64,000 bases of DNA from the NCBI RefSeq assembly GCF_000142905.1, contig NW_013657643.1:293089-357088 (forward strand). The letters run 5' to 3'. Shown piece after piece: positions 1 to 64,000 of this stretch. Both the position numbers and the translations under genes were made by a program. This DNA comes from Thecamonas trahens ATCC 50062. Its lineage: Eukaryota; Protista; Apusomonadida. Every line of letters starts with the position of its first letter. Position 1 is the stretch's first letter. Under the pieces are notes generated by a model. That model searched no databases, was not told where the DNA came from, and worked only from the letters and a program-made list of their open reading frames with translations.

Positions 1-2084
1 TTCTGGAGGGTGGATGCATGTCGCGGCAGGCATGCCTGGATGCGCTTGGATACAACGCCAGCTCGTCTGTGGGGCTGAGCGTGGACGCGGTGTGGGTGCA
101 TCCCACGAGTGAGTGGCCCGATTGCCCTGTTGTGAGCTCTGTGGCGCCCGCGGTCGGGCCGACGACGGGCGGGGTGGAGCTGACGCTGACGGGGACGCTG
201 TTTGTGGACGCAAACGGACGTCTTACAGGCGCGGGCACACGGTCGAGTGGCGATGTTGGACTCGAGTACCAGTACCAGTGCGTGACGAACGACGTGGACA
301 AGGCAACGAACGGAAGCGTGGTGTCGTCGACAGAAATGGTGTGCGAGCTGCCCGAGTCTGTGAGCGATGGCGATGCGGCATTGCGGGTGATGCTGAATGG
401 GGCGGAGATTGCTGTGGCGTCGACGTCGTTTGGGTACGTGCCGCCACCGGCGCCGATTCCGCCACCGCCGTCCAAGACGACGCAGACGGTGCTGCTGTCA
501 CTGGGCGCGTTCCTGTTTGTGGCGATTGTGGCGGTGGCGATCATTGCGGGCTTGTTGCTGAAGCGGAAGCGCGACATGGAGAAGCTGACGCGGCCACCGG
601 AGATGTCGCCGAGCGAGATCCAGAGCGTGGTGTTTGGGTCTGTGCTCCCGCTGGGCATGGACGGCAAGTCGCTGCTGCCGCTGCTCTCGCGGTTTGTGCA
701 CGAGATTGTGTTTGACTACGAGATGATTGCGCTCCTGGCCGAGGTGACGCCATCGACCGAAGTGGACCGGGTGGCCAAGGCGGCGATCATTGTGTACGAG
801 CACGCCGGGCTGGCACTCGATTTGCTGCTGTACCAGGTCTCCCGCGAGGTGACGACGACGCTGACGCTGCAGACGCTGTTCCGGACCAACTCGATGGCGA
901 CCAAGATGTTCAAGCTATACTCGAAGCTCAAGGGGTTCGAGTATGTGCGGAGCACCCTGGGGCGGCCGATCAACAAGCTGATGCTCGAGGACGATGTGGA
1001 CGTGGACGGCCTGAGGGCGGGCAAGGGCGGCGGAGCGCAGTTCCAGCTGCTCAAGCTGACGCAGACGCTGTTCAACGCGGTGCGCGGGTCGATTCCTGCT
1101 GTACCGACCGAGTTCCGGTACCTGTTCCGTGCAGTGCAGGGCGCGATCCAGGAGCGGTTCCCTGTGCGGGCGGATGAGCTTGCACCGCTGATGGCGGAGG
1201 CGCTGCGCGAGGGGCTGGAGGAGACGTCGACGCTATACGCACACGGGGCGGAGGCATTTGTGCAGATTGCCGGTGTGTCGGACCAGGTGACAAACAACAC
1301 GGCCGAGCTGGCGCAGGTGATTGCGCCGATGGCGGAGAACCTGGCCGAGTACGAGGAGAGCGTGGAGGAGCTTGCGACGCGGCTGCAGCAGATGTCTGAG
1401 CTTGTGGAGAAGCTGTCGGGAGCGACGGATCCGGAGTCGCCGGCAGCACGACGGCTGCTGCTGGACCTGCAGGCGTCGCACAACTCTGTGGGAGTTGGCG
1501 GGTTCTTCTTCCTGCGGTTCCTTGTGCCTGCAATCACGGCGCCCGAGGCATACGGACTGGTGCACGATCCGCCGGATGTGGGCCAGCGCAAGCTTCTTGT
1601 GCTCCTGGGCAAGGCGATCCAGAACCTGTCGAACCAGAAGGAGTTTGGCGGGAAGGAGAAGCACATGGTGCAGATGAACTCGTTCATCACGTCGAACGCA
1701 GAGACGATTGCCAAGCTCCTGGACGATCTGGCGCATGTGCCGATCAACGCGCCGGGACGCGACGAGCTGGAGGCGTCTGTTGTGCCGACGAAGCACCTGG
1801 AGGGAGCACTTGTGTTCCTGTACAAGCACGCAGTGTCGATGCGAGGCAAGATGCTGGCCAAGCTGCAGGAGATCCAGATCGGGTCTGTGGAGCTGTCGGC
1901 CGAGGCTGTGGTGCAGCGTGAGCGTGCGGCCGAGTTGCTCGGTGTGGTGCTCGACGAGATCGAGGCGGCCAAGTCATCGGGCGCGTCAGGCTCACGGCTG
2001 GACTACAACCGGCTTCGCGGGCTGCCGTTCATTACGAGCATGGGCAAGGTTGGTGACAGTCTTGCTGGCAACCCGCAAGGGTGA
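1..2084 (+). CDS. Single-pass receptor RasGAP (PSI-IPT-TM-RasGAP), paralog A; 5'-truncated by the window edge
   Basis: Frame is open from nt 3 (LEGGCMSRQAC, a PSI remnant). IPT/TIG domain (CPVVSSVAPAVGPTTGGVELTLTGTLF...EMVCELP). TM helix VLLSLGAFLFVAIVAVAIIAGLLL followed by KRKR. RasGAP motifs: arginine finger TLFRTNS, FFFLRFLVPAITAPE, KAIQNLSNQKEFGGKEKHMVQMNSFI. Confidence 0.88.
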   Translation, partial: LEGGCMSRQACLDALGYNASSSVGLSVDAVWVHPTSEWPDCPVVSSVAPAVGPTTGGVELTLTGTLFVDANGRLTGAGTRSSGDVGLEYQYQCVTNDVDKATNGSVVSSTEMVCELPESVSDGDAALRVMLNGAEIAVASTSFGYVPPPAPIPPPPSKTTQTVLLSLGAFLFVAIVAVAIIAGLLLKRKRDMEKLTRPPEMSPSEIQSVVFGSVLPLGMDGKSLLPLLSRFVHEIVFDYEMIALLAEVTPSTEVDRVAKAAIIVYEHAGLALDLLLYQVSREVTTTLTLQTLFRTNSMATKMFKLYSKLKGFEYVRSTLGRPINKLMLEDDVDVDGLRAGKGGGAQFQLLKLTQTLFNAVRGSIPAVPTEFRYLFRAVQGAIQERFPVRADELAPLMAEALREGLEETSTLYAHGAEAFVQIAGVSDQVTNNTAELAQVIAPMAENLAEYEESVEELATRLQQMSELVEKLSGATDPESPAARRLLLDLQASHNSVGVGGFFFLRFLVPAITAPEAYGLVHDPPDVGQRKLLVLLGKAIQNLSNQKEFGGKEKHMVQMNSFITSNAETIAKLLDDLAHVPINAPGRDELEASVVPTKHLEGALVFLYKHAVSMRGKMLAKLQEIQIGSVELSAEAVVQRERAAELLGVVLDEIEAAKSSGASGSRLDYNRLRGLPFITSMGKVGDSLAGNPQG

Positions 2085-2771
2085 GCTTGAGGTGGACGCG
2101 CTTTTACAACATAATCGTGGATGCCAAGATTGGTAAATGCTGACAAAGCTGAACGCCGTGGACTGGGGTGTCGTGCGTGAGGGTGGGGGGGCGATCTTAG
2201 TTGTTTTACTTCGGAGCAACACTTCATGTGCTACGTACCGAAGTGATTGGATCCAACCAGAGCACTATGATCAAGCAGACCACCTCCAACCATTGTCCGA
2301 CTCTTGTTCATCTTACCATTTCTACGTCTGCTTCTCTTCCATCGCTTTGCTTTCTTACCCTTTGCAAAAGCGCCACCGCAGTCGTGAACAAGCTCCGATC
2401 CAACTTGCTTGGGTGTTGGCGGGATTATTGATTGTAAAATTTTCCTCCCTCCCCCCCCCCCCCTTTCGCCCAGCCACTCGGAAAGGAACGGGTGGCGACG
2501 TGTGGTGGCGGCGGACAGTGAATGAGGACGAGTGGCGAGGCTGAGAGGCGTTATTTTCTAGCGCGAGGCTACTTGTTGTGGCAAAGAGCCACAATTGCCG
2601 AAGCAAGAGTGATCAACGTCGAGAGACCGACTGAGCGATCAAGAGCGCGAGCGAGCGAGCTGGACCAGGATAAGGAAGGCAAGTAGATAGCGTGAGAGAG
2701 CAAGGGAAGAAAGGGGAAGGAGCAAGGGAGAGGAACATTGGAGTTGCTCATAAGGTACATAATTAACAACT

Positions 2772-5501
2772 ATGTCTGACGCTGAGCTGTGGAGGCTTGT
2801 GGACTCGCGTGCTCCGCTCTCTGCCCTCCTGCGCCACCCGCTCTTCCTCACCAGGGTAAAGTCTGGCTCGCTTCTCATCCTCGCTCTGGTCACCACCTCG
2901 CACTCGCTCTCCACCCTTCTAGACATACTCTTTGGCCCCAATCTCGCGCATGCACATGCTACTACTACTGGACAAGACTCTCTCTGCTCCGCTTCTTTGT
3001 CACATTCTACTACTTTGCATACGCCCGGTGCCAATGGCTCGTCTTGTGACGCGCTCCCTTCGCCCCAACACGTCGATTCTGCAGTCTTCCATGATGATGA
3101 CCTTGATCACCATGACCATGATGCCGGCGGCAACAATGTCGCCAACATAGTCGAGGATGGCAACTCGAGCAGTGACAGCATGGCTGGCTTGTCCGACACA
3201 ACCGACTCGGACGACACGACCAACGCGGCTACCGACAAGACCAACACAACCGACGCGACCGACACGACCACCGACTCGGTTGACATGACCGACACGACCG
3301 ACACGACCACCGACACGACCGACACAACCACAGAGTCGGACGATGCCACAGACGATGGACCGATCGCGGCAGACTACACCCCGATTCCCGACGGAGAGGA
3401 TCATGATGGTGTCGGCATGGCGCTCATTCAGACGGCCCAAGGCCTGCGCGGGCCGCCAGTGCCAAAGGGGCAGGCCGAAGTTGGCCGGCTTGAGCAAGAG
3501 CAGGCGCTGCTGAGCCAGGAGGCTGGGGAGCAGTACGATGCCGAGTTGGCCGAACTGGCAATCGAGGTCTTCCGGTCGCAGGCGCGCCGTGTCGTCACTG
3601 CTATGACTCTCGACCATGTCCGCCGCGTGCTGGAGCGGGTGGCCACGGTGGCACCGGGAGTGTCCAGCACCGCAGCTGCCTGGCTGCTCGAGCCTGACAC
3701 GCAGCTTGCCCACCTGGCTACCATCCTGGAGTTCTTGCTCACCCACTCGCCGCAGCCGGTCATGTCACAGCTCCCGCTGGTTCCAGGCGTTCTTGACGGC
3801 ATCCTCGCCAACATCCACCGGACTGGCATGTTCAACCTCATGCACGCCCTCGTTGTCCACTCGGAGCCCGACGTGCTCTCGTGGCTCTTCTCGGCGGCTG
3901 TTGTCGAGAAGCTCATCGCCAGGCTCAGCCCAGATGCCGCGTCCGGACGTGCCCCGTTGGGCGCTGCCGCACTGCTTACCGCTGCTGATGACGCCACCGC
4001 CACCGCTGCTGCCGCCGCTGACCTTATCATCGCCATCCTCGAGTGGTACCCGCGTGCTGTACTCAAACAGGCAACCACTCCGCTCTTCCCACTTGTCCTT
4101 CCGCTCTTCATCGAGCAAAATCTGGTAGCCATCGTCACTACCCTCGCCGCACTCGCCTCGCCACCGACACAACATGCCTCGTTTGACATCCTCCCCACCG
4201 TTCGCGTCGTCCGCGCCATTCTCTACTTTGTCCACTCGCCGCAATGGCTTCCGTCACCCGGCACTTTGCAGCGACCAGCTACCAAGGCTCACGAGCTTCC
4301 CGATCCCCTGCCGCTGATGGCCACCATTTGTCTCGACACCCTGCCCATCGCCATTCCGCCGCTTGTGGCCCTCCTCGACGTCGCCCCGCCGGCATGGCCA
4401 CTGCCCCATTCGCGACAGCGGCTCGGCTCGCTCCGTATGGCCGTCGCCGAGACGCTCACGCTCTTCACCACGTTTTCAGGCGACGTGCCCGACATCCTCA
4501 CTACCCTTGTCCGCGAGAACGCTCTCCGCCGGATGACCGACCTGTTCTTTGCTTTTCCGTCGGCCAACACCTACAGCTCGGTCTACACCACGCTCGTCTC
4601 CACTTTGCTTGTTGCTGCCTACGTCCATCCCGAGCTGGTGGTCGAGCTCGCCGACTCGGTTGCTCTCCCGGTCCGCCTTGCCGAGCACACGTTGATGACG
4701 CTGCAGGCGCCCGGCCCGCGGCCCAGCAACATGGGCCACATCATCGCCCTCGGGAACGCTATCAAGGACAACGCCCTCCTCGCACCGCTCCTTGCCGACT
4801 CGCCGCCGTGGCTTGCCTTTTACAATGTTTTTCTCGTCCGCGCCAACCGGCGCGCCGACGGCCGCCTCTGCGAAACGCCGCTACTGGCCGTCTCGCCAGC
4901 CTCGCGCAAGGCCCGCAAGCAAGAAGCCAAGGATATGCGCCGCGCCATGCGCGAGTCGCTCGAGCTTGCCCAGCAGCGCAGTCTGGATCAGTCGTCGCCA
5001 TCGTCGTCCAACGACGCCGTGGCCGAACAGCCGCCGCGCCTCCCCTCTTCCCGCCCGGTTCACCTCCCGCGGCTCGCCCTCGTTCCCGACGATGCAGCCC
5101 GCGAAGCGCAGGCCATCGTCGACGAGGCTGGCCCGCGCTTGCGCGGGCCGAGCCTTCTCCGTGGCGTCAGCGACGCCCACTCGTCAAACGGTCCAGGCAC
5201 ACCGCGCCCTACCGACTCGTCTCAGCTGCTCTCGTTTGCTGAGATGCTCTCGGCGCTCGAGACCCCTGCATCCGCGTCGGCCTCGGCCGCAGACGCTGCT
5301 GCAGACTCGAAGGATGGCAACGACGGCGCCGTCTGTGAGCCGGCCGGCCGGCTCAGCAGCGCTCACGAGCCGACGCCGGCACCGGACTCGTCTACCGGCC
5401 TCGACTCGGTGCTCGGTATGATGACCGTTGCCACCGTGCTTCTCGCCGGCGTGGCGACCGCCGTGTGGTGGGCGCGCGCAAGTCGGCCGTTTATCAACTA
5501 A
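2772..5501 (+). CDS. SIT4/PP6-associated (SAPS/PP6R-like) protein with acidic DTT-rich insert and C-terminal hydrophobic helix
   Basis: SAPS-type motifs RLGSLRMAVAETL, DLFFAFPSANTYSS, NMGHIIALGNAI and WLAF. C-terminus ends VLGMMTVATVLLAGVATAVWWARASR. Confidence 0.65.
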   Translation: MSDAELWRLVDSRAPLSALLRHPLFLTRVKSGSLLILALVTTSHSLSTLLDILFGPNLAHAHATTTGQDSLCSASLSHSTTLHTPGANGSSCDALPSPQHVDSAVFHDDDLDHHDHDAGGNNVANIVEDGNSSSDSMAGLSDTTDSDDTTNAATDKTNTTDATDTTTDSVDMTDTTDTTTDTTDTTTESDDATDDGPIAADYTPIPDGEDHDGVGMALIQTAQGLRGPPVPKGQAEVGRLEQEQALLSQEAGEQYDAELAELAIEVFRSQARRVVTAMTLDHVRRVLERVATVAPGVSSTAAAWLLEPDTQLAHLATILEFLLTHSPQPVMSQLPLVPGVLDGILANIHRTGMFNLMHALVVHSEPDVLSWLFSAAVVEKLIARLSPDAASGRAPLGAAALLTAADDATATAAAAADLIIAILEWYPRAVLKQATTPLFPLVLPLFIEQNLVAIVTTLAALASPPTQHASFDILPTVRVVRAILYFVHSPQWLPSPGTLQRPATKAHELPDPLPLMATICLDTLPIAIPPLVALLDVAPPAWPLPHSRQRLGSLRMAVAETLTLFTTFSGDVPDILTTLVRENALRRMTDLFFAFPSANTYSSVYTTLVSTLLVAAYVHPELVVELADSVALPVRLAEHTLMTLQAPGPRPSNMGHIIALGNAIKDNALLAPLLADSPPWLAFYNVFLVRANRRADGRLCETPLLAVSPASRKARKQEAKDMRRAMRESLELAQQRSLDQSSPSSSNDAVAEQPPRLPSSRPVHLPRLALVPDDAAREAQAIVDEAGPRLRGPSLLRGVSDAHSSNGPGTPRPTDSSQLLSFAEMLSALETPASASASAADAAADSKDGNDGAVCEPAGRLSSAHEPTPAPDSSTGLDSVLGMMTVATVLLAGVATAVWWARASRPFIN
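3190..3350 (+). repeat. Coding low-complexity (ACCGACACG)n repeat encoding Asp/Thr (DTT) runs
   Basis: Repeated accgacacgacc units, translating as DTTDSDDTT...TDTTDTTTDTTDTTT. Confidence 0.8.
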
Positions 5502-5514
5502 ATGACGTCTATCG

Positions 5515-8500
5515 TCACAGCTCGACCGCGTCCGAGATCATCGGCGGCGGCTCCTTGACGCCGGCGGGCGTGAGGAGCGCAGCGCTGTCGCTTGGCGGCG
5601 GCGGTGCGAGGCTGACATCGGCCGGCGAGACTGAGCCGTCGTTCGACGAGCTGCTCGAATCGTCGCGGACAATCGGGGTGAGCGTGAGTGTGGCAAGTGC
5701 CACTCCTCCTCCATTGTCGTTGTCGGCACCCAAGTCACCGAGCGGGTCGGTCTCGGGCGCTGTGTAGTCGTCCTGCTGGATGAGCTCGTCAAAGACCTCG
5801 TCAGTGAGCTTGATCATCGACTGCAGCTTGGGCTCCGCTGCCGACGGGCCGGCCTCAGTGGTGTTGAGGTAGTCGGTCGACGTCGAGCCTGCACCAGCGT
5901 TGAGGTACTGCTCGGTCTGGTCGAGGACGAGCTCAAAGACCTTGGCGGCCTGGATCCGCTGCGACATGATAGCTGCTGGCAGCTGCTTGCCGCCGAACGA
6001 GTGGTCATGCAGCCGCGCCACTATCTTGTCGCGGTTGGTGCGGGCGTGCTTGAAGAGCGTGACCACGGCCGACTCGAGGTGGCGCCGCGGGACTGGAGCG
6101 CGATCGAGCTGCGCAATCGGCGTCGACGACGCAGGCACTGTCGAGAGCGTGTCAAACAGCCGCGCCACTGCAGTCTGGTTCTCGAGAATAAAGTCGTTCA
6201 TCTGCACCATGTGCTTCTCCTTGGTGCCAAACTCCTTGCCGTTGGACAGGTTCTGCAGCACCTTGCCGATCATGACCAGGAGCTTGCGCTCTTCGGGCGT
6301 GGGCAGCTCGTGGACCATGTTGAACGCCTCGGGCGCAGTGAGCGCAGGCACGAGGAAGCGAAGGAACATAAAGCCACCGACGGCAATCGAGTTCTGCACC
6401 CGCTGGTGCTCCTCGAGGAACCGTTTCGCCTCCTCCGAGTTGGGATCGAGCGCGCCGCGGAGCTGGTCCACCACATGGTTGACCTTGCGCAGCTGCGACG
6501 TGAGCGATGTGATCGTCGACTCAAAGTTGGCCAGGTTCTCCTGGACCGGTCCAAGAATGGAGCCGAGGACCGACATGTCCGACTGGATGTGCGGCGCGAG
6601 CGCCGCAAGGTCCGAGAAGCAGTTGTTGCCCTCGATGTACGCCTCGGACGTGTCGTCCAGGTGGTCGCGCAGCGAGTCGGCAATGTACAGCCCAAGGTCC
6701 TCCGAAGAGACAGGGAACTTGGACTGCATGCGGAGCCGGACGTGCTGGAAAAGGTGGCGGAACTCGATCGGCACCGCGTCCTGCGTCGCCTGGATGGCGG
6801 CAAAGACGCGCTGGCACCGCTCCAGGAGCGCAAACCGCTCCAACGCGTTGTTGCCCGACGACTTGGTCTTGATGGCATCAACATCGCCCACCCCCTCGAG
6901 CAAAAGCAGGTTCACCTGCCGCCCAATCGATTCGTGCAGGTAGTCGAGGCCCTTCATCTTGGAAAACGTCTTGAACAGCTTGGTGGCAAACGAGTTGGTG
7001 CGGAAGAGCGTCGACTGCGAGAGCGCGAGCGAGACCTCGCGCGAGACCATGTACAGGAGCATCGAGAGCGAGAGCCCGCGCGACTCGTACACCATGTTCA
7101 CAGCCTTGGTGATCTTGTCCATCTCTGTCGCCTGCGTCACGTCACCAATAGTAGCAATGAGCTCGTGGTCCATCACCACAGTCTCCACAAACGACTGCAG
7201 CATGCCGGCCATCTTACGATCGTCGGCCGAGAGCGTCGGCGGTGCGCCAAACATGATCCGCTCCCGGATCTCCGGCGTGAGCACCGGCGGCCGGAGCAGT
7301 GCCTCGCGATCCTTCCGCCGCTTGTACACAAGGCCGAGAATGGCAGCGAGAATGCAGAGCACAACCGCGACAGCACCCACCGCAGAGCCGATGATCATCG
7401 GCGCGTTAGAAGTCGGCGACTTGGGAAAGAGCGCAGGGTCGCCCAAAAAGTTGAAAATGACTCCTGCGGCAGGCACGTACTCGAGCCCGCGCCGCCGGAG
7501 CGAAAGCTCCACCGGCCCGGAGCTGGAAATGCGCGGCGTGACAACCGTGTACTCGGTTGTCGACACAAAGCTCGCGTTGACGCTCACCGAGCCGAAAACC
7601 ACCTCCATGCCCTTGACGTCCACAAAGTGCGTTCCGGTGAGCGTAATCGTCGCCCCGCCGGTCACCAGCCCGTCGGTAGGTGCCACCGCAGAGATCGTCG
7701 GGCACTCGGAGCCGCCCCAGTCGAGCGGCGCCGGGCAGAGGTTACTCGCCGAGCACGTCTGAGTCTCCATGCAGTACCCGCACTCCGGCCGCTCCGCCGT
7801 GTAGCACCCGTCGCACACAGCAACGTCTTCGCAGATGTAGTACTCAAAGTTGACCACGGCGTCAGTGGCAGTGTAGAGCTCAGCACCGGCGTAGAGGCGG
7901 ACCTCGGCAGCTGTGAGCTTGAGCTCTGACGGCGGCGCCACGCACTCAACCTTGGTCGAGGACACAATGGTGGCGTTGACCCGGGTCTTCCGAAGCGTCG
8001 CGGGATTGAAAAACTCACACTCGAGCTTCTCGTCGATCGGGTCGAGCGCAAGCGTCGTCACAAACGGCACCACCGAGCCGCCGGTGTACACGCCGCGCGC
8101 CGGGACACTCGGGTCCTCGCTCAGCGTCGGGCACGCACCAAACTCTGCAGGTGTACATGTCGGACAGATAGCCTGGACCGGGCACGCCTCGGCCTCAGAG
8201 ACACACGTGGACGTCGAGAGACACCATGCGCAAGACGGCGTCGTCCGGCACGACCCACATGACGAGTACTGCGAGCACTCTTGCACCACAAGCGTGGCCG
8301 CCGGCGACGTCTGCGCGACGTACGAGAGCCCACCGTTCTCCGAGTAGCACACCGAGTGCCGTCCATCGTCAATGAGCGTGATGTTGGCGCCAGGAACAAT
8401 GCTCAGGACCCGATCCTCCAGCCGCTTCGACGCGTCGTCGCACGCCATCTGCGCCGCGTCGGCCGCCTCAGCACCAAACCCGAGGTTGACGAGCGAGACG

Positions 8501-11500
8501 TGAGTGAGCGGCGACAGACGCGCGCCGAAAAAGCGGACATCCGAAATGACATTGGCATCGACGTCGCCGACCGAGAGGCCAGTGATAGAGGTCGGCGACG
8601 CGCCATCGACAAACACGGTCCCAGCTGCGGTTGTGATCCAGCTCTGGCCGTCGTCGACCGAAATGCACACGTAGTGGGTGCCGATGTCCGTGACGCCGGC
8701 TTCGAGGGTCTCGGACGCACCCGCGAGGTGGGTGAGTCCAGTGAGCCCATCGCGCCCGGACCGTGCCTCACACAGGCTCGAGTTGTGCGAAAAGCCAAGC
8801 CACGTCGTCGGCGTCGAGACAAAGCCCGCATCGAGGGTAAGGGTCAGCGGCTCAAGGACGTGCGAGAGCCAGAGCTTAGGCAAGATGTCTGTCACGTCGC
8901 TCGCTGCAGCGGCAACGCCAGTGAGCGAGACCAGCGTCTGCTCGACAAAGCCCGAGCTCGGCCCGGTGACCGAGTAGCAGAGCTTGTATGCGCCCGGCGC
9001 CGAAATGCCTCTTGTCATGTTGAGCACCGTGTCCGAGACAGCGGCGCCACCTGCGGCAAGCGAAAACGGCAGGAGGACGTCAAAGCTGCCCGCCGCAGCG
9101 CACGAGCCGGTCGTGATGCCGAGGTACGAGGTCGGAGTGGGGAGCGAGCCGCCGGCATGGGTGAGGGTAAAACCAACAGCACCGACGCCAAGATTCGGCG
9201 GCACAAGCGAGGAAAACGAGTTGGCGGCGGCAACCTCGACCTGGAGCGTGCCGACAGAGGTTTGCTCGACCCAGGTCGTCGAGTCCACCGTGAAGCAGAC
9301 AATGTAGGTGGTGGAGGATCCCGGGGTGGGCGGGACGCCCCATGTCATGGCCGACGCCGGCGAGCTCCACGTCGTCATGTCGATCTGCCCAAAGATGGTA
9401 CCCGAGCAGCTGCCGATGCCAAAGCCAACCTTGACGTTGGCAGAGAGCGGGACAGTGCCGGCAAATGAAAAGGCCGGCATAGTGCCAGCGCCAGTCCGCA
9501 ACGGCGACATGGAGGTGAGCGAGGTCGGGACGGCACGGACGACGGCAACAGATAAGTCGTCGCCCTGTGCCTGCCAGCTCACGCCGTCGTCAACCGAGTA
9601 GCACAGACGGGCGGTCTTGCCGGACTGGGTGAGGCCTGATGCGAGCACGACGGTGCCGGACGGGGTAGGATACGAAGTCGTGCCGTCGAGCGTGGTAGCG
9701 CACGAGGTGGTGTACGAAAAGGCAAACTTGGTGGTCGGCGTCGCCACAAGACCACCGATGGTGAGGACTTCGAGGGCGTCGGCGGCAACAATGCGAGGGG
9801 AGATCGAGGTGAGCGAGGTCGGGGTGGCGACGGTGACCGTGAGAAGCGACGGGTTGGTCTGGAGCACCCAGTTCTCGCTGGCGACACCAAGTGTGACAGT
9901 GTAGCAAAGCGCGTAAGTGGTAGGGCTGACCTCGTCAAAGGCCGAGCCGAGAGCGACGTTCGTGGCCGCAGAGAGGGCGGTGACGGCGGTCCGGTACGAC
10001 GCCTGGTTGCACGCACCCGCCTCGTCCTTGACCGCTGCAGGAATAAAGGCAATGGCAGACTTGGGTGAGACAATTGCGTTGACAAAGTTGATCGCCGGCG
10101 TCGTCCGCGAACCGATGACAGTTGGCGTAAAGCTGGTGATCGACGAGCTGAGCGCCGAGATAACCTCGACGGTCTCGCCCGACGTAGTGTAACTCACGCC
10201 GCCATCTACCGAGTAGCAGACCTGGTACGTGCCATCGATTCCGAGCGCCGGTGCAATGGTCAACTTGGACGAGGCCGTCGAAAAGGCTGAGACCGAGACA
10301 ACATTACCTGCTGTGCTGCAGTCAGGGTCAGCGGTGACACCAAGGAAGGTGTGTGGCGAGAGGAACGGTGTCGAGACGGTCAGCGTCGGCGTCATGGTCG
10401 CAGCAAAAATGGCCGGGGAGACGGCAGTGATGGCATTGGCGTTGGCGGCAACGGCGGTGAGCGTGACGGCGGTCTGTTGCGTCCAAGACGTGCCCGAGTT
10501 GGTCGAGAAGCAGACCTTGTAGGCGCCAGCCGAGGGAAGCCCGGCAGGCAGGACAATAGTCTGCTGCTCAAGAGCCGCAGGCATGGCGACCGTGACCGGA
10601 GGCTCCGAACTGCAGGTGGTGAGTGTAAAGCCAATACGACACGTCCCGCAGCCGATGGCAACAACCGAGCCAGAGCGGGTGAGAACAACCGAAGCAGGCG
10701 CGCCGACACCGACAGCAGCCGGGGCCACTGAGCCAACGACAGCAGCCGAAGCCGCAGGAAGGACAAAGATTTGTGCGGGAACCGCGATCTGGCCAATCCA
10801 CGACGCGGGCGGCGCCGGAGAGGCTGGATCAGTCGAGTAGCACGGCGTGAACACGCCGCCCGACGGGAAGCCGGCCGAGAGCGTGACTACGCCGGGACCG
10901 CCAAGTGCAACGCTGCCAATGCGATCCGAGAGGCACGACGAGCTGGTAAAGGCGATCTTGGCGTTGGGGTCGACCGGCGACGGCGTGCCAATCGTCACCG
11001 TCGTGGCACCGGCCACGGTCACGAGCGGATCGACAGTCTCGATGACGAGCGCGTTGGGGTCGTTGGCAACAGGAATGGAGCCGCCGATGACCTGGTCGGT
11101 AAAGGTGATGCCCGAGTCAGTCGAGACACACAGCGCAACCTCGGTGACGGCTGCATCGAGGACAAGGGTATTGGGGAACGTGACCAAGCTCGAGGGATCG
11201 GTGAGTGGCATGCCGGCGGCCAGATGGCCGGCCACGTCGGCGCACGTGCCCGGCAGCGCAATAGCGACGTGTGTGAGCGACGAAATATGCGGGCCGAGCA
11301 CTTCAAAGCCGGGCTTGGACGCGTTGACCATGGTCTGCGGCGTAAAGCCCGTGATGAGGTTGGCCGACGGGAAGACAACCGTGACTCCCGGCGAGGTCTG
11401 CTGAACAAAGGTCGTCCCATCGTACGAAAAGCAGACGTCGAGCTCGACCTTAGGAGGGCTGACAGGCCAGGCGCCTGGCAGCGTCACGGCGCCGTTGAGC

Positions 11501-13742
11501 GTGGTGCTGCTTGCCAGACTGGAGACCGGTGTCTCGAGCAGCCGGAGTGAGGGTGAGGAGCAGCCGCCGGGGTAGGCAAGAGCAACAGCGGCGGCTGGAA
11601 ACAGGGCGGTGTTGGCGCCGATGGTAAAGACAAAGGATGTCGCGACACCGTTCGATACCTGCTGCGCGCCAGAGAGGACGGCCGAGTCGGTTGCCAGCGC
11701 GTCGACGGCCACAAACTGACTGGCGACTCCCTGGTGGACCGGAGTGACACCAGTCTGGATGCAGACATAGTACGTGCCGGGCGAGACGGTGACGGGCACG
11801 CTGATTGCAGAAGAAAAGATCTCAAAGGTGGCGACCTCAGCGACGCAGGAGTCCGTCGAAGAGACAATATACGCCAGAGTTGTCGGGGTAGGGACCACGC
11901 CAACAAAGTCGATCAGCGCCTCAACATCTCCTACGATGCTGCTTGGCGAGATTGCGGTGACAGCAGCGTTGGGCGAGGTGACGGTCAACGACTGTTGCGA
12001 GTCGACAAACGAGGCGCCTCCGTTGACGGAGCCACAGACGGTGTAATCACCGGCGCTGAGAGTCGACGAGGGCGGGACGGGACGCCCGGAAAGTTTGTCT
12101 TGGACGTCACCAGCTCTGGGTCGGAACAGCGAGGGTTGCCCGACACATCAAAGCCGTAAACAGTACCGGTCTCGGTGAACGCACCACCTTGAAAGTCGAG
12201 GACAGGGAGTGAGCCAGCACCAATGACTGCAGGGTTGATGGCGGTAAGGAGGCCGTCGCGGACTTGGAGCGTAACACCGGACTGGAGAACCCAGGTGTTG
12301 GGGTAGACCGAGAGGCAGACGACATAGTCGTTGCTCGAGCCAAAGTCACTGCCAGAGACAGCAAGCTCGGTGCCGGGCTCCGGAAAGTCAAATTGTGGCT
12401 GGACGCTGCCGTCGCACGAGCTGACTGCAAAGCCGATCTTGGTCGTTGGCCCTGCAAACGCAGACGCGGCCTTGGGCACGACACTGAGGGTGACGGCCGT
12501 GGAGACGCCGATAGAGTTCGGCGTGATGCTGGCAATGTCGTCAGCGGCGGCGGCAAAGAACTCAAGCGTGACCCGGCTTGGGTCGACCTTTTGGAACGGT
12601 CCGTTTGACTTCTCGGCCACACACAGGTGGTAGGTTCCTGCCGTGGGGGCCGAGGAGGTGAGCACAACCGAGTTGCCCGACACAACGGCCTTGCCGATTG
12701 GATTGTTAGTCGGACACGCCGAGGGCGAGGCGACAATACCGGCGTACATGATGTTGTCAATGCCCTCAGAAGACAAAAGGTTCAGCGTCAGTACGCCGCC
12801 AGTGCCGCCGACATCGGCGGCAAAACGCGAGGTCTGGACGCCGTCAATCATCGTCTCGACTTCAGAAGCCATGGGAATGTAGATGTACGAAACATCATCA
12901 AGTGGGTCGTTGGTGCTGTCGAGGAAGATCTGGAGCTTGGCGAACGAGCCCTTGGCCAGTCCGGGCATGACGCACGTGATAAAGTTCATGCTTGCATCGA
13001 TGGAGGCAGCATTCGAAAACGATCCGTCGTTAAAGTTGCATGTGATGGTGGTGGACACGTGCACAAGGTTGGTCATGTAGACCTTAAAGGTGGCGCCCTG
13101 GAGCGACTGGGTCGGGGCCGAAGTGACCTCGACCACGACGGAGCGCTCGTAGTAGGCAGTCATTAGGCCGGCTTCGGCCGCGATACCGCCATTGACAGAG
13201 CAACCTGCGCGCCTAAAATAGTGTTGGATGCCAAAGTCGGCACTGTTCACCAGAGTAGCAGTCAGAGGACTATACGGCTGCAGAAGATTAGACTCGCCTC
13301 CAAACTGGTGAGTAGAGAGACCAGCGGGCAGAATGGTTGCGTCCGTATTCCAATTGCCGATATAAGTGCCTCCGTTCCTCAATGCCAGGTAAAAGTTTTG
13401 GATCGAATCCCCGGCGCTGGTAACAGTGTTGATCTTGAACTCCAGGCCGGTAAAGATGGCGTCGGCATGGGCAGCAAGTCCGAAAGACGAAAACTGCAGG
13501 CTGTTGCAGTACTCGTCATTGCAGAGGTTACAGGTGGCGTACGAGCCGTCGGGACCACCCTGCGCATTGGCGACATCACCGTTCCAGGCTAACATCCCCG
13601 AATTCAACTCAATCACAGAGCTCGCATAGCCGGAGACCGACTCGGCAACCATGACGGTCCTCTTTGGCCCGGCAGAGACCGGGGCGATGACCAGGGCCAC
13701 CACGAGCAGAGCGGCAACGACTCGAAACGACAGCGACACCAT
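5515..13742 (-). CDS. Giant single-pass receptor RasGAP, paralog B (~2740 aa): signal peptide, ~15 two-Cys Ig-like repeats, PSI-IPT-PSI-IPT, TM, RasGAP; one frameshift near 12070-12120
   Basis: Signal peptide MVSLSFRVVAALLVVALVIAPVSAG starts at 13742. ORFs 11985-13952 and 5515-11988 join with one added base; the bridge reads PSSTLSAGDYTVCGSVNGGASFVDSQQSLTV, which matches the repeat consensus. PSI units CSQYSSCGSCRTTPSCAWC and CEDVAVCDGC...CGYC. TM IIGSAVGAVAVVLCILAAILGLVY followed by KRRK. GAP motifs LFRTNS, FMFLRFLVPALTAPE, KVLQNLSN. Confidence 0.85.
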
Positions 13743-14765
13743 GACGATTGCAACAAAGCCTGTGACGAGTATGTCAATAGTGAGTACAGACTCGGCGGTG
13801 GGGGTGAAGTGTACAAGGAAGAGCAAAGGGGGGGGGGTAGAGCGGTAAGGGGGGAGGGGGGGAGGGGGGGGAACGAGCAGGGATGGCCGCCCGAGGTGAG
13901 TTTGACCGCAAAGAGCCGACCACCACAATCGGGCATGTTCATCCATGAACAATTGTCATTGGGGAAAATTGGAAGGAGGAGGGAGCCAGTTTCCCTCTTT
14001 CCCCCTTCGGGTGGCAGCACGTGTGCTGGGTGGTGGTGTGGTGGTGTGGTGGTGGGGAAGGGGGGGAGGGAATGGGTGGAAGGGGGCGACGAGCAGGAGG
14101 GAATATACGTACTGTTGTTGGGGATGGCAGCCTCTGGTTGGGTGTAGAGACCGTTGTTGGGAAAGGGGAGGAGGGGCGGGGCGGGGAAGGTGGGCAAGGG
14201 AGCTGACGGTGGTGTCGCGTGGCTGGTGAGAAGTGATGACCATTCCATCAACGTCATTTTCAGTGGTTATACTGAAAAACTGAACGAGACACAGCGAAAC
14301 GTGCGACGGCAAAAATTTGTTGTCATCGAATAGTCATCAGCAGCCACCGTCTGCCATCGGCATCAAGCCCACTCACAATAGCAACTAGCTATCACACGGA
14401 CGATGAATGTCCCTGGAACTGTGTCTCTGGCTTGTAGAGTTGATTGGCAACTTGCGGCGCAATGATCTTCTGTACCATGCCCGGAAGCTGATGCCAGGAG
14501 CCGATCCAGCGATGCTTGCCACCCACACGCACACCTCGGTCTGCTTCCCATCAGATGACCAGCGGTGATCAACACACAGGCAGCAGCCGGCGAGTGTGGT
14601 GCTGTGGGGAATGCGTGTGATTGGCTGCCGACATCGGTGTAGCGGAAACGTTCCGCAACGACGGGCAACGGTTTCATTGCGTGAGGAGCGGCACAATTTG
14701 TCAACGGCAACCAGCAGGTCTCGCCAGCATCAGGACGACCACCTGACTTCCTTCATCTCATCATC

Positions 14766-15771
14766 ATGGCGGGCGAGTTCAATGGTAACATCCGCGACAT
14801 GGCGTTCTGGCGTGGCGCCGTGGCCGAGTTCCTCGGCACTATGTTTGTGGTCTTCATCGTGACCTCGGTCTGGGTCTCCAACCCAGCCATGGGCATGACC
14901 GGCGACCTTGCTCTGGCCACGGGCTTCACCTACGCCGCCGCCCTCTACTTTGCCAAGGGCTACTCGGGTGGTCACCTCAACCCGATCGTTTCCCTTGTCG
15001 CTGTTGTCTTCCAGCAGGTACGCCTCCTCTTATATCCCGCTTGTTGCCCTCTAGCTCGCCCTCTAGCACCCGCAAGCGCCCGCTGCTTGCCTCCGGGCCT
15101 GGGTCCAACGGCTGTCCGTTGCGGCCTAACGGCCGTTCCCTCTCTGCAAATTTTTGGCCTTCTGCGCGTCGCCTTCTTCCTTGTCTCCAGAAGCGGCACA
15201 CCCACGCTCACTCACATGAACCTTGTCTTGCATGGTACAGATCCACGTCATCCAGTTTGCTGTCTACTTCCTCATGCAGATCCTCGGCGGGATCATCGGC
15301 TCGGCGTTTGTGCGCGCGGCGCGCGACGGCCAGCACCAGAACCAGTGGCTCGGCGCTGTCCGCGTCTTCCCCAACTCGACTGATGGGCAGGCGTTCCTGT
15401 GGGAGTTCATGGGCACGCTCTTTGTCCTTATTGTGTTTGTGGAGACCTCGTACGGCAAGGCCTTCCGTGCCGGCAACATCGCGCCGCTGGCTCAGGGCAC
15501 CGCGTACTACGCCGCCACGGTCGCCACTGGCCGCTGGACGTCGGCCTCGCTCAACCCGGCCCGCGCCTTTGGCCCGGCCCTTGTTGCTGACCGGTGGGAC
15601 GACCACTGGCTGTATTGGATTGCTCCGATTGTTGCCGCCGTCGTCGTCATCATCCTCGGCGCCTTTGTCTTCAACGTCGCCAAGCCGATCGGCATGGGCC
15701 CGAAGCCCGCCACCGCCCAGACCGATGAGGAGGAGGGCGCCCCCATGCGGGTTGTTAACCCGGGCAAGTAG
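14766..15771 (+). CDS. Aquaporin/MIP channel; exons 14766-15017 and 15241-15771
   Basis: Motifs AEFLGT, SGGHLNPIVS, YFLMQILGGIIG, SLNPARAFGPA and HWLYWIAP. Phase-0 intron 15018-15240 (GTACGC...TACAG) joins the two ORFs in frame. Confidence 0.93.
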
Positions 15772-16244
15772 CTGCGTGTGTTGATCGAGTCTGACCCTAT
15801 CCTGTCTGTCCTCTCCTGTCGCGTCGTGCCCTGTCCTTCCTGGCCTCGACCGCGACCGCGACTATTACAACCGTCCACCTTTCCCATACACAACCTCTCT
15901 GCCTCACATCATCTTCTCACCCCCCCCCCCCCACCATTGTTGCAATCCAGAAGTCCAAACCATCCATCCCTTTGCCTCGATAAGATCAGGATCGCCCCCC
16001 CCCCCCTCCCCCCCTCCTTTTTTTTCCCCCGCTACCGTCCGCCCAGCAGCGGGTGGCGGTTCCTTGGCGAGCCGAGTCGGCCAAAAGCCGATGGCCATCC
16101 TCCATCCATCACATCACCCAACTCTCTGTCTCGACGGAGAAGCGGCGAGTTAGAGAAGGCGAACGAGCAGATACAAGCCAGCCTTGCAGTTTCCAAGAGC
16201 TAGTGTAACGGACCAACAAGGAAGAGATACACACGTAGCCAAGC

Positions 16245-17219
16245 ATGTCTAGCCGCCGACCCAACCGTCCCAAGACGCAGCGGGGCAAGCGTGCTCTCAA
16301 GGCCCGGGAGGCTAAGATTGTGGAGGACTCCAAGAAGGCCCTGCTGCTGAAGGGGCCCAAGTGCTCGGCCGGTGTGACGCAGCTGCTCCGGGAGCTGCAT
16401 GCCATGCGCCGGCCGCTCTCTGTCCTCTTCAACCGCAACAACTCGGTCCGTCCGTTTGAGGATGAGGAGTCGATCACGTACCTGACGGGCAAGAACGAGG
16501 CCGCCCTCTTTGCCCTCGGCACCTCGACCAAGCACAAGAAGAACCGGCTGATCATGGGTCGGACGTTTGAGAACCAGGTGCTGGACATGATCGAGTTTGA
16601 GGTCGTCAACTTTACCTCCATGTCCGAGTTCAAGGGCAAGGCCAAGTCATCCGTCGGCTCCAAGCCGCTCGTCCTCTTCCAGGGCGAGCGCTTTGAGACT
16701 GATGACGTATTTGTCGCCACAAAGTCGCTGCTCATGGAGTTCTTCCTCGGCAACACAGAGCTGACAGAGCTTGATCTTGCCGGCGTCGAGCATGTGGTCA
16801 TCGTCTCGGCCATGCCGGGCGACTTTATCCACATCGGCCACTACGCCATCGAGCTCAAGAAGTCCGGCTCTCGCCTGCCGCGCGTCGAGCTTGTGGAGAT
16901 CGGGCCCGAGTTTGACCTGGTCATGCACAGGACACACTTTGCTGATGCCGCCCTCATGAAGGACGCCATGTTTGTGCCCAAGGACCTCCGCCCCAAGAAG
17001 GTCAAGAACGTCTCCCGCGATGCCTTTGGCTCGGTCGTCGGCAACATCCACATGTCGCGCCAGGACCTCACCGAGGTCAACACCCGCAAGGTCAAGGGTC
17101 TCCGCCGCTCGCGCGACAAGGCCCTCGCCGCACAGGCTATTGCCGAGGCTGCCGCCGAGGTCGAGCTCGAGGACGGCGGCGACGCCGGCCCTGCCCGCAA
17201 GCGCTCCCGCCGCTCCTAG
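16245..17219 (+). CDS. RPF2: Ribosome production factor 2 (Brix domain)
   Basis: PKTQRGKRALKAREAKIVE, RPFEDEESI, NRLIMGRTFENQVLDMIEF, KKSGSRLPRVELVEIGP, PKKVKNVSRDAFG and QDL...RKVKGL. Confidence 0.95.
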   Translation: MSSRRPNRPKTQRGKRALKAREAKIVEDSKKALLLKGPKCSAGVTQLLRELHAMRRPLSVLFNRNNSVRPFEDEESITYLTGKNEAALFALGTSTKHKKNRLIMGRTFENQVLDMIEFEVVNFTSMSEFKGKAKSSVGSKPLVLFQGERFETDDVFVATKSLLMEFFLGNTELTELDLAGVEHVVIVSAMPGDFIHIGHYAIELKKSGSRLPRVELVEIGPEFDLVMHRTHFADAALMKDAMFVPKDLRPKKVKNVSRDAFGSVVGNIHMSRQDLTEVNTRKVKGLRRSRDKALAAQAIAEAAAEVELEDGGDAGPARKRSRRS

Positions 17220-17440
17220 CCGGTTCATGGTACGATTCTCGCCCCGCGCCAGGCTGAACAACGTACGGTAAAGTGAGCGATTATCACACACACACACACA
17301 AACCTGATGTTGCTCCGCGAGCGCAGGGCGCCGAGGCGGTCGGCGGGCGCCATCGCAGTGTCCTCGTGCCGCCACCTCGGGGGCTGTTCCTACACGGCTC
17401 AACACACTACGTGCGCGCTCATTTACTGGCAAGGGCAGGC

Positions 17441-18594
17441 CTAGCCCTGCGAGTGCCACGCGAGCTTCCACCACGGAATCAGCCGCGACGTCGACTTTTG
17501 GTAGAGCTTGTAGAGGTGTGACCGCGCCGGCGACGCCATCATCCGCTCTTCCACCAGGACGGTGACCTGGTGAAGGACGGCAAGTTAAACGCCGCGCCCA
17601 CCAGCATCCACCCTGCGCCGCAGGCCAGAGCAAAACCACCCAGCGCCGTCCAGAATAGGCCCTCGCCAAAGTGGTTCGGGTGCCGCGAGTACCGCCACGT
17701 GCCGGTGCACAGCAGCGGCGCCTCGCCCATCTCGCGCGTCGTCACAAACTCGTACAGCTCGTTGTCCGCCACGTGCGCGAGCAGCAGCCCGCACACCGCC
17801 GCCGCAGTCGCCATTGTGTCCATCACCGTCCACGCCTGGTCGGCGCTCCCAACCACCGCAAAGATAGGCAGCGAGATGCCCACAAGCAGCAGATGCTGCA
17901 CGCCAAACACGTACCACAGCGAGAGCAGCGGCCATGCCTTGCCAAACCGCTCGCGCATCGCCACGTACCGCCAGTCCTCGCGGGCGCCAATCTGCCATTC
18001 TTCGCGCCGAAAGTACGAGTGCGTGAGGCGGAGCGCCCACACCACCACCAGCGCCACGCAAACCACAAACCGCGACCAGCCGGGCGCGCCCGGAGCCAGC
18101 GCAGGATCGCCGGCAGGATGCAGGGCGGCAAGGGCAAAGAAGGCCGGCGGAATGAGCGACCAGTACGGATCAATGAGCCAGAACGAGCCCTGCACAAGGC
18201 CCACCAGCCAGAACACCGCCGTCACGTTGAGGGCAAAGAGAACGTTGGCCAAGAGCAGCGGGTGCCACCCGGCGACTGCGCACGTTGCCGCAGGCAGCGG
18301 CAGGCCCATCCAATGCGAAGCAACAGGCGTGCACTGGGCATACCCTGCCGCCTGCTCGATCACGACCTCCATGGCCTTCACCATCGCTCGTCCATCCTGC
18401 CACCAGCTTCCGCTTCCTCCAGCTGACGCCACCAGCCAGCTCGCCGGAGAGGCAAACACTCCGCCGCCACCGCTTGGCACCACGCACGAGCACGACGCCC
18501 GGACCGCCGCCACACACACCACCGCAGGCAAGGCCACAAGCACAAGCACAGCCAGGTTAATACGCTGCCTCACGCTCTCGTCACTCTCTGCCAT
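17441..18594 (-). CDS. DUF1295 / steroid 5-alpha-reductase-like membrane protein; frameshift near 17582
   Basis: Motifs WLIDPYWSLIP, WALRLT, REDWRY, ADNEL and GTWRYSRHPNHFGE. The family C-terminus (VEERMM...YKLYQKSTSRLIPWW) continues in the -1 frame to TAG at 17441-17443. Confidence 0.85.
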
Positions 18595-19142
18595 GTTGTG
18601 CGTCTGTCACCTGTCGTGTGGGTGGGCAAGAGAGAGTGTGTGTGTTAGGGAGAGTGGGGTGGGGGTTGGGGTGGGCCCACAGGCGGGTCGGCTACCGGCT
18701 AGTGTGGCAAGGGGGGGGGATGGCGATCAGGGTACTGGAACATGATTTCGGGATGCAGATCTGTGTATGTGTGTGTGTGTGGGGGGGTAGGCTAGAGATG
18801 GTGGGTGGGGCTGATATGGATGGTGGTAGGAGCAGGAAAGGACCCTTTGCCCGTGGGGTGGTGGTGGTGGTGATGTCGAGCATCTCAATCCTGTCCAGGC
18901 CCTCCCTGCCTCAGCTAGCGGTTAAAGCAGCTCTGGAGGGGGCATGAAGACGGCTTGTAGCGGTCGGATAGCGGCATGTACATACTGAGGTGGTGATGAT
19001 GGGTGCATCGGCTATCTGCGGTCTATGGAGCAAGTGTAGAGACGCTGTACAAATATGAGCCATTTCCCGCCTTCCCGCTGGCTGCATGCCTCTCATCTCA
19101 TCTCGTACACATCTTGGCCTCACTACTACCAACCTTGCCCTC

Positions 19143-19214
19143 TGAAAGAGCCCACCACTGCTACCCAGCGACTTCATATATGTAGTCGCTGGGTAGCAGT
19201 GGTGGGCTTTCTCA
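19143..19214. repeat. Near-perfect palindrome/hairpin: 25-bp perfect arms plus a palindromic CATATATG core
   Basis: 19149-19173 AGCCCACCACTGCTACCCAGCGACT is the exact reverse complement of 19184-19208. One T/T mismatch flanks CATATATG. Imperfect pairing extends to 19143/19214. Confidence 0.95.
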
Positions 19215-19446
19215 CCCTCTTCGTGCTTCAATCTGTTCTTTTTCCCCCCACAACGACGACGGTGTCCTTCCAGCGGCCAAAAAAATGAGGGTACTCTCCC
19301 AAAACAGGAAATATAGTCGATTGTCTGCCGAGGCGTGATCCACATACTCGCACGTGCCAGCAGAGTCGGCGAGGTTGAGGAGGGGGATGGAGAAGGGGGA
19401 GAGGAGCAAGTCTGCTCACCTCTCTACTGCTTTGCAATCCTTGATC

Positions 19447-19782
19447 ATGTCTGAGAAGCAAGCTCTTGTCGGAAGCGCACCCGCTGGCGCGCCGCCTCCG
19501 GCGTACCACGCCGGCCAGCCTGGACCGCCGCCGCCTGCACAGGTTCCAGGTGCGTATGGTGCGGCACCGGCAGGGGGCTTTGCTGGCCAGCCTGTGGCCT
19601 ACGGCTATGGGCATGCGACGGCTGTACCCGGCGGCTGCCCGCACCGAAACCTGCACACCTCGTTCACCTGCTGTGGCATCACCACGGCTGTCCTCTGCTT
19701 CCCCATCGGCCTCATCTGCTGCCTGGCCAAGCCCGAGAAGCGCTGTCGTGACTGCGGCCTCCTCCTGGACACAGGGTGCTAG
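19447..19782 (+). CDS. BRI3 (brain protein I3/DUF2367)-like small membrane protein
   Basis: Pro-rich N-terminus (PPPAY), then GGCPHRNLHTSFTCCGITTAVLCFPIGLICCLAKPEKRCRDCG. Confidence 0.8.
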   Translation: MSEKQALVGSAPAGAPPPAYHAGQPGPPPPAQVPGAYGAAPAGGFAGQPVAYGYGHATAVPGGCPHRNLHTSFTCCGITTAVLCFPIGLICCLAKPEKRCRDCGLLLDTGC

Positions 19783-19881
19783 GAAGGGAGAGCAAAGATA
19801 CATCGATTAAATTGGCGTGGCGTCTCGTGCTTACACTGCTTCCCTCCAAGCGCACGATTTCATGGTCCTGTCCGCGGCAGA

Positions 19882-21555
19882 CTAGTCGTACAGATCAACG
19901 ATGCGGGCGAGATCACGGCCGCACGACGGGCGTGGGCACTGGCGAGCGGCACCATGCTGGATCTGGTTCCGGACATCGGCCGCGCACGCGTGACAGTACG
20001 TCCGGTGGCCGCAGGGGAGGTTGATAGACTCGCGGCGGGCACAGGCGCTGCAGACGCGGCACGGCAACGCCGCGAGCTGGGTCACCGGCGGCGGCGACCG
20101 GCTCGCGGCACCCGAGCCCGAGTCGGACGACAGTTCATCGGCGGCCATGACGGCCGGACGGACGACCATGCCGAGAATCGGTGCCCGGCAGAGCGGACAG
20201 AGCGAGACCTGGCGCGCGCAGTCGAGGCAGGTCGCCGAGTGGCCGCAGTCGAGCAGGACCGTGTTCTGCTGCGCGTCAAAGCAGACGATGCATTCGGGCG
20301 CAGGTGTCGGCGTTGGCACGGCCTCGGCGTCGGCTCCCTGGAGGTAGCCTTCGTCGTCGTCATCTGTCGAGAGCTGCAGCAGCGGCGCGCGCTGAAGGAC
20401 CATGGGTGCGACCTGCGAACGAGCCATGGTAATGGCCCGCACAATCTGCCGCCGCATCTCCTCGGTCCGTGCAAACGAGAGGTCGATGTTCTCGATCGAC
20501 GCCCCGAACAGGATGGCCTGCTCCAGATGAATGAGCGCGAGCAGCCGCGAGCGGAAGACCTCCAGGCTTGACATGACAACCAGCGAGCAGATGGTGGTTA
20601 GGATCGAGCAGACAATGACAAACGAGCCGTACGCAGTGGTGCAGAACGTGACGTCGGCATCCGAGTGTGCCTTGTCGCCGGTTCTCTCGTCGCGCTGCAC
20701 CTTGTCGCACTCGACAACTTGAAACCGCCACGACATGAGGAATCGCCAGAGCCAAAGCGCAAAGAGAAAGAGAAAGATGACGACGGCCGCCCGGATCCGG
20801 ACCAGCGACCGGTGGCCGAGCGAGGTCCAGAGCGAGTTGACTCCAAAGACGACCCCGAGTGAAATGAGCGAGAACAGCGCCACGTTGAGCAGCGAGGCGC
20901 CGTCAATGACCACAGACGCAAACGAGAGCAGGAGCTCGATGATCCCAGCCGTGCTGGCCGCCACCACCGCCACCAGCCCGGCTCGCCCAACTCCATGCCG
21001 CATCTCGGACGCCACCGCGGCTGCGAAAGAGCCCTGCGGCCGCGGTCGCAGCGGGAGCAGGCCCGTCCGCACCGTCTCTAGCCACTCAATGTCGGTGTCA
21101 GCCATCCTGACCACCTCGCCACGCCCATCACCTGCCCCTGCTGGGCCTTCGGCGCCTCGCGGCGTGCCCACGGGCGAGGCCACAAGTACAGCCGGAGCAG
21201 ACTCGATGGTATCCGCCGACGACTCGGAAACGCACGTCCGTGCCGACGTATCTGATGATGACAGCACAGCCTGTGCCGGGAGCATCGGCAGAGGATTGAG
21301 GGCAACCAGCGACGAGGAGGAGGAGGAGGAGGAGGAGGAGGAGGACAACGACGGCGGCGGCAACGACGACGACGGTGCTCCTTGCTGATCCTCAGATGCC
21401 AGCCTGGCCTCTACTCTGTCCGAAGCATGTTGTGTGGTCAGCGTGGCCTGGCTCTGGCTCTGGCTAAGGCCCTGGCCTCGATCGTCGTCCATGTCGTGTT
21501 CCTCGCACCCTGGACTTGGACTTGATGCACTTTCGCCGACCGCAGCCGCGGGCAT
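19882..21555 (-). CDS. Multi-pass membrane RING E3 ligase-like protein (about 4 TM plus two C3HC4 RING fingers); start codon uncertain
   Basis: RING units CIVCFDAQQNTVLLDCGHSATCLDC...CPLCR and CRVCSACARRESINLPCGHRTYCHAC...CPRPSC. Four hydrophobic segments lie upstream. Start MPAAAVG was chosen because it lies downstream of a C-run-rich leader. Confidence 0.8.
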   Translation of the reverse strand: MPAAAVGESASSPSPGCEEHDMDDDRGQGLSQSQSQATLTTQHASDRVEARLASEDQQGAPSSSLPPPSLSSSSSSSSSSSSLVALNPLPMLPAQAVLSSSDTSARTCVSESSADTIESAPAVLVASPVGTPRGAEGPAGAGDGRGEVVRMADTDIEWLETVRTGLLPLRPRPQGSFAAAVASEMRHGVGRAGLVAVVAASTAGIIELLLSFASVVIDGASLLNVALFSLISLGVVFGVNSLWTSLGHRSLVRIRAAVVIFLFLFALWLWRFLMSWRFQVVECDKVQRDERTGDKAHSDADVTFCTTAYGSFVIVCSILTTICSLVVMSSLEVFRSRLLALIHLEQAILFGASIENIDLSFARTEEMRRQIVRAITMARSQVAPMVLQRAPLLQLSTDDDDEGYLQGADAEAVPTPTPAPECIVCFDAQQNTVLLDCGHSATCLDCARQVSLCPLCRAPILGMVVRPAVMAADELSSDSGSGAASRSPPPVTQLAALPCRVCSACARRESINLPCGHRTYCHACAADVRNQIQHGAARQCPRPSCGRDLARIVDLYD

Positions 21556-21896
21556 GGCAGACAGTGCCAGGTATTGGCGAGCTAGGGGGGAGTTGTGGGG
21601 AAGGAGGTGTTTGTGACCACGGTGGCGACTTGGGCTCGCCAGGAGAAGCTTGGTGTGGCAAGAGGAGGAGGAGGAAATGGCGGTGGTGTGTGGGGACAGT
21701 GGCCAAAGGCTGTGGTGCGGCTGTCGTTTGCCGGTGCGAACGATCGGATCATGTCCGAGTGACATTGGGGAGGACGTACGTTTGTTGAGAGAGAGAGGGG
21801 GGGGGAGGGGGGGGGGGGGGAGGAGAAGATGGTGGTGCTCCCCGGGCTGCTGCAAGCCAGACAGTAGTAGCTGACCATGCAGCAGTGAAGGAGGGG

Positions 21897-22553
21897 CTAC
21901 GCGATGGGGAGCGGATGAAGCGACGGATCGTGCGGCGATGACATGTTGTACGAGATGATGTCCGAGATGTTGGCGTAGGGATAGGCGTCGACGGCAAAGA
22001 ACGGATCGTGGACAAGGAATGAGTCAGGCTTGCTCGTCTCCCAGCCGATGAGGAGGACAAAGTGCGAGTTGTGGCGGACGTGGGCGATGCAGACGGTGCC
22101 GGCCTCGATGAGGGTCTGTAGCTCGGTGTACGACGGCTTCTGGGCCTCAGAGATGAAGACAATGTCGAGGCCATGGGTCGAGAGCGAGTTCGGTTTGTCC
22201 AGCACAAGGTTGTTGCAGTCACCACCAGCGCAGACGTAGCCATCGTTGCTCCGCAGCCAGGCGTTGAGCGAGCCCGGATCGATGACGTGAACGCCCGGGA
22301 TGCGCGCGCCGCGGCCAGAGAGGGCCATCGAGACGCACGACATGGCACAGCCCTGCTCGCACACCGTCGCTGGCTTGCACCCGCACGCACGGCACTCGGC
22401 CTCGGGCCCCATAGTCGCATCTCTCCACCGCGAGTCGCACTGATGGTAGTGCGGATACGTGAAGGGAACCACCGTCTTGCCATGCGCCAACCAGCTCGAG
22501 ACCATGACGCCCAGGAGGACAAGCCAGAGGCAGACGCTGCCTGACGGAACCAT
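21897..22553 (-). CDS. Secreted papain-fold peptidase C39-like protein
   Basis: Signal peptide MVPSGSVCLWLVLLGVMVSSWLAHG. Motifs YHQCDSRW, GCAMSCVSMAL (Cys), PGSLNAWLRSNDGY, SHFVLLIG (His) and VHDP (Asp). Confidence 0.75.
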   Translation of the reverse strand: MVPSGSVCLWLVLLGVMVSSWLAHGKTVVPFTYPHYHQCDSRWRDATMGPEAECRACGCKPATVCEQGCAMSCVSMALSGRGARIPGVHVIDPGSLNAWLRSNDGYVCAGGDCNNLVLDKPNSLSTHGLDIVFISEAQKPSYTELQTLIEAGTVCIAHVRHNSHFVLLIGWETSKPDSFLVHDPFFAVDAYPYANISDIISYNMSSPHDPSLHPLPIA

Positions 22554-22815
22554 GATTGGGTATGCAGAAGGTAGGGTGTAGTTGAGTGTCGATGTCGGTC
22601 TCCGTGCCTGTGCCGGTCTCCGTGCCTGTGCCGGTCGCCGTGCTGCTGGCTGGCAACAGTTTTTTGGGCAGGTTGTGCAGCAGCGTGCGGCGCGCGGGCC
22701 GAACTTGGGCGTGAGGCCGGGTGATGGCAAAGCAGGCGGGTTGAGGGCACACAGATGAACATGCGGCAGGAAGGAGAGGAGAGGCAAGGCCAAGAAGGAG
22801 AGATCAGGGAGAATC

Positions 22816-22817
<2 letters not shown>

Positions 22818-22872
<55 letters not shown>
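22818..22872. repeat. (GT)n microsatellite
   Basis: About 27 GT units. Confidence 0.97.
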
Positions 22873-22873
<1 letters not shown>

Positions 22874-22923
22874 TTCTTTGATTTGGTGTTAGGGGAGGGG
22901 GGGGGGGAAGGGGGAAGAAGCAA

Positions 22924-24244
22924 TTAGGCATCGTCCTCGACCTTGGGCGCGAGGTAGAAGCGGATGTGGCCCATGTCGCCGACGGGGTACTCGACGACGA
23001 GCGGGACACCGTTGGACATGGAGATGGTGACGGTCGGGGCAAGCGGAGTGGCCTTGGTGAAGAACGAGAGGTAGCGGAGCGCAAACGACTGCGAGACGGG
23101 CTCCTGAAGCTCGATGGAGACGCCCGGCGAGTCGGCATCGTCGTCGATAGCGGCCGACTGGCGGAGCGCAATCTTACCTGTCCCGAGCTCACCCTTGGAG
23201 GCAAAGGTGACTCCCTCCTTGGTGGTGGTGATGACCACGGTATCGCCGATGACCGAGAGATCGCGGCAGATGCGGGCAAACTCAGCCGACGGCATGGTGA
23301 CAACCGACGAGTAGTCGGTCGACGGGATGCCAAGGCGCTCCGAGTCGATGTCCAACCCGCGGAGCTGCCAGTCGGAGACCTTGGACCCGTCCTGGCTCTC
23401 AAACATGAGCGTCACGAGGTCACCGTTGTCGTCGGCCTTCATCGTCACTGCGTCGTTGTTGCCCACGCACCGCACAACCTTGGACATGGCGAGCAGGTTG
23501 AGCCCGATCGAGATGTTGCGGTCACAGCGGAAGTGATCGAACCCGTCCGCCCGCATGAGGAGCGAGACCAGCGAGACGTGCGACGAGTCCATAGCCTGCA
23601 GCGAGATGCCCGTCGACGAGCAGTCAAAGTTGGCATCCGTCACGAGGTCCTTCACGGCCTCGAGAATCTGTGCATGTCGGAATTCCCCACCCCCATTCGT
23701 GAGCATACACACACACACACTCTCTCTCTCTCTTTCTCGCTCCGGGGCGGTGGAGACCAGCCCACATGGCTAATTTCCACCCGGCAACAGGGGCGGGGGG
23801 GGGGGGGGGGGGCAAGATTCTACCGCTCGAAAAAAACGCTCTGCGCCATTTCGGGGCCTTTCGGCGACGTACCTTCTTGAGCAGGTCACCCTGTGGACAG
23901 TATGGCAGACAACGGGGGGAGGAGGGAGGGTGAGTTAGGGTAGGACATGGGAGGGAGGCTGGGGGGGGGGGGGGGGGGGAGGGGTGGTGGAAGGAAGGGG
24001 GGGGGCGAAGGGGGGGAGGCGGGTGTGTGGTGGAGGTGGAGGTGGAGGTGGGGGAGAGGGGCGGAGGGTGTAGAATCTTCCCATCGCCGCCACTTCGGGG
24101 CCTATCCGCATGGCCTAGGGCGAGGGGGGATGGCGATTCAAGCCATGCGGAAGGGGTGGGAGAGGGTTGTGCGGATGGGGCGGGGGTAGGGAGGGGAGTG
24201 GGGTGGGGGTGGACTCGTACCTGCGGCAGGCGGGCCTCAAACAT
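22924..24244 (-). CDS. PCNA: Proliferating cell nuclear antigen; exons 24221-24244, 23873-23890 (18-nt micro-exon) and 22924-23667
   Basis: Spliced product MFEARLPQ|GDLLKK|[17 protein letters not shown]...[11 protein letters not shown]...[10 protein letters not shown] is 261 aa. Introns are GTACGA...CACAG and GTACGT...CACAG. Confidence 0.96.
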
Positions 24245-24430
24245 GGTGTGTGTGTGTGTGTGTGGTCGGAGGGGGAGAAGTGGCTGACCGTGTGGGCGTC
24301 GGCGACTCGCCGAAGACAACCGAGCTTGAGTGAGTCGGTCAAAGCCCTGGGCGAGTCACCGACGCGCAGGAAGACTTTGCCCTTCCCCCAACCCATACAT
24401 GTGGTTTTACGGTTGGCTGAACGGCTATGA

Positions 24431-25768
24431 CTAGAATCCGTGGTAGGGAGCATACGAGGTGCATTGGTCGACGACAACGGCCGGCTTTGCGGCACGCGGG
24501 GCCGGGGTACAGCCCTCAGGCTCGATCAGGTACTTGTAAGGGACGGAGACCGGCGGGAGGGTGGTGGCGAGGCCGCGGTTTGCGGCAGCGCGGTTCTGGG
24601 TCTCGAGAACCACCTTCTTGGTGGGATCCCAACGTGCGGAGCGCGCGGGCGGGTCTGCATCGGCCGAGTCGCGGAGGCGAGTGGGGAGGAGGACAGCGGC
24701 TGAGGTGGCGGCGACGGCGGCGTCGAGCTCGGTGGCGTCGGGGACGACAGCGCGCGAGTAGAGCGGGGTAGCGACGGCGCGGAGCTTGGACATGCGGGTC
24801 TTGCCAAAGGCCACCTGCTGCTCGGCCTTTTCGACCAGGTCTGTTCCGCGCCATCCGGCCTCGCGCTTGCGCAGCGCGCGCCTGGAGCGTAGCGGCGTGT
24901 GCTTGAGCTCGACGCTCCGCAGGCCGGGTACCACGCCCGGAACTGCCAGCATCTCGGCCTTGGTCCGGCGCACCATGTTGCGGCGGGCGGTGGCAAGCGG
25001 CGCGCCGGTGGTCCGCGGCGGCGTAGCCAGCTCGCCGTACGGCGTCTTGGCCTTGCTCCCGCCCGAGCCCTGCGGCGCGCCAGCGGCACTCTCAGCCTTG
25101 CGCCGGCGCCGACCGCGGCGAAAGCCGGCGTAGCGGATGCGCCCAGCCTTGGTGAACCGGGCCTCGTCGAGCGAAGTCGGGACCTGCGTCGCGAGCCCGC
25201 TGTCGTCAGCGACAGTGGGTGCTGCGGCGAGCGGCGGAGCGTCGCCCGGCGTAGGCGGCACAACCGGTGCGGCGTAGGCCGAGGGCGTTGGGCGGTTGCG
25301 GCGGTTGCGGCCCGAGCCCGAGTGGGCCTTGCCCTTTCCCTTGCCCTTGCCCTTGCCGCGACGACGCGATCGCCTGCGGTTCCGCGAGCGGAGTTCGTCC
25401 GCCTCGCCCGACGCGATCGAAGCCTCCAAGGCACCAGACCTGGCGAGCGTCGGGTCCGAACCGCCGGCAAAGCCGCGGGCAATGCGGAGCGAGTCGGACG
25501 GGCTAGCGGCGGCCTGGCTGGCGGCAGTCGGGCCGGCCTCCGGCAGCGAGGATACCGACGCAACATCGTTGTTCGCCAGCAGTGGCGACGAGTCGCGGGT
25601 GTGCGAGGCCTTGATCTTCTTCCTGTCGCGGCCCTTGTTCAGCAGCGACTTTGCCAGCGTGCCCGCCGACATGCCCGCCGGCCGCAGCCTGCTGGGCACG
25701 CTGCCCCTCCGCCCGCGGAAGGCTGCCACAAGGCTCCCTTCCTCGGCCGTCATCTCCTCGCTCGCCAT
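24431..25768 (-). CDS. Hypothetical basic, largely disordered protein (445 aa)
   Basis: Long ORF with GCC-ATG start context and Arg/Lys clusters. No recognisable domain. Confidence 0.6.
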   Translation of the reverse strand: MASEEMTAEEGSLVAAFRGRRGSVPSRLRPAGMSAGTLAKSLLNKGRDRKKIKASHTRDSSPLLANNDVASVSSLPEAGPTAASQAAASPSDSLRIARGFAGGSDPTLARSGALEASIASGEADELRSRNRRRSRRRGKGKGKGKGKAHSGSGRNRRNRPTPSAYAAPVVPPTPGDAPPLAAAPTVADDSGLATQVPTSLDEARFTKAGRIRYAGFRRGRRRRKAESAAGAPQGSGGSKAKTPYGELATPPRTTGAPLATARRNMVRRTKAEMLAVPGVVPGLRSVELKHTPLRSRRALRKREAGWRGTDLVEKAEQQVAFGKTRMSKLRAVATPLYSRAVVPDATELDAAVAATSAAVLLPTRLRDSADADPPARSARWDPTKKVVLETQNRAAANRGLATTLPPVSVPYKYLIEPEGCTPAPRAAKPAVVVDQCTSYAPYHGF

Positions 25769-26210
25769 CCTCGTCCCGCAGCTGCAGTGCCTGTGGGAGA
25801 GGGTGGGAGAGGGGTGGGGTGGGTGAGGAGGTGGTGGGGGTGAAGAGGGGGGGCGAGGGGTAAAGGCGGACGGCGGAGGGGAACGGTCGGAATTTGGAGA
25901 GTGGAGGAAGGGGGGGGGGGGGGGGGGGGGGGGGCGAGCCTAAGCCGATGGCTTGATCTTTCCAATTGACCTTGCTCTAGTCTGGTCTGATCTACCGCGT
26001 GTGCCGTATCGATGGCAGGAGAGTCGTGGCTGGCCTGATGAGGGAGACAGTGGCTTGGTGTGGCTTATGTGGCTTACGTGGCTTGGCTTGGTGTGGCTCG
26101 CGTGGCTCGTCTGATGGACTTGCGCTGGCGCGAGCGGGTAAAAAATCGTTCGACTCAACTCGTCGACAGCAAGTTACCAGACGAGGCCGCGACAACAGGT
26201 GCCGAGCGCC

Positions 26211-26936
26211 ATGGCTGACCAAGACGTGATCGAAGTCAATTCGCTTCTCGAGTCTGGGCTGGTGACCCGGGAGAGGGTTCGGGCGGTGCTGGAGGAGGCG
26301 CGCGCGGCGTGGGAGGCCGAGGCCGCCCGGGATGCTGCCGGGAGCCGAGGAGGTGCGGCGAGTGTTCGTGAAGGACTCGGCGAGGGCGGCGAGACAGGGC
26401 AAGAGGCGGCCAGCGGAGCAGCCGAGCGCGAGGCGGTGATCCTGGAGAGCGGCAGCCTCCATTTTGAGAAGCACTACATTTCGCAGACCGATGCGCGGAT
26501 GACGGTGACGTTCCCGCTCAAGGAGGAGGTGGCGGTGCCGGCCGAGGAGGCGGTGAGCGCGCAGTTTACGCCGACGTCAGCAGCGGTGACGCTCCGCGGC
26601 TACCGCGGGCGCGAATTCCAGTACGTAGTGCGGCAGCTGTGCGAGCGGATCGTGCCGGACGAGTCGAGTGCCGTGCTGCGGACGTCGCGAAACGGGCAGC
26701 AAAAGCTGGTGGTGCGGCTGGCCAAGGCTGAGCGCGGCGTCGAGTGGTCCGGCGTGAGCGACGAGAAGAAGCGTAAGTCGGAGGAGCACCGGGCGCTCGC
26801 CGAGTCGGGCGCCACGACGATGGAGCTCATCCAGTCGATGTACCGCAACGCGTCCGACGAGGACCGTGCATCGCTGGCCAAAGCCATGGCCGAGGGCCAG
26901 CGCAAGCGCGAGGAGCGGGCGCGAGCACGGGCGTAG
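26211..26936 (+). CDS. CACYBP: Calcyclin-binding protein / Siah-interacting protein-like (N-helix, CS, SGS)
   Basis: N-terminal DVIEVNSLLESGLVTRERVRAVLEE. CS domain (YISQTD...VSAQFTPTS...LCERIVPDES...LAKAE...W). SGS-like MELIQSMYRNASDEDRASLAKAM. Confidence 0.75.
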   Translation: MADQDVIEVNSLLESGLVTRERVRAVLEEARAAWEAEAARDAAGSRGGAASVREGLGEGGETGQEAASGAAEREAVILESGSLHFEKHYISQTDARMTVTFPLKEEVAVPAEEAVSAQFTPTSAAVTLRGYRGREFQYVVRQLCERIVPDESSAVLRTSRNGQQKLVVRLAKAERGVEWSGVSDEKKRKSEEHRALAESGATTMELIQSMYRNASDEDRASLAKAMAEGQRKREERARARA

Positions 26937-26965
26937 CAGCGGGCGCGGCACGAGAGACTGGCCTA

Positions 26966-29258
26966 CTAGTCAAAGTCGAAGCGGACCTTGACCACGTAGC
27001 GGATTTTGACCTTATCTTCGGCGTAGACGATAAACTCGTTGTATAGCAGCTCCGAGTCGGTGTCGAGCTTGGCCGAGACGGGCTTGCCCACAGCGAGCGC
27101 GCCGTGGTCAGACGGAAAGTTGTGGGCAGGGTTGGGCACGGTCTTGCCCTCACCCATGGTCGAGTCGAGGCCCTCGGGCGGGCCTTCGAGGGCCTCGGCG
27201 GCGCGGGCGCGGTACGGCTTGCCGATGACAGCCTCGGCGAGGATGAGGTATCCGCACGGCGCATCCTTTGTGGCCCAGCAGTAGTTGGCGGCTTTGGAGA
27301 CCATGTCGGCGAGGTACACGCCCTTGCCAAACATGTAGCCGGTGACCGGAGCCTCGGGCGGGGCGATGCGAAGGCCTTGCGAGAGGATGCCAGCCATGTT
27401 AGAAACGCGAGTGCCGTGCCAGAGCAGCTTGCGGTTGTCGACGCCCGACGCGGTGGTCGTGTCGAGCGTGTGGGCGGTGCGATCGACGGCGAGCACGTCC
27501 TCGACGTGCAGCTTGTACCGCGAGTGGGTCGGGGCGTGGGTGTTGGCGACGGCGTGCGAGACCATCTTGAAGGCCTCCGAGTCGGGCGCGCACGGGGTGA
27601 TCGACGCGCCGAGCGCGGCGTACTTGGAGTCGGCCGGGTGCTGCGGAAGGTGTGAGCCTGCTCCCGAGCTGGCGGCGGCTGCGGCGGCATCGGCGGCGTC
27701 GGCGGCGTCGTCCAGAGCCTCGACCGACGCGCTCACTTCCAGGAGCGTGTCCATGACCTCAATCTTGGCCAGGAGCGTCTCCTTGGAGTCGATGACCGGA
27801 ACGGCGCTGCGGCCAAAGTTGTGCGGGACGAGCGTGTAGAACCGGTTCGAGTAGTCGACGAGGCGGGCCCGCGAAGGCGCCGGCTTCACCAGCTCGCTCT
27901 CGATGAGCTTGAGAACAGCAAAGCCCTTGGAGAGGTGCTTGACCGTCAGCTGGCCGAGCGGCATCTTGTCGACGTCGATGCGCATGGCGAGGAGCGTCGA
28001 CCGCAAGAGCGACGCGTCGAAGATCTCGTCGACCATCGTACGGACCGGCGGAGGGAGTGTCGACGGTGCATACGCTGACTCGTCAACTGTGGTGTCCGAC
28101 GCAGCGTCGTCGGTCATGGCCGACGGCCCACCCGAGTCACCAGGGGCAGCGAGCGCGAGCGGGTAGTACTTGCCGCGCTTCTTGACAAACTCGGCAGCGC
28201 CCCACTCGTTACCGGTCTTGCCCTCGTACTTGTCGTGGAAGAGGTCGAGCGCGTCGGCCAGGTCCATCGGCCCGACAAGGTCCTTGGAGCCCATGCGGCG
28301 GGCGCCGACGCGGCCATACTTGTAAAACACGTACGCGTCGGTCCCAACCCGGATGAGCTGCAGCAAGTAGTATGAGTTGAGCCCGGCACCAATGTCGGTC
28401 ATGTTGAGCATGACGTTGTACACCGAGCTTGCCGAGGTGTGGATGACGCCCTCGTCGTCGAGACCCGAGTCTGGATCGACGGCGTTGGGCGCCACAGTCT
28501 CGACCCGCGGTGCCTCGGCCTCGCCGACCGCCCGCTTGCCGGCAAGTGGGTCGACAACCGCCGATGCCGACCTTCCGGCGAGGCCCTTGCGCCGCTTGGC
28601 CGACGGACCGAGCGCTGCCGCGGCATCGTCGGCTTCGCGCGCCCGCTTGAGCGCCGCCGGCGAGAGCAGCCGCGTTAGCGGCAGCGCCTTGCTCTTCACC
28701 AGCTTGCGCAGCGTCGGCGACGCGTCGAGCACTGTGCCAGACGACTCGTCGTCAAACGAGAACGCCGTCGGCGGCGCAGACGCCGGCAGCTTGCTCGCCA
28801 CGTACACGCACCGCGACCACTCGGAGAGCCAGCCCGAGCACTGGTACGCGCCATCCTTGAACTGCAGCTTGGCCTCGGAACACTCGGGACATGGCGGCGG
28901 AACGCCAAATACAGCAACGTCCGCGAGATGAGCCACCACCTTGTCCTTACCGCCCGACTCGCGGTCGACACCATTGACCGCCAGCGCGTCGAGGAACGTC
29001 GCCTTGTCGTAGCTCGCCGCAAGCTCGTCGCGGACCGCCCACAGCGTCTTGTTCTGCTCCTTGAACGCCACGACCTGAGGATCGTCGTCGGCTCCGCCCT
29101 TGCCGCCACTACCTCCGCCTGCTGCGCCTTCCGCCTTTGCCGCGTGGTTCTTCAGCCGGTGGATGAGCGCGGCTTTGCGCCCAGCGGTCTTGAGCCCGGC
29201 GTCCTTGAGCCTCTCTTTGAGCACGGCCACCGTGAGGCTCGCGAGATCTTCCGAGCCT

Positions 29259-29290
<32 letters not shown>

Positions 29291-29992
29291 ACCGGATGCA
29301 GCGGCCGCTGCAGCCGCAGCATCCTTGGCCGCTCGCGAGCGGGTGGTTCGTTTCTTGGGCGAGCCTGCGTCGGCGTCGCTAGTCGAGCGCTTGCGCTTTG
29401 AATCGGTCTTGACCGCAGCCTTGTCCTTGGCGGCCTTGCCCTTGGCGGCCTTGCCCTTGGCGGCCTTGCCCTTGGCGGCCTTGCCCTTGGCGGCCTTGCC
29501 CTTGGCAGCCTTGCTCGCCTTGGCAGCAGCCTTGGCGTCAAGATCGGCGACGTGTTCAGCAAGAGCAGCGGTAAACTTTTCCTGATCGTCATAGCGAGCA
29601 TCGGAAAAGCCGGCGACCTCAGCAACGTCGCGCAGCTTGTACGTCGTAGCCCGCATCCGCATCTGCTTGTTGAACAAGCACGGGACGGCGTGGAACCAGT
29701 GGGTCATGTCGCCATCGTACTGCGACATCCGGATCACACATCACGTGGCATGGAAGGAGAGAGGTGGAGGGAGCCGGTGGAGGCTAGGTGAGTCGATGAT
29801 CAAGAGGGAGGGAGGGAGGGAGGGAGGGAGGGAGGAGGGGAAGGGAGGGCGTACAAAGGGTGACGGGAAGGTCCGGCCAATGCGGAAGGCACCCTCGGCG
29901 ATGGCCTTGCCGCAGCCCTTGCACTTGGCGCGCGAGCTAGGAGCGTAGCCGACTGAGAAGCGGATGGAGGAGACCTTCTCTTCCGAAGACAT
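26966..29992 (-). CDS. PARP1: Poly(ADP-ribose) polymerase, PARP1-like (zf-PARP, SAP, PADR1, WGR, regulatory, catalytic); exons 29855-29992 and 26966-29719
   Basis: Zinc finger YAPSSRAKCKGC...WFH spans intron 29720-29854 (GTACGC...CGCAG). SAP LTVAVLKERLKDAGLKTAGRKAALIHRL. PADR1 CPEC...CSGWLSEWSRC. WGR-like KYGRVG. Catalytic LWHG, GYMFGKGVYLADMVSKAANY and LYNEFIVY (H-Y-E triad). Confidence 0.92.
29420..29510 (-). repeat. Coding 15-bp tandem repeat (AAKGK)n in the PARP linker
   Basis: gccttgcccttggcg repeated about 5-6 times. Confidence 0.9.
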
Positions 29993-30707
29993 GGCGAGTG
30001 TGCAGAGCGGAGAGCGGTGGGGGTGGAGGGTGGAGGGGGGGTGGGGCTAGCGACAGCCGCCTGGTGAAGTCGCTGCGAGTGATATCAGCCGGTGACAGCC
30101 GTGACAGCAGCCGGAGGAAGGGAGATGGGATCGGATGAGGAGGGCGGAAGGGAGGGAGGGAGGGAGGGGGGGGCAGGGAGCGGAGGGAGGAAGGAAGTCG
30201 AGCTGATGTAGTGGTGGCGTGGTAGCGCGGTGACGTGGTGGTGTGGTGGAGATGATAGTGACGATGATGCTATGATGACGATCACGATGGCATGACTCCA
30301 GGAGGCAGGCAGGTTGTGGTGACGATCATGGTGCCATCAGGCATGATCATGGGCCCATGGGCCACAGTTTGCGATGCCAGCTAGCTGCGGGGGGGCAATC
30401 GGTGAGAGGGGACAGCACAGCGCACCGGACAGTCCGCTGGTCATCCGTTCGTCGTCAGCTCCGTTTCTTCATTTCTTCGGCCAACGCCTGCCACCGGACA
30501 CCGGACTCTCTCAAGTTTTTCGAGCAGGTAGGTTTTGAGCAGAGTGTGGGAAGTGGGGGGAGGGGGAGGGGGGCACACCGGTGGGCAGGCTAGCGAGGGG
30601 TTCTGGGACGGAACGGGAGAGGGGGGGGGGGGGGGTGAGATTGGAGACTGACGGAGCAAGGGGCGTTTACTTGGCATGGGTAGGGCGAGGAGGCGGCTTG
30701 GGAGGGC

Positions 30708-32885
30708 ATGCCGCGGTCGTCTGTGTCGAGGTCGCTGTCGTCGTCGCTCGGTGCGCTGAGCCCGTTGCGGCCCGGGCGCGGCAGCGAGGAGAATGGGCTG
30801 CGTGTAGACGTGTCACCGGTGCGTGTGCAGCGGCGGCGCGGTGGAGGAGGTGGTGAAGGTGGCGGCGATCGGGATCGTGAGCGGCGACGGCGGGTAGCGT
30901 CGCGCAAGTCTGGCGAGTTTCTGCGCGCACGATCGATTGTGCGGAGTGCGGTGGAGGCTCTGGAAGACACGCACGATGAGGCGTGCGATGTGTGCGCGGA
31001 TGGCGGCGATCTGCTTTGCTGCGACTCGTGCACGCGGGTGTACCACCTAGAGTGCCTAGGCATGCGCGAGAAGGACATTCCGCGCGGCAAGTGGGAGTGC
31101 GCCTACTGCACGTCGGCCGAAGAGGTGCGGATCCATGTGGTGCGGCTGTTTATGGGCGGGAAGGAGATTGACCCGAAGCGCCCGATTGGGCTGCCGCGGC
31201 CAAAGCTGCAGACGGAGACGCGGTCGCGGAAGCGGAAGCTCGGCTCGCCCGAGGTCGACAGCGTGGCGACGCCGGGCGCCGGTGTTGGGACGCCCAAGAG
31301 AAGACGAGGCCTTGGCTCGCCGGGACCGGTCTTTCTTCGCACGCCGCCACCGCAGACGGAGGAGGCCTTGGCGGCGGCGTCTCGGCGGGCGCGCGAGTGG
31401 GCGTCGGAGGTCCGAGGGAGCCGCCGTCTGTCGGACCTCCCCATGGGCTTTATCCACTCACAGTACCTGCAACGGTCGGTGCTCTCGGCGCTGGGCCTGG
31501 AGCCGTCGCCGCCGCGAGGGGCCAAGGCCGATGTGGTGAGCGAGGAGGAGCAGCTGGCACTAGCAGTTGCTGCGGCCGAAGCGAACAAAAGCCCGAGCCG
31601 CGGGCCGAGCAGCTCGCCGCGGCGGGCGTCGGCGCGGCTGCTGACTCAGGAGCGGACGTGGGCGGCGTGCGGGTCGTGGAAGCGGGCCATGGACCGATAC
31701 CAGGCGCGGGTGGCGGCGCAGGGCGAAGGCGCGCTTGTCACACCGCTTGTTTTTGAGCTCTCAGAGTACTCATCGAGCGACGGCGAGAGCGGCGAGAACG
31801 GCGGCGGCGGCAGCGGCAGCGGGCCCAGTGATAGCGGGGCGGCGTCGGCGTCGTCGTCCGAGGACCTGTCGGACGCGCGGTTTGCCGAGTTTGGGCGGAA
31901 CTTTGGCATGTCGCCCGAAGCTGCGTCGCGGCACCGAGTTCTGCTCAAGGCTGCCGAGAAGGAGCGGGTGCGGATCCACCGGATCGAGAAGCAGCGGCTG
32001 CAGCAGAAGCAGCGGAAGGAGAAGGCGGCCATGGACCGGTCGCCAATCCTTAAGTTTTGGCGGCGAACGCTCGACGCGCCGTGGGAAGTCCGCCGCAAGC
32101 CGGTTTTCCGACCCAAGACGCCCAAGCAAAAGATCATGGAGATGCCGCCGCGGTTCTGGCTCACGCACCCGTTCTCGCCGTTGTACTACTCGGACCTCTC
32201 TATTTCGCCGCGGACCACCAATGGGGTGTATGTGCCGTCGTCGCCCCGCTCGCCGCTGTCGGCGGGGGCAGCGTCGCCTAGAACTGTGGTCCGCTTCCCA
32301 CCAGCAGCCTCACCATCGCCCAAGTGGTCCGGCCGCGGCAAGCACCCGGATCGGGTCATCTCGGCCTCAATCCTCGCCTGGAAACACGAGGCCGAGCGCC
32401 GCGAGGCCGCCGAAGAGGCTGCCGCCGAAAAGGCTGCTGCCGAGAAAGCCGCCGCAGAAGAGGCCAAGGCAAAGGCCAAAGCCAAGGCCGCCACTGAAAA
32501 GGCCAAGGTTAAGGCCAAGGCCAAGGCCAAAGCAAGTCCCAAGGCCAACAAGGCTAGCAAGACCAAGACTCCGGCAAAGGCCAAGACTAAGCCCAAGCCA
32601 AAGGCCAAGGCCAAGGCCAAGACTCCGGCAAAGGCCAAGACTCCGGCAAAGGCCAAGACTCCGGCAAAGGCCAAGGCAAGCTCTGGGAATGGCCGCAGTC
32701 GCGGCCGTGGGCGTGGATCGGCCAAAGGCGGCAGCAGTGGTCTCGCCCGCGGAGGCAAGGCCTCGAGCAAGAAGAAGCCGGCTTCACCGGCCAAGCAGTA
32801 CGGTGGCATCAAGAAGCCCACCCCGCGCAAGTCGACAGGACGGGTGCCAGCTCGATCACGGGCACCCCCACTCAAGTATCGGTAA
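30708..32885 (+). CDS. PHD-finger chromatin protein with a histone-H1-like Lys/Ala/Pro tail
   Basis: PHD finger CDVCADGGDLLCCDSCTRVYHLECL...PRGKWECAYC. C-terminal (KTPAKA)n repeats. Confidence 0.85.
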   Translation: MPRSSVSRSLSSSLGALSPLRPGRGSEENGLRVDVSPVRVQRRRGGGGGEGGGDRDRERRRRVASRKSGEFLRARSIVRSAVEALEDTHDEACDVCADGGDLLCCDSCTRVYHLECLGMREKDIPRGKWECAYCTSAEEVRIHVVRLFMGGKEIDPKRPIGLPRPKLQTETRSRKRKLGSPEVDSVATPGAGVGTPKRRRGLGSPGPVFLRTPPPQTEEALAAASRRAREWASEVRGSRRLSDLPMGFIHSQYLQRSVLSALGLEPSPPRGAKADVVSEEEQLALAVAAAEANKSPSRGPSSSPRRASARLLTQERTWAACGSWKRAMDRYQARVAAQGEGALVTPLVFELSEYSSSDGESGENGGGGSGSGPSDSGAASASSSEDLSDARFAEFGRNFGMSPEAASRHRVLLKAAEKERVRIHRIEKQRLQQKQRKEKAAMDRSPILKFWRRTLDAPWEVRRKPVFRPKTPKQKIMEMPPRFWLTHPFSPLYYSDLSISPRTTNGVYVPSSPRSPLSAGAASPRTVVRFPPAASPSPKWSGRGKHPDRVISASILAWKHEAERREAAEEAAAEKAAAEKAAAEEAKAKAKAKAATEKAKVKAKAKAKASPKANKASKTKTPAKAKTKPKPKAKAKAKTPAKAKTPAKAKTPAKAKASSGNGRSRGRGRGSAKGGSSGLARGGKASSKKKPASPAKQYGGIKKPTPRKSTGRVPARSRAPPLKYR

Positions 32886-33022
32886 TATGACTTCTGCCTT
32901 GGGCAACAGCGACAGCCACCGCCACCGCCAACCGTGTAGCCACCCAGCCACCGCCACCGACCTCAGCCACGGGCGCCGGCCACTGGCGCCGGCAAGTGGC
33001 CACACGTCACGCACCAACCACC

Positions 33023-33805
33023 ATGGACAACTCCATTACGCAGATGCTGCGTGCAGCAGAGCACGAGGCCGAGGAGATTATTGCAGCAGCCAAGGCGGGT
33101 ACGTATCTGGAGCAGGAGAGGAAGAGGGAGGGCGGGGAGGGGGGCGGGGGCGGGGGGCGGGGGGGGGGGGGTGACGACCGTCGGCGATGGGCAGCGTGTG
33201 ACCTGGGGGTGTGGGCAGTTCTTTTTTGTGGGCCGCAGCAAGGAGGGGGTGAGGGGCATGGTGCGGTGCACGGTATGAGGGCAGGGGAGTGGAGAAGGAG
33301 AGGGAGGGAGGGAGGGGGAGGGGAGAAGGGAGGGAAAGGAATGAGGGGGGGGGGGGGGGTTGAGGGGGGAGGGAGGGGGGGAGGGTGGCAGGCGACTGAT
33401 ACTCATGGCGAGGTCGGGCGGCGGACGTCGGACGGACGGACGGATGGACGGACGGACGGACGAATGGATGGATGGACGTATGGACAAACACACTGCTGGG
33501 CAACAGCACGGAACGCCAAGCTCCGGCGTGCGGCCGACGAGGCTGCAGCCGAGGCAGACGCGATCCGGAAGCGCAAGCAGGCTGAGCTTGACAACTACCA
33601 GTCTCTGCATGCGGACGAGGTGGCGCAGGAGGAGCAGGCGGCGGCAGCGCGCCAGGCTGAGGAGACTGCGCGGATCCAGGCGGCGGTGGCCGACCGGGCG
33701 GATGTGGTCATCGACATGCTGCTCGACGCCGTGGTCGAGGTCAAGACGGACGTGCACAAGAACGTGGCGCTGGCGCACGCGCGGGCGGATGCACTCAAGA
33801 ACTAA
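33023..33805 (+). CDS. ATP6V1G: V-type ATPase subunit G; exons 33023-33098 and 33507-33805
   Basis: ITQMLRAAEHEAEEIIAAAK-A-RNAKLRRAADEAAAE...VIDMLLDAVVEVKTDVHKN. Phase-1 intron GTACGT...AACAG gives a 124-aa product. Confidence 0.88.
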   Translation: MDNSITQMLRAAEHEAEEIIAAAKAGTYLEQERKREGGEGGGGGGRGGGGDDRRRWAACDLGVWAVLFCGPQQGGGEGHGAVHGMRAGEWRRRGREGGGGEKGGKGMRGGGGVEGGGRGGGWQATDTHGEVGRRTSDGRTDGRTDGRMDGWTYGQTHCWATARNAKLRRAADEAAAEADAIRKRKQAELDNYQSLHADEVAQEEQAAAARQAEETARIQAAVADRADVVIDMLLDAVVEVKTDVHKNVALAHARADALKN

Positions 33806-33840
33806 TGAACTCGGTGTAGCACCAGCTGGCTGAAGCGGAT

Positions 33841-35511
33841 TTACTGCTGCGGCTCGTAGCGGACAAACGAGGAGAGGTCGGTGTAGGAGACCGACTGGGC
33901 GCGGGTAGCGGCCTGGAGGTCAAAGGGCGCGTAGACGAGCTGGTGGTGCTCGCCAAGGAGACGGTCCTTGGCGTCCGAGGCGTAGATCTTGGTCACCGAG
34001 GAGTACATGCCCTTGACGACGTCGCCGTCGTCGACGGCGTAGCCGATCTTGACAAGATCGTCCACAGCGTCGCGGGTGACGGTGGCGGTGATGGTGACAA
34101 GCTCGCCGGAGCCGTCGGGCTTCTCGAGCGAGGTCTCGAGGAAGAAGGCGTCGATGCCAGACTCGTCCATGGTGGCGAGGCAAGCGTGCTTGACCGGGCG
34201 CAGGTGGAAGGCGAGGTTGGCGGTGCGCGAGACAATCTCGGGCGCGCTGCCGTCTTCCTCGGCCATGATAGCCTCACCAATGTTGATGGGCTTCGGCTCC
34301 TCACCGCGGGCGATGGCGTCGACGTCGGCCTGGGTGTGGAGGGTGTAAAAGTAGACGGCGTTGACCGAGTGGAGGTAGGCCGAGGTCGAGGTCGGCGGGA
34401 TCTGGGCCTGGGCGCGGACCTCGGCGAGGGCGGCGGTGCCGGCGTCGGTCTGGCCCATGTCGACGAGCATGCACGCGTGATGGTTGGCGACAGCGTTGTA
34501 GATGGGCGACGAGTGCGGCATGCCCTCAGCGTCGAGGGCGGCGAGAATGTCGGCGTAGACAAGCTCAGCGTCGTCGAAGCGGCCAAGGAGGCGGTAGACG
34601 GAGGCGAGGGTGCAGATGCCGTGAATGGTGAAGAGCGTGGTCTTGCCGATGTGCTCCGAGCCGACGGCAATGACCTCGGTGAGGAGCTCGACGGCCGGCT
34701 CGAGGTTGTTCGTCGCCTTGTGGATCTTGGCAATGAGGAACTTAGCCGACGCAATCTGGATGTGCTTCTCGGCAGAGGCCTCAGCGGTGTCCTCGGCGGC
34801 AGCCTCAAAGACCTTGAGCGCGCGGAAGGCAAACTTCTCGGCCATCGGATACTGCCGCAGGTCGATGAGCGTGTTGGCCATGGAGATGAGGACCTGGACG
34901 GCCGCCGGCGAGTCCTCGCCCATGGCGTGGCACCGAATCTCGTACGACTTTTGCTGCATGGCCAGCGCCTTCTCGTCCTCCTTGGTTGTCGAGTACAGCG
35001 TGGCCAGCTGCTGGAACGGGCGGTCGGCGAGGATGTGGTTCGGGCCAAGCATAGCTCCAATCATCTCCAGCGACGAGACAAGGCACTGCTCCGCATCGCT
35101 GAACGCGCGCAGCTGGATCAGCTTCTCGCCCGTCGAGATGAGCGAAAGCATCTGCTGCAGCTGCTGCCGCTCCGCCATCGACATGCCCTGTGTGTTGAGC
35201 ATGATCCGCCCGTCAGGCTGGACCTGCAGCGCTGCGCCACCGGACGCCGAGCCAGCCTCGCCACTGGCAGCAGCAGCAGCAGCAGCGGGCGCCGCAGCAG
35301 GTGCCGGAGCAACAGCATCAGCAGCAGCACCAGCAGCACCAGCAGTCGCGGGCGCAGGCGCATCGCTTGCCTCCTTCTTCCCCTTGGCCACCGCAGCGTT
35401 GTACCGCGCGCGCGCACGCCAATACTCAAAGTACATCCAGCCGGCGACGGCAGCCGAGAGGCCGGCCTTGACCTGCCATGGCCACTTGAACGGGTTGAGC
35501 GCGGACGACAT
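33841..35511 (-). CDS. TPR protein (kinesin-light-chain-type ~42-aa TPRs) with N-terminal hydrophobic anchor
   Basis: TPR helices such as LATLYSTTKEDEKALAMQQKSYEIR and LASVYRLLGRFDDAELVY. N-terminus KAGLSAAVAGWMYFEYWRAR. Confidence 0.8.
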   Translation of the reverse strand: MSSALNPFKWPWQVKAGLSAAVAGWMYFEYWRARARYNAAVAKGKKEASDAPAPATAGAAGAAADAVAPAPAAAPAAAAAAASGEAGSASGGAALQVQPDGRIMLNTQGMSMAERQQLQQMLSLISTGEKLIQLRAFSDAEQCLVSSLEMIGAMLGPNHILADRPFQQLATLYSTTKEDEKALAMQQKSYEIRCHAMGEDSPAAVQVLISMANTLIDLRQYPMAEKFAFRALKVFEAAAEDTAEASAEKHIQIASAKFLIAKIHKATNNLEPAVELLTEVIAVGSEHIGKTTLFTIHGICTLASVYRLLGRFDDAELVYADILAALDAEGMPHSSPIYNAVANHHACMLVDMGQTDAGTAALAEVRAQAQIPPTSTSAYLHSVNAVYFYTLHTQADVDAIARGEEPKPINIGEAIMAEEDGSAPEIVSRTANLAFHLRPVKHACLATMDESGIDAFFLETSLEKPDGSGELVTITATVTRDAVDDLVKIGYAVDDGDVVKGMYSSVTKIYASDAKDRLLGEHHQLVYAPFDLQAATRAQSVSYTDLSSFVRYEPQQ

Positions 35512-35789
35512 ACGTTTGGTGGTCGGCAGAGGGGTGGTTGTTGCCGGCCGGGGGATGGATGGCGATGGAGATTCTGTCGCGTCATGCGTAGCTGGCGGGC
35601 TTGGGACTGGGCGAGCTGGTTTTTCGGCTCTCAGCGTCGGATGCGGGGCGTGATGCGAGCACCAAGGACATGGCAAGGTAGTTTGGGATGTGAGCTTGAT
35701 GGGACGCACGTTATATGTACGTGACAAGGCGCGTAGCGGTAGAGCGAGGGGAGGAGAGAGCTTGTCGAGGAAAATCGGGCATGCACGTA

Positions 35790-35950
35790 AAACAGCATTT
35801 AAGCTATAAATATATATATATGTGCGATTGTAAAAATATGATTGTATGTAGTGTATGTCATATTTTGTATAATGTACAATTATGACGTGTAATATATATA
35901 TAATGAATATATTTAGTGTTTTGGGACTCGATTTGCACTCTTTTTGTTGT
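35790..35950. other. AT-rich island with TA microsatellite-like runs
   Basis: taaatatatatatatgtgcg...tatatatataatgaatatattt within an otherwise very GC-rich region. Confidence 0.9.
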
Positions 35951-36106
35951 TTGCAGTTTGCTTTCAACCCCAGCCTGAAACTCCCAATGCGGGCTTGGGC
36001 TCGAGCACGGGCTCGGGCCCACCAGGCACCACCACAGACCACCACCAGCGCCCGCCCATCGTGGCCGCTTTATCGGAAGGATGCACCCACTCTGGGCTCA
36101 CATCAC

Positions 36107-37714
36107 CTACGTTTGCTTATTTACTTGGCGCCATCCTCTCCTTCCTGCGGATGAGCTCCTCAGCAGCGGCAAACAAGTTCTTGCCCATGAAGAAGCGCTC
36201 CAGAAGAACAAAACGCGAGCCAATGTTGGGTTGGCAAGGAGCTCGTCGATGCCTGCCTCGGACAGACTGTGCGGCGGTGCGGCGAGCACAGCTCGGATGC
36301 CCCTCGTCAAGATGGGGAGGATGTAGCTGGAGGTGATGTCCTTGACGGCGCGGCTAAACTGTCCCCGCGGAAGGCTGCCCGCCACATAGGCCTCGACCTT
36401 GCCGCGAACCGATGGCAGCACGACAGCAGTCTTGGGATTGTTCAGCACGATCTCCAAGGGGTTGGGCGGCGGCGGCGGCGGGGAGGGATCGCCAGCGATC
36501 GCAAGCGGGCCGGGCGAGAAGCGGTCGTCGAATGCCCAGAGCGGAAGCCTGGGCAAGCAATAGTTGCGCAGGATTTTCATGGCGGTCCGCCTGCGCTTGC
36601 GGGGCAGAGATATGCTGGAAGCGCGACGCGGATTGGCGGCCTGGATTCCGGCCGCCACCGAGCCGTACTTGGCTGTCACTGCTTTGATGATCTCCTTGCC
36701 GTCGAAGAGCCTGATAGGCATCCCAAAGCTGTTGACGCGCCTCTCGGCCGCGATGCCGACCAAATCGGCCGAACGAAGGCCGAGCTGGATAGTGGCACGT
36801 GAGTAAGAAATCTTATCCCGGCGACCAGCCGACGAGTTGACATAGAACATGATGCAGTCGTTGCAGATCGGGTCGGGGCCCCAGTCGGCGCCGCGCACCT
36901 TGCCGACCGCGCAGAGGCAGACAGGGCATCGCCGGGCAGCGGCGTCGAGAATGGCCTGATAGACAACGCCAGGTGTGCGACAGTCGAGAGATGAGACCAA
37001 GGTGTTGGAGGAGAGGGTCTCGAACACCGCGTCGGCGTGTGCCCGCCACAGTAGGTTGTCGCGCCCGATGGCGTACAGCCGCCGGCATGTCATGAGAATG
37101 TTGACCAGGTTCGGCACCTCTAGGTAGTGCAGAATCAAAAGAAGCAGCTCGTCCGGAAGCTCGATGAGCATCGACGGCCAGCTCGATCGATACTGTATCC
37201 ACGCACAGCATCGGCGGGCCTCGGCGGCTGACATCTTGCTCCGCCCCGGCACGCCAGCCTCCTTCAGCCATGCCCTGATCGCTTTGGTGCTTTGCTGCGC
37301 CACCTCGGCATGCACCGCAGCAAACGAGCGGAAAGGCGCAAAGTTGATCACATGCGGCGCCAGCTCGGCCTGGAGCGGCTTGGCAGGCGGCATCATGTCC
37401 GGGACAACCTCGCCCGCTCCCGCAATCCGGACCACAATCTGGGCCTTGGTCCCCCTGGAGCTGACCCCGAGCTTCTTGGCCATATCCACGAGCTCTGTCT
37501 TTTTCATCGCCATCAGATTGCGCGAGATGTTGGGTCCCGTGCACGCGCGGGGGGGCTCGACCTGAGCCTCGACTATCCCCCCTTCCCCTCCCCCTCCCCC
37601 TCCTGCTCCTCTCGTGCCTCCACTCAGTGCCAGGTCGTCCGCAGGCCCACACTCCGCCTCACGGGCCACCGGCTCAGTCTCTGCCTTGCGCGTGACGTTC
37701 GGCTCACTAGCCAT
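36107..37714 (-). CDS. F-box protein with SAP/HeH motifs and an XPA-like C-terminal region
   Basis: F-box LIELPDELLLLILHYLEVPNLVNILMTCRRLYAIGRDNLLWR. SAP-like MKKTELVDMAKKLGVSSRGTKAQIVVRI. CPVC...CNDC followed by an XPA_C-like segment. Start uncertain. Confidence 0.8.
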   Translation of the reverse strand: MASEPNVTRKAETEPVAREAECGPADDLALSGGTRGAGGGGGGEGGIVEAQVEPPRACTGPNISRNLMAMKKTELVDMAKKLGVSSRGTKAQIVVRIAGAGEVVPDMMPPAKPLQAELAPHVINFAPFRSFAAVHAEVAQQSTKAIRAWLKEAGVPGRSKMSAAEARRCCAWIQYRSSWPSMLIELPDELLLLILHYLEVPNLVNILMTCRRLYAIGRDNLLWRAHADAVFETLSSNTLVSSLDCRTPGVVYQAILDAAARRCPVCLCAVGKVRGADWGPDPICNDCIMFYVNSSAGRRDKISYSRATIQLGLRSADLVGIAAERRVNSFGMPIRLFDGKEIIKAVTAKYGSVAAGIQAANPRRASSISLPRKRRRTAMKILRNYCLPRLPLWAFDDRFSPGPLAIAGDPSPPPPPPNPLEIVLNNPKTAVVLPSVRGKVEAYVAGSLPRGQFSRAVKDITSSYILPILTRGIRAVLAAPPHSLSEAGIDELLANPTLARVLFFWSASSWARTCLPLLRSSSAGRRGWRQVNKQT

Positions 37715-37907
37715 TGTGCTCTGGGCCAGCTCTGCTTGACTACGCTCGTCTGAGCTCGGGAGGCGGAGAGGGGTGTGTCGTCTTTCGCCTGTCGAGTTGC
37801 CAACCCTCGGGCCGAAAAGTCGGCCCATAAAAGGTCGTAGTTCTGGGCTACTTGGGGGAAATGGGCCGACTGGAGACGGAGTGCGCAGAGGACACGTGCT
37901 GGAGGAC

Positions 37908-39004
37908 TCTCTCGTACATGCATGCTCCCTGTTACCCCCGTTCATCTGTTGTTCCGGCCTGTCTCGGCATAATACCGATCATGATCCTCATGGCTCTCGC
38001 TCGCCTGTCTGCGAGTCACGACGTCCAAAGCCGCAGACCGCCAACTGCCCAAGCTCAAAACCCACGACCCCGCCGCCCACTCTGCATGCACCCATACCGT
38101 CACCGTATACCTCATCCTGCATCTGTTCTCGTGTCCACACTCGCCGTTATCGCCCTGACCCCTCTTTCCCTCTCCTCTCGACTGAGAGCCCACTCACCCC
38201 CACCTACCCCACCTCGTCATGACAGGCGCACGTGCGAGCCTTGCACTTTTTGCAGCACTTTCGCGCATCCGCAGGCTTCAGCGCTGCCGAGACCCTTCAC
38301 CTCACTTCCCCCCCCCCCACCCCTCCCCACATGCACCCCTTCGTCACCCTGGTCCTCCTGCTTCTTGCAGTGGTATGCACTGGTGCATGTCCCACCGTCA
38401 ACACTCTCCCAGATGCTGTTGCCATGCCGTCGGCCCCCGGCTCGGCTTGTCTCTATAGTGGGGGTTTCTCTCGTACATGCATGCTCCCTGTTACCCCCGT
38501 TCATCTGTTGTTCCGGCCTGTCTCGGCATAATACCGATCATGATCCTCATGGCTCTCGCTCGCCTGTCTGCGAGTCACGACGTCCAAAGCCGCAGACCGC
38601 CAACTGCCCAAGCTCAAAACCCACGACCCCGCCGCCCACTCTGCATGCACCCATACCGTCACCGTATACCTCATCCTGCATCTGTTCTCGTGTCCACACT
38701 CGCCGTTATCGCCCTGACCCCTCTTTCCCTCTCCTCTCGACTGAGAGCCCACTCACCCCCACCTACCCCACCTCGTCATGACAGGCGCACGTGCGAGCCT
38801 TGCACTTTTTGCAGCACTTTCGCGCATCCGCAGGCTTCAGCGCTGCCGAGACCCTTCACCTCATTCCCCCCCCCCCACCCCTCCCCACATGCACCCCTTC
38901 GTCACCCTGGTCCTCCTGCTTCTTGCAGTGGTATGCACTGGTGCATGTCCCACCGTCAACACTCTCCCAGATGCTGTTGCCATGCCGTCGGCCCCCGGCT
39001 CGGC
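37908..39004 (+). repeat. Direct tandem duplication of ~539 bp (37908-38446 and 38467-39004) with a 20-nt spacer
   Basis: The copies match except around the C-run near 38305/38865. Spacer is TTGTCTCTATAGTGGGGGTT. Confidence 0.95.
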
Positions 39005-42000
39005 CTCACTTGCCGCCGGCGACTTTTTCGCCACCGGCGCCCTCTCTGTCGTTGCCGCACCCCCGTCCGGCGGAGACATCATCGCCTTCCGCGCCGCCTC
39101 GCCGGGGGTCTTCGATCAGCCGGTTGTTCTTTCCTCGGCCGAGTTCGTCGGGCCCAAGCTTGTGCGCGCTGCCCACATCACCCATGACTCGTACCCGGAC
39201 ATTGTGGTGGCCAACTCGGGCCCGTCCCCCGAGCTCGCTGTCCTCGTCAACATCAACCAAACTTCTGGGGGCTTTGAGCGCGTCCGCATCTACACGGCGA
39301 TCAGCAACGTGCGCGACATGGTTGTTGCCGCGCCTGCCGGCGACTCGGTCCTCCATCTCTTCTACATCGATAATTCTGGCACCAGGGCCATCGCCGGTCT
39401 CGCACAGCTTGCGGCTCGGAAGCAGGCAGGCGTTTCGGTTCCGGTTGGGCACATCGGAATGGCCATGGCATTAGCCACAGGCGACACCAACGGTGACGGC
39501 CTCACCGAGGTTGTCATCCTTCAAGACACAGGCATCAAGGCCTTGAGGATGAACGCCACCAGCACTCAAGTGCTCGAGCACCGGTGGCTTGTTGACTTTA
39601 CCCCCGAGCGGCTGCCTACCTCGAGCTCGGCCTCCATTGCAGTTGCTGACTTTGATAGCGATGGCCGTGACGATGTTGCTGTTGTTGTTGCCGCCTTGGA
39701 CACCGTCACAGTCTACCTTGCCTCCCAGGCCCCTCCGCTTGTTGTCGATCCCGCTTTCGATGGCGTTGATGTCGTGCGCGCCTGTGACATCAACAGCGAT
39801 GGACTGCCCGACCTGGTTGCTGCTGCCTCGACGGGCGACACCATTCGTGGCTATTCTGGTCTCGGGGTCGACGGCTTTGTTCAAACACACGCCGCTGTTG
39901 CTTTGTCGCTGCCCTCTGTCCACACCCTTCTTGTCCACGACTTTGATGCCGATGGCACCGACGATGTCATGGCTTCCTCACTCGTCGCATCCGACTTGTT
40001 TGCGTGGTACCCCTCGAAACGTCCTGCGGCTGCCTCATGCTTTGCCGCCTCTCCTGCCGTTATTGCCGCCACTGCTGTCGGAGCGGACGTTGTTGCCGCC
40101 GTGGACATCAATGCTGACGGCTTTGTCGACATTGTCGCCCGGACCTCTGCAACAGATCTTGTCGTTTACATCAACGTCGACGGCCGCGGAGGCTCCTGGC
40201 TAGCACAACCCAGCTCGGTGGGGATGGTGAGCGCTGATCCAAACTTGCGCACTGTTGTCGACGTCAACAACGACGGCTTTGTGGATGTGCTTTCCTCGAA
40301 TACCGTTTTCCCTGGCGGTGATCCTGGTGTTCCTGGGGACTACTTTCTCTTTACCAGCCATGTTGTGTTTACCATTCTGTTTGACCCTGTCAGCGCTCTC
40401 GTCGCCGACTTGGACGGCAACAGCTTCTCGGATGTCGTGGCCTTTACCACCACTGCCGTCCTTTGGGCCGAGCAAGAGCATACTAGAACATGGAAGCTTG
40501 CTGTGCAGCTCTTTGCTGTTGACACGCTCACAGCTGGAGCAGTGGGAGACATGGATGGTGATGGAGCGGTAGACTTTGTCTACGCCGACGCTGCCAGTGG
40601 GCACATGCTGTGGCGTTCCAACAACGGGCCGCCGCTTGTAGGCCCGCCGATGCCGGCAGCTTCCCTCGCCAACGTCACCGCCATCGTTGCTGCTGATGTT
40701 GACGCTGACGGCTCGTGTGATCTTGTGGCCACCGACTCTGTCCTTGGCCTCCTTTTGTCCGCAACCAGGGTGGCGGTGCATCGTTCGCCTTTCCAGCTGT
40801 TGTCGACTTTGTTGCGGACTCGACGTTCCCGTCGGTCTTAGTCGTCGATCTTGACAGTGACAACGACGCAGACATAGTGGCTGTCAACGACAAGAGTCCT
40901 GGCTTTGTTGCATGGTACGAGTTTACAAGCGCCGGCAGCTTTTCGCCACGCATTGTTGTTGTGGCCGGCAGCGGCTTTGATCGGGCCGTTGTCGGCGACA
41001 TCGACGGCGACTCGTTCCTCGACATCATCGTTTCGTCGGCCTCGCTGGACAAGATCTCTTTCTTTGCCGCGCGGCCTGCGCCCAACTGGCAGCCGCATGC
41101 TGTTCGCCACCTTGCCTCGACCAACTTTCGTGACATTGTCCGTGCCACTCACATGACATGCTCGTCTGCTCGGGTCATCCTTCCTCCGGACGCCGTCATC
41201 GGTTTCTGCCCGTCGCGCAGCCACGCACTCATTCCAGCTGGGGCACACGTTCACATTCAAGCTAGTCCTGGCTCGCATGCCACGATTGATTGCGGATCCA
41301 ACGGCGGGCTCTTCTTTGATGTCCGCGGCAGGCTCTCGGTGACCAACGTCGACTTTGCCAACGGCACCGCCGGCACATCCCTCACGGCCGCATCGCCGTT
41401 GCGAGTCACAAATTCGGCCGCATCGCTCTCTCTGCTCAACTGTACTGTATCACGATGCTCGACGGCCACCACGTCCCGACTGCTGCTGTACGCCGGCCTC
41501 GGCGGAGCTGTCGCGGTCGTCGACGGTGCAGGGCTCAAGCTCGACGGCGTGTTGCTCTCTGACAACACCGCCGCTGTGGCCGGCGGCGCCGTGGCCGTTG
41601 TCGGCGCTGGCTCCTTTGTCTCGGCAGCCAACACCGTCTTTACCCGCAACGTTGCGCTCGGGACTTCTGCCGATCGTGGCGGTGGAGGAGGCTTGTTTGT
41701 TATTGGCGGCACACTATCGGCTTTGGACAACCTTCACGTCGTACACAATGAGGCGCGCCATGCCTCGGGTGGCGGGGTGCTTTCAGACTCGGGCATACTT
41801 TTGCTCACGCACGCTGTGGTCTCTGGAAACTCGGCCGCACTTGCGGGTGGATGTTTTGCGCTTCGATCCTCTGTCGCGCTTGTCAACGATGGAATCCTGG
41901 GTGGCTGCACTGCAGCCTTTGGTGGCTCGGTGGCGAGCATCGCTACTGACTACTCGTTTCCATCCCGCCCGACGCTCTCGGCCGTCCATCGATTCTCTGG

Positions 42001-44382
42001 CCCTGCAGGCACATTTCCGAGTCTACAATTGGCAAGAACCGAGTTGCAGAGCTCGTCGGCGCCGTTTGGGTGTGACATGTTCCTCTGCGGTGAGCCTGTG
42101 GACGTGCGCCCGCTGTCCCCGGCACTGCTCGATGTACTGGCCTGTGTCTCGCCGGGTAGCACGCCTGACATCCCGCCGTCGAGCTGGCTCACCACTTCAG
42201 CGAGTACGACGGCGAGCTGGAGTACACCGCCGATCTCGCTCGTGGCAACGGCCGGAACGTTGCCGCGGAGCGTCATCTCCGGCACTGCACTCGGCAGTGG
42301 CGAGTTCAAGGTGTATGATACCTTTGGCAACCCTGTACTCGACCCGGCGCTCGTGGTGAGAGCATCCACAAGCACGTCCAATGTCGAGCTCGGCAAGCTT
42401 CTCACCGGCGCCGGCTTTGACCCGCGATCGCAAAGTGCGTTTGTGGGTCAGCTCGAGATCGTCGGAGCGCTAGACGTGCTCGACGGTGACACACTAGTCG
42501 AGCTCCCAGTCTCGGTTGTCTTTGCGCTCGACGGCGAGCCCGCGGCCGAGCCACCGATGCTTGTTCACGACTTGCTTGTCACCAACTGCCCCTCCGGGTT
42601 TGGGCGTGTGGCCAGCGCCGTTGCGAGCGAGCTGGTGTGTGGCAAGTGCTCGGCCGGCGGCTACTCAGCCGGCGCGTCGTCGGCGCCGTGCCTGGCGGTG
42701 CCCGAGTGCCCGGACCACACGGTTCGGATGGAAGCGCCGTCGGCGGTCAACACATCGGTGGCGATTGTGCCGTGCACGTGCTCGCCGAACTACTGGGTTC
42801 CTAGCGGCGTAGTTGATCGCCCATGCGTTGCCTGTCCGCGCGGCGGGGTGTGTCGCGGTGGGCTTGCCGTGCCTGTTGCCGCACCAGGCTTCTTCCCCGA
42901 CTCGAGCGATCCTACTCTGTTTGTCGCGTGTCCGACGCCTGAAGCCTGCGCTGGCAGCGGCGACTGCCGTCCCGGATACGCATCTCGGCTCTGTGCCCAG
43001 TGCGCGTCCGGATACTACCGGTTGGCTGGGCGTTGCCACAAGTGCACGCCAGGCGTCAACGCCATTGTTCTTGCCGTTTTGGTTGTTGGTGTGCTGGCAG
43101 TGGTCACCACCTTTATTGTCTTCAACCTCTCGCCTAGCGTGAGCTACAAGTTTGCAGCGGCCATGATCGGGCTCAACGGTTTGCAGATCTCGGCCATGTA
43201 CGGTCGGCTCGAGCTAGAGTGGGGTTCGTTTGCGCGAGTCTACTTTGACATTGCCTCGGCACTCAACGTCAACATTGAGCTTAGCTCGCCCGAGTGCTCG
43301 GCAGCAGCCGGCACCGACGTGTGGGTCCTCAAGCTTGTGCTCACGCTCCTCCTCCCGGTGTTTGCCGCCGTCGTTGTCGTCGCTATCGCTGCCCTGCTGT
43401 GGGTGGCCGGCAGGCTGGGCATACCCTGGCTCTCGAACAAGTCAACCGCCGAGGTGACGTCGGCGGCGGGCCGGACGTGGTTCCAGATCATGGTTCTCCT
43501 CTTTCTCCCGCTGGCCTCGGCCGGGTTTTCGGTCTTTGGCTGCCGGCGCGACGAGTCTGGCCGGTGGCTCTTGGACGCTGATCCGGCACGGAGCTGCTAC
43601 AACGATGCCTGGTGGCGCGGCCTCTTTGCGCCGGGCCTCCTTGCCGTCAGTGTGTACGGCTTTGGCTTTCCGGCATGCGTCTATGGCGTCCTCGTCAGCC
43701 GCCGCCGCAAGCTGGACGCTATCACCTTTACGCTCCGATTCGGCTTTCTTGTTGCCCGCTTTGTTGACACTGCGTGGTGGTTCGAGACCGCCATCATGGC
43801 GCGCAAGCTCGGCATTGTCATCGCCATGACATTTTTCTTTACCACCTCGGGCAAGGCCGCCGGCGCGCTCTTTGTTCTCGCATGCTGCGTCGTCGACCTC
43901 GCACTCCGTCGGCCGTACATGGCGGTTTTCACAATCACATGGCCATCGTAGTCCTTGGCGCTGTCGCCGCTGTCCTCTTTGCCGGCACCGTGGCCGATGC
44001 CCACGTCCGATCTATTGGTATTGTTGCCGGCATCTGCGTCAACGTCCTCGCCATTGTTGTTGGTAACGTCCTCGACTTCGTCCGCCTCGCCCGCGCTGAA
44101 AAGCGCGACGACGACGTGTTTGCGCACGAGACGGCAGTGCTTGACGGCGTCGACGACTGGGACACCGACGGCATTGACATCAGCTTGCAGTCGTCGATGT
44201 CATCGATAGAAATGACTCACTGCGCGAGCGAGTGCCGCCTTGCACCAAGCCTTGCCACTCCCTTGCATCTCGCGAGCAATACCAACGCGTGCTCCAACAT
44301 CACGAGCGCCTCGGACGCCTCGGACGACTTTTCGTCGATCCCAACCCCCGCTCCGTTACCCGTCCCCGACTCTAGCCCCTAG
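38889..44382 (+). CDS. Large receptor: signal peptide, FG-GAP/VCBS repeats, parallel beta-helix, Cys-rich region, multi-TM; frameshifts at ~40753 and ~43926
   Basis: Signal MHPFVTLVLLLLAVVCTG. About 12 DxDxDG repeats. GGA/N-x-A-x-x-GG beta-helix repeats. CPRGGVC...CRPGYASRLCAQCASGYY. TM region with FGFLVARF...WWFETAIMARKLGIV. One added T at each site restores FVRNQGGG... and FHNHMAIV... Confidence 0.8.
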
Positions 44383-44653
44383 CCGACGCTTCCTTTAACC
44401 TCCCGCCTTGGCCGCAGAGTGTTTGCAACAAGGCCGATGGCAGCATCCTTTCCTTTCGTTGAGCGCTGCCTGGCAGAGTAGCACCATGGCTGCGCGTCCG
44501 AAAATCCGAACTTCCTCCCTCGCCATCCCGCGGCGCGCTCGGCGGCAGAAGCCGGCGTCCACGGTGACGCATAAAACGGAGCAGCGATGGAGCGGCAAGC
44601 CAGCGACGGGCGAGCAGGGCAGGCAATCAGTATCACCTACAGCGCTTCTTATC

Positions 44654-45781
44654 ATGGACTCTGAACTCGCAGCGCTTGTGATCGACAATGGATCGGGCAT
44701 GTGCAAGGCCGGGTTTGCCGGCGACGACGCGCCGCGGGCGGTCTTTCCCTCTGTTGTCGGCCGGGCGCGATACAACAGCGTGATGGTGGGCATGGGCGCC
44801 AAGGACTCGTTTGTAGGTGACGAGGCTCAGGCCAAGCGTGGCGTACTCACACTCAAGTACCCGATCGAGCACGGCATCGTGACCAACTGGGACGACATGG
44901 AGAAGATCTGGCACCACACGTTCTACAACGAGCTGCGCGTCGCGCCCGAGGAGCACCCGGTCCTCCTCACCGAGGCGCCGCTCAACCCAAAGGCCAACCG
45001 CGAGAAGATGACCCAGATCATGTTTGAGACCTTTAACGCGCCGGCCATGTACGTCGCCATCCAGGCCGTGCTCTCGCTGTACGCCTCCGGCCGTACCACC
45101 GGCATCGTCCTCGACTCGGGTGACGGTGTCTCGCACACGGTCCCGATCTACGAGGGTTACGCGCTCCCGCACGCCATCCTCCGCCTTGACCTCGCCGGGC
45201 GCGACCTCACCGAGTACATGTCGCGGATCCTGATGGAGCGCGGGTACTCGTTCACCACCACCGCCGAGCGCGAGCTCGTTCGCGACATCAAGGAGAAGCT
45301 GGCGTACGTGGCGCTTGACTTTGATGCCGAGCTTGCGCTTGCGGCGGCGTCGTGCGGGACGACACGCGAGTACGAGCTGCCTGATGGACAGGTCATCACG
45401 ATTGGCAACGAGCGGTTCCGCTGCCCCGAGGCGCTCTTCCAGCCATCGTTCCTTGGCATGGAGGCTGCCGGCATCCACGAGACCACGTTCAACACCATCA
45501 TGAAGTGCGAGATTGACATCCGCAAAGAACTCTTCTCCAACGTCGTCCTCTCTGGCGGCACCACCATGTTCCCCGGCATGGCTGATCGCATGCTCAAGGA
45601 ACTCAAGGCTCTCGCTCCGGGCGCTACCAAGGTCAAGGTCATCGCCCCGCCTGAGCGGAAGTACTCTGTCTGGATCGGCGGCTCCATCATGGCCTCGCTG
45701 TCATCGTTTGAGCAGATGTGGATCACCCGCGACGAGTACGACGAGTGCGGTCCGGCCATTGTCCATCGCAAGTGCCTGTAG
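44654..45781 (+). CDS. ACT: Actin, intronless and somewhat divergent (375 aa)
   Basis: [50 protein letters not shown] and [12 protein letters not shown] at 44654. Confidence 0.97.
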
Positions 45782-48700
45782 AAGTGGTGCGCACTACGTC
45801 AGCCGCGCGCCGACGCATCCGCGTATCACCAGTGGATCTGCTCGGCCGCATGCCGGCCCGGCCGGTGACGCGTGGGCCCAGCGCGGGCCTGGTCTCAGGC
45901 TCGCTGGTCGACACTGAGCTTAAGGACGTCACGCACGCCGGCTCGATGGCCAGCTCCGGTTTTTTGTCGGCCAGCAGTGAGTCTTCTGGCTCATCAGAGC
46001 TCGTTTCGTCAGCCACCTTGACGGACGCGCGAAAGAACCGCGCGCGGAGCCAGAGAAAGATAAACGAGGCCATCAAGACCGAGTTGATCAGCAGGAGGAC
46101 AACGATCAGCAACTGCTGCGAGTCGGACGAGGCGTCTGTGCCGTCGCGAAGCGAGGCACCGGAAATGATGGTCACCGCGACAATGGTGAGGGCAGCTTCC
46201 TCGAGATGGTTGAGCATCGGCGACTCGAACGGCCGCAGGCGGGTGTTGAGCAGGACGCCAAAGACCACGACCGCCGTGCCACCAGACGAGATCTGCAAGT
46301 CAACAGAGTCGATGAAGACCGCCACCGCCACAATGATCGACTTGCGGGCCATGACCAGAAACTCAAAGAACCAAACATCGGCTCGGTAGCCGTCGACCAG
46401 GAACGAATGCCGGGCACGGAAGGCATCGAGCGAGCCCAGCCGGGAAAGGTCCCACCTAAAGTAAGAAAACCAACAAGCGGGACACCGACGACGTAGACAA
46501 GGACGCCGGCGCCGGCAGCAATGGCGTAGTCGAGGTGCTTGCCTTGGTAGCAGACCGTGTCGAGATCGGGCTTGAGCCGCAGCTCGCCGGCAAAGCTCTG
46601 GCAGTGGAAGACGAGCAGGATTTGGCGCACAATCGTCGGGTAGACGAGAAAGACGGCAATGGTACCGGCCTGGAGCGCGGCCACCTGATGCGCCGAGTAG
46701 CTGGTTACGAGCTCGGCCGGCCACGATGGATGCGCGCCGCGGCAGAAGAGGAACCGCAGCCACGAGCCGCCGGTCGACTTGGCGAAGAGTGCGGCGTAGA
46801 CGCTCCGGACAACAACTACGATGATGAGCGGGAGGATCATGTAAAAGACAAACTCGTCGAAAAAGCCGTGGCCGGTGAGGCACACCAGGGCGAAAAAGTC
46901 GGCCGAGAGCAGAGCGCCCGACGACGCGCCCGAGACGTACGACTGGAAGAGCGTCGAGGTTTGCGACTTGAACGACGACGCCAGCGAGAGCATCTGCAGG
47001 TACGACAACGCAATCTTGAGGACAAGCGACTGGATTTGGGTGCCGGAGCCAGCCTTGCGAATGAGGTAGACAACCACGGCGATGACTATGACAAAGAGAA
47101 CGATCGTAGCGAGCGCTGCCGCCCAGACAGGCCAGCACTCTTGGCACACATGCCCAACCTTGGCTGCCCCGGCCTTGCACCGGTGGCAGAGAAAGGCGTT
47201 TGGCGCATATTCAGACGCACATACCGAGTACTGTGGACCGCCCGGGCATGAATCGGGATTGACACACTCGAAGAACTCGGCGACGTGGAGGCCATCGGCG
47301 TTGCTCCCGGCCGGATACCAGTATCCCGACGCAGCGTGCAAGAACACGCCGTCCGGCCCACACTCGCCTCCTGGGGGGCACGCAGTACACGCTGTCGCGC
47401 CTTCAAACGCGTAACTTCCGCCACCACATGGCTTGCACTGCTTGTCTTGGTGTTGCGGCGATGACTGCGAGCTGCCGCGCGGACACGGCGAGCAAACCGA
47501 CGCCGCGCCGGCGGTCTTGTTGACAAACGTGCCGGCGCCGCACAGTTCGATGCATGTGTACCGGCCGGCAATGACCGAGCCGGTCAGGCCCGACGCGCAT
47601 TCGGTGGCCCGGACCGAGAGTGCTACTGGCGCCCCGACACACGGAGCGGCATCGAGCACAACCGCGAGGACAACCGGCACAGACGTAGCGTTGGCAGAAG
47701 TGGCAAAGAGGCCCAGCGTCGGCAGGCTGCACTGTCCTCCTGCAGCGACGTCGAGGCTGCACGTTGCCTCGGCAGCATCGTGCGACGACGCAACTGCGAG
47801 TGAGCTCGCCAGCGCGAGCGGCGCTAGCCGCGGCGGTTCTAGGCTTGCCGGATCGCCGGCCGGTCGCACCATCACCCGCAGCACATCGCCGGTAATGACA
47901 GATTGGTTGTAGACGTCGGTGGCAAAAAAGACGGCGCCTGGAAGCGGATTGTTCCCGGACGGAACTTCCAAGGATGTGCTGGCCCCGATGCCGCCACCAA
48001 CAACGCCAACGGCGACAGCGTCCGACGCGGAGATCGGGCCCTGGGCCGCGGCATTGGACGCGGCGGCGGTGGCGGCGTACGCGGCAGCGTCCCAGTTGAT
48101 GAGCGCTCTGTCAATGCCGTCGGGCCGCGGCTGGGTGGCGAGGCACGTCGCTGCAGCACGACCACACTCGGCAGCGAGCCGGCACTCAAAGGTGCCGCCA
48201 CCAGCGAGCGTTGCAGCGTTGGATGCAAAGAGCGATCCAGACCCAATGACTGCCTGTGCCTCGTCAGTGACAAACAAGCCGCCACCGTAGCGATCTGCGG
48301 TGTTGCCAGCAAACGTAGAGGCGGTTGCGGTCAGTATGCCGCCACGGAGAAGGGCACCGCCGCCGGCAAGCGATGCCGAGTTGCTCGAGAGGACGGCAGA
48401 AATCATGGTCACTGCCCGCGGAACAGCCGAGAGTGAGCTAAAGGCGAGGCCGCCGCCGGATGCGGCGTTGTTGTTGACAAGGCTGCTACTTGTAACAGTG
48501 GTCGGCATGCCCAGGACGTAGAGGCCGCCGCCGAGCGAGGCCGCCGAGTTGGCGTACCAAGACACCGCGCTCCACGCGGTGTTGATAAGTTTGCCGCGGA
48601 GTCGCACGCGGGCGAGTGCGCCGCCACCACCATGACTGGCCGAGCCATCGAGGCCAATGGCCGAGTTACCAGCCATAACCGCGTCGGTGACGGTGAGCGA

Positions 48701-50737
48701 GACCGGATCCTCCACCGCGAGGCCACCGCCGCCGAGCGCCACCGAGGTGTTGATGTGTAGGTTTGGGCCGAGAGACAAGTCCATGGCGCCAACCATCGCT
48801 ACACCACCGCCGAGACCGAGCCGAGCCGCGCAGTCAGTGACGTGGACATCGGCAAAGGTGGCAATCTGTGTGACGGCCGTAGCGGTGACGAGCGAAAGCC
48901 CGCCGCCGGATCCAGAGAGCGCGGTGCAGGACGAGATTGTGACGCTCTTGATCGAGACGACAGTGCCCGAGCCGGGCGGCGAAGTGATGGCGATGGCGAT
49001 GCCTCCACCGGACGTCTGGGCTGTAGAACTGGACACGGTGACCGAGTCGAGCGTGGCGCCCGCATCGAGAAGCGCAATACCGCCGCCTGTTGCACCACGG
49101 CAGCTGCTCACGACCAGCGACGAGAGGGTCGGGCCCGGGACGGCGTTGGCGACGTGGATGGCACCAGCCAAGCTCGCAGCGGTGCCGTCGCCATTGCGGA
49201 TGGTCATGTGCGAGATGATGGTGGAAGTGTGCATGTTGGCCGGGCCGCCGACAGCCACCGGGTCAAGGCGAAAGGCGATGCCTGTGCCGGCACAGTCGAT
49301 GATGACGTCGTCCGGCGACGCGCCGCCGCCGCGAATGTTGGTGGCCGAGGTGAGAAGGATGCCGGTGGCCGGACATGACGACCAGGTGCCGGGCGCCAGC
49401 TCAAAGGTGGCGTAGTTGGTGACTAGCGTGGTGTTTGCAAGCGCAGCAGAGAGGCAGTCGAGCGAGTACACGGCAGTCCCGTGATGCGCGCAGATGGTGG
49501 CGTCGAGTACGATGGCCTCGGCGTAGCAAGTGACAAACTCGGGGGAAAACAAAGCGAGCTTTGCAATGACGAGGGCGGTGCCTCCGACGCCGAGGTCTGC
49601 AACAGCGTGCATCTGTGCATTTGGAAGAATGCTCGGCGTGGTAAAGGTGAACGGGAGGGTGTGCAGCGAAGAGTACGCGTTGAGATTGCCCTCGGGCCCG
49701 GGCGCATCCATCGAGTAGGCATACGTTCTTAGCATGCCGACGTTCATCCGGTTGTTGTGGAGGATGGCAAAGCCGCCGGCAAGCGGGCGAATGGCGCGCG
49801 GATACCATCGGCCGATGGGCTCTTCAGGATGGAGCCAGGTCTTTGGAGTGGCGACTGTGAGGTCCGAGCGGATGCCGGCAGCGTAGAGTGGGATCTCACC
49901 CGAGTTGAGGTCAGCAAAGGTAATGACCATGCCCCCGGGCACTGCGGTGCCGATGAGCGGATGATAGACCAAGTTTGGCGAGACCAAAGCTTCAAGGCTG
50001 CTCGAGCGGCTTGTGGTGCCTGTAGTGGCGTTGAGAATGCGGATTTTGCTGGTGGCGCTGGACGACGTCTCCTGGGCCAACACAACAGCCTCGTCCTCTC
50101 CGAGCGAAAAGGCCGACGGGTTTTCTGTCGATGAACCTAGACCTGTAGCAGGCACAATGGCCGACGCCAGCTGCGGGCCGTAGACGGCAAAGATAGCCAC
50201 GTTGTTCCACGAGGTGATGGTAACCACCACATTGCCGGAGGGCAGAACCTCGAGCGCGGTCGGATACTGGCCATTTGTGACGAAAAAGTCCTTGTTCACC
50301 CAGATCTCTGCCGAGAGCGGAGCGCCCGATCCATCAAAGGCGCGAACGACGGTCTCGTCCGAGTTACCACCCACGTGGTCGGACTGGTCTCTGGCGTACC
50401 AGGCGACGTAAAAGCCTGTCGAGTACGGATCTGCGGCCACCACTGGTGATGCTCTCGATGCTGCTGTCGGACCAGTATCATGCAGCATAAAGGCTGAGCC
50501 AATGGGCGTGAGCGTGAGGCGATCATAAAACCGCGCCATGACGCTGGCTGGTGATGTCTGTCCCACCACCACTAGCCGTTCATCGGCCAAGACAGCAAAA
50601 TCTGAAGCAAGGAATCCTGGTGTGATAGCCGTGGCGCCGGAGCAGACGCCCATGCGACTTGCGGCAGTGTGCGGAAGGAACGCCATGGTCACTCCCAAGA
50701 GTACCACCACTATGACCACATGTTTGGTGAGCACCAT
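45723..50737 (-). CDS. Large receptor: signal peptide, beta-rich N-domain, parallel beta-helix, Cys-rich region, multi-TM; frameshift near 46466
   Basis: Signal [28 protein letters not shown]-x-A-x-x-GGG repeats. CGAGTF...CPRGS...CPPGGEC. TM region [30 protein letters not shown], then in the -1 frame [22 protein letters not shown] and [13 protein letters not shown]. Confidence 0.82.
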
Positions 50738-51971
50738 TATGTGCGTCTTGTGTTGGTGCAGAAAGTGTCGAGGCGGGAGACTGGCGTGAGGTGTGGGTGG
50801 CAACTTGCCGTGCTGCCTGGAGTCCGCGTGGGCAACGGAAGGAATTTTTGGTTGTTGACTGTAGTTTTCCCATTTTTTTTTGGGCGTTGTTGTTGTGTGT
50901 GTGTTAGCATGTGGATGTGTACGTGAGAGAGAGAGAGAGAGAGTAGGGGAGGGAGTTGTGTATACGTAGCTGGTGGGAGCATACTGCGGAAGGTGAAGGA
51001 GCGTGGGGCGACACTCGGCGAAAACAGGGGGGCGGGGGGGGGCAGGGGGCCGACTGACGCGAATGATGGCGATCCAGGTGCAAGAATGGCCGTAGAGGTC
51101 AACGGATGAGGCGAGTGGGGGGGAAGGGGGGGAAGGGGCGGGTGGGCGGGCAAAGATAACCCGATCAGGCGACCAAGAGGGGAAGCCCCAACCCCAGGTG
51201 GCGATTACTCCGTCTCGAGGCTTGGCTGGCGATGCTGTTGTCTTTCTTGCTGTTCTTCTGCAAGCCCCAGGTGGTATGTGCTTTCCATCTCGCCGGTGGT
51301 CGGCATTGTCCCAGTTACAGCGACATCTACTGGAGTAAGAAGAGTCGCCAGTGCAATGGCGGACACGACATGCTCGCAAGTTGGAGCAGAGCGAGATGCG
51401 CGGAAGAAGACAGATTGGGCCACTAGGCGAGACTAGGAGGTAGAAGAAGCGAGAAAGTGGATGGCACTACTATGCTCTGGTATGTCAGCCTGAGCTATCC
51501 GTGTCGAGTCACGTAGTGAGGGGGGAGTGCCCAGGAGGAGCAAGAGAGGCCAAGTCACGGTCGCCCGGTTCGGTTGCCGTGAGTAGACGTCGATGAGTAG
51601 GAGAGACTTGAGGGGCTACGCTGGACGAGGCTATTGTTTTTACTCACAAAAAGTTCATGGTCGAGATAGCAACGGGGAACTGGCGAGTAGAGAAGATGGT
51701 GGAATGAAAGTGGGGGCTTGTGTAGTGGTACTGGGAGGCGATGTAGGGCGTCGCTGCGGAGGTCATATATTTTTTGGTAACACCGTTTCGGGGAATCCGA
51801 AGCAAGACCAAATGCCTCAGCGACGGCCTGAAAGCAGCAAGCTGCAACCGAGAGTACACCTCACGCACTCTGACCACACACTTGGAGGGGCTAGTGACGA
51901 GAGCATAGAGCTGTGGCTGACAACACTTGCGTGGCTCTTGCTGGCATTGTACAAGCGCTGCGAGTAGAAAC

Positions 51972-54815
51972 ATGTCGGACAAGAACCTCGCGACACCCGA
52001 GCGTGTGGCTTTGAAGGAAGATTTCAAGGCCATGCTGAAGGAGAAGGGCATGACGCAGGCTCAGTTTGCGAAGATGCATGGCTTGCACTCATCGTCGGTG
52101 TCAACGGCTGTCAACCCAACGACACCCGAGACGCAGCGAGTGAAGGAGCGGACGATCATCATGAGAGAGGTGGCGGCGTGGCTTGCGGCGCCGGCGGCAG
52201 CGGCGGAGACGACACCCTCGCGGACACAGGCGTCACGATCTCCATCCGCAGAGGGTGGCGGTAGTGATGGACTGCCGACACCCGAGCGTGTGGCTTTGAA
52301 GGAAGATTTCAAGGCCATGCTGAAGGAGAAGGGCATGACGCAGGCTCAGTTTGCGAAGATGCATGGCTTGGACCCATCCTTGGTCTCGAAGGCCGTCAGG
52401 CCAAAGACGCCCGAGAGTCGGCGAGTCAACGCGCGGAAAGTAGTGCGTGAGGCGGTCAATGTATGGCGGGCCGAGAGAGTTCGCGATTGTGAAGATGATC
52501 GCCGGCCAGCACCTCCCGATCTAGGCGAGCTCCCGACGCACCGCTTGGTGGCAGACCCATCCCAGATGCTTGTAGCCGTGTACGCGGCGGGCCATCCTAT
52601 GCACGTCCGTGACCACATCCGCGCCTCGATGCAGCTGCCAAAGCCCAAGACGAAGACCGCTGTTGCGTTTGCCGCCATGACCGAGCCAATCGGTGGTCCA
52701 GACGTGGCACAGGGACTGGCACGTCTTGCGTGTGCAGAGCTGGACTTTGACCGCCTTGTCAACTTTATGGACGATGATGGCGAGGCGCTTTCGCATGCTG
52801 TCGCTGAAGTCATGGGTGGCACCGGTGCGGGCGATGAGTCCCTAGTCTGCGACGGCGGTGTGCTTGGCGAAGCGATATCCATTGACCCCCCCGAAGAGGG
52901 AGGATTCAAGGTGGTTGGCGTCCGATCGCGGCCCGACGGCCCAGTTGATGCCGGCTTTGTGGTGCTTCTGCGCAAGGTCGTGAAGCCCAATGATGTTGGA
53001 GCGCTCCAGCTTATGCGGCTCACGCATGAAGTCAAGAGCGTGATCAGCGAAAGGATGGAGTCGTGGGTCGAGCAGCGATTCGACATGAGCCAGCTCGAGA
53101 ACGGTAACCGAGATGCAGTGTTTCTGCGCGATTCCCCCGACACTGATGGCGTCGGCAAGCACCAGACTTTTGACAACCAAGTCGGCGCTGCCGAGCGCAT
53201 GTATGAGGTCATTGTCAAGCATCTGAGCCAGGAGCGGATGCGTGAGTTTACCTCCATCCACGCCCTTATCCTCACCCCCAACCGTGTCTCGCTCTGCGAG
53301 CAGACCCAGCAGCGATGCGATTTGTTTGCCGCTCATCTGGAGGGACTTGGCCTCGCAAACCTTGTCACGACCGAGGTACTGCAGGCTGGCCGGGGCGCGG
53401 AGAACCTTGCAGGCCGGACAAAAGCTTTGCTGAAGTTGATCACAAAGTCACCACGCACGCTCTTTCTGGTCATTCAGGACGAGTGCCACTGGGGTGCGGG
53501 CTTGATGAAGCAAAAAGGCTCCAAGAAGGAGTCGGACGGCGCCGGCTCGAGCTCGGGCAAGCAGACACAGGCATCGGTCATCAGCTCGATTCTACTTCAC
53601 AAGACGTTTCTGGAGGCTGTGGTCGATACCCAAAACGTGATGGTGGTGCAGGTCTCGGCGACACCGCACAACCAGCTCATCCCGCACTGCACGATGAGGG
53701 ACCACGTGGTGGACATGCTCGCCAACGGAGGCCGGCCGCCGTCGTACAACGGCCTCGACGAGCTTGTCTTTAAGGAAAGGTGGCATGCCGATGAAAGCTT
53801 GGAGGACTTGCTCGATGCCGACGACGACGAGCTGCGGAGTCTAGCGGCGATCTTCTTCCACGCGCGGACTAGCGTGTCGACGCGCATCTACGTCGACCTG
53901 GTGCAGCTGTTGTGGTACGCGCGAGCCATCGAGCGCAAGGACCGCCATCCGCTTGTCGCGCCGCTGCTCGAGGGGAAGCAAGTTGTGCATGCGGTGCGTC
54001 TCTCGTCGAGCAAGAGTCTGGCTCTCTTTGCTAGGGCCATCGGATCGTTGATGGCTGTCGATGCGCCCGAGGTTGCGGTTGTGTACTCGCGGTCGGGCAC
54101 GGGCTTTGAGACGGTTAGTGCGCGGTTTGCAGAGAGCAACGAGACGCAGTTCTCCCGGCTTGGGGCATGTCCGACGCTGTTGGTTCTGGTTGACAAGGGC
54201 CGAATGGGCGACTCATTCCCACCGAACTTTGCAGCCTTTGATCTCCGAGGGCGGTATAGGTCTGTGGTCTCACAGTGGGCCTCGTTTGATCAGGACGTTG
54301 GGCGTGCGTTTGGCCACAACACCATATGCGAGGTGCACTCGTCACAGGCGGCGCGCAACCTGGCCGAGTTTGTAGCTAACACCAAGTTTAACGATCCGTC
54401 GTGCGACTACGTGGCTGCGGCGGCGCGCGAAGAACTCATCAAGACGGTCGGACAACACGTCGAGGCTGGCGACGATGATGGCGACGATGAGGAGACTGCA
54501 GGAGAGCTCGAGAATGCGGCTGAAGAGGCCAACGAAATTGGTTTCCTTTCCGTGGAGCACGTGCTGAGCGCGACACATGCGCTCGCGATGTACAAGGATC
54601 AAGACAAGCACTATCGCCAGATCCGCAAGTCTATCTCCGCGCGGATTGTGCTCACCGCCGAGCCACAGTGCGGCAAGACCGGGACGTTCCTGCACCTCAT
54701 CGAGCTGTGTGCGAGGGCCATCCCGAACGATCGCGTGACACCATTGATGGCCGCGATCAATAAGCTGTCTTTGGCCGAGCGTGCCGAGCTTGACAAGTTT
54801 CTCAACAACAGCTAG
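51972..54815 (+). CDS. Circularly permuted superfamily-2 helicase/ATPase with two N-terminal HTH (XRE/Cro-like) repeats
   Basis: Motif Ia LILTPNRVSLCEQT, II IQDECHWG, III VSATP, V DKGRMGDSFP and VI QDVGRAFG. Walker A (IVLTAEPQCGKT) occurs only at the C-terminus. Confidence 0.8.
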   Translation: MSDKNLATPERVALKEDFKAMLKEKGMTQAQFAKMHGLHSSSVSTAVNPTTPETQRVKERTIIMREVAAWLAAPAAAAETTPSRTQASRSPSAEGGGSDGLPTPERVALKEDFKAMLKEKGMTQAQFAKMHGLDPSLVSKAVRPKTPESRRVNARKVVREAVNVWRAERVRDCEDDRRPAPPDLGELPTHRLVADPSQMLVAVYAAGHPMHVRDHIRASMQLPKPKTKTAVAFAAMTEPIGGPDVAQGLARLACAELDFDRLVNFMDDDGEALSHAVAEVMGGTGAGDESLVCDGGVLGEAISIDPPEEGGFKVVGVRSRPDGPVDAGFVVLLRKVVKPNDVGALQLMRLTHEVKSVISERMESWVEQRFDMSQLENGNRDAVFLRDSPDTDGVGKHQTFDNQVGAAERMYEVIVKHLSQERMREFTSIHALILTPNRVSLCEQTQQRCDLFAAHLEGLGLANLVTTEVLQAGRGAENLAGRTKALLKLITKSPRTLFLVIQDECHWGAGLMKQKGSKKESDGAGSSSGKQTQASVISSILLHKTFLEAVVDTQNVMVVQVSATPHNQLIPHCTMRDHVVDMLANGGRPPSYNGLDELVFKERWHADESLEDLLDADDDELRSLAAIFFHARTSVSTRIYVDLVQLLWYARAIERKDRHPLVAPLLEGKQVVHAVRLSSSKSLALFARAIGSLMAVDAPEVAVVYSRSGTGFETVSARFAESNETQFSRLGACPTLLVLVDKGRMGDSFPPNFAAFDLRGRYRSVVSQWASFDQDVGRAFGHNTICEVHSSQAARNLAEFVANTKFNDPSCDYVAAAAREELIKTVGQHVEAGDDDGDDEETAGELENAAEEANEIGFLSVEHVLSATHALAMYKDQDKHYRQIRKSISARIVLTAEPQCGKTGTFLHLIELCARAIPNDRVTPLMAAINKLSLAERAELDKFLNNS
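51991..52370 (+). repeat. Identical 95-bp coding duplication (51991-52085 and 52276-52370) covering the HTH core
   Basis: cgacacccgagcgtgtggctttgaag...gcatggcttg occurs twice, 285 nt apart, encoding TPERVALKEDFKAMLKEKGMTQAQFAKMHGL. Confidence 0.95.
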
Positions 54816-55414
54816 TGATTGGTGTCTGCCAGCGCAGGCCTACCGCCCAGTCAGCACTGGCGAGCGCGCATCGCAGCGAGCGAGCGACGAACGGGAGACG
54901 AAACAAAGAACACCATGTACTCTGCGACAAACACTCTCGGTTGCTGGTTGAGCGGTCGCTCTGCTGGCTCGACGGTTTAAGATATTCCTCGCAAGCGCTG
55001 CGCTGGCCTCCAGTGCCAGCACATCGAGCCGATTGGCACGGTGACCCATACATACATAAGCTGCAGCCGCACGCTCGCGCATACCCGAGATCAAGGTTAG
55101 AATTGGGCGCTCAGAGGGTGCCCGTCGTCGTCGTCGTCGTCGCAGATCGTCATCCAAGGGTGAGTAGGTGCCTTCCCGCTCCATCGGAGCTGACTGTCTC
55201 GACGCCATCGGAGCTCTCAGCGTAGTATGGCTGCGAGTGCAAGCAACTCGTAGCAGTCGCGGCAAAAAACGACGATGCTACGAACAACCGAAACGAACGT
55301 CGCCGCCTTGCCACAGCACCGTTTGATCACGATCGCGAACACGATCACGATCACGACCACCTCCCCCCCCCCCCCCCCCCACCCACCCACCCCCACCCAC
55401 CCCCACTGCCGCGC

Positions 55415-56329
55415 ATGACGGACCGTACTCAACGCGAGGTGAAGAAGCTCTCCAGGCGCAAGGCCATTGAGTCACTTGTGAAGAGCGGCGAGCTGTATGG
55501 AGCGTCCCAGGCGTACTCTGCTGCGGTGTCGCGGCTGAGCAAGAAGGGCTACCTCGAGGAGGGACGGGCACTTGCGCTCGATGCCGTGGCTACCTTTGCT
55601 GCCAGTGGCGAAGGCCTTTTGGTGGATGATGCTGTGGAGGAGTATTTGGTGGTGTTGGGCAAATGTGTTGAGAGTGGAAAAATTGTCAACGTGGCCGTCG
55701 TCGTCGATGATGATGCTGGCAAGGTGCCTCCGCTTGGCAAGGTCGCTCTCTACAAGGCCGTCCTCCGATGGGCGACTTCCTCCTCCTCCTCTGCCACTGG
55801 CTCGCCGCTCTCGCAGTCAGAGGCCATGCACTGCTATCTGGCCCTGGCTCGCGCTGCTGAGGAGGTCGGCCAGTATGCGGTGGCTGCCGCTGCTCTCGCT
55901 CGCGCTTCCCCGCACGACATCGCCCCGGTCTATCTGGGCCTCCTCGCAAAGTGGAGCGCCGAGGGCGAGCGGGGCGAGGCGCCGTGGTTTGCTGCGCGGG
56001 CAGTTCTCGAGCTGCTGGCCGCCGATCGCGCTCTTGCCGCCCGCCAGCTGTGGGACGCGCTCCCGGGTGACGCCACGGTTGCCTCGGGTGCCCTTGTTGC
56101 CCGCATGGCCGACACCATCCTGCGGGCTGTCGAGGGCGCGTCGCGCGAGCTGTTTGGCGCGGCGTCGTCGGCCTATGCCCCGATCTACACCGAGCACGAC
56201 CCGTCGTTTGAGCGCCTTGTCCGCAAGATCGGCGAGGTCTACTTTGGCCTCCGCCAACAGCCGACCGGGCTCGGCGCCATGATGCAGTCGATGATGCAGG
56301 CGTTCATGCCGCAGGGTGGGCAGCAGTGA
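55415..56329 (+). CDS. GET4: Golgi-to-ER traffic protein 4 (GET4/TRC35)
   Basis: VKSGELYGASQAYSAAVSRL, FAARAVLELL, YAP...DPSFERLVRKIGEVYFG and GLGAMMQSMM. Confidence 0.8.
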   Translation: MTDRTQREVKKLSRRKAIESLVKSGELYGASQAYSAAVSRLSKKGYLEEGRALALDAVATFAASGEGLLVDDAVEEYLVVLGKCVESGKIVNVAVVVDDDAGKVPPLGKVALYKAVLRWATSSSSSATGSPLSQSEAMHCYLALARAAEEVGQYAVAAAALARASPHDIAPVYLGLLAKWSAEGERGEAPWFAARAVLELLAADRALAARQLWDALPGDATVASGALVARMADTILRAVEGASRELFGAASSAYAPIYTEHDPSFERLVRKIGEVYFGLRQQPTGLGAMMQSMMQAFMPQGGQQ

Positions 56330-56381
56330 AGAAGCTTGCACAACAGCGTGAAAGACAAAGAGCGAAGAGCGAAGAGCGAGT

Positions 56382-57817
56382 TTACAGCAGGTCGTCGTCA
56401 CCATCGTCGGGCACGGCAATGTCCTGGAGCTTGGCGAGCTCGGCCTCCATGGCGGCCTTGGCCTCGTCGGAGATCTCGACGGTCGGCGGAGCGAGGGCCG
56501 GCGACTTGACGATCTCGAGGTTAGGGTCGTCGACGAGCTTGCGGGCGAGGTAGAGGAACGGCTTCTCGTAGTTGTAGTTGTTCTTGGCCGAGATGTCGTA
56601 GTACTGCAGGTTGCGCTTGCGGTGGAAGATGATGTGGCGGGCCTTGACCTGGCGGGCCGACGAGTCGACCTTGTTGCCGACAAGCACAATGGGGATGGCG
56701 TCGGTGCAGACGCGAGTCAGGTCGCGGTACCAGTTGGCGACGTTGTTGTACGTCGGGCGCGAGGTGACATCGAACATGATGATAGCCGCCTCACCCTGGA
56801 TGTAGTACCCGTCGCGGAGGCCGCCGAACTTCTCCTGGCCAGCCGTGTCCCACACGTTGAAACGCAGCGGGCCGCGGTTGGTGTGGAAGACGAGCCGGTT
56901 GACCTCGACGCCGAGCGTGGCCACGTACGTCTTCTCGAACTCGCCAGTGATGTGGCGCTTGACAAAGGTGGTCTGTGCAGTGTGGGATGAGAGGGAGGGA
57001 GTGAGTGGGTGTGGGGGCAGGGTGGTGTCGTGAAGACATGGCCATGCTGGCTGCGACCATGATGATGATGGCTGCGACCATGATGATGGTGGCTGCGACC
57101 ATGATGATGATGGCTGCGACCATGATGATGATGGCTGCGACCATGATGATGATGGCTGCGACCATGATGATGGTGGCTGCGACCATGATGATGATGATGG
57201 CTGCGAGCACCATGATGATGGTGGCTGCGACCATGATGATGATGATGGCTGCGACCACCATGATGGCTGCGACCACCATGATGATGATGGCTGCGAGCAC
57301 ATTGCCCAAGGCGACCATACTACGACACGCACGCCGCACTTGCCAACCTGCTCCTCACCGTGTCGCACTCCCATGACCAGACGGCCGCGAGCCAAGCAAA
57401 GACACACTCATACCATGCATAGAAACAGAAGGTATTGGCAAGAACAAGAGCATGGGCATGATGTGGGGTAGGGGGGGAGGGGGGGGGGGGTAGTGGGCAT
57501 GGGTATGGGAGGGAGTGTGGCCAGGAGAAGACGACGTGACCAGGGCGACAAGGAAGGAAAATGGGCGCGAAGTTGGCAATGGCCAACACGAACATTCGCG
57601 TGCGGAGGGGGGGAAGGGGGAGGGGGGGGGCAGGGACATGGCGACACGGCGACACGGCGACATGACGAGACAGGGAGACGGGGAAAGGAGGGCAAGGGAG
57701 AAGAGGTAGAGAGGTGGCAGATGTAGAGGGGGGGGAGGGAAGGGGGGGAAGGCGTACCTTGCCAACACCGCCGTCACCGACGAGGAGAAGCTTGAATGTG
57801 GGCATGTCGTCCGCCAT
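56382..57817 (-). CDS. RAN: Ran GTPase; exons 57758-57817 and 56382-56972
   Basis: [13 protein letters not shown]|[43 protein letters not shown] and an acidic tail (DDGDDDLL), 216 aa. Intron 56973-57757 is GTACGC...CACAG. Confidence 0.97.
57043..57302. repeat. Intronic minisatellite, ~21-nt unit GGCTGCGACC(ATG)n, about 12 copies
   Basis: Tandem units with variable ATG-triplet number inside the Ran intron. Confidence 0.92.
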
Positions 57818-58595
57818 GGTTGAAGGATGGAGAGAGAGGGGTGCCGTGGTGGTTGTGGTTGACGCCTTGATGCCCTCTTCGGCTCTTCGGGCGTGTGTGT
57901 CGTCTAGGCGCTCGATTTGGCTCGGCTGATTGTGATGTCATAATCGATCGGTGGGGCGCACGGGGGGGAGGGGGGGCACGGAACGGAGGGGAGGAGGCTG
58001 CAAGGTGGGTGTGTGTGGGGGGGGTCGCATGGAAAGGGTGCCGAGATCACTGCGGGAGCCGCCGGATGAGAGTGTGGTGGAGATGATTAGAACGCATGAT
58101 GATCGTAGGCTGATGAGATGACTGGGTGGCTGGTGTGCTGCATGGACAGCTGATGCAGCATTCTCACCTGGTGCTACACCGCACAGCATCATGTCTCGAT
58201 TGCTTCCCCATGTGTTCATCACGCCGCACTGGGCTTCGAACCACTCTGTCGGCACCTCGATTAATGTAATCAATTGTTAACATTCAAGTGGATTGGACTC
58301 ATTTGAATCTTTGCCGAACATGGACACCTGTCCGCACCTTTAACCATCCCTACCACAAGCATTACCACTGCGATCATAACATAAATGACATCTTTAGATA
58401 GCAAATACTACACAATATATTGGAGCCAAACATGATAGTCATAAGCGCAACTCGTCGCAAGTGCGGTCTCCCCGAAGAGGTTGCACGCCTCTGTCTCGGT
58501 CCGGCGGTTGCCGGCAGTAGAGTGCACCTTACTCTCATCCGTCTGCAAAGGCGTTGCAAACCCGGAGCAGTGCCAGGACATTGACGCTATCCACC

Positions 58596-61500
58596 ATGAC
58601 CATTACTCGAGGCAGCCGTTTGTCGTTGCTGGTGGTGGTGGCGCTCGTGCTGATGTTGGCTGTTGATGCTGTCGCCTCGGTCCGAGTCGGCCAAGTTGGT
58701 GACGTCGATCAGACCGATCGCGTTGGCGATGACGGCTGGGTCGGGGTCGGTCGGGCTGAAAATGACGGTCGGGTCGGTACCGGCCAACACGGCATCAACA
58801 CAACTCCTCGCGCCGCTTCATCGACTTTGCTCGCCTCATCAATCGCGGGCAAGGTGTGGCAGGCAGAGCTTCCGTCATCGTGCTCGCTGTCCATGCTTGC
58901 CGGCTCGGGCACCTTTGTTATCGTCGTTGCTTGCCCTCAGACAGGCATCACCGATGGCGCCCTGCTCATGGGCTCGCTGAGCTACTACAACAATACCCTG
59001 CTGCTGCGCTATGTCCGCGGCGCGTCCAAGTTCTCCATCGCAGATGGGGAGCTTGGCATGCTACAACTTGCCGCCGCCACCACCGATGGCTCCGCGCTTT
59101 CCGTCGTCTCGTCCACCAACTTTCCGGCGTCGCCGACGCGACTCACCCTCGCTTCCGACCCGCCTGATCCGCTGGCGCGCGGCGGCGGCTGGTTTGCCTC
59201 CGACCTCTCGCTCTTCTTTGCCGGTAATATGGTCGTCATCATGAACGATGGCGAGAACCCAGCGGCTGACGCCGTCTCGGTCGGGATCTTCTCCTACGCC
59301 GCCGTCTCTCGCACCCTAGCCATCAATCTGGGCGTACACATCCAGGCCTCGCCGTCGACTCTCCCTCCGCCACCGCCATCGGGCGTCCTCTCGTACACCC
59401 TCACGTTTGGCTCGGCGTCTGCCATGCGCGCCGAGCTGCCCGACGGCCGTCGCTGGGAGCTTTCTCGGCGGGCCATCGCGCCGTTCGCCGGCCTCGCTTT
59501 GAGCGAGGCCTTCCCTATCACGCTCTCGTCGTCGGCTGATGCCACCTGCCATCTGCTTCTTGAGCACACGGCAGCCGGCCTCGCTATTGCCGTCGCCCAC
59601 GACTGCCAGGTCCCGGCGTCGCCGTCCACTGCTATCGCCTTTCTCGGCTCGTACGCGGCCGTCTCGGCCTCGTGCCTCCGGCTCCGGCGCATGCTCTCGT
59701 ACCCGACGCTTGGCGCTCCATCCGGCTTGCTTTCATCGTCCATAGAGTACAAGGCTACCTTTGGCGGCGCGCGTGACGCATCGATGCGCTGGGAGCGCGC
59801 CGACGGCGCCGTCCACCAGCTCGTCCGCCTCGAGAGGCCGGCCACAGCATGCAAGATATCCTTGTCCATGGCCGGAACGCTCGGTACCACCGTCTCGGCT
59901 GCCGTCCTCCGCAACCGCCTTGCATCACTGATTGACCTCTCCTCCTTTGGCGTCGCCATCGGCGGCGGCCTTCAGCTCTCAGCCACACCGTCCGAGTTTG
60001 CCATCGACGCTTACTTTGCCGGCGCGGCGCTCGCGCCCGACGCCAAGGACAAGCTTGCTGCTTTGCTCGTCGCAGCTCGCCACAGCGGATCAACGATGCT
60101 GTCGGGCACCCAGCTCACAGGCATTGACATGAGCGGCTGCGCCTTGCCGCTTCTGGCCATCGAAGCCTGCCTCCCGTCGGCAGCCAATCCGTGCGTCTTG
60201 CCTTCAAGTGGCGGCACGGTGGTGATCTCGGGAACCGGGCTCTCCGGCGCGTCGGTAGCGTTTGACGTCGATGGCGTCCGCGTGGGCCACACGGTGACAA
60301 CTAGAGCCTCGTGTGCGGCTTGTCCAGCCCAGATCTCTCTCCCGATCCCAGCAACGACGATGTCCCGCGGTTACCTGGCACTCAACGCAAGCGGCGTTGG
60401 CGGCCGCAGCCTCGTCAGCCTCGCTCGAGTGTTTGTCGACAACGCTGCAGCGAGCGTTGGTTGCGTCATGCCGTCACGGGTTTTTACAGGCACATCGTGC
60501 GTCGCTTGTCCAGACTGCGCCGTCTGCCCTGGCGGATCGCGGGCATGGCCGCGCGCAGGCTGCTGGTCGCACTCGGAAGCCGATCGTCCGCGCGAGTGCT
60601 CCGTCGGCCACGCGTGTTGCGGCGCTATTGGCGAGTATCCGGACGCCTGTCCTGCACGTCAGCTGCCTTCGGGTGCGCGCGACACCCAGCGGTGCGATAC
60701 AAGTCAGGGCGCCACCGGCGAGTACTGCTCCGAGTGCCTGCCAGGCTACTTTCGCGACGCCGGCCGGTGCTTTGTCTGTGACGATGAGAACAAGGCCCGG
60801 TTTGCTGGCCTCGTTCTGGCTGGCATTATCATGGCCGGCGTCATTGCGGCAGCCATTGCCCTGCTTCCGGTCGCCTACCTTGTCCGCGCCGTCGCGCTCC
60901 TGGTGCTCCTCCAGCAAGTGGTCTACGCCGGCCGCGATCTGGCGACCCATGTCTCGGGCAAGCGCGGGCAGCGATTGGCCGAGCTCTTCCGGGCGCTCTC
61001 GATCATCTACCTCGATGTCGGTTTTCTTGAGCTCCCCTGCCACGTCAACGACGCGCTGACGTATGTCGATCTCTTCTGGGGTACGCTCGTACTAGGAGTA
61101 GGCATGTTGAGTCTGATGGTCGGCGCAGCGGGGATCTGGTGGTGCTGCGGGCGGCGTGTGCTGTCGCAGCACGAAGAGTCGTACACCTCGTCGAGCTGGG
61201 CCACAGGCAGGTCGTGGCAGTCGCAGGCGTCGGCGATCAGCGCGGCACCGAGCGCGTCGAGCACAAGCGCCACCAGCACTGACTCGGCGGCGGGCGCCGT
61301 GGTGGTTGCCAAGGTCAACACGTCGACGCTAAGTCGACGGGTGGTGCTGGCGCTGGTGACCGGCGCCACGGTGCTCTACCTGCAGATCACTCAGCTGTGC
61401 ATCCAGATGGTCCACTGCAGTGACGGGAGGCTCGCGGTGGACATGTCGATGACATGCTACGAGGGGAGGCACCGGACGGCAGCGGTGATGGCCTGGATTC

Positions 61501-62078
61501 TCCTCTTTGGCTTTGTCGCCGCCTTTCCCATCACCATCGGCAGTCTGCTGGTGTGGCACGGCCGGGCCGGTGAGTGGCACATGCTCGCCACCACCTACGC
61601 CTACCTCACCCGTGGCCTCCGTCGCAGAGTCTACTGGTTTCGCCTCTCACACTTTGTCTTTACCCTAGTCCTTGTTCTTGTTAGCAATCTGACAAGCGCC
61701 GTCTTCATCCGAGCCCTGCTCACCGCAAGCGTGTTTGTTATCAAAGGCGTCGCCGTCGCCGTCCTCTGGCCGTACGTTCAGGCCTGGAACTCGTGGCTCT
61801 CGATGGTCATCGGCCTCGCCGCCGCCGTTCAGACCGCGCTCTTTGTCTCGCTCCGCCAGTTTGGTGACGATCGCGCTTCGGCCAAGGAAAAGCGCGTTGC
61901 CCGCTGGACCACAGGCGCTGTTGTGGCTGTTTTTGTTGTGGCTGTTGCTGCAGCGAGAATGCTCCGCACCGTGCTCCATCGCCCGTCGTCGAGCTCGTCC
62001 TCGTCGAGGCCGAGTTCAAGCGATGAGTCCGAAACCTGGCTGGCGGAGTCTTCGACGGCCTCGGCCGCGTCGGACTAG
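58596..62078 (+). CDS. Large receptor: signal peptide, beta-rich ectodomain, IPT, Cys-rich region, multi-TM
   Basis: Signal MTITRGSRLSLLVVVALVLMLAVDAVAS. IPT-like PSSGGTVVISGTGL. CPDCAVCPGG...TGEYCSECLPGYF. TM region VLYLQITQLCIQMVHC, LAVDMSMTCY and YAYLTRGLRRRVYWF. Confidence 0.85.
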   Translation: MTITRGSRLSLLVVVALVLMLAVDAVASVRVGQVGDVDQTDRVGDDGWVGVGRAENDGRVGTGQHGINTTPRAASSTLLASSIAGKVWQAELPSSCSLSMLAGSGTFVIVVACPQTGITDGALLMGSLSYYNNTLLLRYVRGASKFSIADGELGMLQLAAATTDGSALSVVSSTNFPASPTRLTLASDPPDPLARGGGWFASDLSLFFAGNMVVIMNDGENPAADAVSVGIFSYAAVSRTLAINLGVHIQASPSTLPPPPPSGVLSYTLTFGSASAMRAELPDGRRWELSRRAIAPFAGLALSEAFPITLSSSADATCHLLLEHTAAGLAIAVAHDCQVPASPSTAIAFLGSYAAVSASCLRLRRMLSYPTLGAPSGLLSSSIEYKATFGGARDASMRWERADGAVHQLVRLERPATACKISLSMAGTLGTTVSAAVLRNRLASLIDLSSFGVAIGGGLQLSATPSEFAIDAYFAGAALAPDAKDKLAALLVAARHSGSTMLSGTQLTGIDMSGCALPLLAIEACLPSAANPCVLPSSGGTVVISGTGLSGASVAFDVDGVRVGHTVTTRASCAACPAQISLPIPATTMSRGYLALNASGVGGRSLVSLARVFVDNAAASVGCVMPSRVFTGTSCVACPDCAVCPGGSRAWPRAGCWSHSEADRPRECSVGHACCGAIGEYPDACPARQLPSGARDTQRCDTSQGATGEYCSECLPGYFRDAGRCFVCDDENKARFAGLVLAGIIMAGVIAAAIALLPVAYLVRAVALLVLLQQVVYAGRDLATHVSGKRGQRLAELFRALSIIYLDVGFLELPCHVNDALTYVDLFWGTLVLGVGMLSLMVGAAGIWWCCGRRVLSQHEESYTSSSWATGRSWQSQASAISAAPSASSTSATSTDSAAGAVVVAKVNTSTLSRRVVLALVTGATVLYLQITQLCIQMVHCSDGRLAVDMSMTCYEGRHRTAAVMAWILLFGFVAAFPITIGSLLVWHGRAGEWHMLATTYAYLTRGLRRRVYWFRLSHFVFTLVLVLVSNLTSAVFIRALLTASVFVIKGVAVAVLWPYVQAWNSWLSMVIGLAAAVQTALFVSLRQFGDDRASAKEKRVARWTTGAVVAVFVVAVAAARMLRTVLHRPSSSSSSSRPSSSDESETWLAESSTASAASD

Positions 62079-62082
62079 CAGC

Positions 62083-63306
62083 TTACATGGGCTCGAGCGC
62101 CCAGACAATAGTGGCGAGGCGCTTCTTTGGAATGCCAAAGTCGGCGAGCTTTGACTTTGTCCGATCCTCGAGCTTGACGTTCCAGTAGCAGCGGTCGGTG
62201 AACCTGCCTGCGGCTGCGGCGGCGGTGACGAGGGTAAGGGTCTCGTCGAGCGACGATGCCGGGAGGCAGGTGAGGTCCGATGGCGGGAAAAAGTGCTCGA
62301 CCTGGACTACGACGTCGTTGTCGTCCGTGGTGCAGAGGGCAACGTCGAGCGCCTCGCCCCATCGGCCGCCGGCGACCGGATTGCGGACCGGCACGGCGTG
62401 AAGAGTTGAAAAGTAGTTGATCTGCGGGCGGCGGTGCGCCATCAGCTCGTTAAGAAGCAGCCACGACGGATGGACAATCAGGTGGGCAAGCGAGACGCCG
62501 TCGCGCGCGAGGTAGAATGCGCGGAGCCATGGTGAGAGGTCAAAGCCGACCGCAGCCTCGAGCGCCTTGAGCTCGCGCTGTGTCACGCCCGACGACGCGC
62601 GGGCGGTGAGGAACGAGGCGGGTGCCAGCGAGGCCGGCGGCGGATCGGTGGCGGCTGGGCTGTGCTTGGGCGGCTTCATGTCGTGGACAATGGCGTCAGG
62701 GAGGGACTCCTCGAGAGCGACGATGCGCTCGCGAAGCTCGGCAGTCGCCACCGTGAGGGCGTCGTCGTTGGCCAGCTCGTCGACCTTGTCGTAGGCATCG
62801 TCACCGATGCGGCACCACGCGTTGAGCCAGGCATTCTCCCGGGCTCCAGCCAAGACATGCGTCGCCGAGCAGACCACGCCCTCCCGGGGAGAGCCCTCCC
62901 ACTCGTCGGTCATCAGTGAGGCGGCCGAGAAGATGATCGACTGGGCCAGAGCCGTCCGAACCTGGGCGAGCATCTTGACATCCAAGTCGCCAAGGTCACC
63001 AGCAGACTTGGCAGCAGAACCATCATCAGTCGGCATGCTCGGAGGCGGCAAGTCGATCTCGGCCTTGTCCACACTCGCCAGAAAGGCATCGGCCACAAAC
63101 TCGCTCCGATCAGCCTCAGCGAGCGTCGCACTCAGAGCGTCGAGAACAGAGCCATTGCCTGGGCTGGAAAAATTGACCACAGCACGGTTGACCAGTGCCT
63201 CCACCTCTTCCACAGCAGAAGGTGCAAACTCAATGGGGTGGAACTCACCGAACATCCTCCGTCCTTCTGCGGACATGAAATCAGCAAAGGTAGTGCTTTC
63301 CGACAT
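62083..63306 (-). CDS. SMI1/KNR4 (SUKH)-domain protein with a possible N-terminal tandem histone fold
   Basis: SUKH motif SSGVTQRELKALEAAVGFDLSPWLRAFYLARDG. N-terminal helices resemble H2B-like and H2A-like segments. Confidence 0.7.
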   Translation of the reverse strand: MSESTTFADFMSAEGRRMFGEFHPIEFAPSAVEEVEALVNRAVVNFSSPGNGSVLDALSATLAEADRSEFVADAFLASVDKAEIDLPPPSMPTDDGSAAKSAGDLGDLDVKMLAQVRTALAQSIIFSAASLMTDEWEGSPREGVVCSATHVLAGARENAWLNAWCRIGDDAYDKVDELANDDALTVATAELRERIVALEESLPDAIVHDMKPPKHSPAATDPPPASLAPASFLTARASSGVTQRELKALEAAVGFDLSPWLRAFYLARDGVSLAHLIVHPSWLLLNELMAHRRPQINYFSTLHAVPVRNPVAGGRWGEALDVALCTTDDNDVVVQVEHFFPPSDLTCLPASSLDETLTLVTAAAAAGRFTDRCYWNVKLEDRTKSKLADFGIPKKRLATIVWALEPM

Positions 63307-63629
63307 AGTTTAGGTTGCAGGTGGGGGAGAGAGAGAGGGGTGCTGGCGTGGCCCCCCATGGGAGCAATCGAGGAAAGAAATAAGCGAAAAAGAAACATGT
63401 CGGCCAAAGAAGAGAAGAGCGCCGAGTCGCACTGTCTGGCTCGCGTGAGTCGCCAAGTTGCCACGCGGCGAGAGAGAGTTTGATCGCCAGCGAAGAGGGA
63501 GTGTGTGCAGCCAGCCACGGTTTTGCATCTCTGTCCAGCTTGTGTTGCTTCCCCGCCGGGGGGGGGGCGTCATCACGGCCGCCACGTTCGGTGCCAAGTG
63601 GGCGCGCGATGGGTGTGACGGCGACGGCG

Positions 63630-63758
63630 CTACTCGTCGTCCTTGGCAGCCGACGCAGCCTTCTGCTCATCAGTCTTGACGACGTTGAGCCCGCGCTTAA
63701 AGTTGTGCTTGATGGAGAACTGCTTGCCCACGACAGGCACGCGCTTGAGCGGATTGAC
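63630..63758 (-). CDS. Terminal exon of a minus-strand gene that starts beyond the window (missed by the ORF track)
   Basis: CCACAG acceptor followed by VNPLKRVPVVGKQFSIKHNFKRGLNVVKTDEQKAASAAKDDE-TAG with typical codon bias. Upstream sequence is C-rich and intron-like. Confidence 0.65.
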   Translation of the reverse strand, partial: VNPLKRVPVVGKQFSIKHNFKRGLNVVKTDEQKAASAAKDDE

Positions 63759-64000
63759 CTGTGGACGGTATTGGGTGAGTGGGAGTGGTGGTGGTCTGAT
63801 CACGGACCAGGTCGGAGGGGGAGGAGGAGGGGGGGGTGGGAGACGGTTGGAGAGTGGGTTGGAGAGGGGAGGACGGGGGATGGTGTGGAAGGTTGCAAGG
63901 TGGTTTGGTGCACGCCCTTTTCCTGGACTTGGCCAACTGGCAAAAAGGGGAGGGCGGCGAGGGGGGGGGGGTGGGGGGGGAGGGGAGGACGACGACGGAC

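What the first reader, a model, noticed from the sequence alone, without database searches (positions are those of the whole stretch)
51972..54815. Circularly permuted SF2 helicase with Walker A transplanted to the C-terminus and tandem HTH domains
Seen: motif order is Q-like (FDNQVGAA, ~53170), Ia (~53265), II DECH (53478), III SAT (53655), V (~54192), VI QDVGRAFG (54291), an acidic linker, and only then Walker A IVLTAEPQCGKT plus its helix (54657-54680). The strand-P-loop-helix that normally sits between Q and Ia is missing there. Established: a circularly permuted SF2 domain is described in GREB1-family proteins, where it is fused to a TET/JBP-associated glycosyltransferase linked to DNA base modification. 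Here no glycosyltransferase is visible, the catalytic motifs look intact, and two XRE-like HTHs lead the protein. The gene is intronless with less biased codons and lower-GC flanks. Inference: an active stand-alone DNA-targeted ATPase, possibly mobile or viral in origin and part of an undescribed DNA-modification or defence system.
Basis: partly seen in the sequence, partly recalled or inferred. Interest (0 to 1): 0.85.

Follow-up and report, generated by a model that had tools for sequence, protein, structure and literature searches.

The report
Stand-alone GREB1-type motor with DNA-binding heads
This intact protist gene encodes a member of the already described GREB1 family of rearranged helicase-type motors; it lacks the sugar- or methyl-transferring enzyme that many relatives carry and has two predicted DNA-binding heads instead, so it likely acts as a DNA-targeted ATP motor.

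Summary
The 947-codon ORF is Thecamonas trahens AMSG_07836. It matches Pfam PF20692 cpSF2-GREB1 (E 1.7e-107), and UniRef already gives it that label. A C-terminal Walker A and intact catalytic motifs are the family norm (79 of 79 relatives with both motifs). Modelling docks the C-terminal P-loop segment into RecA1 (score 0.77, best control 0.01), and the upstream GVGK is not conserved. Strain variants are 6 synonymous to 1 conservative, so the gene looks maintained. Three things differ from GREB1. (1) No glycosyltransferase or methyltransferase lies anywhere in the window. (2) It has a recently duplicated XRE-like HTH, seen in 0 of 133 relatives scanned. (3) Its best-scoring relatives mostly end in an Rrp8/nucleomethylin-like methyltransferase rather than TAGT (15 versus 5 of the top 30). 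I did not find that fusion in print, but could not read the primary 2013 paper. Recent viral or mobile origin is not supported. Likely function: an HTH-targeted, DNA-stimulated ATPase/translocase without its own writer enzyme (inferred, untested). The scan has noted this family before on other DNA.

The parts
51972..54815 (+). ORF, 947 aa (AMSG_07836; annotated in GenBank as 852 aa): HTH-HTH-unassigned region-cpSF2 motor-short helical tail
51991..52152 (+). Repeat copy 1, encoding XRE/Cro-like HTH 1
   Evidence: X8 contig 51263-52118 and X1 contig 52056-52305
52276..52437 (+). Repeat copy 2, encoding HTH 2; first 95 nt identical to copy 1, 18 differences after that, in the predicted recognition-helix half
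   Evidence: the 95-nt block is collapsed at about double depth in run X3
52479..53156 (+). Residues ~170-395, no family assigned
   Evidence: no Pfam hit, no Atlas hit, no match among stored relatives
53169..53240 (+). Q motif (Q403) and its helix; stays N-terminal
   Evidence: Q in 63 of 68 cores with a residue there; packs on the P-loop helix in the model
53259..53771 (+). RecA1 without its first strand and P-loop: motifs Ia, II (DECH), III (SATP)
53981..54335 (+). RecA2: motif IV region, V (KGRMGD), invariant DLRxRY, VI (QDVGRAFG)
54642..54719 (+). Transplanted strand, Walker A (AEPQCGKT) and helix; completes RecA1
54720..54815 (+). 32-residue two-helix tail, then stop; not detectably a methyltransferase remnant

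Best explanation
The gene encodes an intact cpSF2-GREB1-family motor with two XRE-like HTH domains and no fused writer enzyme, which likely binds DNA through the HTHs and would hydrolyse ATP to track along or remodel it. Shown: ORF, motif order, family membership, absence of TAGT or methyltransferase in the window, and conservation of the catalytic residues. Predicted: the C-terminal strand-P-loop-helix folds back into RecA1 beside the motif III strand and the Q-motif helix, rebuilding an ordinary SF2 ATP site. Inferred: ATPase activity, DNA as substrate, HTH-based targeting, and descent from a motor-plus-writer fusion whose writer was lost. In relatives the motor likely delivers a base-modifying enzyme (TAGT or Rrp8-like methyltransferase) to nucleic acid. 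Here it most likely acts alone as a site-targeted chromatin or transcription remodeller.
For: PF20692 361 bits against a cut-off of 26.2. Pfam's own profile carries the P-loop at positions 681-703 of 716. Among 85 full cores (chosen for having both Walker motifs), the query keeps the majority residue at 59 of the 68 columns conserved in at least 60%, including the unselected invariants A563, T564, D757, R759 and the near-invariants Q444, Y592, G746, Q774, G777, R778. AlphaFold2 with 71 sequences: pLDDT 80, pTM 0.82. SF2 fold: best VIA Z 13.8, rmsd 3.9, 326 aligned to RIG-I, tied with DEAH and RadD rows. Split-chain model of RecA1 plus the C-terminal segment: score 0.77 against best control 0.01 of 3; runs agree in at least 88% of contacts; partner pLDDT at least 76. 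That mark was reached by 51 of 78 solved and 2 of 108 mismatched calibration pairs. The strand 892-894 pairs with the motif III strand 558-561 and the helix packs on the Q helix; these are two parts of one domain, so the pass may come from memory of solved SF2 folds. A canonical-order relative (L048 ORF) carries the same PQxGKTG motif at its N-terminus: P-loop profile iE 9e-10 at residues 25-46, before DExH at about 100. The 7 coding variants in three metagenomes are 6 synonymous and 1 Val-to-Ile (p 0.001-0.003 against neutral), with indels only in the flanks. No TAGT or methyltransferase profile hit in the window's six frames. Relatives carry bromo, CW, OTU and ZZ domains, which fits chromatin work.
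Against: No activity has been measured for any family member in what I could read; human GREB1's copy is described as inactive (PMC7968844 passages). The query departs from the majority at 9 of 68 conserved columns, some non-conservatively (W582M, T658R, P789H, D827G; some may be alignment error), and sits on a long branch (32% best identity). The family lacks the second motif VI arginine of typical SF2 enzymes (typical motif recalled). Seven variants from low-depth contigs is a small sample. The best structural matches are RNA helicases, tied with DNA enzymes, so the substrate is not settled by fold. Whether one or two HTHs are translated is open (852 versus 947 aa).
Confidence: 0.6

Rival explanations
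1. Split motor-plus-writer system: the motor works in trans with a TAGT glycosyltransferase or Rrp8-like methyltransferase encoded elsewhere in the genome, and the HTHs set which DNA sites are modified.
For: 81 of 149 relatives carry a writer domain (47 TAGT, 33 methyltransferase, 1 both; own profiles), and many of the other 68 are fragments. 34 of 55 metagenome loci have one downstream (29 TAGT, 5 methyltransferase). Earlier AI notes describe phage versions split into two genes (unchecked here).
Against: No partner in 64 kb. Only a 32-residue tail follows the P-loop helix. The whole genome was not available to search.
Confidence: 0.2
2. A writer-less relic drifting towards a DNA-binding regulator: the motor is weakly active or dead, and selection acts mainly on fold or on HTH function.
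For: Long branch, several family-conserved positions changed, weakest codon bias of 18 window genes, young HTH duplication.
Against: Walker A, DECH, SAT, motif V and motif VI are all kept; 5 of the 7 strain variants fall in the motor and all 5 are synonymous; model confidence is high.
Confidence: 0.15
3. Cargo of a recently inserted mobile element or endogenous virus.
For: Phage-like HTH matches. Giant-virus helicases are the nearest by features (Atlas 0.96) and by fold in BFVD (E 5.6e-9). An 18-nt inverted repeat flanks the gene, and a dispersed repeat begins at 54931.
Against: No transposase, integrase or viral gene nearby; neighbours are housekeeping genes. All named sequence relatives are eukaryotic. 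No viral, phage, plasmid or prokaryote hit. Same flanks in other strains. GC3 is host-like.
Confidence: 0.05

Closest known systems
Pfam PF20692 cpSF2-GREB1 (GREB1/GREB1L and protist GREB1-like proteins)
   Same: Same domain and motif order, P-loop after motif VI; this protein already bears the UniRef label.
   Different: Human GREB1 has an N-terminal Zn domain, a helicase described as inactive and a C-terminal TAGT (PMC7968844 passages). Here the motifs are intact, there is no TAGT, and two HTHs lead.
cpSF2 + Rrp8/nucleomethylin-like methyltransferase fusions (Pelomyxa KAH3764601.1 and KAH3732779.1, Mastigella, Microstomoeca, Rotaria; P0003)
   Same: Best-scoring relatives: 15 of the top 30 by own profile; compact core; nearest tree row is P0003. 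Their methyltransferase matches PF05148 and PDB 2zfu (E 1.9e-20).
   Different: The query has no methyltransferase or detectable remnant. The tree position is unresolved: the AU test does not reject grouping with the main TAGT clade (p 0.247).
Small canonical-order ResIII-like SF2 proteins of giant viruses (Atlas clusters of 393-516 aa; BFVD A0A481YYN0, A0A7M3UPA4; L048 ORF)
   Same: Same fold; the L048 ORF shares the PQxGKTG, DExH and SATP signatures.
   Different: In L048 the P-loop is N-terminal. Motif order in the Atlas and BFVD entries was not inspected. That L048 is viral is inferred from its gene-dense, AT-rich contig.
Prokaryotic-type Zn ribbon-SF2-Methyltransf_8 fusions (P0162)
   Same: An SF2 motor joined to the same Rrp8-like methyltransferase.
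   Different: Canonical motif order and a different SF2 family.

Membership tests
cpSF2-GREB1 domain (PF20692) | Score above the curated cut-off | tested here: met
   361.3 bits against 26.2
cpSF2-GREB1 domain (PF20692) | Walker A located after motif VI | tested here: met
   (79 of 79 relatives with both motifs, out of 149)
cpSF2-GREB1 domain (PF20692) | C-terminal segment completes RecA1 | tested here: met
   prediction only:
SF2 ATPases | Two RecA domains with motifs Q, I, Ia, II, III, V, VI | tested here: met
   motif VI lacks the second Arg family-wide
SF2 ATPases | Nucleic-acid-stimulated ATP hydrolysis | not testable with these tools
   needs an assay
GREB1/GREB1-like full proteins | C-terminal TAGT glycosyltransferase (PF20691) | tested here: not met
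   ORF ends 44 residues after GKT; no TAGT hit in six frames of the window; GET4 starts 600 nt downstream
GREB1/GREB1-like full proteins | Belongs to the main TAGT-bearing clade | tested here: inconclusive
   outside the 39-row clade (SH-aLRT 98), but AU p 0.247
cpSF2 + Rrp8-like methyltransferase fusions | C-terminal PF05148 domain | tested here: not met
   tail scores no better than shuffles (117 of 1000; 942 of 5000)
TET/JBP-TAGT DNA modification system | TET/JBP or TAGT partner genes | tested here: inconclusive
   none among 30 window ORFs scanned; whole genome not held
Strict circular permutation | One cut moves everything N-terminal of Ia, Q motif included, to the end | tested here: not met
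   Q403 stays N-terminal (63 of 68) while only strand-P-loop-helix is C-terminal; in L048 the Q-like motif directly precedes the P-loop strand
Mobile element or endogenous virus | Transposase, integrase or viral hallmark genes; terminal repeats | tested here: not met
   only one 18-nt inverted match

The most novel reading that the evidence does not exclude
The cpSF2 motor is the constant part of a eukaryotic motor-plus-swappable-writer system in which a DNA-type glycosyltransferase and an Rrp8-like methyltransferase replace one another. The Thecamonas protein is a writer-less, HTH-guided form that brings a separate writer to chosen DNA sequences, giving sequence-directed base modification in an apusomonad.
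Probability: 0.15. Interest if true: 0.75.

Novelty: new variant of a known kind. Interest (0 to 1): 0.38.

Why it matters
The headline oddity, a transplanted Walker A, is catalogued. The value lies elsewhere. First, this is a compact, writer-free copy with intact motifs, a convenient substrate to test whether GREB1-family motors hydrolyse ATP at all; I found no such test in my searches. Second, the relatives show a second branch fused to an Rrp8-like methyltransferase in amoebozoans, a choanoflagellate and a rotifer. This suggests that the writer is swappable and that Rrp8-like enzymes may act outside ribosome making. Third, the rearrangement leaves the Q motif in front, so it is a segment transplant rather than a simple circular permutation, and a canonical-order relative with the same P-loop signature exists.

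Tried and rejected
Upstream GVGKHQT as P-loop: rejected. Tail as a stump of the Rrp8-like domain: it looked plausible by eye but was not above shuffles or TAGT-tail controls; rejected. 3' misassembly: rejected. Single-sequence AlphaFold was unusable (pLDDT 39). Word-index protein searches found only the protein itself or 3 proteins. No PDB sequence relative of the motor. tblastn of phages and plasmids gave no match. Five scans of viral contigs and one of prokaryote genomes confirmed nothing; these pattern scans are insensitive, so this is not absence. Residues 170-400 gave no Atlas hit. No RNA holder listed. The sequential structure aligner left the C-terminal P-loop segment barely tested. Relatives labelled 'none' are not reliable stand-alone cases: in 6 loci (L003, L027, L028, L037, L039, L040) a stop follows soon after Walker A yet a writer lies downstream. 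Four proteins that end at one shared position were not checked at DNA level. For the tree and conservation counts, 65 of 149 relatives lacking one Walker motif were left out and one isoform (P0154) was added. 16 of 149 were not Pfam-scanned. Own profiles were trained on 22 methyltransferase and 17 TAGT members, which count among the hits; by Pfam alone PF05148 hits 17 of 133. Literature: Iyer et al. 2013 (PMC3763556) is not held, so I know it only as cited in PMC7968844 and PMC6163654; it or its supplements may already list this protein and the methyltransferase fusions. The search for 'cpSF2' returned only CPSF2 papers.

Full report
Setting. The window is eukaryotic: actin, GET4, Ran, PCNA, PARP and Brix genes are present. 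The ORF at 51972-54815 is Thecamonas trahens AMSG_07836, which UniRef names a GREB1-like circularly permuted SF2 helicase domain protein. No whole genome was held.

Observation. Pfam PF20692 scores 361 bits (E 1.7e-107), and three HTH families pass their cut-offs twice each. The HTHs sit in a 162-nt repeat, 285 nt apart, with the first 95 nt identical. The annotated 852-aa protein equals the ORF minus one repeat unit. Of the 10 equivalent cuts that end in AG, none starts with GT and three start with GC, so the short form is either a GC-AG intron or, more likely in my inference, an artefact of the repeat. Contigs from other runs hold the sequence between the copies and bridge motif VI, the linker and the P-loop.

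Family. A full HMMER search gave 217 representatives at E up to 0.001, of which 149 relatives were listed. All 133 that I scanned hit PF20692 and none hit an HTH family at E up to 1e-4. Each HTH copy also found nothing below E 1 among 160 stored proteins and 55 loci. In 79 of 79 relatives with both Walker motifs, Walker A follows DExH. In 85 aligned cores the query keeps 59 of 68 conserved columns and departs at 9. The upstream GVGK is not conserved. Intact motifs and the C-terminal P-loop are therefore the family norm, as an earlier AI note also said (e1-7365247).

Structure. AlphaFold2 with 71 sequences gave pLDDT 80 and pTM 0.82, with 93-98 over the C-terminal P-loop and helix. The fold is SF2 (best Z 13.8, rmsd 3.9, 326 aligned; many rows tied), and the sequential alignments stop before the transplanted segment. 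Folded as separate chains without alignment, RecA1 and the C-terminal segment scored 0.77 against a best control of 0.01 (3 controls; at least 88% contact agreement; partner pLDDT at least 76; calibration 51 of 78 solved and 2 of 108 mismatched pairs reach the mark). The strand pairs with the motif III strand and the helix packs on the Q-motif helix. From recalled SF2 topology this is the normal place of strand 1. Because these are two parts of one domain, the pass may reflect memory of solved folds. An ORF in locus L048 has the same PQxGKTG signature at its N-terminus, before DExH and SATP; this is the unpermuted order. The Q motif stays in front in the permuted family, so only strand, P-loop and helix moved.

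What follows the motor. By own profiles, 47 of 149 relatives carry TAGT, 33 an Rrp8-like methyltransferase, 1 both and 68 neither, many of them fragments; in the top 30 the counts are 5, 15 and 10. By Pfam alone PF05148 hits 17 of 133. The methyltransferase's best PDB match is nucleomethylin, 2zfu, at E 1.9e-20. Named carriers are Pelomyxa, Mastigella, Microstomoeca and Rotaria. Of 55 metagenome loci, 29 have TAGT and 5 the methyltransferase downstream. On a quick tree the query lies outside a 39-row TAGT-rich clade, in a mixed 5-row group with P0003 (methyltransferase) nearest, but the AU test does not reject joining it to that clade (p 0.247). Neither profile hits the window, and the tail is no detectable remnant. 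The gene is writer-less in cis.

Is it maintained, and is it foreign? Seven coding variants in three metagenomes are 6 synonymous and 1 Val-to-Ile (p 0.001-0.003), while indels fall only in the flanks; the sample is small and low in depth. Codon bias is the weakest of 18 window genes but not an outlier, and GC3 is host-like. No viral, phage, plasmid or prokaryotic relative of the permuted form was confirmed. Giant-virus helicases are nearest by features and among viral folds, which points at most to an old link.

Mechanism. Most likely (0.6) the HTH pair binds DNA sites and the reassembled SF2 core hydrolyses ATP to translocate or remodel, without a writer of its own. Rivals: partner writer in trans (0.2), decaying motor (0.15), recent mobile cargo (0.05). 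Activity, substrate and targeting are inferred.

Literature. PMC7968844 (passages and a supplement search) describes GREB1 as Zn domain, inactive permuted SF2 and TAGT, with GREB1-like proteins across many protist groups; it does not mention Thecamonas. PMC6163654 (passages) cites Iyer et al. 2013 for the same layout; that paper was not held. PMC4738411 (passages) defines the RAMA domain and has no mention of GREB1 or Rrp8; equating RAMA with DUF4357 is recalled. PMC7824862 (passages) was not relevant. Searches for GREB1 + helicase + methyltransferase + Rrp8 and Methyltransf 8 + helicase + giant virus gave 0 papers, and one search listed none on this fusion by title. The library lacks most subscription papers.

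Verdict. A real, intact gene and a new architectural variant of a known domain family. The writer-less HTH form and the methyltransferase-bearing branch of the family are the parts worth following. Interest 0.38.

Noticed in passing
P0003, P0004, P0009, P0012, P0015, P0024, P0028, P0033 and others; L001, L002, L032, L037, L050: A branch of cpSF2 proteins ends in an Rrp8/nucleomethylin-like methyltransferase instead of TAGT; P0048 carries both. N-terminal add-ons vary (WD40, OTU, bromo, kinase, caspase; a weak DUF4357 hit in P0003, E 0.019).
   Followed up: partly
L048:2491-3528: 345-aa canonical-order SF2 with the cpSF2-type PQxGKTG motif at its N-terminus, on a gene-dense 38% GC contig; a candidate unpermuted outgroup.
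   Followed up: partly
window 54931-55265: Dispersed repeat: many contigs of the same organism share pieces (54931-54983, 55014-55047, 55156-55265) and then run on into other sequence; possibly a short non-autonomous element.
   Followed up: partly
window 51838-51855 and 54933-54950: 18-nt inverted repeat (12 nt exact, found only at these two places in the window) flanking the gene; the right arm coincides with the start of the dispersed repeat. May be chance.
   Followed up: partly
window 52336-52510: In metagenome run X5 two contigs match HTH copy 2 and then continue into other sequence (loose ends at 52407 and 52510), hinting that the HTH module occurs in further genes.
   Followed up: no
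window 56991-57290 (-): Array of short repeats (SQPSSSW-like in one frame) inside the Ran gene region, probably intronic.
   Followed up: no
window 62083-63306 (-): 407-aa ORF with a weak SMI1/KNR4 (SUKH) hit (E 0.004, below cut-off).
   Followed up: no
P0030, P0043, P0052, P0156: A tight group of cpSF2 proteins that end at the same position about 40 residues after Walker A; possibly a second writer-less lineage, or a shared intron.
   Followed up: partly
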